From Rhynchobatus australiae (taxonomy: Eukaryota), in NCBI GenBank assembly GCA_034780895.1, contig JAUZTB010000069.1:9077476-9141475 (forward strand): DNA of 64,000 nt. Direction: 5' to 3'. Shown here one piece after another: positions 1 to 64,000 of this stretch; the stretch's first letter is position 1; each line of letters opens with the position of its first letter. The position numbers and the translations under genes were made by a program. Below the pieces are notes generated by a model. That model ran no database searches. It was not told the DNA's origin and saw only the letters and a list, made by a program, of their open reading frames with translations.

Positions 1-490
1 CCCTGTTGGGTCTGGGAGGGGTGGGGGTGAGAGCAGAGGTGCGGGAAATGGCAGAGATATGGGTGCAAGCTCTCTCGATCGCAGTTGGGGGGGAAGTCAC
101 GGTTAGAAAAGAAGTTGGACATCTTGGATGTCCTGGAGTGGAAAGCCTCATCATGGGAGCAGACGCAGCAGAGGCGGAGAAATTGAGCTCAGGGATCCTG
201 TCCTTGCAAGAGACAGGGTGGAAGGACCTGTAATTGAGGTAGCTGTGGGCATCATTGGGTTTGTAGATGTCTCAGATAGTCTAAGTGAAATGGAGAGCTG
301 GGTGAAAATTTGTGGCGAAATTTATTACACAGTTGAGTTTTGCACAGGCACAAGAGGTGACACCAATGCAGTCACTGATATAGTGGAGAAAAAAATTGAG
401 GAATGGGAACGGAGTAGGCTTGGACCAGAGACTGTTCAACATGCCCAACGAAGACACAGGCATAGCTGGGGCCCACACGAGTGCCCATAG
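1..490 (-). mobile_element. Penelope-like retroelement reverse transcriptase fragment (degenerate)
   Basis: Minus-strand translation gives MGTRVGPSYACVF..., FLHYISDCIG (decayed YIDD) and INFATNFHPALHFT, with frameshifts and stops. Confidence 0.75.
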
Positions 491-3289
491 CTACGTGCTT
501 GGTCTAATTCTTACTCAGATGCGTTTTCTGTCACAATATAGTTCTCAGATTAAAGCTCACTGTGATATAATTTAGTAAGCTTGCAACTGAAGCTCTAAAA
601 CACCTGGAATTTTATTTAAAGCATAAACACAATTACTTGACGTGACTTTCAATAAGTGCAAGTGTTTCATGCTGGGAGAATCTCATAACTGGAGGCATCC
701 ATATTCTCAACCCCTTCTAAAATCTGACCTCTTCAAAGTGTTGAGCTATCCATTGCCTGGAGTGCAGAGTGAAGTTTCATTTGTGGCTTCTCTCTACATA
801 TATAAAAATTACACAGTTGAATATAATCGTTTCTGCATCTGCATAAAATAAAACCAGGTCAATGGTTCATAGAAACTAAAGTGGCATTTGGGACACAAAC
901 AGCCCACTTCTTACACTTCCCACATCTCCTGTTTCAGGGCAGTTCAAATGATGCTTGTGATTATTAGATAATTTGTGACAAAATTAAGAATATTTAATAC
1001 AGAGATTATGATAATTAAGGGAAACTATTATTTTCTCATTGCTCATTAACGGACAAAATAGAGATAATCAGTGAAATATTCAATCTACATGCTGAACATT
1101 TGTTATCTGAAAATTATCACCCTTTCTCATTTCCAGATATTTACGGTATAAAGAGGCCTGCCTTTCTATATCTTGGGGAAGGGTGATAAATTGGATCTTG
1201 TATAGGTACGTTCACTTCCATTAGTGATCATAAGATAGTTCTGTTAAAGTCTACAAAAACAATGGCTCAATTTTTGCTGTAAGAGCAATGGCAAAGAGTA
1301 TCCAGTGCAAAGAGACAGGCACGCACATATCATATACTGTTAATACAGGTTAAAGCTGACAACAATGTCTAACATCTATATTCTTGCACACAGAAAATAC
1401 GGATGTTTCTATCAAATGTACTGTTCCACATCAGGATCATTGTTACTGTGCTTGCCAATAGGCCAGGCATTGAAATGATGTGTAATTGCAGTAATTATTC
1501 ATAGTTCTGCAATAAATTGAAAATTACAAGGGCAAGTCAATCTCCAGTGATTACAGTAAATGGCAATACTGCCTAACCACCTCTCTGTCCCTGAAAAACT
1601 AATTTTACCTATGTGGAGTTTCACTCCTTCAANNNNNNNNNNNNNNNNNNNNNNNNNNNNNNNNNNNNNNNNNNNNNNNNNNNNNNNNNNNNNNNNNNNN
1701 NNNNNNNNNNNNNNNNNNNNNNNNNNNNNNNNNNNNNNNNNNNNNNNNNNNNNNNNNNNNNNNNNNNNNNNNNNNNNNNNNNNNNNNNNNNNNNNNNNNN
1801 NNNNNNNNNNNNNNNNNNNNNNNNNNNNNNNNNNNNNNNNNNNNNNNNNNNNNNNNNNNNNNNNNNNNNNNNNNNNNNNNNNNNNNNNNNNNNNNNNNNN
1901 NNNNNNNNNNNNNNNNNNNNNNNNNNNNNNNNNNNNNNNNNNNNNNNNNNNNNNNNNNNNNNNNNNNNNNNNNNNNNNNNAGATGCAATATTAGGTAGTT
2001 CCTCAAAGTTGATGTCTGATTAACCAGTACAATCTTTAGATTAAGATAATTATCTTACTGGATCAGACATGGAATTAATAGAAATCTCCACTGGCAAACC
2101 TGTAAAAAAAGACACTGGGCAATTGTGTGAGAGATGAATGATGAACACTGTTCCTCTATCACCTGGGAAAAACGACGCACACAAAACTTTATATTTCTGT
2201 TTCTCAAAAAACTCAGAACTGAAGCATTAAGATCTAATTTTCCCTGTGATGTCAATATTACCCAATGGGTAATATACCATGAAGAAAGAGCACTTATATT
2301 GAGTACAATGCCAAAAATAAATTATTCCCTTAAATACCCAAGAGTGCAACATTAAGCAGGTGCACAAATTTGATATCCAATTAAATATTATAGTCTTTAG
2401 ATTAAGGAAATAATTAGCTAAAGCTTTGTTGATAATATTTTCAGTTAACAGTTTATGGCATTACTTCAGCTCCCACCTGTTTTTATGCCCCGCTTTACAA
2501 TATTTGCATAAAACTCATTTGCTGGCGGGATTTTGTTTTGGAGGATACTATGAAATTATCTTCTGTTACACATGCTCTAATCAGACTTAACATAATTATG
2601 ACTTTGTAAGCTTTTATCATCCTNNNNNNNNNNTGGATCCAGCTTATCCTGGCCATTGAAAGCACCATTTAAAGCACAAACAACACTTCTACTGGTAGCT
2701 GAATTGTAAAACAGCTGTCTAGAGTGCACAAATACAAAAAAGTGATACGATTCCCATTTACTACTTCACTTTCATTTTACAATAATAGCCAGAAACTTCC
2801 ATTCAGTGAAGAGATAACGCTTGCCGTGACCTTGAAAAACCCAGCACACACAATTCAAATTGAAGCTTCCATCATTTCACTGATTATGTTGATTGCATCT
2901 GTGGAGTCTGTATCAGCACATGCTGTGAAGGAGTAGGGTATCACTGAAAGCAGCTTCAGGACTTCCGAGATTAAATGCATCAATATGGATGCCAGAAGTT
3001 GCTTCCAATTTCACAAAGTAATAAAGGTCCTGCCATCATTAAGGGCAATTAGGATGGGAAATAAACGCTGGCCTTACCTGCAACATGTGCATCCTGGAAA
3101 ATAAAAACTGTTTTTACATATGGATTTATAAAACTATTGGAGAATATTTATTCATTATTTTACCTCATTATGTAAGGAAATAGTTTAGTGATTTCATTAT
3201 ATTCTGAGCTCTGCTTCAGAACAGGGTACTTTTTCATTTCTTATTAGTGTTTGTAATATACTGTAGGGACCTGGTGAGACCATACATGA

Positions 3290-3795
3290 AGCACTGTTAG
3301 TCTTGACAGGACAACATACTGGCTATAGAAGGGGTGAAGATTCACCAGACTGGTACCTGGCACGGTGGGTCTAGTATACGAGGAGGAAATGAGTAGGTTT
3401 AGATTCTATTTCTAGAGTTTAGAGGAACAAGAGGTCACTGTATCGAGACATATAAAATACAGAGCTTGACAAGGTAGATGCGAATGGGATATTCCTTTGG
3501 GATAAGGAGTCTAGAATTAAGGGTCAAAGACTCAAAGGGATAGGCCATTTGGGACTGAAATGAGAACAAACCTCTTCACTTAGAGGTTGGTAAATCTTCA
3601 GAACTGTCTACCCAAGAGAGCTGTGGACTCTCAGTCATTGATTGCATTCAATACAGAATCAATAGATTGATAGAATTAAGGGATAACGGGGATACAGAAG
3701 AAAGATGGTGCTCAGGTACAAGATCAGCCATAATCGCTGAATGGTTAAGCAGGCTAGATGAGCCAAATGGCTTATTCCTGTTTCTATTTTTATGT
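3290..3795 (+). mobile_element. CR1/HER1-type LINE 3' fragment
   Basis: Degenerate C-terminal ORF2 and 3' UTR motifs (gacatataaaat, ttcacttagaggttggtaaatc, agatcagccat...gaatgg, ggcttattcctg). Confidence 0.65.
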
Positions 3796-4042
3796 TTAGC
3801 AAAATGGATTGATTTGCTTTTCAAACGCTCCTATCACAATTTGCATTAATTTTTAGTCTCTATAACTAAATTGAAATAACAGCAGATTCCATTCACTGTA
3901 GGACATTATCAGGGTACTTAATGCTGGATCATCACGTAATGGGTCTCTCATCAAGATTAATGGCTGTTCTTTCAATTATTTATCAAGAACCAGAAGACAT
4001 TTTCAAAATCCTGTGCCAAACATTTGTTGTACGGCAGGTGAA

Positions 4043-5135
4043 CCCTTTTGTGAAAGAGCTGTACATGGACGAACCCTTTTGTCAAACAGCTCACCAAAGG
4101 GTTCATCCACTTGCCACGTTTTGGGAGCCACTTCTCAGCAAAGATAGGCATTGAAGGCAATGGTAAATCTCATTATCAATGTGCTAGCACAACATTTGGC
4201 CAATTGAGGAAAAGGATACTTGAAGATTGAGGCAGCAGACTATAAGTTTTGTGCTGGGTCTGCTGTCTTGATCTTAAAATATCCTTTTCCTCAACTGACC
4301 AAATGCTGTGCTAGCACATTGAAGACAATGTCGAACTTCCTCGTCAATGCCAACATTTGCTGAGGAGTCGCGCCCAAGACAAAAGGTTTACCAGGATCTC
4401 ATTGTGGAGCTTTATTGTCGGAGGACAGTGTAGTGTAATGGGGGCAGATAAACAGTTGTTTGAGGACCCAAGCTTTGCAAATGCTGAGTTTAAGGCCCAT
4501 TATCTCATGTGTTTCAGTGAATGTGTTGATAACATTTGTTGTACAGCAGGTGAAACAGCTGCATTTAGACAAATCTTGGAGCTTGGCCTCTCAATACATG
4601 TAAACACAAGTATAGTCTGCATACTGCAGAGTGACTGACCTTAGCTCTGAGCGTAGTTACTGTGAGACCTGTTCTAACTACAGCAGGTATCTTAGTGCTC
4701 TGGAAAAATACCACCAACGCCTTCTTCACATAATCCTCCAAATTTATTTTAAGGATAAGCAAACCTCACAGACTCCTGAAACAGACACTTTATTCCATGC
4801 TCTGATGTGGGAGGAGAATACTAGGTAGACAGAAAATAGACTGAAGAAGTGAACATCTGGAATGACTCCTGGGAACCCCTAGCCCAGGAGAAGTGGAGAA
4901 GCAGTATTTGGGACGGCATTGAAAACCTCAAGTGCATGTGTTAGGAGCACAGAGAGGCTCTGGGTAAGCAGCAGAAGCAGCGCACTACCTCACAAAACAA
5001 TTCTCCACTTGCCCCACCTTCTGGTCCACCTGTACAAGAGTGATTCTCACAATGGCATCATTAGCCAACTCAGAACCCACAGAGTGGAAGGGGATCACCT
5101 TCAATCCCGGGGAAATGCAATAAGAAGATTTACAG
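4043..5135. mobile_element. Rearranged RTE-clade LINE fragments (plus-strand pieces with an inverted piece at about 4258-4530)
   Basis: QCASTTFGQLRKRI on + and IDEEVRHCLQCASTAFGQLRKRIF on -; also ETCSNYSRYLSALEKYHQRLLHIILQI on +. Confidence 0.7.
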
Positions 5136-6009
5136 ATTAGTTTGGGTTACCCTTAAATGTTTCTTTGGCAAAATCTTCATCTTCTTTCAACTAATTGGCC
5201 TCACTTTTTTTTGTTCCATTTCTGTTCTGGCCTTTTGTCACCATTGTCAGGCCATTGACCAGAGCATCACTCAAACAAAGTGGACTGCTCAGGAGTCTAT
5301 ATGAGCATTTTGAAAACCACCATCTAGCATTCTGAAAGCAAAATATCAATTCTGCATGCTTGATGTTTAATGCCAGCAAGGAGTTTTATCAGTGAGGAAA
5401 GACAGTATTTTTCCATGGTGCTATGTTTTCAGTTTCAAGCCTTAATTACATGGCAATTTATGTACTACTATAAAACAATTATATATCCTGGTTACAATTT
5501 ATTGATTAAATTAGAGTTTAACTGGAGATCAGGAACTCAGCTAAATGGCACAAAGAAAGAAAGATTGGGCTTGCATTTTCAGTTAGTAGTCTTACAATCA
5601 CAACTTTCCTATTGATCCCTGAAAGATCACGTAGAAAGCATAAGCTGGACTTTAATATCTTCCTTACATTTTATAACATATGTAAATGTTTACTATGTTT
5701 TATTCTCCCTTGCTACATCCTAATCAAAGGATTGGGCAAGCAATTCATCCTCTTATCTTAAGCATTGCTTGGACCGACCAGAGACAATGATCCGGCCATG
5801 CTCTGTGGATATTCACTGGCTTGTTGGCCTTCGCTTTCTACTAGAATTAACAATTTCGATCTAGGAACCAGTTTCAAATTTCAACTGATGGCTGATTCCT
5901 CAATCTAACTGCATAACATCCTCTTCATTTGAAAATTAAATGGTGAAAATTCTTAGAGGATTCTTTGTGCTGTTATTATTGATTGTACTCCTAACAAATT
6001 TAATGCATG

Positions 6010-6968
6010 GTAGGGCCCTTGGGAGGAACACAGACCTCTGAGTACATCTAAGAATCTCTAAAGGTGGCAACACAGGAAGATAAGATGCTGAAGATGGCAT
6101 GTGGAAAACTCGCTTTCATTTGTTAGTGCCTGGAATATAATAGCCAGGAGGTGATGGTACAACTTTATAAAGCCTAGGGTTAGGCCACACTAGAGTATAG
6201 TGTGTAGTTCTGGTTGCCATACTAAGAGGAGGATGTGGTTTTACTGGAAAGGGTGCGGTTTTACTGGAAAGGGTGGCAACCAGAACGTTGCCTGGGATAG
6301 AAAATTTCAGTTATGAGTAGAGACTGGATAGGTTAGGTTTGTTTTTCTTGGAGCAGAGCAGGCTGAAGGGGGACCTGATAAAGCTATACAAAATTATGAA
6401 GGGCATATGTAGGGTAGATAGTAAGAGACCTCTCCCTGTAGTGGAGGTGGCTAACCCAAGGCCATAGGTTTAGAGTAAGAGGCGAGGTTCATCTGGGGTA
6501 TGGTTGGAACCTGGAACACACTGACTGAGGGGATGATGGAGGCAGACTCTCACAACGTTTAAGCATCTAGACGAGCACTTGAATTGCAAAAGGCATAGAA
6601 GGCTACATATAAAGTTCTAGTAAATGGGGTTAATATAGATGTGGACACAAATGACTGCAGGTACCAGACTCTGGAGCAACAAGCNNNNNNNNNNNNNNNN
6701 NNNNNNNNNNNNNNNNNNNNNNNNNNNNNNNNNNNNNNNNNNNNNNNNNNNNNNNNNNNNNNNNNNNNNNNNNNNNNNNNNNNNNNNNNNNNNNNNNNNN
6801 NNNNNNNNNNNNNNNNNNNNNNNNNNNNNNNNNNNNNNNNNNNNNNNNNNNNNNNNNNNNNNNNNNNNNNNNNNNNNNNNNNNNNNNNNNNNNNNNNNNN
6901 NNNNNNNNNNNNNNNNNNNNGGACATGGTGGGCAGAAGGGCCATTTTGTGTTGTATGACTATGACTCA
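6010..6968 (+). mobile_element. CR1/HER1-type LINE 3' fragment (interrupted by a gap)
   Basis: ggttaggccacactagagtat...gttctggttgccat; ttggagcagagcaggctgaagggggacctgata; 3' end gggcagaagggcc...ttgtatgactatgact. Confidence 0.7.
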
Positions 6969-8949
6969 ATGGTAGCACGGTTTTTTGGCATTACAAATAA
7001 AATCACATTTACTAGGATGTTTTGTATTTATATATTCAGCTTCTTGTTGCCCTGTTTGGATCAATATTCTGCTATATCTGTAAATCTTTCATCAGTAGGA
7101 CATAACCACCAAAGTGAAAGCCACTAAATTAAAGGTTATGCCCCAGAATCAAATTTTCTGCTGACAAAAAATTATAGCGTAATTCAGTTTGTTTACAAAG
7201 TGCACCTTCAGATTGGAAGTATATGACATACACATGATTACTTCAGGGATTGTAGTTAATATTTCTTTCACATCACTAAAATTCAAATTTTGACTTATAG
7301 AATGAACATAAAACCAAATAAGGTGAGAAGTGGCTTGCATAAGCCTTAAATACCAGACATTTACTGGAAATAAGTTACTTTTAAAGATTTGATCATATTT
7401 GAATTTTTCATTTGCAATAAATGAACTTGAATGTGAGGCATCAATTATTTGTCTGTAGCCCAGGCCATTAAATCACTGTGAAAAAGATACGAGCTTCAGG
7501 TGACATCAGAAGGGTATCATCTCGATGGAGACAAGGTGACCTATTCTGAGAAAGTCTAAAAATTGTACTAATTCCCTAAATGGCCAGTGGACAAAACATC
7601 ACTACCTATTGAACAAGCAAGCTTGGTAAAACTCAGATGCTCAGTCAGGTAATCTATTCTTGAATTATATGCATGATCAGCATAATATTAAAATTATTTT
7701 CTTGAATCAGCTCAATGGATCTCTGTCTTACAACTGCACAACATAATCCCTCGTTCAAATATGTTTAACTTTAAGGGTATAATGTCTATCTCAAATGTAC
7801 AACAAACTGCATTATTTTTGATCATGCATTTTTATTTAATTGAGCTGTTAATGGCATGGTCATTTGTCTAAATGCTTCTGTTGATGAGCATGTTGTGGGT
7901 AAATTCTACATCATTATTCGCCAATGCCAGGAAAAACAGTATTTTAAGCAGTGAGAGTAAAAAAAAATCAATATGAAGTGCTCATTAATCTGAGATTCAG
8001 GATTTGATTGAAAACTTCATGAGGCCCTAGGCATAGGAGTCTGATTTATGTATTAGAAGGGTCTTCCCTTCTCAAATGGGCCTGGGCCCATTTATAGGAT
8101 GAGGGCATGGCTGGAAAAGTAAGGATTAACCATACATCTCTAACTGCCCTTAAGAAGCTTCTTTCTTAAACTGCTGCAATCTACACAATGCAGCATCTGT
8201 GTGGCAGTGGTCATTCCAATCTTGTGGATTGGACACATCCACAATTGTGGATTGCATCACAATGCAGCCTCTGTGTGGCATGTGGTCAGTCCAATCTTGT
8301 TCCTGGTCAACAGTGACCCTTAGTTTATTGACAGTGAGGTACTGCCATTGGATATCAAGGGTAGGTGGTTAAACTCACTCTTGCTGTGGATGGTCTCTGC
8401 CTGGCATGAATGCTACTTGCAAATTATCAGCCTGTGTGTGGATGTCATCTCCACCTTGTTGAATGCAAACACACTGCTCGAGTTCCAAAGCAGCTGCAGA
8501 TGGAACTAAGCACTGGACATGAAAGGGTCTGGGTCATTGGCTGAAAGTTATCAATATACAAATATGACTAGGTTATTGCTTGACCACTCTGCTTCAATCT
8601 AAATTTTCCCTGCACTAGTAGTCTTTTTTGCCTTTTATCAACATTTCCTGCCCATATAATGAAGAATTTTGTGTAAATGTGACCTCTAATTATGAAAAAT
8701 TATTTTAAGTTCAAATTGTTGTTAGAGAAAGCTTAGAGTTTCTTGTTGTAATTAAATTCTAGTAGTCTTACATTTTAGTAAAATAGGAATTCTTTGCCAG
8801 ATAAGTGTGCATATTTTCCAAGTACCTTTTTAAAATTATTAATACAATAAGAAATAAGTGCTAAGGAATGGCACAAATATACCTCATTACCATTTAGCAA
8901 TTCCAGACCAGTTAAAACATAATTAATTATGAAGTATTATAAAGCTAGG

Positions 8950-9790
8950 TGGCAGTGTGGACTATGGCAGGATTCAGAGAAGCTTCATTGGGTCAGAGAC
9001 AGGCTAAGGAAATAGCCAAGGACATGGCAGAAGGAAGAGAAATGTGAAACAATTAGGTCATCCACATTGGTAGAAAAAATAGAAAGGTACCATTTTATTT
9101 TAAGATGGTGAGAGACTGGAAGTTGGGACTGTTCAGAGAATCACTGCAAGTTAATATGCAGGTTCACCAAGCAATTAGAAAGGCAAACAATACATCTGTC
9201 TTTCTTGCAAGAGGATTTGAGTTCAGGAGTAAAGGCACCTTGCTCCGATTATATTGAAGTTTGATAAGACTGTATCTGGAAAATTGCACATAGGTCTGAT
9301 CTGCCTACCCAAGGAAAAATCTACCTGCAATGGTTCACTGGCATGATTCATGAAAAGGTGGGGTTGACATGCGAGGACAGATTAAGCATAGTAGGCCTGC
9401 ACTCTAAGTTTAAAAGAACAAAAGGTGATCCCATTAAAATATACAAAATTCTCACAGGGCTTGAAATGGTAGATTGGTTTATGTTTCTTTACATCTCTGC
9501 CCTTAATGGCTGACCCCTTACTATGACCCCTGGGGTGTCTGGAACCAGGGGTCAGCCATTAAGGACAGAGATGCAAAAAAATGTCTTCACCCAAAGGGTG
9601 GTGAGGTACTGGAATTCACTGTGGAGGCTCAGTTGAGTGCATTCAAGACAGATTAATTTTTTTTCCCCAAGTATCATGGGGTTTGTGTAGAAAAGTCCTG
9701 AGGTTAAAGAAAAATCAGCCATGATCCTTATGAATAGCAGAGCAGAAGGGTCAAATGGTCTACTGCAGCTACTTTTTATTATGTCCTTAT
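8950..9790 (+). mobile_element. CR1-type LINE 3' fragment
   Basis: Same degenerate ORF2 tail and 3' UTR motifs as the other CR1 copies (aggatttgagttcaggagtaaagg; ttcacccaaagggtggtg; tcagccatgatc). Confidence 0.65.
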
Positions 9791-10747
9791 ACATGTTCTA
9801 GTAAAGCTGTACTTGTGCTGCTCTTGAAATACACCTCAACCCAAACACCAGGATCAGCTCTGTGGTGGGTACTCCAGCCAACTGCTGACAGGACAGAGAC
9901 TGTACAATTCAGGTTCATGGTTTAAGCTGAGGTGAATTGGAATGCAGGCCTTAGGATGTAAATCCAGTGTTTAATTTATCAACAATAATGATCACTCTTG
10001 AATAAAGGAGATTTTGACATGAGTTACAACCAGTATATGGCACCAACCATTGGTGGAATGATTAGATATTATTGCTCCTTTCATGCAGCATGACGAAGAA
10101 AAAGAACCCCCTGCAGTGAATACAAATTAGACCTGATCTGGTAGAGAGCGTGGTATTCGAAATCTAGTTGGGAGAATGAAATGTGGGAGGGAGGAAAAGA
10201 TTGAGTATATTGTAGTGACTCCCGCAACAGTTGGAGATTTTAATTAATCACATCCCTTCTAAGTCTAGGTTTATAATTCTCTCATTATTTTGCTGGTAAT
10301 GAACAATTTCATGATTCATTTGATATTGCCAGTGGATGTCCCATGGCATGACACACTATGTTAAGAGAAGTGTCATTTTATAGGGATGGGGACATTATGC
10401 AGTACATTATGTTGACTTTTAAGATTATTTGATGCATGGCAATTATAGGACAAGTTCAGACACAGATCAATTAGAGACTACAGACAATGTGGCTTCAGTA
10501 GTTCCCTTAGCTAAGTGTTTTGCCTCCATATTTCACATGAAAGCGTGTTGTTTATTTATACAACTTTCCCAGCATTCATCCACTATTTTCACATGACATC
10601 TTTAGACATACCTTAATAACTTTATAGCTAAAATCATTCAAATTCAATTTCTTCTGCACTTTCTCAAAAACCTAGAGATTCTTCATTTTGTTTTAGAGAA
10701 GCAAAACTTGAACTTTTGTGTTATGTGTCAACGTTAGAGCCACTAAC

Positions 10748-11624
10748 CTGTTTGTGCACCGTGCGTTGTTTCATTTCAGGACTGTCTCCTTTGGATGAGG
10801 ACGACTGCTGTCGCAACTTTGTGCCGGTGCTTGGCCACTCTGATGAGGACTGTACCACACCTCCGCTGGAAGGCCTTGGATACTGAGTGGTGTTGAATAA
10901 TAAGGCGGGTGGTGTCCTACCTCTGGCTGCTGGTGGAGGTTGATCTATTCGTCTTTGTGGGCCAGCACTGTTCTGCCGTGGCACTGACATCTGGGGTATT
11001 TTTTCTGTCAGGGAAAGTTGTCGTCTTGTGAATTCCCCGGTGCGCCTGGCGAAATCCTCTGTGCTTGTGTGACTGTGGAAAGCAGGCTTGTTGGCTGCCA
11101 GTTCTTCGTTATTACTATGTGAGCTAATAGAGCTGTGACATTCTGATCCCGAGTCGGCTACCCCACGTGGTGAAACTGGTATACCTGCTGCCATCTGATA
11201 CACTGGATTTTGAAAAGACAACGGTGCCAAAAGCTGAGGCCTTCCTGGTGCACCATCAGCATTAGGGGTGCTTGCGGTTTGTCCGGGCTTTCGACCAACA
11301 TGCGCAGGGCCAGGACCACCCGGGGCTGCACTTTGCGGTGCTCTTGACTGCCACATTGCCTGTGTTTGCCCACTTGATCCTTGACTGTCATTTAGGGAAT
11401 CACCTGTTGGCGGAACGTTTGTTGTACTCTCCAAACTGCGATTGTCTTGCAAGTCAACCATTGAGACACTTTTATTGCCATTCGGCATTTGTTGATCAGG
11501 TTCATTGGCTTCGGAATAGCTTGAGCTGCGAGCTGGGGATGGCTGTATAGCAGAGGACCTTGTGACAAAAAACAAGTCCTTGTTTTCTGGGGTAGGAGAG
11601 GGTAACCTTGTACAGTCTAATAAA
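10748..11624 (-). CDS. DAB2IP: DAB2IP large coding exon, 877 bp (Ser/Pro-rich region): [20 protein letters not shown]...[12 protein letters not shown]
   Basis: Acceptor cccctttcag|T TTA TTA; donor AAA CAG|gttagt; ORF 10721..11695; motifs [16 protein letters not shown] and [16 protein letters not shown]. Confidence 0.96.
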
Positions 11625-14600
11625 CTGAAAGGGGAAGAAATCAGATAACATTTCGAGATTCTTACTAAATAATTCATCAAAATGATTGTTTCCAATTATT
11701 TAAAATCTAATCCATCTTGACTGACTTGTTTTAAAAGAGACCATTTTTAAGATTCCCCAAACAGTAAAACAAATAAATCAGCATTTAATGGTTGTTCTGT
11801 TTCAACGGCGTTATTATATACACACTAAAATGCTATGCATTTCTCAATNNNNNNNNNNNNNNNNNNNNNNNNNNNNNNNNNNNNNNNNNNNNNNNNNNNN
11901 NNNNNAACCGTTTCCCCAAAGGTGTGTGAATAAACTGATCAGCTGAGTTCTAGGAATTGTGCAAAATCAGTTTTTCTGTTACTGACTGCAGATCATTTTT
12001 ATAGGCTTAATTGATTACAAAATCTTCATTCAAAATCTCATGGGAATTTTGTCCCCTCATTTCCAAAAGCTTTGTGCATTGTGACGCAGGGAGTGAACGT
12101 ACTCTGGCATCCTGGCTGTGCAGTCACAGGATTGGCCAGAGACCAGTAGCAAGATCATTCACCCAGGAAAGGCATCACACCCAATCCTGACCACGCATCT
12201 TCACAGCTGGCAGTTATGATGGTCAAACTCCATCCTATAACAGTCAACCATTCCCTAGACAAGCCAGATGACCCATCTTGGGGAAAGGGAGAAGGAGAGG
12301 ACTTCAAGCAATCTTTTTTTTAAAAAATCTACCATACTAATTTGACAAAAAGCCAAAAAAATTGTCCTGAAATGATTAATAAATAGTATACCATTTGTCA
12401 ATCAGTTTTTAATGAATTCAACATTGTAAAAACAAATATCTCAGAAGTTCAACCAATCAGACAACCTATTTGGTACTTGAGCCTTTCACACCATTGTAAG
12501 TTACAGCTCAAATTTGCTAAGGTATTAAATTAACAAAATGGATACATAAAATGCAAAACTCCACTTTAACAAGATCTGTAAACTTGGGTGAAATATCTCA
12601 GTGATCAAAAATACTTTGTCCTTGCCCTACCTCTCTACCAACACCACACGTGATTTTTGGAAATAATTCTTTTTTTAAAAAAGTGAAAGTAAAACAAGCA
12701 TATAATGGTTGTTTTGTCTCAATTGCATTGCCACATAAGCTCTAAAAAGCTATGCTTTTTTTCAGTGGATTTATCTCGAATGTTGCACTGTACCAGTTTA
12801 AAATGTTAATAGTACAAACNNNNNNNNNNNNNNNNNNNNNNNNNNNNNNNNNNNNNNNNNNNNNNNNNNNNNNNNNNNNNNNNNNNNNNNNNNNNNNNNN
12901 NNNNNNNNNNNNNNNNNNNACTGCCTGTGTTTGTCCTGAGGAAGTATCCTGACTCCAGTCTTGTATCGGTGTGCTGCATTTGGGTTCTCTGAGTTTACTC
13001 TAGATCAACATTGTGACAAGTAAACTTTATCCTGAGCTCCTGAATCATATGAAATACTAATTTCACTTGTATAATACCCTGAGTCAGCTCCAAGGAATGA
13101 CATCATCAAAGGGGAACTTTCAAAAAAAAGTCTTTGTGTTGAAGTTATCTAGGTGTAATTCACCAATGGATACTATTAACATTTCTATTTAGGAACTTTG
13201 TCTGAGAGATGTTTATGTCCTTGCCTCTGAACGTTTTAAGAAAATTATGGTTTGATAGCTTGGAAAGTGGAAACAAGCGCTGGTCACCAAACTCATAGTG
13301 GTTTCTTTGTAAAATCATCTGAAAGCCCAAAAGCTTCTTGCATTGGATGCCCTGTGTGGCATGGTACAGAAAGACTGCTGTAAATGTGCCAGTGCAATTG
13401 GTGAGGAGTAAGTCTACAAACGTGGAAATGAATGATGAGTTTGCACTGAAGAATGGGGTTCAGCCATGCGGTTATTTAACAACAGCATCGCTGAAACGTT
13501 TACTGTGGTCCAGAACAATTCAAATCATCAAGGCTTTGACAAATATCCCATAAAAAATATGACTTGGAGCATTAAAGATAGATTTAAAACACATTGGTAT
13601 TTTTTAACAAAATTAAACAATAGAATTGGGAAAATTGAGCAATATGAAAAAAGTGCTAAGCAATAAAATATCCACAAGATAGATACATTTAAAAAGACAA
13701 CTGTTAGTTTTCTCTGTCCATAAATGTTTGATTATATGTAATTTATTCTGATGACAAAGTTGTATTCTTGTGCCCTGTTATAATGTAAAACAAGCAAAAA
13801 AAAATATACTTGAGCTAGCCAAAACTTTTCCTTGGTATTTATTTGCAATCCTAACAAGAAAAAAAAGTTGTTTATTCTCTAATATTAGTACCAAGGTCAA
13901 AATTAATTTATTCTTGACAATTTATTGCCCCCTCCCCACACCCCCACTAGTAATGGCTAAAGTATAGCAGTAAATGAACATTGGCTAATTATTAAATAAT
14001 ATGATAATAAAATATACATTCTAGTTTCTCCGAATTTTCCTCCCTTTTGGATTCATCTATTCTAGTTTATGCTTCCAATGCACACTGCAAGTACTTGACT
14101 CAGTTGAAGGCATTTCTTTTTATATCTCTCGCCTTTTGAGAATTTAGTTTACNNNNNNNNNNGACGTGCATTAGTTCTTGCCAGAAACAGTCATTTGTGA
14201 GGTGTCTGATGATTGAAGGCTCTTATGCCCTACTTAAGTGATAACTTTGGCTTGTCAGGCAAGTGCGAGGTAATAAACAGATCTTATGTTGATTAAATTA
14301 GAAGCTTTAGGCAGAGTTATAGTGGAAAAAAAACCTGAGATAAACAAGAAATGCCACTCAACAGATCAATAAACACAAAAAAAAAGGTTAAAATTCAAGT
14401 GTGCATCTGAAATATTAACTAGTCTTGTTCTTTTTCCAAATGCTCATGAACCCACTGAGTACCTTCAGAATTCAATACATTTTATTAGACAATGATATCA
14501 AGGATTGGTTGAATGTATTTTTACAGGCCTATCAAAATTTATATAATGCGATATGCTTTACTCGCCTGTTTTAAACAGTGCACGAGGCACTCTTGATCAA

Positions 14601-14987
14601 AGGTTGGATTTTTTAAAAAGTCAAGGGACCTAAATCTTATGATGTTTTAAAGTAGGAAAAATCACTCTCAGCAAATAAAAGAGACCTGAAAATAGAACAC
14701 AACTTGAAGGCCATCATCTTCACAATCAAAAGGAGGGTCTGAGATTACATTTGAATTCACTTTTTAAAAAAATATATTATCCTTCATTTTCTGAGAAAAT
14801 TGCTATGTAAAGAATATTAAAATGTCATCATTGTCAATTTAACTTGCATTGTTTTATCTTAATTTACCTTTGTTCTGTAGTTTTAATAGTTTGGTGAATT
14901 GAGATCAACTTCAATGGGACTCATTCGCCTAGACATTTAGTGAATAAAATGACAGTTGCAACAAACTGTGATAATCTTTTCACTCAC

Positions 14988-15169
14988 CCACTAAGATCAT
15001 TATCTATCACCATCTTCTGCAGCCCTGAGGATATGCTGCTATTAGGGGGATTTGGCGTTGAAGTGCAAGGCTCAGAAGTTGACGGTGCAGGTACAGCTCC
15101 TGGATTGGTCAGCACTGTATTGACATCTCTTAAAATGCGGGGCAAAGGGCCAAGCTTTGTTGCAGTTGC
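14988..15169 (-). CDS. DAB2IP: DAB2IP coding exon, 182 bp: [16 protein letters not shown]...[12 protein letters not shown](G)
   Basis: Acceptor ctgttctccag|GCA; donor AGT GG|gtgagt; ORF 14984..15190. Confidence 0.95.
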
Positions 15170-15304
15170 CTGGAGAACAGAGAAATCCAAACAAGCAACT
15201 TAGTGACTTGATTCCTAGGGATGTGTAAACCAGTAAGAGTGAACAATTTGAGAAGTAGGTTATGCATATGTATTACTATTCAAATATTAATCAAGAAGCA
15301 TTGT

Positions 15305-15760
15305 GGTACACAAGAAAAATACCATGCTGCTGGAAATCTGAAACTAAATCAGAAAATGTTAGAAATATTCAGCAGTTCAGACAGCATCTGTAGAGAGAGA
15401 TCAGAATAAAGCCTCAAAATAAAGGGACTCAGATGAGGAGGAATCTCTTCAGCCAGAGGGTGGCGAATCTGTGGAATTGTTGCCACAGAAGCCTGTGGAG
15501 GCCAAGTCGTTAGGTGTATTTAAGGCAGAGATTGATAGGGTCTTGATTGGTCAGGGGGTTAAGGGTTACTGGGAGAAGGCAGGAGAACGGAGTTGAAACA
15601 AAAATCAGCCAGGATTGAATGGCAGAGCAGACTTGACGGGCCGAATAGCCTAATTCAGCTCCTATATCTTTTGGTCTTATCGAAAGGTCATCAATCTGAA
15701 ATGTCAGCTATACTTCTCTTTCCAGTCTGACCTGAACTTAACCAGTTTTTTTTTGCTAAA
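15305..15760 (+). mobile_element. Short repeat (gctgctggaaatctgaa...cagcatctg) with a nested CR1 3' end at about 15410-15680
   Basis: ttcagccagagggtggcgaatctgtggaatt...aatcagccaggattgaatggcagagcagacttgacgggccgaatagcctaattc. Confidence 0.6.
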
Positions 15761-16919
15761 AAAAGGACAAATGACATATGTAGGAAAAATGACATATTGC
15801 CAGTAGAAATAGAAATCTATCTTCAATTCCACACATTAAAAGCTCTTAGTAGTCACTTTATAGCCCACCCTGCACTTCTACCCATTCTCAGCCATGTCTG
15901 TATAAACAACAACTACAGTTACATGTTTGAAGTATGTATTCAGCAGAGCTTTGTATCCAGACCCACGATTGGCCTTTGACAATTTAGGAATAGATTTAAA
16001 AGGAAAGTAATTATCATGAAATGACTTGTTTGCCAACGGCCTTGGAAAGCTCATTCTTCATACTTTGTGTTCATCTAACGAGTAGTCATTTCTTAAGGAC
16101 TGTTAGTTCTTGTTCTTAAATGATCTACAGTGGATAAGGAAAGCTTTTAAGAACACGATGATGTTAGCCACTTCCACAGCAACAGTATTGTCTTAGCAGA
16201 CCAGGCCATGCCAAATTATGTCTGAATTCAACACCTGACTTTTAAAATCACATTGTAAACATACTACATAAAAAATTAACCCTTGGCCTCTTCTTGCCAG
16301 CTATTTCCCATATACATTTCCAAGTTCTCAGTTGTTGTGGAAATTGCTGGTACACCATTAAACCACAAGTACAACCTCTCGTCAATAGTGGCATTGTGGC
16401 ACCTCAGCTGTGGATCTCGCAGCCCTCGGATCCTGTTTCCCAAATTGCTGTATGGTTTCTACTTACTTGACTTTATACCATTTATGATTAATGTACAACT
16501 TTAAAAATGATGTATACATACACTGATTCAATAAACCACCATCTCCACATTCCACTTCATTTAAAGGTGACATTAACTCTAACTCCCTGCCTCAAATATA
16601 ATGCTCGATCAACTAGAAAATAACATATTCCATTTATAGAGTGCCTTAACATGGTAAAAACATCTCTGAACACTTCACAGAAGTGCGATCAAACAAATAG
16701 CTCACAGTACAAGCCACCTACATATATATAACAAAATCTAAACAATAATTTGATTTGCATAAGCAAAAGAGGGAGAGTATATCTAATGCCATATAGAAGA
16801 ACCCACACCTGATGAAAGGCTAGGACTAAACACTACACTCAATCTCAAGTGATATGCGAGCTCTGTACTGATTTAGCTAAAAGCAGCTATTGGATTTAAA
16901 TGTTGATATGAAAGTACAC

Positions 16920-17121
16920 CTGTTCCATTTGAGAAACCACTTCCCAGAGCAGCGAATGTAGAGTGGAGAGTTCACGGCCCAGATCAATGTACCCTTCAAA
17001 TCCAGCTGTATTTGAAATGGTTTCTGGATTGGAAATTTCCAGTAAGAATCGCTGCATGTTCGTCCATTCATGCTCGAGGAATTGATTCATGAAAGACATG
17101 TATTCCTCTTTGCTACCAAAC
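16920..17121 (-). CDS. DAB2IP: DAB2IP coding exon, 202 bp (end of RasGAP): [19 protein letters not shown]...[11 protein letters not shown]
   Basis: Acceptor gaaaacag|G TTT GGT; donor GAA CAG|gtgtac; ORF 16896..17099. Confidence 0.96.
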
Positions 17122-18384
17122 CTGTTTTCAAAACATCAATGTCAAAATTCCAATTACTCATTAAATCTCAGCATCAACAAAAATTACATCACAGCAGTCT
17201 GAACTATTATGAAATAAACTTGCTAAAGATACATTCAATCAAATAACATTCAGAGATTTGGTGCTTGATCTGTTTGCCTGCAGTTTACCTTACCAAAATC
17301 ATTTATGAATTCCAGATCCTGAGTCTAACCAAATTCTTAATTTTGTCCTTAATTTAGAGGTGCTTGATAAACTGCAGGTTGGCAGATTCCTGCACAGGTT
17401 ACTATTATCCACTTAGTGTTTCTCTGAAATGCACAAAATCCATATCAACTGTGATCATTTTTTTTAATCAGGAACTGGAATTATCTACTGTCTAGACTGC
17501 ATTTTTGCAAAAGAAGCACGACTCAGGTTTGCAGGACTTCAAAAGGCTAATTCTAACTGATGGATAAGGGGGAGAGCTTAAGATAAAACTTCAAAGATCA
17601 TTCAGCCACACCCAAGATATTTTCTACCAGGATCTTATCATAAAAGTATGGGGAATTGTCAATAACCATTATCAAATGAAAAACTATTCCTAATCTTAGC
17701 CGATGTCAAATTGATAAGCAATGGGGTAACTTTTCATCTTTACTCCTGGATGAAACCNNNNNNNNNNNNNNNNNNNNNNNNNNNNNNNNNNNNNNNNNNN
17801 NNNNNNNNNNNNNNNNNNNNNNNNNNNNNNNNNNNNNNNNNNNNNNNNNNNNNNNNNNNNNNNNNNNNNNNNNNNNNNNNNNNNNNNNNNNNNNNNNNNN
17901 NNNNNNNNNNNNNNNNNNNNNNNNNNNNNNNNNNNNNNNNNNNNNNNNNNNNNNNNNNNNNNNNNNNNNNNNNNNNNNNNNNNNNTACAGTTCTTTCGAT
18001 TTTCATTGTTTGCTTCTGTTCAAAGGTATCCCTATACCGTTTAGATTTATTGCAAATATTTTCATTTTGATTTTAAAAATGCCAATGGATGCTTTGAATA
18101 TTTTGTGTCCTGCACTGAATTTGCTGATTATTGAAGTGCTGTTGTTAACTGGTAGATACAAACAGGGCAAGGAGCCCCAGCAAACAATACCTAGAAGTAA
18201 CCAACACATGTTTGCATGGACGAACATTTACTGGCATATGAAGATACTTGAATTATAAATGATGTGCAAAAGCAAATGACTGCTTGCATTTCGCTCCACT
18301 TCTCCAATATAAGACTGCACAAGTACAATATTTAAAAGTGTTTTTGCAAAATGAAATTTAACTATACATGAATGTTGATCTTTA

Positions 18385-19330
18385 TTGCAAAGGGGAAGGA
18401 GTATAAATATAGGGCAGCCTTGTTACAACCAAATAGGGCATTGTTGAAACCACAACTGGAGTATTGTGCACAATTGTGGTCTCTTATTTAGAGGGGGATA
18501 AATATGTGATGGAGGCATCTGAGAGATGGTTTATTCCTGAAATGAAGGAATTCACTTATAACTGAAGGTTGAACAGATGGGATCTAAACTCATTGAGGTT
18601 GAGAACTATGTGAGGTAATCTCATTCAAGAATAAAATTCTGAGGGGTTTGGGATTGTAGATACTGAGGGAACCTTTCTTCTCCTGGGGGAACAGAGAACT
18701 AGGGACAAAGTTTCAGAAAAAAAGATTGCCCATTTAAGACAATGGTAAGANNNNNNNNNCTTCACTCAGAGGATCATGAATTATTGGAATTCGCTACTCA
18801 GATAGTATGAAGGTAGTACAGTGGTTAAATTACCAGATTAGTAACCCAGGGACCCGGACTAACAATAAACACAGCCAAGTTCAAATTCCACCATAGGAGT
18901 TGTGCAATTTAAACTTAGTTAACATTGTAGAATTTTAAACAAAAACAGCCATTGCTGGATGTTTTATTTATAAATCTGGCTCACTAATGTTCTTCAAGGT
19001 AGGAAGTCAGCCATTTTTATCTGGTCTGGCTTACATGGGACTCAAGGCTCTCCAATGTGGTAAATGCCCATTAAAATAGCCTGGAAAGCCATAGTTCAAG
19101 GACCATTAGACATGGACAATCCCAAAAATAAATTGAAAAGTTTATGGGGGTCTGAATTATTGTATATATTCAAGGCTGAGATTTTTGGTTTGCAGCAGTG
19201 TCAAGGGTTATGGGGAAGAGACAGTAAAGTGGAACTGAGGCCAGGATCACATCAGCTGTGATTTACTGAACAGTGGAGCAGATTAGATGATATAACCTAC
19301 ATCTTCTCTCAGTTCTTATTTTATTATGTA
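18385..19330 (+). mobile_element. CR1 LINE fragment interrupted at about 18810-19080 by a tRNA-derived (Deu/SacSINE-like) SINE
   Basis: CR1 motifs either side. The insert has A-box-like tagtacagtggttaa, B-box-like gttcaaattcc, and ctggctcactaatgttcttc...ggtctggcttacat. Confidence 0.5.
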
Positions 19331-19983
19331 ATCACCTCACCCCGAGAAACCAATACAAGAATTCTAATCGCCAACCTAATGAATCATGATGCAGCAAATT
19401 CCGTATGGATACAACTCCAAAGTTAAATCTACCATTGACACTACAGAAGAACACCACTCCTTGCAGCTTGGGTTTAAATTCACAGGACTTTATTGCTGGT
19501 GCAGATTCAGAATTCTCAAAAGTTGCACTTTGATCTGTACCTTTGATTTCAAAACAAGAAGCTACAGCACTGAACAGTGATCAGATTTTCATAGAGTAAA
19601 ACTTCAATAATTCACTATTCAGAAGTTAAAGTGTCTCAGCATCTAGTTCAGGAGGTGACGTTTGCCATTTTCCCTTCCTACTCACTGGCCCGTCTCCCTT
19701 TAAACTTACTTGGGTCACTGGAAAATTTATTACAATACTATGTGACATCTAAAAAAAAATGAATTAAAAGTGTTGACGTAATTATAGAAATAACATCTCA
19801 TAGTTTAGAAAAATCTGATTTTTAGAAAATCGGAGTTTTACCATAATTGGCTATCTTAGATAATTTATCTAATAAATTAGATTAAGAACAAATATCTAAG
19901 GATAAATTCAGCAAGTGTTTAATTTTATAGAGTGCTGAATGAGCTATATGGATACACAAGCATATCTGATAAAGAACATTTTG

Positions 19984-20123
19984 TGTCTGCCAGCATATGC
20001 ATAATGTGACAGTGCATGTGTCTGCATATACATGCAGATTCATGTGTGTGTGCATGCTTGTACACATGAATATGTGCATGTATATGCAGACATGTACACT
20101 GTCACAGTATACAGATGCAGACA
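19984..20123. repeat. Imperfect inverted repeat in purine-pyrimidine alternating sequence
   Basis: 20005-20047 pairs with 20062-20106; tgtctgc (19984) pairs with gcagaca (20117-20123). Confidence 0.85.
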
Positions 20124-20230
20124 GACTTTTATTTGCTTTCAGACATTAATTTCAGGTCTAAAAAATTTGGATCCAATGATTGTGTCACAAACCACAACTT
20201 TCAAATTGAAGCTAATAAAAAGACACTTAC

Positions 20231-20467
20231 TTGGCAAAATTAGCTAAGTTCTGGGTAACCTTGGCTATTAGAGTCAGTGTGCGTGCCGTGCGGTCATCTG
20301 GGTATTCCTGCAGGAGGTTGAAGAGAGAAGGGGACATGATGGCAGGGCAGAGGAACCGCAGGAAGAGGGAAGCACTTATTAGTCTCTCACTGATGTCAGG
20401 TCGCCCTCGGTTGCTACACTCCTGTCGCCACGATGCAAACACTTCCTTCAATTCTCGTGGAAATACG
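20231..20467 (-). CDS. DAB2IP: DAB2IP coding exon, 237 bp (RasGAP FLR motif): [13 protein letters not shown]...[15 protein letters not shown]...QNLANFA(K)
   Basis: Acceptor attcaacag|C GTA TTT; donor GCC AA|gtaagt; RasGAP signature [12 protein letters not shown]. Confidence 0.97.
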
Positions 20468-22224
20468 CTGTTGAATAATCAATTTGTTGTAGTGAAGCAA
20501 AATTATTTCTCTCCTTATGTGGTGTTAGCTAGGTATTGAAAGCTAGGAATCATGTTATTTTAACAGCTATATGAATATTTCATTTACTAAATTCCTTCTG
20601 TAATTTCAAGTGCATGCAGAAGTTACAAAATGAATATGGGATGCACATAGAAAACATATTGGGCTTACAACAACTGAGTTTCATGAATACTTACTAACAA
20701 ATCAATTTTGCCATAATATGAACAGCTCTGGTGGAATCCTATAGAATAAACTGAACATTTTTTGAACAACATTATCATGAATTTTGCTATTTCTTCCACA
20801 AACAGCAGCTCTTCCACTGAAGAATTAACTATTGATCATTACACATACATTATAAATCATGATCATACCTTCTATCCTCATTTTGCTGAAGAAATAAAGA
20901 TAGAAAGCTGTTATAATTATGAGCTTTTGCTAGGATTGAGTTAAGAGGGAATGACACTGGTGTAGCTGCACAATTATTTTTAAATTATTTGCAAAACGTG
21001 TTTTTAACAAACCTGTAAATGTATCTCCTTATGAATTAAACAAAAAGCATTTCATGCATTTTAAAATTAAGAATACTTTGCTATGTTCAAACTTGCTTGG
21101 AAATTGAAGGACCATTTTAGTGCTCAACTTTAAAACTGGCTGATTGAAAAACCTTGTTACTGCTTGGCAATTGCCAGTAAAAGTAAAATATTTGTCATCC
21201 ATATTCTAATGTTAGTTACACAACCCAATGTAGAACATACAGCTAGAATTGAGCCTTTCATGCTAATGTTCAACAATAGATCTTTTTATTAATATGTATC
21301 ATAGATCCGAGCAATGACAACTCTTTTTGGTGATAATGTAAGCGAATTAAAAAGGCGAACAACATTCAACAGCCATGCTTCCCCAGCACATATAAAAATG
21401 CCTTTAACTATCAATGTGCAGTGTTGATACACTGCCACTAATACTGCAATTCAATTGTCTACCTTGTGATTTATAAATAGTCAGTGTTGGTTAACCATCT
21501 GATGTGACTTGACTAGCTTCTGGTTTATAACTTAAGCTGCTTAACCATGATGCACTGCAATCAAAATAAGATAATGTGTCATATTTATGCAATGTACGAA
21601 TATGAATGCAAATCAGTCAGATTAATTTACAGGCTCAATTATTACCCATTGATTTTTGGAATGAATAACCTAATTTCTCAAAAAAATATCATGCAACAGC
21701 GGCTTGTGGATCCTAATGTTAATGNNNNNNNNNNNNNNNNNNNNNNNNNNNNNNNNNNNNNNNNNNNNNNNNNNNNNNNNNNNNNNNNNNNNNNNNNNNN
21801 NNNNNNNNNNNNNNNNNNNNNNNNNNNNNNNNNNNNNNCCAGACATTAAACTTCTTCAAATGAAAAGCATGAAAACTCTGGGCAAACATAGATGATTGTA
21901 CAGAAGTCACAAGATTTTGCAGATATGTCTATCCTGGCATCTAAATTATTTTTCCAGAGCTATTACACAAAATTCAAATGTTATTAATTAGCAACGATAA
22001 TTATAGATGAAAAGTCACTGGCCTGGAACATTAATTCTGTACCTCTTGATAGAGATGCTGCCTAACACAATGAGCATTTCTCACATTTTCTGTTTCAGAT
22101 TTGCAGCTTCCACTGTATATTGGTTTGCATAACAATTTTAAGTCTGCTGCAGAGATGACCATTTGTCTATGCCAACAAACCCCACTTCCTAGCTCTCAGC
22201 CTGGAGCTCAGTAGTTGTACAAGA

Positions 22225-23690
22225 AAATAGGAAGACAAGGTCACCTGGCCCCTCAAACCTCTCCCACCATTCAATACGATCATGGATGATCCACGCTGGC
22301 CTCAATTCCTCGTCAACTCGTTGATCTTTCAAATAATCCAGCTTCCAACCCCCTTTGAAGCAGAGAATTCCAGAGATCCACTAACCTCTTAGACAAGAAA
22401 TTTCTACGCAGCTGAGTTTTAAATAACTGGTCCTTATTTTTGTAGCCATGTCCCTTGTTCATGACAATCCCACTAGTGAAAACATTTCAACATCTACCCC
22501 ATCAAGTCCCCTAGGGATCTTACATGTTTGAATAAGGTCACCCCTCATTCTTAACTGAGGAATACAGACTGAAACTATCTAGCCTCTCACTTGCCTAGGT
22601 TTGATTATCCTCATATTTTCTAAATGATTAGTTACTTCCTCTTTGATTATTGACTCTGGCATCTTGCCAACGATAGAGTTAAACCAACTGGCCAATTGTT
22701 CCCTGCCTTCTGTCTTTTTGAACAAGGGAGTCAACATTAGATGTTTTCCAACCTTTGGGTAATTCTTAGAATTTAACGAATTTTAAAAAATTTCAACCAA
22801 TGGGTCCACTTTCTCTGTAGCCACTTCCTTTAAAACTCTTGGGTGCAGGCCACTGGGTCCTGGTGACCTGTCTGCCTTTAGTCTCAGGAGTACCTCTAGT
22901 ACNNNNNNNNNNNNNNNNNNNNNNNNNNNNNNNNNNNACGTTATTTGAAAATAGTCCATCTGTTGTCTTGGGGACATTTGCAGTGCCCTCCATGATGATA
23001 ACTAATGTAAAATATTCACTTAACATGTCTGCCATTTCATTGTTTCTTGTTATTAATTCATAGAACAGTACGGCATAGGAACAGGCCTTTTGGCCCACAA
23101 TGTCTGCACCCAATGTGATGCTGAATTAGACCAAATCTCTTCTGCCTGTACATGATCCACATCCCTCCATTCCTTGCATATTCATTTAACAGCCTCTTAA
23201 ACACCACTATCATAGCTGCCTCCACCCCTACCCCTGGCAGCTTAAAATTTCCCCCTCTTGCCATAAATGCATGTCCTCTAGTACTTGACATTTTCACCCT
23301 GGGAAAAAGATTCTGATGGTCTACACCCTATCTATGCCTCTCATAAACTTCTATCAGGTCTCCCCTCAGCCTCCAACACTGGAGAGAAAACAACCCAAGT
23401 TTATCCAACCTCTCCTAATAGCTCATACTCTCCAATCCAGGCAGCATCCTAGTAAACCTCTACTATACCCTTTCCAAAGCCTCCACATCTTTCCTGAAAC
23501 AGAGGGACCAGAATTGCACACAATATTCCAAGTGCAACCTAACCAAAGTTTTAGAAAGCTGCAACATGACTTCCTGACTCTAATACTCAATACCCCGAAC
23601 AATGAAAGTAGGCAAGCCATACACTTTCTTTACCACATCTACTTGTGTGGCCACTTCCAGAAAGCTATGGACCTAGAATGTTGAGCACCC
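22225..23690 (-). mobile_element. Nested CR1/HER1-type LINE fragments
   Basis: Minus-strand LKADRSPGPSGLHPRVLKEVA (CR1 ORF2 motif). A better-preserved 3' piece lies at about 23060-23690 (tagaacagtacggcataggaacaggccttttggcccac). Confidence 0.75.
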
Positions 23691-25321
23691 AGTCCTGGAT
23701 ATCCTGTAACCACATCTCCGTAATAGCCAGCGCACATCAAGTATTTATCCAGGTACTTTTTAAATGTCATGAGAGAATTAGTCTCAACTATTTTTTAGGC
23801 AGTGACTGGGTTAAATATTGGGTGAAACTTAATTGCACATGTTTTATAGGAAAATACTATTGCTATTCAACTAAGTCAGTCTTTTGTACTTAGAGTGATA
23901 TGATCATTGTCATCCATTGCAAGATAAACTCAATCTTAAATGAATTTTTAAACAGGTCTATAACGGTGAAAAGAAACAATTTAAATCTTTCAATGGCTGG
24001 TTAAAAGAAGACTGGATGACAAGCTTGTTAAAACAAATCCTGCAGAAGACTAGAAAGAGGAAGGAACAACATGCAGCATCCTCAGGGAACTTTTACTGAC
24101 TAATGGAATTAATGTGAACTGACCTAACAGATACGTTAAAAAAATAATTTCAAATCTACCTTTCAATCCCACTGCTCAGTATCTTTCTCACACTAAAATG
24201 ATAAATAGCAAGTGCTTTAAATATGCAGTAGGCCCCCACTGTGTTTCAGTGGGGTTCTACAACAATGTGTCACATCAATGAGCAACCAAGTTATAATAAT
24301 TCGCAAAAGCCACATAAGCTGCAAGCAGCACTATGAAAATTGCCAGAGTAGTGGTTGAGTGAATAAAGTGAAACAAATGTTTAAATTTACCCTGAGTTTC
24401 CTGGTTACAGTAACTGTAATATGGTTTAAATTTTTCTGTTATTTTGATTATACTGCAACAGGAAAATAAAAGATGGAGGTAACATACATGTAGTTTTTTT
24501 TTTAGAAAGTGACAATTACTAACCCAATNNNNNNNNNNNNNNNNNNNNNNNNNNNNNNNNNNNNNNNNNNNNNNNNNNNNNNNNNNNNNNNNNNNNNNNN
24601 NNNNNNNNNNNNNNNNNNNNNNNNNNNNTTTTAGAAAGTGACAATTACTAACCCAATTATTAGTTTAACAGAATTTTGGCAGAGTTATGGATAAGGATAA
24701 GTTATATGGGGGAAAACACTTCCAGAATTTTTTCCCTCCTGATAAGAAATATTCTCTTGAAACTTTCCTGCAGAGGCTAAAATTCTTACGAATGAAAATG
24801 AGAGGAAACTGCACAAATAGGAACTAATAATAAATATTTTATTTAATCCTGATGATTGCTGATTATGCAAATTGAAAACCATTTCTAAGCAAAACAAAGA
24901 TTAAACAGATTAATTGATGTTTGTGAATGAAAATAGGCTTGGTAATCAACATATGATGCCTTTCAGTCTAAATGCACAGCTGTTGCTTAACACAAGTTAA
25001 AAAGGAATGAAAAACAAAAACTGTACATTTGCCAACTGAAAATGCCAGGAAACATTACAGATCTAGTCCTTCAACAGGACATAAAATTCTAGTCCCAAGC
25101 AAAAATCCTGGACCTGAAATATTAACTATTTCACACTCCTTAGATACTGCCTAACAAGTTGAATATTTTCAGCATTTTATGTTTTTATTTTGTTTTTACT
25201 ATCTTCACTGATCCACCATGCATTCTGTTATTATTTAAAGACCTAGTTAAGAGCTTATAGCAACTAGTAAATGGAAAAGCAGCATAGGAAATCTCTTCTG
25301 AAGAACAATGAGACAACTAAC

Positions 25322-25466
25322 CAGTAAGAATTAATGATCTTGCAAAAGGCCAGCTCGCAGCACATTTTCAGGTTGCTCTGATGTTCAGCGAGGTCTCCTG
25401 ATGAGCATTTGTTTGGATCCACCTCACAATTTTCATCTGATTCATAGAGAGCCTTGATGAACTCTC
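25322..25466 (-). CDS. DAB2IP: DAB2IP coding exon, 145 bp (RasGAP): (G)[47 protein letters not shown](C)
   Basis: Read manually. Acceptor tttttaacag|GA GAG TTC; donor TAC TG|gttagt; phase 1 in, phase 2 out. Confidence 0.95.
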
Positions 25467-25912
25467 CTGTTAAAAATAAATAATCACATTAAATCTCCAA
25501 GCCATACATATGGAAAACTAATTTTGATTAACAGCACATTGAAAAGAAAATCTATATTAAAAAAAATCTCTTTTCAAGCCTTTCTTTAATCATTAATTGT
25601 ACGGTGTACTCAAGCCTAATATGCATTTGGGATTTACCTTAACCCAGCTGGATAGAACATATTATTGCCTGCAGCTGAAATGGTAAAAACAGGAATAATG
25701 AAAAAATAGGTAGCACCAGAAATCTGTCATATTCTAAATAATAGGGCAATGGCAGACTACAACTGGGGATTCATTCACAAACAATATCCACATTTCCAAA
25801 GATGTAATATAAAATTTTTCAACTGTGTGTTATTATTTGCCTGATTACATAGCGTTTTCTTTTGAGACCAAAAGTAAAGCAAATTTCATTTTCAATCCCC
25901 CATTTGGTGTAC

Positions 25913-26057
25913 CAAGTGCATCCTGGAGATACTTCTGCCCAACCAACTTCAGATACTCTTCTATTGCTTTGGTTGCCAAGGTGTTCTCCCGAAAAATTAG
26001 ATGCTCATTGTCCCCACAACGATCAACTTCTGACATCATCAAATCTGTCAAGAAATC
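25913..26057 (-). CDS. DAB2IP: DAB2IP coding exon, 145 bp (RasGAP, arginine finger FRENTLATK): [11 protein letters not shown]...KYLQDAL(G)
   Basis: Acceptor ctcttttacag|GAT; donor CTT G|gtacac; ORF 25845..26087. Confidence 0.96.
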
Positions 26058-26782
26058 CTGTAAAAGAGAATTGTAGAGCTGAACCAATTACACAGTTACT
26101 TGGTAAACATGAATTCATTTCATTCTACATTTTACTGTAGTATTTACTTAAGAAAACACTGAAAAAATATGAGACTTAAACTGTATTTTGAATCTCTTTT
26201 ATTATGACACTAGTCATGCAAGGGATATTAAAATCAGAGTAACATAATATTTTTGACAACGGCTTTAGTAACAAGTATTGATCTGTTATAGTGTGACACC
26301 GTTTTGAGCACGTCACCTGATGACTGAATGTCTGAAAAAAAATTGAAGTAATGGCAATTATAAGCAACGAACAAGGTTCAGAAAGATAATGACGTTTGTT
26401 TAATAAATGATCGATATCACATTTTACAATTTTGAGATCAGGGTAAGCTACCTGAGATAATTTTTTATTGGACAGGCACACACTTCCTGTCACTTTCAGC
26501 TGGGTAAGAAGCAATGTCAATCATGTGCAGCCTCTCATTTTTTACCCACAGATGCTTTGCCCATCATTTTTAGCTCTGGTTCTCTGAATTAATAATCCCA
26601 ACCACCCAAAATGTGCTGTTAAATTCTATGCACTATTCAGATCCCTTGAGTATATTGCCCATGAGTAGAGATTCTTGGATATTATCCCTCCAATGAAGTT
26701 TTAACATTTTATCCTGTTTTTCATCATGCATTTTCTTTTCCTGAATATTTATATTGACTAAATTAACACACATCCCTTATTG

Positions 26783-26872
26783 CAGGCTGCCCCCAGAAAA
26801 CTCTACGCAAAAGATGCATTTCACTGTGTGTTTCAATGTATGTGACTAATAAAGAAATCGTATATTATCTTA
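26783..26872 (+). repeat. 3' tail fragment of the SINE at 35935-36240
   Basis: ggctgcccccagaaaactctacgcaaaagatgcatttcactgtgtgtttc...gtgactaataaaga closely matches the reverse complement of about 35950-36028. Confidence 0.7.
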
Positions 26873-29800
26873 CATATACTGTCTGAAAAAAAGTCCTTCC
26901 ATTCTTAAGTGTACAACAAAAGGCAAAGATAAATCATCACAGACTCCTAAACAATAAAAGCATAAAAAATTGTCCACTGAAATTCTTGACAACTTAATAC
27001 TTTAATGATACACACAATAATTTTCTAAGAGTTTGAGTGGCAGGCTAGTTAGAAGAATTCTACCAGCCATTCAAGAATGAAGACTGAGCAGGTAGGTGCT
27101 CCTGAACCAATGTTTTGCATTTTTGTGGATCACGAATATATAACATAGCAAAAGAAATTAAAGTCTTATCTTATTTCTTAGCAACCCAACAATCTAGCTG
27201 TGTATAAAATCGAAAAAAAAGGCTGATCTTTAGTGGAAGAGAAACCCAATAGCAAACATTAACATTTGCAAGCTTTCTGTACAACTCAAAGATTATTTTG
27301 GAAATGGCATTGATTACATTAAGCTTTCATGAATTCAAACTACTGAAATCTAATACTAAAATGTGNNNNNNNNNNNNNNNNNNNNNNNNNATCAGCAGCA
27401 AATTTTAAGCCTTTGGGTTCAAAGGCAATAGGATTAGAAGAGTGAAATGTACTGCAAGCAAGCTCCCCCATTTATTTCAGTAATGGTGCAGTTCATCATC
27501 ATTTAGCTGCTTCTGGCAGGAAAGAGGTGGTTAGGGCATTCAACACATTTGCACGATTAGGTATCAGTAGGCAATATCCAAGATAATTAAAATGGTTTAT
27601 AAGTTTTTCTTCCCTGCCCAAGACAGATGCTTATTTTCTAATTTCAGTCACTAAAGCAATCAGCTGAGAACTAATGAAACTCACTCAGCAGAGACAGATC
27701 ATGGTGACATGCAAATTTAAGATGTGAACTGATTCATCTATATAGTGGGAAGCCAACTCCTCATATTAATTTGAGGCATGTGATATATATGTTTAAAACA
27801 TGCCCTTTCTATTCTTAAATAGAAATTAACACTTAATTTCTATTAAGTGTTAATATAGGAGACTGATATATATTAATATAGGAGACTGATATTAATGTGA
27901 AGACCACAAAAAGCAAAGCACTTTTCAAAACTGGTTGAAATAATAGCTTTTTGATGAGCATGTCTTATCAGGTTTTAAGCAGGTCACATCTGTTTTAATA
28001 TGGAGCCAAGTAATCCCATGTAACAAATACAGCTTTTAAATCACTGACCATTCAAATTAATGACNNNNNNNNNNNNNNNNNNNNNNNNNNNNNNNNNNNN
28101 NNNNNNTCATAGTTTACGTGGTCTCTGGAAAATTAAATTACTATACCGCGTTTAATTTTCATTCTGAACTGCTTCTATTATTGTAAAGAGGTGTGCTTTG
28201 CATTACATAAAATCTGACTACTTTTCATTTTAAACGACACTGCTGGCAATTGTTAGCTTATGGTGGACATATGCAGAGGTTATTTAATACAATACACTAT
28301 GGACGTAAAATCCAAGTTAATCACAGGTCCGCAAAGAAAAAGAGACACCTCAATTAATTAGTCACGAGAGGAAAAATGTTCCTTTCTGTCAAAACTAAGT
28401 GTTCAGCAAGAAACAAAAGTAAACAAAAGAGCTGATGATTAACTCAAAATAACTAACCTTTGCATGAATTTTTAATTGTTTGCCTAGTTCATATTGGAAA
28501 CAATTATTCAACAACAATATAATCAGCATGTTTTGTTTTCAATTATGATGACAAGTCTAGCAAATTAATAGTTCCCTTGGAAATAACTTGAATACAAAAT
28601 ATACAAACAATGCATTAAGCTCAACATCAGAAAGATCAAGAACAGGATGAATGAAATTGCAAGTACTAAAGTATTGGCATTAAGTTTATTCAGTCTATTT
28701 GCGGCAATATTCTGTAAACATTTCAATTCTGTTTTAATAAATCTTTGAATTTGGGATATAACCACCAGTGTAGCAACAACACCAAGTAACCTTTNNNNNN
28801 NNNNAGGCAAACTCCACATCATCAAAAGTAAATTAGCATACATATTGCTTAAAATCACACAATGGCATTGCAAACAATTTTCAGGTTACTAATGGAAGAG
28901 AATCACATGCTGAGTTGAAATTGGAAATGGAACAAATACTACCATGACAGAAGGTAGTTCCATGAACAATTCTTTGACTGTGCAATACAAAGTCTCTCCA
29001 AGAACAGCCATGGGAATGAGATGGAATGGAACCAAATTCAGCAAAAAAAAATCAAGAAATGGGGGTGCAAGTGTGAAGTGGGAGACAAGGAACTTAATAA
29101 AGAAGTAGGCTTTATTTAGAGAACAACAAAATAACATGGTTTTGTTTAAAGTGTCCTTTGGAGCAGGCCTCATTCAAGCCTTTTAGGATCCTAGTGGCAT
29201 AGACCCAATGAGCCCTTCAAGCTGAAAGAGTGCTATTTCTCTCTGATCTGAGTGGAAAACATTGCCATAATTTCACAGTGCCAATCATTATAGCTGTGCA
29301 AATAGCTGACAAAGGGTTTTAGAAGCAGGAAACAGACATAAATCAGAATTTTTGCAAAAGCATTTCAACTGAGTTCCAATTTATGCCAACCTCAACAGAA
29401 AGTCAAGTCCACAGGCTTAAAAAAGGATGTTCAAGACTTTTCCTCCTCATTCATAGGACAAGCAAAATATGACTAACGCTGTTAAGGGAATAACAAAGAA
29501 AAATAAAAGTGACCAGTGGCACAAACAGTGGTTTTCCTGCAGTCAATGCTTTGAAAATTGCTTTTATCAAGTTTCCAAACACACGAAGAACAATTTTCCT
29601 AATTCCTCTCGGCCTTCCTTTACTAGTAAACTATGGGATGGGATGAAGTAGGAGGAAAGCCAAGGGGGTGGGGAGTGCGTTGTAGAATAAATTAAAATCT
29701 TTTCAACTAAGAAAGCCATACCTCCACAACCATACTGCACGTGCTTGAGTGATTTAAATACATGCTACTTGCAATGCCCCCTGCTCCCCACTTTGACATT

Positions 29801-30589
29801 AAGTGGTGTTAGACTTTCACAACTTTGGACCCCTGTTCAGGTGTGTGGCCACTCAATAACAAGCTTAAATCTTAGTACTTAGCCACTTAGTACTTGGCAT
29901 TATGTCCATTAGAAGGTCTTGCAAGTTGGCAAGCTGCCTGCTTCACAGCAACTGGCACTTGTAATCCCTCATTTTGATGCTACTGCCTACTTCCATGGCA
30001 TTAAATTTAGTCCCCACTGTCTGAAATGTTCCTAACAACCACTCAGTAATTAGATTGGACACNNNNNNNNNNNNNNNNNNNNNNNNNNNNNNNNNNNNNN
30101 NNNNNNNNNNNNNNNNNNNNNNNNNNNNNNNNNNNNNNNNNNNNNNNNNNNNNNNNNNNNNNNNNNNNNNNNNNNNNNNNNNNNNNNNNNNNNNNNNNNN
30201 NNNNNNNNNNCTTCCAGAAGGTGAATGCAACATATTGTCTCAACATTTTCCTCCATTTTTACCCAGTTCTTCAGAGATAGCACAAAGCTAAGCTTTCAAG
30301 ATAAGGAAGGGAATAATTTATCTTGGCGCATTATTGAATATAATTTGTTCTAAATTGTTTTGCAAAAGGTCTACCAAGTACACTTTCTTAATCTGTCTCA
30401 GGAATAAAAACCTAAACTTCACTGTTTATTCGTTCTGTGGCACTATAGATGGAATTGTTGAGAGAATGCTATCTGGAAATTTGTGTACACTGATACAGTA
30501 CTCAGCACACATTGCCAAGAACCACAGGATGAATGGAATTAGCACTAAAAATGGTTGTAACGGCATCATATACAGAGGGATGTGTTAGA

Positions 30590-31190
30590 GACAGTGCTGC
30601 TGTGCCAGTAACTTGGCATGAAATTCTGCCCTCCTCACTGTTGTATGTTGCAATGTCGATACCCTGGGTGACAGGAACCTGACACGGATCCAGCAATGAA
30701 TCATCTGTGGCCTGGTGTGCGGAGGCTGCCCCCTACCAGGTGAACGGGCGGCAGTGGTGTGACTGCTCAGTTCTATGATGTGGGTTTTGGGGCTGCATCC
30801 AGGCTGGCACAGTAAGAGTGGACCGTTGCTGGGACTGGCAGTAACTGCCCCAAATGCTGATAGAACATCCACATCCAACTCTCTCCCCAGCATGGAGATT
30901 TCTCTCTAGTCACAAGCTCACCAGCTTGTACTGGGAAAGCTGTGCAAGCAAACAACAGCTTCCATCATATCCAACAGATGGTGATGAGAGGAACTGGAGG
31001 ATGAGGTGCTGCCAATCCCCAGCAATGGCTCACACTCTGTCGGCAAGGCTGTGGCCCTGAGCTTCACAGTTACGACCATTTGCCCCATGCCAGCAACACC
31101 AATCCTCACAGGCTGACTCTCTGCACCAACCTGTAGGGAAATTCATTGCTGGGGAAACCTGGGCAGAAGGCAGGGCTTCCTGCCAGGTTC
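30590..31190 (-). mobile_element. Degenerate non-LTR retroelement fragment
   Basis: GC-richer island. The minus strand reads like a decayed LINE endonuclease region (VVTVKLR...; DVDVLSAFGAVT); broken frames. Confidence 0.35.
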
Positions 31191-33449
31191 CCAGTAGTGA
31201 GCAGCCTGAGCTGATGAGTTTTTTTTTAAAAAAGTATGGGGGCTACTTTTCTGAGAGTGTTCAGATTGGAGGACCAAGAGCAGTACAACAAACCCACACT
31301 TTGCAGGGTAGTGGTAAGCAGACTATCAGTGCACCACACAGACTGAAAACCCAAACTAGTAATAGGGTAAATTCTAAACTGATGACAAACACATCAACAC
31401 ATCAAGCACATCAATAAATCAATAGGAATTCCTAATTCCTATTCCTAAACCCCTTCAAGAACCTTAGCATCTCACTTGCACTTATTTTTGTCTCAATCTC
31501 GTGTGCCTTAGATTCATGATTCATGAGGCAGCACAAGCACTGACAACTGTCAAAATGCTCTAATACTAAAAATGTGTGCCTACATGTTGTCAGAGTCGGG
31601 TTTCAAAAATCAAGAAAGAAATTGCAAAATGAAATCCTTAGGGGAGCTGGACAGCGCAGCACTCTAGATACTCGCTTCAGAGAATTACTGCAGGGCTTCC
31701 AGTGAATGACAACTGAAATTGTCAGCTACGCAAGTTTCATCAGTTTGAGGCTGCATCATCAGCCTAAAGGGTGGCTGATTGGAGAAAAGCGTTCTAAAAT
31801 AGGTGCAGCTGAGTCACCCTGCAACATGAAATCACTTTGCAATCTGCAAGGTATTTAAAAGAGTTTTGAGATCCTGTAGAAGGGGGTTAAAGCCAAGGAC
31901 TGGAGGGAGCAAGCTTCCTGTGAGGTGGGCACAGGAAGTTTTGGAGCTGTGGGAGAAGAGCTTGTGAACTATTTCTCCAATAATGATACGTTATATACCA
32001 CGATGATGGAGTCCTGAGACTTTTCTACTAAATTATTATACACATTCCATCAAGAGGTCAACTTTCACATTTAGACTGTTAACACACACCTTTAATTATC
32101 CATGTTCTCTGTTAACTCTAAAGCTGCGGCTGCATTCCAGCTACACATGCAAGCAAGTCAAGGATGTCACACTGAACCCAACCTTTACCACTTAAGCTAA
32201 AATTTAAACCTACAGAAATACAAAAGTTGCAGCAAGGAAGAAGTCTCCAATCCAGTTCATGATCTGGTTTTGATCCCAACAAACTGCCTACCACACCTGG
32301 CTGCCCTGAGGTGCAGACCATCATTTGTGGATTTGAAACTGATCGGAGGTTCTAGTTCAACTATTTAATTACACACTTCAAGATGCAGCCCCTCAACATC
32401 ATCTGGCTCTGTCCCAGATTTCCCTCACTTTTATCCCGGCTTTTATCAGCTTGAAAATCAAATTCTCTAGCATGGCCCTAGTTGCTTTACCCTTCAATAT
32501 TTCCAACATTTGGCAAGTCTTCTTTCTACCTTCAGACACTTATATTTATTTTTAAGCATGGTCCAGCAACATGCCTTCAAGATCCACAGTTTCAAATCGT
32601 GCCATGGACCTGTTCTAACATAGTCAGTGATCCAAAATCATGCATTCCTTAATGCTTACTGTTCCTCTCACACTGGGTTACACTTCTCTCCCCATTCCCA
32701 GCTGCTGTTTTAGCTCCTGGTCTTCAAACATCCGCATTTTACATCCTCAAAATACATCTCATCCAGTGAACTACCTCGATTTTCCACAGTCCCTTTTCTC
32801 CATTGATCAGTTTCAGCTGTTTTGGCACCAACCTATAAAGGGGTGTGGGAGGGAAGGGAGAGTAATCGGAGTTAAGGTATCTATCATAAGAGGGATCTAT
32901 GCTCCAGACCTGGGCAGGGTCATCCTCAAAGCCGGCCTGACCTGCTTTGTAAAGACCACTTCAGCATGAGTGACATACCATTTTCAAACTACACATGTAA
33001 ATAGGTTTGACACAAGTGCTGACAAAATGTACATTGTATCTTGAACACCACTAATAGAATTATTTGGCTATCTCAATGCACAGGCATGTCATATGTACAG
33101 AAGACCTGGAACTAAACTGGTATCTTAAAAGATTGTGATTAAACGCATTGCATGCCACACCAGAAATATTGCAGACCACAAAAGAATCTATAAGCTAGCA
33201 TTTTTCCAGGCCAGGTCCCTGAACAATTGATCCCTGAATATAGAGTATATATTTTATTACAGTTGTAAGTATCTAAGAAAAATAATAAAGTTGGTAATTT
33301 CAGAAGAATTTTTTTTATCATAACACAGCACTTCCAATTTTGCGATAGTTGATCAATGAATACAATATCCTGAACAAAGAAGAATTTTAATAGACAAGCT
33401 ATTTAAATCATCATTTTTCCAATTCTAAATGGTTTATAAAATATCATGA

Positions 33450-34030
33450 TAACAGGAGTCAGTCACTCAAGGCTGTCCCATCGTTGAATTACATCATGGC
33501 TGATCTATTCCTCAACCTCATCTACCCGCCTTAGCGCCACGTTTCTAAATATCCTTAGCTGACAAAAATCTTTCAGTCTCAAATCCATCTTGAAAGTCTC
33601 CAAACCATCATCCCCAGCATTTGGTGGCGTCAGCTCCAAATTTCTACATCTCTTTGCGTGATAAGTTGTCAAATTTCATTACTAAATGGCCCAACTCTGC
33701 TGTTAAAATGGTCTCAGGTTGAGATGAATCAGCATTTTTTTTAAAAAGTCTATTTTATTGATTCCTCTTAGCAGTTTAGATATCCTGACTAGAACATCTT
33801 TCTAAGTTCTACAAACTATAATTTTGCAACCTGTCTCCATAATTTAACACTCTTATTCCTATTATTATTCTGGTGACTTCACAGGCTAACAGATTCTTCC
33901 TAATTGTGGTGACTGGAAGTGAATACAACACACTACAGAAGATCTGACCAAGGCTGAGCACAATTGAAACATAACTTCCTTTCTTGAGATAAAGGCACAC
34001 ATTCCTTTAGCCTTTTTGATTTAAAACAGC
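33450..34030 (-). mobile_element. Old CR1-type LINE 3' fragment
   Basis: catcatggctgatcta (reverse complement of the CR1 3' motif) and gaatacaacacactacagaagatctgaccaagg. Confidence 0.5.
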
Positions 34031-35934
34031 TTCTGGTAATCTGTACATGTAGAGACTTAAATCTTTCTCTACTATATAGTTTATAGTCTCTGACAATACC
34101 CCAAATGAGAATCAACACATCTTGATGATGCTCAAGTCATGTATGTACAACATTGTATCTACTGTATTTACAATTCAACATATAATATGCAGCAATAATT
34201 TTGAATTACTGAACTACATATAACTTTATAATGCTTTGGTGAATTGCTTAATATTGGTGGCAACATTGACTGTTGCCTAATTGAAAAATCTTGGCAGAGA
34301 TAGCCAGCATTAAAAAAATTATGGTTTGTAATACTAGGTTCAAGGAAGTATATGTGACCAAATGGTCTGTTCTCCATTGAATCAAGCATTTTACTGTAGG
34401 AAAGGCTAAAGGTTGTGTCCTTTGCACTTGTACAATATCTTTATAATTGGGAGTACATAATTGATGAGTATTTTTGAAAGCTAAGAAGAAATAACAGATG
34501 GATTAAAATAGTACATTTGAACATCTATTCATCATGCATCTATCCTTGTTTAGAATGTCATATGATTGCTACAAAGTTAATTAACATTTGATCTGGCAGG
34601 GCGAGCAGATACCACATCAATACTTTAACCTTCTAGTTCCAAAATCTGCAGACATACAAACTCTTCCTTAATTAGCAGCAACTGGCCTGAGCACTGATTC
34701 TCATTTTCCACCTGTTTCTATATACATTCATATTGCATGTGCATACTGCCACTTCCACTTCGGTACCAAGAGCTTTTTGTCTGTNNNNNNNNNNNNNNNN
34801 NNNNNNNNNNNNNNNNNNNNNNNNNNNNNNNNNNNNNNNNNNNNNNNNNNNNNNNNNNNNNNNNNNNNNNNNNNNNNNNNNNNNGGTTGATATGACTACT
34901 GAACAGATACCTACACTGGACCAGTCCGTTTCAATACTGTTACAGCACATAGTGTGATAATATTATAATTACAGATGAACAGCGTATTCTTTTGTAGCAC
35001 TGATAATGAATAGCTACAGGGGCGAAGAAATGAACTGCTCATAGAAATGAGCATATGACATTCAACTCATAATATCTGATCCTTCCATAATGTGTAATAT
35101 CCCAAACCAGAGTGCCAGATTTACACGAAGCAGATTAATAATTTTTAATGAAGATATGGAACCAGACCACTTCATGACATTTTGCAGTGACAGTATGGAA
35201 TGCACAATCAGGGAATATGATAACCTGTAATTAACTGTTTCCTAAGGTTAGGTATTAACATAATTAAATCTTTCATTTAGCATCTCACAACTACTAGCTG
35301 GGTCATATGTCAATAGGTCAATCAAAACCCAGGGTATTAAATAAACGTATTGAGCTTTGAGAGTAATGAACATGACCTACTTATTATTAGATGAGTCATA
35401 ATATTTTTTGTCAATGTTATGTAATAAAATCCTCAAACTAGTCATCCTTAGACACCAACACAAAATTTTAGCCTATTCTGTAAGCCCACAAATAAAAAGA
35501 AATAAACTAAGTTGTTCATGTAAGAATGCAAAATCTTTACTCACAAACATGTTTCTTTAATCCTGCTGTAAATCTTATGCAACTACCAGGTGGAAATGGG
35601 AGTGACTTTGCCAAGAGGCAAGGAGCCACTGTACTCTGTATAACACCTCACTCAAGTGACCTCATCCCAGATCAAAACACAACTACACTAAAAAGAAATA
35701 ATTGGAATGAATTTCCACAACTTGCAAATGCAAGGAAACAAAAACAGAAATTCTTGGAAACACTTAGCAGATCAGGCAGCACCTATAGGAGGAGGGAAAA
35801 TAATGTTTTGGGTCTGGGACCCTTCAACAGAACTGGGACACACTGGTCTGTAGTTCCTTGATTTTCTGGCAAATTCAAGGCCTATGTTGACTATTAAAGA
35901 ATTTTGACCCAACTCAATTTGGATTTTGACTTCT

Positions 35935-36240
35935 ATATAAAGATAAGATCTTTATCTTTATTAGTCACACATACATCGAAACACACAGTGGAATGCATCT
36001 TTTGTGTAGAGTGTTCTGGGGGCAGCCCACGTGTCACCATGCTTCTGGTGCCAACATAGCATGACCACAACTTCCTAATCTGTATGTCTTTGGAATGTGG
36101 GAGGAAACCAGAGCACCCAGAGGAAACCCACGCAAACACGGGGAGAACGTACTAACTCCTTACAGACAGTGGCTGGAACTGAACCCAGGTTGCTGGTGCT
36201 ATAATAGCGTTACGCTAACTGCTACACTACCATGCTGTTA
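35935..36240 (-). mobile_element. tRNA-derived V-SINE (HE1-like), near full length
   Basis: Minus strand: gcatggtagtgtagcagttagcgtaacg (A box), gggttcagttcc (B box), V domain gtacgttctccccgtgtttgcgtgggtttcctctgggtgctctggtttcctcccacattccaaagac, tail aataaagataaagatc. Confidence 0.85.
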
Positions 36241-37814
36241 ATTCTATCAACAGCTTAGTAAGAACACAAGAGATGGGAGTCGTTGACCATGTTCAGCTAT
36301 TCCTGATGGGTAATCCTATTTTTGTCTTTAGCCCCACTTTTCTGTTCAAAATGCATAACCCTCAACTCTCCTATAGCTGAAAAATCTCTCTCAGTTATGT
36401 GTATAATTAATGACTCCGCACCAAATAACCCCTCAGGGAAACAGATACCCAAAGAACACAATCTCTGTAGGAATCTCATCTCAGATTTGTGGCCAGTCTC
36501 TTAACCTGAGACCAAGACCCTTACAGTCTTGGCTCCCAACTGGAGTAACATTCTATAAAGATCCTTTGGAATCTTATGCGTACATAGAAATACACTGAAA
36601 TTACAATGTAAAAGCACGAAATTTAGGCAGCCTGCCATGACAGTTATCATTCACAAGGTAATTGTCTTAATCATTTTTAACATTCTGCTCCAATGCATCC
36701 AACATAAACGCTGCCAGAATCTCTATGAAAATGAATTCCACAGCTTTCTGTACAAGGTATCTCTCTCTTGCTCTCTGCCCTAAACCCCTGCATGTAATCA
36801 TGTGTATATCACCCTTTCTCTAAGGGCAGCAAGTTTCTTCAGTCCCTGAAGAAAAAGACCAAGTCCAAAACTTCCATTTCTGGATTTTTACTGAATTAGT
36901 TGATTTTTGCAAAGATGACATCCCATCTCTGAGCCCCAAAAACACATGATATCTGGAGACATAATGCATCTATGAACAAACAGCCAGCCAACATTTTTGG
37001 TTAAAATTCACCTGTAAATACTCGCCATCTGGTTGAGGTACTGCAGAATTATTGCTACGTGAAGGTTAGGCTTACATTAGTAAAAGGAAATGCCACGATA
37101 TTTTGTTAAATGCAAAATCATAACAGAAATCATTAACAAAGAATTCCGATGAACATTAGCAGTGAGAGAGGGCGACAATGCACAAAATCCTGCTCCCACT
37201 AAAGCTATATACTCTATTAGTGTACTGTCTCAGTATGAACAGATAAATGTCAGTCTCTAAAAGGAAAGCATTTAAGTAAATTAACAATCTGTTTGGAGAA
37301 CATGGAACCGTATCAGTACCAGAAATGTGGATGCACAATTTAAACTCTATAGCATCCAATGATGGCTTATTTGTTAATTTTTAGTTAGCATTGTACGTCT
37401 GATAATTATTAGATGTGGTGACTTAAATTTGCGCTTGCAGTTTCAGATTAACTATAATATTAATTCACATTGAAGAGTTTCTCCATTTTTGCATGGGGTA
37501 AAATAATGCAAATATTCCAAATGTCAAGTACGTAATTGAGAAGAAAGGATAGGGCCTATTACCGAAAACACCATGGAAATGCAGAGGCTGCTTTTGCTCA
37601 AGACAAAAGCAGGGAAGTGCTAATTGCTGATCTGTATGTGCATTGAGCATAGGAAGATGCTGGGGAAAAGGGTTTGTTTGTCACCAGTCTCTCAGCTCAC
37701 CACGGTAGTCATCCAGCAAGTCAGGGAGTATCTAGAAAATAATTGTATTGAACTGTTTAGATCAATAATCTTTATTCAGAATTTGATAAAAGGTCATGAG
37801 CCTGAAACAGGTCA

Positions 37815-37935
37815 ATGGGGGTGACACAATGGCACAACTGTTTCACAGCTCCAGGGACAAGAGTTCAATCCTGACCTCAGCGCTGTCTGCGCAGAATTTC
37901 TGCCTGTGCTCTAGTTTCCTCCCACATCCCAAAGT
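37815..37935 (+). mobile_element. Degenerate V-SINE head
   Basis: cacagctccagggac..gagttcaatcctgacctc...tgctctagtttcctcccacatcccaaag. Confidence 0.55.
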
Positions 37936-40339
37936 CGAGCTGGAAGGGTATTTAGGCCTTAGTGTAATGGCAAAAAAAAAGTGGCAAAAAAGAATCAAAG
38001 AGAAGTTCACGGACAAGTGAGAAAGGCCAAGTTACAGGGCTGCAAGGAAATGAGCGAGGAAATGGCCTGTTAGGATTGTTCTGTTGGGAACTGGCATGAA
38101 GCAAATGTTCTCCTTCCATGTCACGATAAGTAACAATGACTATGTTTTTCCCCTCTGTGAATACTGCCCAACCTGCTGAGTGTTTCCAGCACTGATTTTA
38201 TATCAAATTTCCAGCATTGCCAGTTTATATATGCTTTTTGCATCACCATGGTAATCACATGACAAATTTTGTTCAAAACATCTTCAAAAATTTTTAATAT
38301 TTGTCACAGTGTGCTTTTGTGCCAGTTCTATAATCAGAGAACAGAGAAGCTTGCTTAAGTTGTTGTTTCTCATGTTTTTTTAATAGCCTTCTAACTGCAG
38401 CAAGATCACAACTCTTCACCTTGCACAGGCGTTCAAACAAAACTCCAGATGGACTGGCCCATTACTTTGGGATAAAAAAAAGACACTTCCCCTGGAATAG
38501 ATACCTATTTTTAGTTGGGGTTGAAAAATAAATGGATGAATTTCCCCTCACACAACAAAAAAAATACAAGAATTGAACCATGTTCGCATTTGAACTAATA
38601 ACCAACAGTTGCAATGGGGAGCAGCAGCATTTGAAGGGAGTGCTTCCAACAGTGTGTTTTGTTTAAGATAAACTATTTAGTTCTGCCTGTACCATCACCA
38701 AAAGAGCTGCGATAGACTTCCTGCCTGGTGTCATATCACTGCTCTGTGCATCTCAGGCTGTTCTACATTGGTTCAGCTCCAATAATAATATACAGTACTT
38801 CCATATTCTTCTTACTAGGCTAACAATGCTCCATTAATCTTCAAGCAATAAGGAATAGACCCTACAGCAACTTAACAAAAAAAACCTCACGTTAGGTGGT
38901 GGAACAGCAGAATACAGTTGCCATAATGAGGACATACGTCTCCTTTAATTGTCCCTCGTGCTTGGCAACAGCATAAAAAGGTCCACATAATTTGTTGTTG
39001 CAGTAGCCAAGGGCATGCCCAGAGCTTTTCCACAGACTAAACGCACACATTCAAATTGCCACATTCAGCATAAGACACCCAACGCTGTATTTCAGCCTCT
39101 ACAGTTTCAGGATACGAAAGTCCCAGAGGTTGAAGGGTATGGTTACAATAAGTTTTGATTCTGAGATACAGTCAGACCAGCTGCAAATTAGGAAGTCTGG
39201 TAACTGTTATAGAGCTGGACATTTCCTTCTACATAACAGATATTGCAGAAACTGACATGAAATTTTCTGATAACACGGAATGAAATACAGCTTTCTGATA
39301 TAGTTCCACAGTCCACAGATGATTGTATCATGAATTTCTTCCAGCCCCATCCAACATCTCTGCACTCCCTTATTAATTCCACCTGAATCATGCATCCTGT
39401 TCTACCATTACACATTCTGTTGAAGGCCTGGTTCAAACAGATGAAAACAACATATTTGATAAAAAAAAAATTCCTAGTTAACTCTACAAGTCAAAAAAAT
39501 ATGCAAGATATTTGCCAATAGAGAAGTGCCTTTATAGAGCAGGCGTGTTGTTGTAAGGATTTGAAGACACTTCAAGATTTAGTGAAAGGGATGCCTGAAC
39601 CCAAATAATAAAAGCAGTCTTCCAAATGTCAATCACTAATTATTACCCATCACCAGCTTCGTAAACAAGTCAAAATGGTCAGTTTAATCAATTCCATCCT
39701 GAAATAGCAAGCTTTTCTTTAAAATGATACTTCTTTAGGTAAGAGTGGATGCAAAGCATGGGGACAAAGCCTGCCGGATGGAAGGATTAGTGCTGCTTGC
39801 TGCCACTGCTAATCACTGTCTGGCCTTAGATATACACTTAATCCCCAACAACTTCTTGTATATTCCAAACCAATCAGTCTGGGTTTTTAAAATTTACTTT
39901 ACATCACCCTAGAAGCCACCTGCCTAGAAATTGATCTTTGTGGTTACAAGCTGAGAAATTGCGCAGTTTGCCAACAACTGCTTTAGTCACAGTCCTGCTT
40001 TTGTAAAACTCAGTAATCAAGAGACACCAGCAAGCGATGGGCAAATGGCGAGTTGGGCTGAGGGATGGATCATCCATTTGACAATCTCTGGTGGCTGCAG
40101 ATTGAAGTCTGGGGTGGGGGTTGAGGGGTGCAATTGGAGTAATTAGGGCTTTTGGGGAAGGGATTTCTGATATTGAGGCTTGGTCTTGAGATCAACTTTT
40201 GATCAGTATTCAGAAGGTTATGGAGAACTGGGGGAATGAGAGATTGCTGTCAGCCATACAGCATGGNNNNNNNNNNNNNNNNNNNNNNNNNNNNNNNNNN
40301 NNNNNNNNNNNNNNNNNNNNNNNNNNNNNNNNNCTAATC

Positions 40340-40592
40340 TATTTTATTCTCCCCACATTCCCATCAATTACCCCCGAGATTCTACCCCTCACTTACACAC
40401 TAGGGACAATTACAGAGGCCAATTAATTTACCAACCCTTGCATTTTTTGAGATGTGTAGGATAAAATCGGAGCACCAACAGGAAACCACATGGTCTCAGG
40501 GTGAACACGCAAACTCTGTACAAATGGTACCCACAGTCAGGATTGAACCCAGTTCTCTGCTGTTGAGGCAGCGGCTCTATAAGCTGCCCCTG
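40340..40592 (-). mobile_element. V-SINE copy
   Basis: + strand ggagcacc...ggaaaccaca...acgcaaactc...caggattgaaccc...gctgttgaggcagc is the reverse complement of the V domain and B box. Confidence 0.7.
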
Positions 40593-41439
40593 TGTTAGAG
40601 GGATTTTCACTGGGGAGTGGGTGGGGGGGGAAATGGGTAATAGACAAAAACCTGGAGAGCACTGAGGAGAGCATTTAGGTTTAATGAGGAGCCTATCAGG
40701 GTCAGATTCACATGGCTGGGAGCACTTCCAGGAAACATCCTGTAAATAAAAGTCCACAGGCACAGTGTTAGGAAAATATAGTTCTGGGTGTAACCAACAA
40801 TGAACACTTCTGGGAACAATGCAACGTAATTTCTCAGACATGTTCCGAAGCAGCTTGTTCTAAAGAATGGTAATAATGTCATTCTGATTGCAACTGAAAG
40901 GGAAAGGGAATCATTAGCATAACCAGAACTGTCTAGCTGAGTTTCTGGAGTAGTGCGATTTGATCTGGTGAAAGCTGTATTTATTTATGTTCCTCTCTGT
41001 AAGTAATGGACTTTCAGACCAGTTGCACCGAAACACATAGCCTAGCATCCAGATTTCTAATATGAACCTAAACTACTTTGGACAGGTTTACCTAAAATAT
41101 ATTGAAGTTTCCTTTTTACTTATCCTTGAATTTATTTAATTTCTTCTACCATATTTGATTTCTTTCAGCATTTTAAATATGTTAATAATTTCATTTTCAT
41201 TCCAATGAGACATGAGACTGTGTTCTGCTACTCTTGTAAAACAAAATGCTTCAAGTAGATTAAGAGGGGATAAAGACTAAGCATGACAAAAATAGAGACT
41301 TTTAAAAGGTTTTTGAGTGATGTTAAGGAAAGTGAGTATCTAGGGCACATAATTTGAAGCTGAGTCAATACCATCCATGTTGTTTTAAAGATCAGGCATC
41401 TATGGTGAAGAGGAGGAAGTGTGAACTGTGTGCTTGGAA

Positions 41440-42950
41440 ATGTAGTTGGAGCTACACACCAGAGGAAGGATGTGATGGTGCTGGAGAGGGTGCAGAGCAC
41501 ATTTACTAGGATGTTGCTTGGGATGGCACATTCCATTTATGAGGAGAGACTAGGTCTGTTTTCCCTGGAACAGAGGAAGTCAAGAGGGGAGATGATAGGA
41601 TTAATATGGATGAGTTCGCACTGGTTGGCACGGACGTGGTCATTGTTTTTCAAAATTCTTTAGATCCTGTAATGGTTCTGGGAGTTTGGAGAGTAGCAAA
41701 TATGACCTAACTATTTTAGGGAAGGAGAGAAAACACAGAAAACTACTAGCCAGTTAGGCTTACATTAGTAGTAGTGAAAATGCTGGAATTTAAAATGAAT
41801 CTTAGATTATCTAGAAAATGACACTAGGAATGAGCAGAGTCAAAATGGATTTAGGGAAGGGAAATTATGACTAATCTATGGAAGTTCCTTGAGGATGTGA
41901 CTAGTAGAACCGTTAAGGAGGAACCAGTAGATGTGATATATTTACATTTTCCAACACAGGTCGGTCAACAAGATTACAACACATGGANNNNNNNNNNNNN
42001 NNNNNNNNNNNNNNNNNNNNNNNNNNNNNNNNNNNNNNNNNNNNNNNNNNNNNNNNNNNNNNNNNNNNNNNNNNNNNNNNNNNNNNNAAGATTACAACAC
42101 ATGGAAGTTGATGTATACATTGCATGGATTGAAATTTGGTTAACAGACAGAAATCAAACACTGGGAATAAACAGGTCTTTCTCAGGGTGCAGGATGTAAT
42201 GTGTGGGCTACCTCTGTGATCGATGTTTGGGAATAATAACGTGCAAAAAAAAGTGAGGTTGTTTACTTTGGTGCACAAATAAAAGGCAAAGTATTTTTTA
42301 AATGATGAGGGAATGGGAAATATTGATGTTCAAAGGGATCTAGGTGTCCTTGTAGCCAAGTCACTGAAAGCTAACATGCAGGCACAGCAATTAAGGGAAA
42401 TGTATTATAAATAGCAAGAAAAATGTCTTACTGCAGTTATGTAGTGTTTTGGTGAGATCACACCTGGAGTATTGTGTACAGTTTTGTTCTTCTACTCAAA
42501 GGATGTTCTTGCCACAGAGGGAGCGCAACAAAGGCTCACTAGATGTCAGGTTTGTTGTATGAGGAAAGATCGAGTTAACTAGGCCTTATTCTCCATGGTT
42601 TAGAAAATGAGGTGATCTCCTTGAAACTTACAAATTCATCCGGGGTTTGATTGATAGATGTAGGGAAGTTGTTTCCCTGGCTGAGGAGTCTACAATCAAG
42701 GGGTCATGGCCTACCCCTTATTCTTTTCTCAGAGTGGTGAATCTATGGAATTTTCTACACCAGACTGTGGAGGCTAAGTCATCGAGTTAAATCAAAACAA
42801 AGAGCAAGACATTTCTGGAAATTACAAGAAACAAGGGATATTGCAATGGTGCAGAAAATGGAGCTGAAGCAGATAGTCAGCCATGATCTTGATAAATGAC
42901 AGAGCAAACCCGAAGGATCAGATGACCTACTCCTGCTGCTAGGTTATGGG
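41440..42950 (+). mobile_element. CR1/HER1-type LINE ORF2 fragments
   Basis: RKDVMVLERVQSTFTRML; TNLWKFLEDVTSRTVKEEPVDVIYLHF (RT motif); AWIEIWLTDRNQ; 3' end gtcagccatgatc. Confidence 0.8.
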
Positions 42951-44469
42951 GTACAAAGCCATACAAAAGGACCTACACAATGTGAAAGCTAGGCTGAAAA
43001 TGTGAGTAAAAGCAGCCAATCCATAAAAAGACAAAAACAAAGATTAGTACTTTGATTACAAAGAGGGAAAAGCTGGGAAACTTCCTCTCTTGAAAATTTT
43101 ACAAATTGGCTAGACTTGGAGCATACAGTTCAATTTCACATCAGTCTATAATGCCGAAGCTACAAATTACCTCATCCAGTGTGAGAGGCTGGGAATGGCA
43201 TCAGAGTATTATATGCTAGAATAATGTGGATAGCTTGGTTCAGTCCACTTCGAGTTGGAATAAAATTTGAATGACCCAGGCTTTCATGTCAGAGTCAATG
43301 AGAACAACCGTTGTTGTGCCAATAGCAAAGGTTGAAAGGCCAGATGTCGTTGTGAATATCTGAAAGGTGATCCTTACGTTTTGATAATGTTACAACGATA
43401 ATAATAGGAGACCAAAGAGAGAGCGTTAGGTAGTAGAAAAGAATTCAAGGAGCTTGTGATTTTTGTTAAAGAGAATGCAATGAAAAAGGGACAATGCAGT
43501 CATAGTGAACGTTAATCAGTTGACAGAACTAGTGAAATTAACAAAGCTGATGATTGATCTCAAAATTGGAAGAGGTCAAGAAAAATAAGAATTAAGTCAT
43601 GGCTGGAGTCACACTTCCATAAGCAGGGTCTAAGTATCACTGGCTGATTGGAACCAGATTGGAAGAATTTGAATAAAAATTGATGGGAAAGATGAGTACA
43701 GAGTTATGCAGCAATATTACGAAGGAAGGTCAAAGTACTGCAGAAATTCTGTAACACTTCACGATGTAGAACACTGCCCAGGCATGAGAAAAACAATGTC
43801 TAATTCAATGCAGGCAACTTCCCCTCTAATTAAAACTATTAGGATTGTGCATCTGTATATTTAGTAATTATCTTACCATATAGAATTATATTGAGTGATT
43901 CACTTAAATGCCAGTTGTCTTAGTACAGATTCTAATTAGTCAACATATTTTCCCCAGTGTAGTTTAAGTCAAAGTAGCTCACTACTATGAAGATTTATTT
44001 GAGTGTTCACAGAGCAATGATATAGATCCAATGGTAGGAAACCCACTAATCACAGTAAACACTCATCACTTCATGTTTCCAAAAGACTGATAGCAAATAT
44101 TGCTTCAGCTATATTTAAAATAATGAGTAGCAGTAATGTAGACAAACTGCAGTTCCTGTTCCAATATATTGTTGCAATACTTGGCTTTATTCACCCTCTA
44201 AGTTGTAATGCTCCCATTTCATTGTCCCTTCTCCAAATGCACGAGTTAATTTAGACATTACCATGCAAACATTTTATATACAACTGTATGGTATGTTGAG
44301 TACAGAAATTTGGTCCAACTAGNNNATGCCTGCAGTTACATTCCACTCAATCCTCTTCCAGTCTTTCATCATTTAACTCCCTGAGTACAACCCTGTATTC
44401 CAATCAACTCTTATCTCACCACTGCTTCTCTTGATGCCTCTAATGTTTCTAAATTGTCAGTGTTTAAAT

Positions 44470-45125
44470 GACATCTTGTACAGGCCATTTGAAGATCAAG
44501 ACCTGGCACAAAACTCATGGTCTACCAGCCTACAATGATCCCTGCTCTCTTCCATGCTTCTCGGTACCCTCTCAAATACTTGGATTACCTATAAGCAGGC
44601 ATCTCAAGGCATGGAAAGATATCACTGATAATATTTTCCACAATATCCTCCAAAGTCACTGAAACTTTCAGTAAACTAACATGGGCGTCTTCTCCCAGGC
44701 TAATAGCCCCATAGCCCCACTGCAGACAGCCTAACTATTCAGTGAGCTATGTTGGTCAGGCCATGTCATTCACATACCTTGTCACTAGACTCCCAAAACA
44801 CACACTCACACAAACCACTGAAGGAGATTGGAAAATATTTAAGGATATGCTCTAAGCCTCCTTGAAAAAATGCAACATCCCACTGTCACCTGGGAATTTC
44901 CAGCTGAATCTACTCAAACTGGATGAACAGTATTTGAGAGGGTATCGAGAACCCCAGGTCCATGTGCCAGGAGGACACAGAAACCCCCAGAAGTGGTGCA
45001 AGGAGCACACCACCTCACAAATCACCCACCTGCCTACCTGGTTAGGTACCTGCTCCCCAACTATGAAAGAGACTGCTATTTCTGCACTGGCCTCATCAAT
45101 CATCGAAAGTGGATCCAAATACTGG
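44470..45125 (+). mobile_element. RTE-clade LINE 3' fragment
   Basis: tttgaagatcaagacc...aaaactcatggtctacc; tatcctccaaagtcactg; ASLKKCNIP. Similar to the 4.6-5.1 kb element. Confidence 0.6.
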
Positions 45126-47069
45126 AGGCCAAAGTCATTGTTTTCGGTCCCTGTCAAAAACCCTGTTCCCCAGGCATCAACTCCATCCCCCTCTGGCAAC
45201 AGTCTGAAATCAAACTAGATAATCTGCCATCTTGGTGTCAGATATGACCCAAGTTATGTTTAGCATCTCATGACTGAGCTATTAAGACTACATATTTCCA
45301 CCTCTTTAACAAATTTGTCTCTGTGCAACTCTGATCACCTGTTCCTAAAACCTCATCCATGGCTTTGTGATCAGGAGACTTGATTTCTCTAATGCAAGAA
45401 GTGCAGGTACAGCAACATGATATGGGCAGCTGTAGAAAACAGACATTTCTGACTTGGGAGAAATTTGCTTACCAATAGTTCTCAGGTACAGAACCCTCAC
45501 ATCACCTGGGGATTGCCTGTACCTCTTCTTCCTGTACTTTGAAGTCAATCTTTTGTTTGATGACACTCTCATCACGGAACATTTTTGCTTCTTCATAGTC
45601 AGTGATAACATTATTGCTATCTATGTTATTCAGTACAACTTCTCCTTACAATAGTGAACTCTATATTCTCACCATTCTCAGTATTATAAAGTTACTTTTG
45701 AATTGCCTATCTGATTTCTATCCACTCTATTACATTCATGATTTTAAAGTTCATCATTTTTCTTTCCAAGATAAAAGACAGCAGACCTGTTCAACCTTTT
45801 CCTACAAGATGTAACCANNNNNNNNNNNNNNNNNCTAACCATTCAAACCTTTTATTGAATCCTGCATCCAACCATATATTATATTCTTACGACATATAAA
45901 ACAATTAATTATTTTTTGGTGGGGTGGGGAGGGCAGTAGTTATTGTTGATACTTGGGCAAATACTTAGCTCCATGAGAGGGAATTGAGATAAATGAGCAG
46001 GTAATATTTTTGATGGTGTTGGTTGAAGATGAATGTGAGGAACACTGCTTGCTCTTCTTCACAGAAGTGACATGGAGTCTTTCACATCATACCTAACTGG
46101 CACATAGAGCAAAGCATCACATCCAAAACAGTCCTGACAAAAGACAATTGTCTCAATCCTGCACTCATATAAACTTAGATCATGGACTCAAAGCTGCTCT
46201 GAAGTCAATGAGTGATTTGAGAGTGGGGAGAAGTGACAGCTTGTTGGTTGCATCATTCTGGATGTGGCAGGTTCATAATATTTCTCCACTGTTGAGGAAC
46301 AGTTCCACAAAAGCTAAGTGGGAGAAAGTACTCATTACTCTGAATAGCTCTTATATACATGCCAAATTAGCTGGTTAAGCAAAGGATGAAGCAGTAGCCT
46401 AACCGCCAACTCAATGCACAAATTACACATGATGTGAACAGATGAGAATGCTTAAAGATGTTAGAAAGACTGAATGTTTTGGAAACCTAAGAACTCCAGT
46501 ACAGTTGGGCAGGAACCATGGAGTCATCCCTTAGTAAAGAACAATGCTGTAAAAATATTTCAATGTCTGATAATAGAAAACATTTTTATCAGCAATAATA
46601 GTGATCACCAACTGAATGTTGGCACATTTTCAATAATACAAAATAATACAGATATTGAGGAAGATGCTTTTCAGAATATAATCAATTACGAACACAGCTG
46701 AAGATTACACAATAGCTTCAAGTTCCTCCACCGCAGCCAGAGTTAACTTTTTCAAAGTGACTTGTTCATCTTAGTAAAACTGTTCACCAATCTGCTGATT
46801 TGAAAATGACACCATTGCTGATCAAATCTTTTTTAATAGCACCATTAATAATTTTATTAAATGGAACACATTTCATTCAGTTTACTAAAATTCCAGAAAA
46901 TATTGATGCCATGCATTAACGCAACTTAAAATCCAATGATATAATTGATGATGGACAGCTCCAATTCTTTTTGTAAATGATCCATTTTATTCTTCTAGTT
47001 AACTCCATGACACATACAGGTTAATCAAGCAGTTTCAAGAAATGCTATAAATGTTCAAAACCACCATCA

Positions 47070-47975
47070 GTACTTCTTAGATAGTCCCTCAGAGTTGAGG
47101 ATGACCTACTTCCACTCCAGATCTAGGGTAACTGCTGTGAGGACCTACAGGCTCTGTCACAGGTGAGGCAGGAGCAGCTGGATGGGTTATTTATCAGGCT
47201 CCTACTGCCTGCTGTTAATGTTGGGCTTCTGCATGCTTTTGATGAAGTAACCCCAGGTCCTCAATGCCATCCCGAATGCAGCTGCCCCATTTTGAGCAGT
47301 GATTGTTCAGGAATTATGAAGGTTAGGCAGGAGGACAGAAGAAGTTTTATAGGATGAGTTTGCCTTCAGTAATAAGCTATTCAAGCACCTCACATTTTCC
47401 CATGAGGTATTTATACAAGATTTTCAGGGTCAGTCTGGTGTGGAATGGGCATGTTACAATCATCAGTGCACATGCTCCAAACCTGGAAGCAGTGAATGAG
47501 GCTGAGAACTTCTACTCCATCCTTGGGGTGGGGAATAAAAAGCCTGGCTTGCATTCTAGAGGGAGATTACCTCCAGGCTTTGAAATCATTTCCTCTGACA
47601 TCCTGCTAATCCTTGTAAGAGGGACACAACTCAGTGTAGTCTGCCTGTCTCAGCTGGCAGGGGTTCTGATGCCGGGCATCAAACAACAGGCCTTTCCAAT
47701 GGAGCTGGCTGTAATTAGCCTCAGTGCTAATGTTGGTCTGGGTGTGGTTGCTGATGTTGATTCACTTATCCCACCAGTGGATTAGGAAGATTTTGTGGAG
47801 ATAGCATTGTTAGTACCTCCCAATTGTTTTGAAGCGTCTGTTGCATGTAGACAATATCTCAGAGCACACAATAGGGTGAAGATCATTGCCCAATAGACCA
47901 TGAACTCTGTGCCAAGTCTAGAGTCTTGATCTTCAAACAGCTGGCCAAAGATCATGCTGATTTTCTGAAGACACA
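47070..47975. mobile_element. Mixed RTE-like LINE relics
   Basis: HVTIISAHAPNLEA (endonuclease-like) on +; RTE-like 3' end on - at about 47075-47300. Confidence 0.4.
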
Positions 47976-48440
47976 GGNNNNNNNNNNNNNNNNNNNNNNN
48001 NNNNNNNNNNNNNNNNNNNNNNNNNNNNNNNNNNNNNNNNNNNNNNNNNNNNNNNNNNNNNNNNNNNNNNNNNNNNNNNNNNNNNNNNNNNNNNNNNNNN
48101 NNNNNACTTTATACATTAGCTCACTGTCCCCACCGTTACCAGTAATTATGGCCCTTGCCGTGCTTTAAGTGATGAGAGAAGCTGATTTAATAAATACGTG
48201 GACTAAAGTTATGACTAAGCAGCAATGTTCCTGCACATTTTCATAAACAGTGGGTAGATTCTGTTGAAGGTCTCCATTACATCCAATGTTTTAGTTGTTC
48301 AATCTGTCAAAAACTTGTTTTTTTCACTCCTTTATACTAAATATAGTCTCCATAATATGTTTTTTTTTGCTAAAGCAGCAATGTTTAAGTGTGAAATCAA
48401 ACGCTGAAAAAGGGAAAATGTTTGTAACCTTGGAACTTAC

Positions 48441-48995
48441 CTTAGCTTTCCCAGTGCTTTGCAGAATGTGTACCAATGCACAAGCCATCTCTTCCTTGCT
48501 CTTCACGCTCAGCACAGGCTCCAGCACTGTACACATGAGCATATAGTTATTTGTAATGTATTCAGCAAACTCTTTGTAGAGCTCCATTGGAAGAATGCTC
48601 ATGCTCTGGTAGCGAGATTTGATTCGAATCATTGGGCCTGCTGATTTGCCCTTGCTAGGATTGGGCACACTCACAGGATACCACTTCTCCAGGAACTGTC
48701 GCCCCGTCACAGTTGCTATAGGAATATTCACCAGACCCACATAATTATTCTTATCTTTCTTTTTCTTCTTATCGGTCTCTTTGTACAAGTGCACTGTAAT
48801 GTTTTTTACTGTGGGCAGGTTACTGAATTCAAAGTGTTCTCCCCAGAAAACATTGTCCGTTTTCAGCTTGCAGGTAGTCCGTGCATACAATGTGTCATCA
48901 AGGCAGAGTTCACAGAAGTACTTTTTCTTGGCTGGCAGATCCTTGGCTTCAATAATCCACAGTTTGAGCAGGTTCTCCACACGTCTGCTGTTATC
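48441..48995 (-). CDS. DAB2IP: DAB2IP coding exon, 555 bp (C2 domain and start of GAP): [18 protein letters not shown]...[11 protein letters not shown]
   Basis: Acceptor tcattttag|GAT AAC; donor GCT AAG|gtaagt; C2 motif FWGEHFEF and poly-Lys DKKKKKDK; ORF 48324..48980. Confidence 0.97.
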
Positions 48996-49508
48996 CTAAA
49001 ATGACACAGGAAAAGATTAAGTTCAAGATCCCCTCATGGCTATAACTGTAATTTACTCATTGTTAGTCTCTCTTCTTAGTCAATTTAAGACCGATATAAT
49101 ATCAGTAATTTGTATCTACTGAGTTATCACACTCTGCAAAGATAATCAGTTTGATAACTTAAAAATAAATCCCTTTTTTATTAACACAATTTGCTTCCTG
49201 ATATTACTCTTAATTGCAAAATAGAATGAACCATATACATTTTGCAGATCTTGATTAACTATCTGGTTAACTGGTATTAACTTACACATGACTGGATAAA
49301 GAGTATAATTCACTCCCAACAGAGAGATAAAAGTCTACTTTTATAGCATGGTTTCTGTGCAGCAGTGTTCACCTTCTTTTCAATCCTTCAGGCTTTGCAC
49401 TCTGAGCTCAGGGGCAGGTAGCCCCGAACCTTCAACAAGACAAGTGACAGCAGCCTACAGATGGCCATTCCCCATCTATTTCAGGGCTAGTGCCTAAATT
49501 GGAGTCAG

Positions 49509-49558
49509 CATTGATTACACCACTAATGATTACACCATCATTAGTGGTGTAATCAATG
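49509..49558. repeat. Perfect 22-bp inverted repeat with 6-nt loop
   Basis: cattgattacaccactaatgat-tacacc-atcattagtggtgtaatcaatg. Confidence 0.95.
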
Positions 49559-50269
49559 ATAGACACTTATGAATAATTTGCAAACCCCAGTGTGTGTTCA
49601 CCATTAGGGGAAGTGCCTTCATCCAAGACCATTTTTAAAATGTTAACAGTTTCTCTCCAGAGATGGGCTATCAGAGATATAGTTATCACCCATTACTAAA
49701 ATGAATGGATTGCTAGGCAACTTCACAAAACATTAAGTGTCACTGAAATAGCAGGCTCCTTTCCTCAAGGAACATTAGTTATCCAGTTAGATCCTTCAGG
49801 TGCAGATTGCTCTCACAGGCAATATTGCTCCTCCTAACCCACAAATTACCAGATTTATTTGGTTTCACTAGGTTTCGGTGAAGCAGATGGTCATAGTAGC
49901 TGAGTGCTAATGAGATTTCAGTCATGAGCTTGTTACTGTAAACTTCAGAAGCATCCAAGGCTTTGCATGTTGTCAGGAATGAGTTTAGGAATGGGAGGTT
50001 TCAAAAGGATGAGAGAGAGATTTAGTGGTTGAAGGCCTGATGTCAGAATGGCTCTGGTGCCCCTATCAAGAACTTTGGAGGAAAAACTGTTAGATCAGAA
50101 GGGTGGAAGTATGGTACAAGAGCTCACCAGGTTCAGAGTGACTAGACTTACGGAAATCCGTCTTTAATCAAATTCTCCCATACATTTTTAAATGATTTTT
50201 CTAGCTAGTAATAATAATAGTACTTTCAAGGTGTCCATTAATGACTGGGATACAGTATATGTGGGGTTG

Positions 50270-50645
50270 AGAGGGAAAAATAAATCAGCCATGACCAAAT
50301 GGCGGAGCAGATTCGATGGGCAAAATGGCCTAATTCTACTCCTATGTTTTATGGTCTTATATTCCATTAGTTTAATTATGGGCAGTGTTACAGTGAATAT
50401 TCAATGAAGAAAAGAAAAAATTATAGCAAGTGCATGTACAGCGATATGATATGGGTTACTATAAAAAATAGATGGTCCTGAAGCACTTGAGGCAGGTACA
50501 ATAACAACATTTAAAAAGCATGTGGACAGGTACATGGATTGGAAAGGTTTAGAGGGACATGGGATGAGCTTAGATGGGAATCTTGGTTGGCATGGACCAG
50601 TTGGGCCGAAGGGCCTGTTTCCATGCTGTATGATTCTATGACTTA
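50270..50645 (+). mobile_element. Two CR1-type 3' tails (about 50270-50360 and 50470-50645)
   Basis: atcagccatgaccaaatggcggagcagattcgatgggcaaaatggcctaattctactcct; gggccgaagggcctgtttccatgctgtatgattctatgact. Confidence 0.7.
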
Positions 50646-53090
50646 TGGAGAAATCGACTCACGGACAGCTCTCAGGAACGGAACCCTTACATAAGCTGGG
50701 GACTGCCTATATTGGATGTAATGCAGGATCAGAGAGGGAGAACGGTGGGGATGTACACAAGTCTACAGAATAGGTATGGACTTACTTTACTGGGGTAATA
50801 ATTCAGTCTAGATTTTGAAGAACTGGTTGTCCTGGGATGCTCAAACATGGTTAAGACCATGTGGTCTAATTTTCCCTGCGATGTTCCAAAAGGATATTGC
50901 ATAGGAGTGACATAATTTGATTACAGTCTCATAGGGCAACTGCATCAGACATAAACACATGCCTCATCCAGAAAAGTGCCTGGTTGCATTTACTAAGTTA
51001 AGAGCAAGGGCATTTTTTGAAACAGTGGTTAAAGCAGATAGTGCTGAATTAAGGAGGTGTACAGAATACCTTGGCTATGGCACTTAAAATGAGTTCTGAT
51101 CTGCAGGTGATGTGCCTTAATCAGTAATTGGCCTTCCGGAAACTAAATGAAGAATGGCATCAATTAGAAATGTAAACATATCCGATAATTGCAACATGAA
51201 TACCCTTTTATATTGGGATTGTAGCCAAGTCCTTTGATGTGTATAACTTGCATGCAAGACCCATTAGAGAAGCCAAACATTTTTTAAATTGGGGTCATAT
51301 CAAAAACTAGTTTCAAAAAGATCTTAAGCCATATAAAATTATTTCCTCAACACTACAATGCACAGCAAAAACTACAGGCTGTGTGATAGCTTTGTACAAG
51401 TTTACAGCTAGATTTATCACTGCTGTCCCTTGGTTGCAAGGAAGGAGATCTCTCTCACATTGGGGAGGGTGAGAGGGGGAAATAGCCCTGGAGGAGTGGT
51501 CCAATTATTTTGTATATTTTAACATGCTGAGCACCTGATTATGTTCAACCCGAACCAAACTCCTTCACTTTCTGCTGCAGTCCAGGTTTGCTCTACATGA
51601 TAAGACCTCAGGAAATTATTCAAATTACAGAGTTCTTTGGCAGTGGGCCAGCATTTATTTAGAATCTGTTTTACACAGCTTACATTGGTGAAGCTCAAGG
51701 GGATTTCAAGTAAATTATAAGACAACTCCTGAAGAAGAATGACAAAAGGATTGCAACATCTAACTTAAATCATTTTGTGATACAACTGTCAACTCCCAAC
51801 TGCAAATGAAGTTTGTTTCAGGGTCTAGTGCAGTAGATAACATGCCATTATGTAGACATACTGTGAAATATAATTGCCCTATTTGAGAGAAATCTTATAC
51901 TATGACATTTCCAAATGTTGACCAACCGTACTGTTAGAACCCTTAATGTTCACATGGGAAATCATTGCTGCTACATCTATGATACCAAACTACATACAAT
52001 TCAAGTGATATAAAATGGAACTTCAAAAGTAACATGGTAAGTGTGCTCAGAAACATTTCCAGGGTGTACAATGAATGTTGTACATNNNNNNNNNNNNNNN
52101 NNNNNNNNNNNNNNNNNNNNNNNNNNNNNNNNNNNNNNNNNNNNNNNNNNNNNNNNNNNNNNNNNNNNNNNNNNNNNNNNNNNNNNNNNNNNNNNNNNNN
52201 NNNNNNNNNNNNNNNNNNNNNNNNNNNNNNNATTTTTTTTTATCTTAACTCAATATGTTCAGCAGTATAGTCAATTTGCTCATGTTGTGTCAGTAAGTTG
52301 CTTTCAATGATTGCAGGTTTCTTTTCTTGTGTATATAACTCAATAGTCAGGTCCTAATCTGACTTCTGGGCGCAGTCTAGCCATGAGGTGTGAGACCGTT
52401 CCGCTTCCTTCTGTTATCATATTCCACCATGGTACAAAAGCTACATTCTACCTCCTTAACTTGGAATTGAATCATCATCTCCTGAAATAAGTTATACTCC
52501 TTGTCACACACTCACAACACAAAATATTAGTTGCACAGCAAAAGGAATGCACAAGATTGAAGAGAGTTTTGCTAACTAACATTAAGTGGGGAACAGACAT
52601 CTGTATAATTCTCTACAAACACATGTCTGAAATAAAATTAAGTATCCCACTCAAAAAAGGATGCTGACTGTAGCTATTTATTTTTGACGCCAACCTTGCA
52701 TTGTCCCTGGAGGTATTCTGATGTCAGTCTCAGGGTTTGCCGAATCTTGGTAGCCACTTGACATTCACTTTTTGTTTAATACTTTATTTGACAAATCACA
52801 TTTGTAAATGAATTGTTCGGAGTGCTTCGTGGGAGAAAGGATGAATAAGGACACCAGGCAGGACAAAAACAGGTAAATAATGAGAAACATGAGGAGGCTG
52901 AAGACAACTGCAAATCACCAACTATATAATTATGATGCTTTCCATGGAAATGCATAACTCAGTTTAAACAAAATACCANNNNNNNNNNNNNNNNNNNNNN
53001 NNNNNNNNNNNNNNNNNNNNNNNNNNNNNNNNNNNNNNNNNNNNNNNNNNNNNNNNNACTTCCTTGAACATTATTAGTCCATTCTTTTAC

Positions 53091-53189
53091 CTTATTTGGC
53101 TGCACTGCACGCCTGAGATTTTCCATCCACTTATCTCTTTCTGCTACTGAACGGCACGAAAAACATTTGCTGCCTGTTGAAGTTGTCAC
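53091..53189 (-). CDS. DAB2IP: DAB2IP coding exon, 99 bp (end of PH domain): [33 protein letters not shown]
   Basis: Acceptor ctttactgcag|GTG; donor AAT AAG|gtaaaa; within ORF 52959..53189. Confidence 0.96.
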
Positions 53190-56100
53190 CTGCAGTAAAG
53201 ATAAATTAATTGCATATTATTTTAGCTGTAATCCTTTAAAAAAAATCATGTTTTGCACAAATCCAATCAATAGGTTTCTATCAGTTAAACAATAACTTTA
53301 TTTAGAAGTGATAAACATAACCAACCCAGTTCCCCACACTTTTGTGACCTGCAGATTAGAAGGATTTTAGATTTATTTCTGTAGTCGAGTCAATGGATTT
53401 CATGTGGAATGCTACAGATGGACACCAGAACCATCAATAGGGGGACTGATTAGCCATTGTACCTCCTCAGGAACGCCTGCTGAAAATGCACAATGGGCCA
53501 AGGATAAAATCGTCCTCAGCCCAGATGCCTGAAGACATAAACTAATGATTAGAAGTGATTAGTGCCTAGTTGGAGGCAAAGTAGTTAAGGTAGAGCCATA
53601 CTCCAAGAAGCAACACCTTTGGGTGAGAGTACCAAAGAACAGAGAGCACCAGTGTTTTGTAATTAGCAACAAATGCTTTGGGCATCTAAAACTAATTGCG
53701 TGGTGTCAAAATGACAGCAAAAGAGTGAATGCAATTTCAATGTGAGGGATCTTTTCTAGAATTATAATTGTTTAAAACATGGCTTCCTGTAATTAAATAC
53801 AAGGGCTTTGCTTCATTTTAAAATAAAATGAATAAAATTCCTATTTAGATTCTCATCAGTCCTGCTGAGGTATTGAAAATGTTGTACAGATATGGAACTG
53901 GAGTGCATGGTCTTCTATTCAATGCCAAGCAAAAACATCATGGATGATACATCATGAATCGGTGCAATATTGTGAATTCATTTAATAGTCCTATATAATA
54001 TGTGGAAAATAAAGAACAATGGATCTTTTGTACCCACACTGCTGTGTGCCCTTGGCATGAAGAACAATAAGACCTTGGCCCTTCTTGACATTCTCCAAAC
54101 TGAAGGAATATATGACTCCTCTAAAGAATCACTGGAGGAAACCGATGGCTTCACTTCACGTTGGCCTTTGTTATATTATTTTTAAACATAGTTACCTCAT
54201 CAAAAAAGAGTACATCCAGTTGAGTGTAAATTCTATCTGTGAATGCAATTAACCCACTCCCATCAACAGAGAAAATAATGTGCAATCTGGGATGCTTATT
54301 AATGCGCTCAGAATGTTATAATGTATTACCATAATTCACGGTGCATAAAAATGGTCTGAGGAGCATAATCAGGACTGAACGAAAGAGTGTAAGCAAGAAA
54401 TTAAGGTCAGCCGCAGGCTGTTCTACATGTTTTTTTTCTATTAATGAGAGAGCTGGAACAGAGGATTGATTTAGGTTTGAATATTAGCAAGTATTAATGT
54501 AATTCATTATTTCTGTTGAACTCATCCACTCTTAATACGGAGAAACTCCTGAGAATTTACAGCAATATCAAACAAGTAATATTATTGCATGACTGGCATT
54601 TTATCAATAGATCCTAGGCATTACCCACTTCAACATTATTGGACAGGAACCAGTGAAGGAACATTTTAAAGCAAGCTCTGGTTTAACTCTCAGCTAGCGA
54701 GTTGACCATCAGGACTCAATTCATCGGTGGTCAGAGGATCAAGTGGACCGTATACAGGATATTCCTGCTTTACTCATGTCCTCATTCAAGTCAATGAATA
54801 CGAAGAGACCCGAGGGTAGAATAAGTATTTGTAAGACACTACTTCTATGAAGACCGGAAAACAAATCTTAATAATTCATCCTGGCAGTAGGAATGGGCTG
54901 GAGCATAAAATGACTTAGATCAAAGTTGTAGATTAATTGATCTCATATAACCTATAGTAGTAGATGGTCTAAAGAAATGCTTCAAATCTGGTACAAATTA
55001 TGTGCATATTTTTAAGCAAACGACTATTTAAAATTTCCTTTCCATTGATGTTAGGTCTACCATATGTAGGAAAAAAGATGCTTTGAAGCTTTGAATGTTA
55101 TAGCAGGCAGCTGGTACAGGTCTGAGCCAAGTGGTCTAAGCCAAAGAGGTGAGACACAGCATTAAATATTTACATAAATGAACAAATTGTTGCGGAGCCG
55201 TGTTGCATTCAGATTTCATTTTTATGTAAAATATTAAGCATTACAACACTGGAAATAGTACATCAATTATTTGTGTTTAATAGATGTATATTTCAATTAG
55301 ATTGTTTGATTTTACTAACAAAAAATATTCTAATAAATTCTTCCCATTAGCTGCCTACTAACACAGAGGATGCTTATCTTTTCACATGCCTATAAGCAGA
55401 TTAGAAACACTTCCATCGTTTAGTACTCTCTCCAAAAAACCATGGATACACAGTTATAGGTTGGTGCACTGATGATCCCATGGCTGCCCTCCCAATTATA
55501 GGTTGGTGCCTGATACTCAAATCCACACCACAGGTGGCTCTGCTTTAGCAGGTCCAGACCACTACCCACTGCTGCTTCGAGCAATATAGGTTGTCAAATT
55601 ATTTAATAGTGTGAGGAGGGAAAAGTATTTAAATCTGCCCTACAAAGAAGTGGTATTGTTGCCAGCTGTGGAAAACTGAAGGGGCCAGACTGCCCCCTCT
55701 CTGGAAGATGAAATGCCTGTCACTGCAAAAAAAGGCATAAAGGATTATATATTTCAAATGAGAATTACATCCTTGTATCTGTGAGAAAGATAAAGAACAA
55801 GCGAAAATGCATTTTATTGAAATGGCTTTTTCTTTTACTTGCATATTTATCATTTTCTATAGAAACTTTTATAGAAATCACAATCCATAATGTTCAACCT
55901 AACTATCAGCATTGGATATGGAAATTCATTCCTCATTTAGCTAATCTTCTTGAATTGATTATGGAATTAAATCCTTTGAATTTAGTAAAGCTACCTGAAT
56001 TGCGGTGACTAACGCTAATTTGATACTCAAATCCAATAGCTGAATCAATTAAGTGTTTGCAGTACACTCTACTGCTAAACAGATTTTTACTTTAGAAATC

Positions 56101-56484
56101 TTTAGAACTAAGAAAATGGGCATGATCTCCCGTATCTTTTCCTGCAAAGAGATCAATTTACTTTGCCTGCTGAGGTAGAAACTACCAAAGAAATAGCATT
56201 AAAAATGGGTGTATGCTTGTGAAGGGAAGATCACACACTTGCGAGTTAACAGCAACTCCTTTCCCATTGCTCTAGAGTCACCTTCAGTTATGAATTTCAC
56301 CCATCTCTTCTCCAAATGATCACAGCAACAGCAAGGTTTATCATTCCTCTTAAGGCTTTGAATGCCTTAGTCTATTACCCCAAAATTCATTTTGTTTAAT
56401 ATCTTTCTAAATATCTTAACCTTCTTGCTGATACCCTAGCTCCTCACAATTACCCTCAATTCCTCAACCTGTATGATTTTAAAC

Positions 56485-56720
56485 CGCCTAAATTCTCTTT
56501 GTCAGCTCATTCTCCTTTCCCCACTCACAAATCAACATGTTGTTCCAAAAATCAATCAGGTGAACCTTCTCCAAACTGCCTCCAAATCCAGAATATTTCT
56601 CCACAACTAAGATCAAAACCACATGCAGTAGTCCAGGTGCAGTCTCACCATCCTTATCTTTATACTCCATCCCTTTTGGAATAAATACCAACATTCCATC
56701 TGCCGTTCTCCTCAATGCAC
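56485..56720 (-). mobile_element. CR1-type LINE fragment
   Basis: Minus strand ADGMLVFIPKGMEYKDKD, a CR1 ORF2 C-terminal motif. Confidence 0.55.
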
Positions 56721-57955
56721 AGACTACATTAACACGCACTTGTCATAAGCTGGTATTCCATCCAGCACAACAGCTAAATATTAATCATCATTAGAAACTA
56801 CAGGAACACCTATTTACAACTTGGCTATAGCAAAAGATACAAGCCTATAAACGACTGATTCTGATGTCAGTGGAAGAACACTCAACAGGTTAGTTTGCTT
56901 TATCTGCTGACACTTCAATGGAAGAATTTACTGGAAAGCATTTGAAGCATTGCAGCCAGAGGAACATTGCATGAATTCATTAAATTTCTATCCAGTAATT
57001 TCTGTCCTGTGGCTTTATTTCTACATTTGAATTATTCTTGATATTTATTATTTGAAAAAGAACAGCTGGAAACTCTTTAACCCTTCATGAGGCTGAATGG
57101 TTAAAACTGCTCAGCAGTAAAAAGTTAGAGATTAAAAGCTAAGCAATAATTAGAAGTCAGTCTCCCATGAAAATGCACTTTTGAATTAGGTTGAATGTCA
57201 ATTTTGCTAACTGTTGGATTTTTAAGTTTAATGTTTGAAACTGGGAAGTACTGGGAAATTAGACCTGATGGTTTGTAGCCGTTTCACAATAAAATCATTA
57301 AAGATTCTGTAAGAAGGTCCTTGTTCACAGAAGAAGCAACACTCCTCAGTTGCACTGAGATCCTTTCACATCTTATCTGCAGTGGTACATTTTCGAACTG
57401 GCTGCCGTACCCTACCATCACTGACAAAGCATCACCGATAGTATAGCAATTTTCTTAAAGAATCAAAACTCATTCCCCACCCCAAAGTTTGTGATCTTCA
57501 AACTTTATCACTTCAAACACGATCAGCATTATCATTTCCCTCTTCTCAAATACCTACATAGCCATATCTCACTCTATATTCTAAAATTCTTTTAATCATG
57601 GACAAGCTTTGGACTTCGGTGCATCTTGCTCCCTCACTCTGCTGGCAGCAGAGATTTCTACCTTTTCAGTTTCAGTCTCTGGAATGCCAAAATGCACTGA
57701 TCTTCACCCAACTCTACCTTCAAAAAAGCACTTCAATCTAACTTTTCAACCAAACTTTCAATCTCCTCTAAACACTTGCAGACTGACCCAGCATCTATTC
57801 CTTCATATTTTCAAAGCCAAGTTTTTATGTTAAAAGTGCTATGATTTTGCTTTTCTTTCAGATAAGTAAGCCAAGCCATTAGGCCATTTTCTATTGCTAT
57901 GCAAAGACCAACTCTCAAGAAATGCAAATGCTGCTTGTAGAGCTTAACATCTTAC

Positions 57956-58109
57956 CTCAAAACAGTAATCTTGTCCCAGAATGCTGCTGTGTACGGATTT
58001 AATTGTCACTTCTTCCTCCATACTGAGATCTAGTGCCTCGACAGCACTACTGGGACTGAGCAAAGACTCGTGAGAACGTGATTCTTTCAACCTCGGCATC
58101 AGACGTGAT
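57956..58109 (-). CDS. DAB2IP: DAB2IP coding exon, 154 bp (PH region): (R)[51 protein letters not shown]
   Basis: Read manually (absent from the ORF track). Acceptor tatttctgcag|A TCA CGT; donor TTT GAG|gtaag; phase 2 in, phase 0 out. Confidence 0.95.
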
Positions 58110-58252
58110 CTGCAGAAATATCAAAGGGCACATCAGAAATAAAGTCTCACTCATAAAATAATTGTTGTGAAATAAATGTAGCGATTATACATCACAAACC
58201 AGCCAACAAATTTCTGTACAAAACATGTAATGTGGATTTATTTAAAAAAAAC

Positions 58253-58690
58253 TAGAGACACAAGGGACTGCAGATGCTGGAATCTGGATCAAAAAACAAA
58301 CTGTTGGAGGAACTCAGTGGGTTGAGCAGCAACTGTTGGGAGGGGTAGGTGGGGCGGTAAGAAACTGTCAACATTTCAGGTTGAGATCCTGCATCAGGAC
58401 TGAGAATGGAGAGGGAGGATAACCATATAATGAGAAGGGGAAATAGGGGATGGAGGTGATAGATGAGCTGAGGACAAGTGAGGAATGAAGGGCAGAAGGA
58501 GCCAGGTGGGGGGAGGACGAGGGCTGCAGTCGGGAGACAGAGGCAGGTGGGTGATAGGTAGAAACAGACAAGGTGAAAAAAAGGGGGAGAGATGGACCCA
58601 GGTCGGGAGGGGAGGGTGAAGGTGGAGACAGAGGCTGGAGGGTGATAAGCAGGGACACAAAGGCTGCAAGTGCTGGAATCTGACAAGTAA
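58253..58690 (+). repeat. Interspersed repeat with purine-rich body and imperfect direct repeats at both ends
   Basis: gacacaagggactgcagatgctggaatctg (58257) ... gacacaaaggctgcaagtgctggaatctg (about 58654); internal ggaggaactcagtgggttgagcagc. Confidence 0.6.
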
Positions 58691-61600
58691 GGAAGCTGAT
58701 AATGGGAGCTATGCTGTGATTTTTCCTGAATGTTTTCTCTACAGCTGTTCTGCTGAAGAGCATAAATTATGTTCAGGCACAGACCCTTTGCAATGAATTA
58801 TTAAACAGGTGTTGAATTAACCAACTGGACATCTTGATGACCCTTGGCTAGGAAAAGAAAGCAAGGTTACCCAGAGCTCCTTGCCATGATGATCACTGCT
58901 GGGAATGGTTGGCAAGGTAGGATAGGATAGGTCTCAGCTGTAATAGCTTTTCATACTCAAACAACTCTGGCAATCATTGTCAATGAATTGCAAGTTTGGA
59001 ATGCCACTTCCAATTTAGTATGCAAAAGAATTTTTTAGTAGTGAATAAGGCAATTCTGCGCAGGATGTCGTCATAAATTCACAAGAGGAATGGAAGACAA
59101 ATGAAGTTGATTCAAAGTGGGGTTCCATTCTTGTACATNNNNNNNNNNNNNNNNNNNNNNNNNNNNNNNNNNNNNNNNNNNNNNNNNNNNNNNNNNNNNN
59201 NNNNNNNNNNNNNNNNNNNNNNNNNNNNNNNNNNNNNNATTGCTGTATTGTTTGATTTGTACCTAATTTTTCACAAGATAGTTATAATTAAAAATAACAC
59301 TGAATACAAAAGGCCATCTAGAGTATTGCACATTATACTTGCCAGGTAATCTTAATATGGTTTAATTCCACATATGGGTATTGCATTCAGGTCAGCAGTT
59401 GTACATGAATGTATTTAAAACTACATTGAATGAATTCAGCCACTCCAGCAGAAAGCTCTGCTTAAAGTCAGCAGAGACAAAAAAGTGTTACTTTGCTGTA
59501 GCCTGATGTGTGGTCCTGTTTCCTTAGATGGTGATTTCCCTGTTGGATTCACAGTATTGCTAAATGTACCCATGTACACAGCGTTAAGACCTATGTCATC
59601 CTGTCCAATCAACACTTCCCTTCACACAAAATCGTTGTCAGAAATTCTTGACATTCTAATCAATAAGTTGAAGTCCAATCTACACACAAGTATTACAAAT
59701 ATAACTGGAAGGAATCTGCTGCAGATGGAGTGAATTAAACAGTTGAGATTACATTTTCTATCTGAGATGCTTATAGGATCATCACTGTAGTTTCAGTGTG
59801 ATTGATGTAACTTGTTACTAGCAAAAAAAAATCATGTCTACATCCATCTTCACTGGAAAAATGTTTTCATTCCTCAAAGCCCACAGTTTTGCCCAACTTG
59901 GCCCAATGAAAGTGTCTTTTCTATCTGCTGCTCAAGCTTTCAGTTTACACTAAAGCACAAAATTGTTTGTTATTTTAATTAACTGTCTCAGCTAATTTTG
60001 AAATATCAGCCAGATCCAACTCAGTGTCAAAAGCTATTCTGGACTCTGCAAAGCCTCCGGCTTCTCTCCACATTCTTTGCAGGAGAATGATTTCTCATGT
60101 CGATTTCACATTTCACCCATAATTTCAGAGGATGGTGGCACTCAATATATAACTGTCTCAAAGGCAGCAAAGAAACATCAAATTCAAGGCTTCCCAACTG
60201 CTCCTGTCCATCAGTTACCAAGTCAAAAGAAACAACTTCAAAGGCTTGGAAAGCAGGTTGCTGCTTGCCCTCTCAGGAAGGACTTAATGTTCAGTGGAAA
60301 GTTTAAAACAATCTTTCAGTGATAAAGTAATCTTTTACTGTAAAGCTATGATGTTCAGACACACAGGAGTTAATGAAAATACAATGAGGTAAATAATGAT
60401 CAACTCAATCCATGCCTCATGTTCGACACCAATGGTGTTCTAAACTTTTACTGCCCCACGGGTCTCACTGCTGCCCCACAAAGTAACCTGGTTCACAGCC
60501 AACAGATCCCAAGCCTCACATTGGACCATGCTGTTGACTTTTGGTCAGATCATGCAGTCAAAGGCCTTTTAACTGTTTCTAAGTATCTAAAAATCAGAGT
60601 GCTTAAAACAGTTGCGATAAATTTAAATTAATTTTTTTTAATACAAAATCAAATTATCTGATAAAATTGAAATCATTAATATTAATTAAATTAACACTTC
60701 CCTGCACTTGGCAATTTAATCAGACTGGTGACCCCATTCAAACGGATGGGCTGCACTGCAATCTGGTGAAAAGGAACCAGGTATGAAGTGAAGCCAGGTG
60801 GTCTGAGTTCTGCCCTGAGCACTCAAGTGCCACCACCAGTGGGAAGTTGGATGTGCTGACATCGGACCTCTACTGCATTTCTGATTTCCACAGACCGTGC
60901 TGAACCACAAAAGGATCTTGCCAGCAGTTCTCTTCGAACCACTAGCAGGAGGTAACTATGCTTCTGATTGGTGCTATAATGCATGTAACGTTACTTCCTA
61001 TGTTTCACAACTTACATCGATTGTAATGCATAGAAAAACAAGTCCCTTTCTGAAAGAAAAGAAATCATGCTTAAATTAAGAAAAAAAATGGGGCTGTGAA
61101 CATTTCAATATTCTTCCTATCTGAACATGTTTTGCACAACAAACCATGTTATTGGATTGGACTGTAGTGCTTTGCTTCTGTAGAAAGTATTAGCAATGTA
61201 AATTTAGTAAACATCATCTCCAAAAAGCTAGTCTTTTAAAATACTTCCATGCATACATTAGATACCAGGGTGAAGATTGTCTCTCCCTTTAGTCAATCCT
61301 TTGCTCCACAAGTTGGTCAAAGTCACGACATTGTTACTGCTAATGAAAAGAAAATCAACTCATGGCGAGTCGATCAATGACTTGAAAAGCCCATTTCACT
61401 AAATGCACTTGTAGCTGGGATAATCCCTTTCATGCACTTTGCAGTAACNNNNNNNNNNNNNNNNNNNNNNNNNNNNNNNNNNNNNNNNNNNNNNNNNNNN
61501 NNNNNNNNNNNNNNNNNNNNNNNNNNNNNNNNNNNNNNNNNNNNNNNNNNNNNNNNNNNNNNNNNNNNNNNNNNNNNNNNNNNNNNNNNNNNNNNNNNNN

Positions 61601-62756
61601 NNNNNNNNNNNNNNNNNNNNNNNNNNNNNNNNNNNNNNNNNNNNNNNNNNNNNNNNNNNNNNNNNNNNNNNNNNNNNNNNNNNNNNNNNNNNNNNNNNNN
61701 NNNNNNNNNNNNNNNNNNNNNNNNNNNNNNNNNNNNNNNNNNNNNNNNNNNNNNNNNNNNNNNNNNNNNNNNNNNNNNNNNNNNNNNNNNNNNNNNNNNN
61801 NNNNNNNNNNNNNNNNNNNNNNNNNNNNNNNNNNNNNNNNNNNNNNNNNNNNNCATGTTGATGCCCTGCAATAATTATCTCATGGTTGAAGAGCTCAGGG
61901 AAAGAAAGCTATGGATAAGCAGATAGATCAAATGACAAGCAGAGCACAGACTTTAACTTTTAAAGAGTAACCTTGAATCAGGAGGTCCACAGTGAGAAGC
62001 AAAAATTCATAAAATGAAAACAGAATGCACAAGACATTAGGCAGCTGACCTGCTCTGTACTGTCCCATCCTGAAAGGTCTAATTGTAATTTTAATTTCCA
62101 GAAACTTTCTAGCAGCATTTGCTCAGATTGTTTAAAGAACGTGGTCAAATTTAAATGCCAATATTAATGTACACAAACATACACTTTAAAATTTAAAATG
62201 TCAATATGTAATTGAAAAAAATTGTGGCTGAATTCAAACTCATTTACCTCAATATAAATCAACTGATCAGAATTTTAGGCACAAAAAGTAACAGAATACA
62301 CAAGCTCAAAGTATATTTTATTGATAAATAGCTAAGTTTGTACTACTTTTCAGCAATCCTTAAATTATTATTCTAGAGCAGAAACCAACCTTTTTAAAAT
62401 CATTATTTTTCACCCATTTGCAGAAATCCCTTATTTATAGGCAGTATTTTATTTAATTCTGCCCTTTATCAATTCCGAACAGAGCAGCTAAAAATCCTGG
62501 ACATCAACTACACAGCTGACAGGAAATGGGTATCCTTATAAAATTACAAACTTGCTCACAGACTAAAACACCAAAGCCGTTTAATTCCTGGTACTATCAT
62601 TAAAAGTGTTTACATGAAAAATGTGACGTACTTACAGAAGCAGCATAGGGCTGTTGTGGCTGTTGCCTGTGGTTCAAATAATTACAATTCAAAATAAAGC
62701 ATAGCCAGTTAAAGGCCATGACTTCCAGCAGCTGAATGAATGATAACTGCTTGTAC

Positions 62757-63072
62757 CTGCCTATATAGAAAAGTAATAGAGTCCTAGCAACCTTCAGCCC
62801 AACCTTCTCTACGTGGGCAGCCGTGAATGGAACAGTATAAGTAAACAGTTCAGCCGGCAGCTTGACTGGCACATNNNNNNNNNNNNNNNNNNNNNNNNNN
62901 NNNNNNNNNNNNNNNNNNNNNNNNNNNNNNNNNNNNNNNNNNNNNNNNNNNNNNNNNNNNNNNNNNNNNNNNNNGGCAGCTTGACTGGCACATTTATTTT
63001 GATTGGCTTCCCTGTAGTCAGGCAGGCGGACCGACTCAAAGCAAATGCTAACATTTGTTCAAATTCCAGCAT
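62757..63072 (-). CDS. DAB2IP: Candidate alternative first coding exon of DAB2IP (65 codons + 2 nt after closing an apparently false gap)
   Basis: Gap 62875-62974 has identical 19-bp flanks. Merging them gives MLEFEQ...KINVPVKLPAELFTY...LLLFYIG ending at donor GGC AG|gtacaa, phase 2, compatible with the 58109 exon. No transcript evidence. Confidence 0.4.
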
Positions 63073-64000
63073 GTGCTACCTCAGCCTGACAATTCTTCCT
63101 GTCCTACTCCCCCACCTCTCCCGCTTTCCTGGAAGGAAACTGGACCAGCTTAATAAACAAGTATACTCTGGAAAAAAACTATAACCTATCTTACAAAATT
63201 ACACCAAAATCCTCTTGTTCAAACTACACGGCTAAATCAAATGGAAGGCGCATTGATTTCGTCAGCTTGCCTTGAAATAAAATAGTTCAACTACATTATT
63301 CGATTTCTAGTTTGGACTCTTTTAGCACAATAGATCTGATTTTCTCTAACCTAATGCTGCTTTGATTGCAATAAATATATGATTTGATTTTGGTTCAAAA
63401 ATGAGTTTAGAGATTTTATTTTCTTATAGTGTGACTTAATGTGGCCACACAAATAAAAGCAAGACATCAAGTAATCGTGCTCATGGAATCCAAGCAGACC
63501 AGTTTGTGTCTGGGAGAGGAAGGATGCAGCTGTGCACATGCAGTTCCCTACATTGTGGCCAACAGGCAGGAAGAGCAGCAACACTGTTTCAAAAGGAACA
63601 ATAATCAGAGCTTTGCTTGTGCTCAGATGTCAGTAATTGGTAACAGAACTGTATTATAGCAATGGTAGTACAAGAATGCAATTTGCCTCTAGATAATGAC
63701 AGATGTGGTCGNNNNNNNNNNNNNNNNNNNNNNNNNNNNNNNNNNNNNNNNNNNNNNNNNNNNNNNNNNNNNNNNNNNNNNNNNNNNNNNNNNNNNNNNN
63801 NNNNNNNNNNNATTCAAACAAAATCATATAACATTAAGTGCCAATGCTTTCAAAAGATCATGCTGATAAAGGGTTAAGAAAAATGGGTGTTCTCTGTGTC
63901 ATCAGGGCCAATATACTTACTGTTAAAAGATCCTTGAAGATTTAACTTCACACTGTCGTCGTACTTCAGCATCATGCAGCTTTAACTTCTTATTACTTAT

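What the first reader, a model, noticed from the sequence alone, without database searches (positions are those of the whole stretch)
62757..63072. Hidden in-frame alternative first exon of DAB2IP masked by a false assembly gap
Seen: the 100-N gap 62875-62974 is flanked by the same 19-mer, ggcagcttgactggcacat (62856-62874 and 62975-62993). Collapsing it joins two ORF-track fragments into one minus-strand frame, MLEFEQMLAFALSRSACLTTGKPIKINVPVKLPAELFTYTVPFTAAHVEKVGLKVARTLLLFYIG. An in-frame TAG lies two codons before the ATG. The frame reaches a CAG|GTACAA donor in phase 2, which is what the 58109 exon needs (AG+A = Arg, then [10 protein letters not shown]). I recognise no repeat in the region. 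Known: DAB2IP and SYNGAP1 use alternative promoters that give different N-termini. Inference: this is an internal-promoter isoform replacing the front of the PH region with a 65-aa leader ending in a hydrophobic patch (TLLLFYIG), or a leader exon for the MPRLKES start. Caveats: phase matches by chance one time in three, and the Kozak context is weak.
Basis: partly seen in the sequence, partly recalled or inferred. Interest (0 to 1): 0.7.

Follow-up and report, generated by a model that had tools for sequence, protein, structure and literature searches.

The report
DAB2IP internal first exon, four-residue leader
The assembly gap here is false and the spot likely is an internal start of a ray's DAB2IP gene, but the likely product begins with four residues (MLLL), as already annotated in skates and devil rays, not with the proposed 65-residue leader, which is broken in relatives.

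Summary
The 19-mer flanks the 100-N gap, and contigs of 4 of 4 related taxa laid carry one copy and nothing in the gap. The joined 65-codon frame and the phase-2 CAG|GT are real. The 65-aa isoform is not supported. One relative has a 16-nt frameshift that ends the frame after 20 codons. The only database homologue (P0003) loses the frame's end and the donor. 0 of 65 cartilaginous-fish DAB2IP proteins seen carry the leader. ORF-plus-donor combinations of this quality occur 5 times on the sense strand and 4 times on the antisense strand of this intron. This matches annotated Mobula, Amblyraja and Leucoraja isoforms starting M[LF][12 protein letters not shown], and it is the only such site with a GTRAG donor in the 87-kb intron (0.01 expected). 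The likely product is a DAB2IP lacking the front of its PH domain, like mammalian AIP1B or SynGAP C. No RNA junction could be examined. Ordinary; low interest.

The parts
62636..62646 (-). Coding end of the likely alternative first exon: ATG 62646, M-L-L plus two bases of a split Leu codon (phase 2)
   Evidence: matches annotated N-termini of P0124, P0008, P0007
62630..62635 (-). Donor GTAAGT of that exon; 4526-nt intron to the acceptor above 58109
   Evidence: only M[LF]L(L)|GTRAG site in the 87-kb intron
62647..63072 (-). Likely 5' UTR and promoter-proximal DNA of the exon; start site not determined
   Evidence: inference; held by contigs of organisms D, E, F and by the P0003 organism
62875..62974 (.). 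False 100-N gap; 62856-62874 and 62975-62993 are one 19-mer written twice
62757..63072 (-).
62751..62756 (-).
63005..63020 (.).
62636..62719 (-). First part of a predicted 48-codon out-of-frame upstream ORF (ATG 62719, -3 G and +4 G) that would overlap both the MLLL and MPRLKES starts after splicing
   Evidence: frame open in D, E and P0003; whether this ATG is transcribed is unknown
62735..62767 (-). TATA-like TATATAG (62767) with an Inr-like TTCATT 30 nt downstream; weak hint only, first T is C in D, E, F
   Evidence: 4 such pairs in 79,787 nt; motif definitions recalled
57956..58109 (-). DAB2IP exon beginning [10 protein letters not shown] (mid PH domain), the acceptor exon

Best explanation
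The stretch around the false gap is likely the 5' part of an internal alternative first exon of a batoid DAB2IP gene, which ends at 62636 and would encode only M-L-L-(L) before splicing to the [10 protein letters not shown] exon. Transcription from an inferred internal promoter would skip all exons above, about 82 kb further up. The product would be about 1073 aa, with C2, RasGAP and C-terminal domains intact and the first 47 of 127 positions of the PH profile missing. Both ATG 62646 and the MPRLKES ATG have C at -3 and +4, so leaky scanning to the second is likely. Shown: false gap, sequence anatomy, match to annotated N-termini, breakage of the long frame in relatives. Inferred: transcription, start site, splicing and translation in this species.
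For: 3 of 65 named cartilaginous-fish proteins seen begin M[LF][12 protein letters not shown]: Mobula X7 (XP_062929515.1, XP_072096143.1), Amblyraja X5 (XP_032905063.1), Leucoraja X6 (XP_055515752.1). In the 86,772-nt intron (6,985 N) the pattern with a GTRAG donor occurs once, at 62646; Markov expectation 0.01. The two other sites with any GT have GTATTT and GTTTTC. P0003, the homologue of this region, reads YVSSVS at this place, which allows MFLL plus GTAAGT (the Leucoraja form) and not MLLL. Pfam PF25321 covers positions 48-127 in P0124 against 2-127 in P0128.
Against: No spliced read or start site was seen. I did not see the genomic position or RNA support of the RefSeq models; the link to 62646 rests on pattern uniqueness and P0003, and MFLL is one of about 130 leaders compatible with P0003. 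Both donors score 6 of 9 against the consensus, so strength does not separate them. The F deletion is one contig of one run. Only 15 of 41 and 15 of 65 members of the two large clusters were listed.
Confidence: 0.85

Rival explanations
1. The exon has two alternative donors. The 62757 donor is also used and gives a non-coding leader for the MPRLKES start. This can hold alongside the best explanation.
For: Donor scores 6 of 9, like the 62636 donor; no change listed in D, E, F. 6 of 65 proteins start at MPRLKES, and the Mobula one has at least 4 accessions, which suggests several non-coding leaders.
Against: Donor absent in the P0003 organism; no junction seen.
Confidence: 0.2
2. One reading: a transcript starting above 63072 splices at 62757 and adds a 65-aa leader with a hydrophobic end, restricted to some rays.
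For: Frame, ATG and donor intact in A, D, E; 6 of 11 changed sites synonymous. The same ATG opens 105 codons in P0003, though P0003 could only be found because its frame is long.
Against: Stop after 20 codons in F; end and donor lost in P0003; 0 of 65 annotated proteins; chance frequency 5 sense against 4 antisense; D differs at 7 of 197 nt in the ORF against 23 of 1060 and 18 of 816 in intron contigs.
Confidence: 0.05
3. The region is plain intron in this species; the MLLL site is a silent remnant or a coincidence.
For: No RNA evidence here; no CpG island (CpG o/e about 0.3 at the exon); divergence in D not below intron level. A decayed copy of a shark first exon seems to lie further up the same intron, so such exons can die.
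Against: Exact leader and canonical GTAAGT retained, expectation 0.01; annotated in three batoid genera.
Confidence: 0.08

Closest known systems
Batoid DAB2IP short isoforms M[LF][12 protein letters not shown] (Mobula X7, Amblyraja radiata X5, Leucoraja erinacea X6; RefSeq models, 1073 aa)
   Same: Same four-residue leader, same phase, same acceptor exon.
   Different: Nothing found at protein level; transcription in this species not shown, and the genomic position of those models not seen.
Mammalian short DAB2IP (AIP1B); DAB2IP start-site diversity
   Same: [quoted passage not shown]
   Different: Exon homology and exact N-terminus could not be compared: the primary paper PMC7204498 is not held; I saw only its title, which says it localizes to mitochondria.
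SynGAP C (SYNGAP1 paralog)
   Same: Internal promoter, no unique peptide, incomplete PH domain (passages of PMC3621422).
   Different: Different gene; here four unique residues precede the shared exon.

Membership tests
DAB2IP orthologue | Exons match DAB2IP proteins with PH, C2, RasGAP and C-terminal domains | tested here: met
   936 of 961 aligned residues identical to Pristis pectinata DAB2IP, the best of 8 proteins tried; Pfam on relatives
Batoid M[LF]LL first exon | ATG, two codons, two bases and a GT donor in phase 2, in the intron above the [10 protein letters not shown] exon | tested here: met
   62646-62636, the only site with GTRAG
Batoid M[LF]LL first exon | Same locus as the annotated exons | tested here: inconclusive
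   P0003 allows MFLL plus GTAAGT, not MLLL; genomic records of the annotated species were not available
Batoid M[LF]LL first exon | Spliced transcripts and a start site | not testable with these tools
   No listed run is on record as RNA
Conserved 65-aa coding first exon (reader) | Frame open in relatives | tested here: not met
   Open in D and E; broken in F and P0003
Conserved 65-aa coding first exon (reader) | Donor conserved | tested here: not met
   No change listed in D, E, F; not encodable in P0003
Conserved 65-aa coding first exon (reader) | Present in annotated isoforms | tested here: not met
   0 of 65 seen; only hit is an unnamed Logan ORF that runs on past both donor positions; cluster listings were partial
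Conserved 65-aa coding first exon (reader) | Synonymous excess | tested here: inconclusive
   6 of 11 sites, P 0.035-0.084
AIP1B / SynGAP C type PH-truncated isoform | Lacks the front of the PH domain, keeps C2 and GAP | tested here: met
   Tested on the Mobula orthologue P0124: PF25321 positions 48-127 only
AIP1B / SynGAP C type PH-truncated isoform | Own promoter; altered localisation or activity | not testable with these tools
   Needs CAGE or RACE and cell assays

The most novel reading that the evidence does not exclude
The exon works as a translational switch for PH-truncated DAB2IP. Splicing at 62636 keeps a strong-context out-of-frame ATG (62719) whose 48-codon frame covers both the MLLL and MPRLKES starts and represses them.
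Probability: 0.1. Interest if true: 0.45.

Novelty: new member of a known kind. Interest (0 to 1): 0.2.

Why it matters
Little. It corrects an assembly artefact and locates, in one more ray, a short DAB2IP isoform already annotated in skates and devil rays. It suggests that PH-truncated DAB2IP from an internal start, reported in mammals to act opposite to the full-length form (review passage), also exists in cartilaginous fishes; homology of the exons was not tested. The upstream-ORF switch, if true, would add a translational control on that isoform.

Tried and rejected
RNA test: no RNA holder listed; this is no evidence either way. It ends beside a CCGG site and could be a reduced-representation DNA fragment, so I did not use it. 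One search was flooded by a repeat at about 58250-58700 and its tables were cut. The profiles covered only the second piece of the ORF (40 and 38 positions), so the first 27 residues were not scored. One search (90-aa frame, near lengths) found no candidate, not even P0003, which shows the limited sensitivity of that search. I first took the 62636 donor as stronger; both score 6 of 9. A cassette-exon reading through an acceptor-like site at 63129/63128 would hit an in-frame stop within eight codons (read by eye); not pursued. The TATA/Inr pair is not conserved in D, E, F. Pfam found nothing in P0001, P0002, P0003. Literature: DAB2IP with chondrichthy gave 0 papers; DAB2IP with uORF gave 2, neither relevant by listing; one search gave 0; none of the 10 listed holds DAB2IP; some searches were seen as listings. 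No supplements were read. Earlier findings: none near.

Full report
Observation. The 19-mer stands on both sides of the 100-N gap at the stated coordinates. Removing the gap and one copy gives a 65-codon minus-strand frame from ATG 63072, with TAG two codons above, reaching CAG|GTACAA in phase 2 at 62757; the exon at 58109 needs phase 2. Both flanks gave one match in the genome.

The gap is false. 3 of 9 100-N gaps in the window have terminal overlaps of 18-29 nt; in the next 200 kb 7 of 24 do, against 0 of 38 sized gaps. Contigs of organisms B, D and E join 62855 to 62975, skipping 119 nt; organism F also has one copy (4 of 4 runs). The run labelled organism A listed no contig across the gap, so this is shown in relatives only.

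Setting. The gene is DAB2IP of a batoid; the closest of 8 proteins tried is Pristis pectinata (936 of 961 residues). The canonical upstream PH exon lies at window-equivalent position about 145,150, so the finding sits in an intron of about 87 kb, 4.6 kb above the [10 protein letters not shown] exon.

The 65-aa leader fails most tests. (a) Chance: this intron has 5 sense-strand and 4 antisense combinations of an ATG frame of 65 codons or more with a phase-2 donor scoring 6 of 9 or better. (b) Organism F lacks 63005-63020, which ends the frame after 20 codons; this rests on one contig of depth 12.3. (c) The only homologue in two protein searches is P0003, an unnamed Logan ORF. It leaves the frame after KVGL, lacks the hydrophobic end, and none of 2592 codon choices places AGGT or GGTA at the donor. 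(d) 0 of 65 named cartilaginous-fish DAB2IP proteins seen carry the leader; the two large clusters were listed only in part (15 of 41, 15 of 65). (e) D differs at 7 of 197 nt in the ORF, against about 2.2 percent in two intron contigs. In its favour: ATG, frame and donor are intact in D and E, and 6 of 11 changed sites are synonymous (P 0.035-0.084).

What is there instead. Of the 65 proteins, 45 carry the upstream PH exon, 6 start at MPRLKES, 3 start M[LF]LL, 10 have other leaders and 1 lacks the exon. The M[LF]LL forms are Mobula X7, Amblyraja X5 and Leucoraja X6. It is the only site with a GTRAG donor; 100 Markov simulations give 0.01. Spliced in a script, it reads MLLL into [10 protein letters not shown]. 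P0003 reads YVSSVS at the same place, which allows MFLL plus GTAAGT, the Leucoraja form, and not MLLL; MFLL is one of about 130 compatible leaders, so this is consistent rather than proof. I could not check ATG 62646 in D, E or F, because began at 62640 and differences near piece ends are not listed.

Mechanism. Inferred: an internal promoter above 62646 makes a transcript whose first exon splices across 4526 nt to 58109. The protein would lack the first 47 of 127 PH profile positions and keep C2, RasGAP and the C-terminal domain (on the Mobula orthologue). Both in-frame ATGs have weak context, so initiation at either is likely. The start site is unknown. A TATA-like and Inr-like pair points to 62737 (4 such pairs in the intron), but the TATA changes in D, E, F; there is no CpG island. 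An out-of-frame ATG at 62719 in strong context would open 48 codons over both starts; that frame is open in D, E and P0003.

Known context. Human DAB2IP has at least four start sites, and a short form lacking the PH domain had opposite effects in mouse vascular models (passages of PMC11239834; passages of PMC11825346). Mouse gene-trap data suggest a further promoter (passages of PMC3541190). SynGAP C comes from an internal promoter and lacks a complete PH domain (passages of PMC3621422). The AIP1B primary paper was not held. A search for DAB2IP with chondrichthy found 0 papers.

Verdict. Artefact correctly spotted, general idea right, peptide and donor most likely wrong. The likely exon is the orthologue of one already annotated in three batoid genera. 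No RNA junction could be examined. Interest 0.2.

Noticed in passing
G000:C69 about 9217970-9218030 (window-equivalent 140500-140552, minus strand): Looks like a decayed copy of the shark first exon M[DE]SISLCFWN[LF]CIQ (Stegostoma X7, Cetorhinus X4): starts MDSI, shifts frame into FWNFCLQ, and has AT where the donor GT would be.
   Followed up: partly
window-equivalent 145288-145314, minus strand: MCQCAAALT matches the Rhinoraja X5 leader MCQCVAALT just above the PH exon, but no GT donor follows at the expected place.
   Followed up: partly
window 24529-24628 and 41988-42087: Two more 100-N gaps with terminal overlaps (29 and 18 nt), probably also false.
   Followed up: no
window about 58250-58700: Very high-copy repeat just above the 58109 exon; depth about 290,000 against about 7 for unique DNA in X1.
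   Followed up: no
window-equivalent about 145100: The canonical PH exon is cut by an N gap after SSFRH in this assembly.
   Followed up: no
proteins P0064, P0093, P0075: Short leaders before the same exon occur in a teleost (MFHIFSK) and in mammals (MRGLV); whether they are homologous to MLLL was not tested.
   Followed up: no
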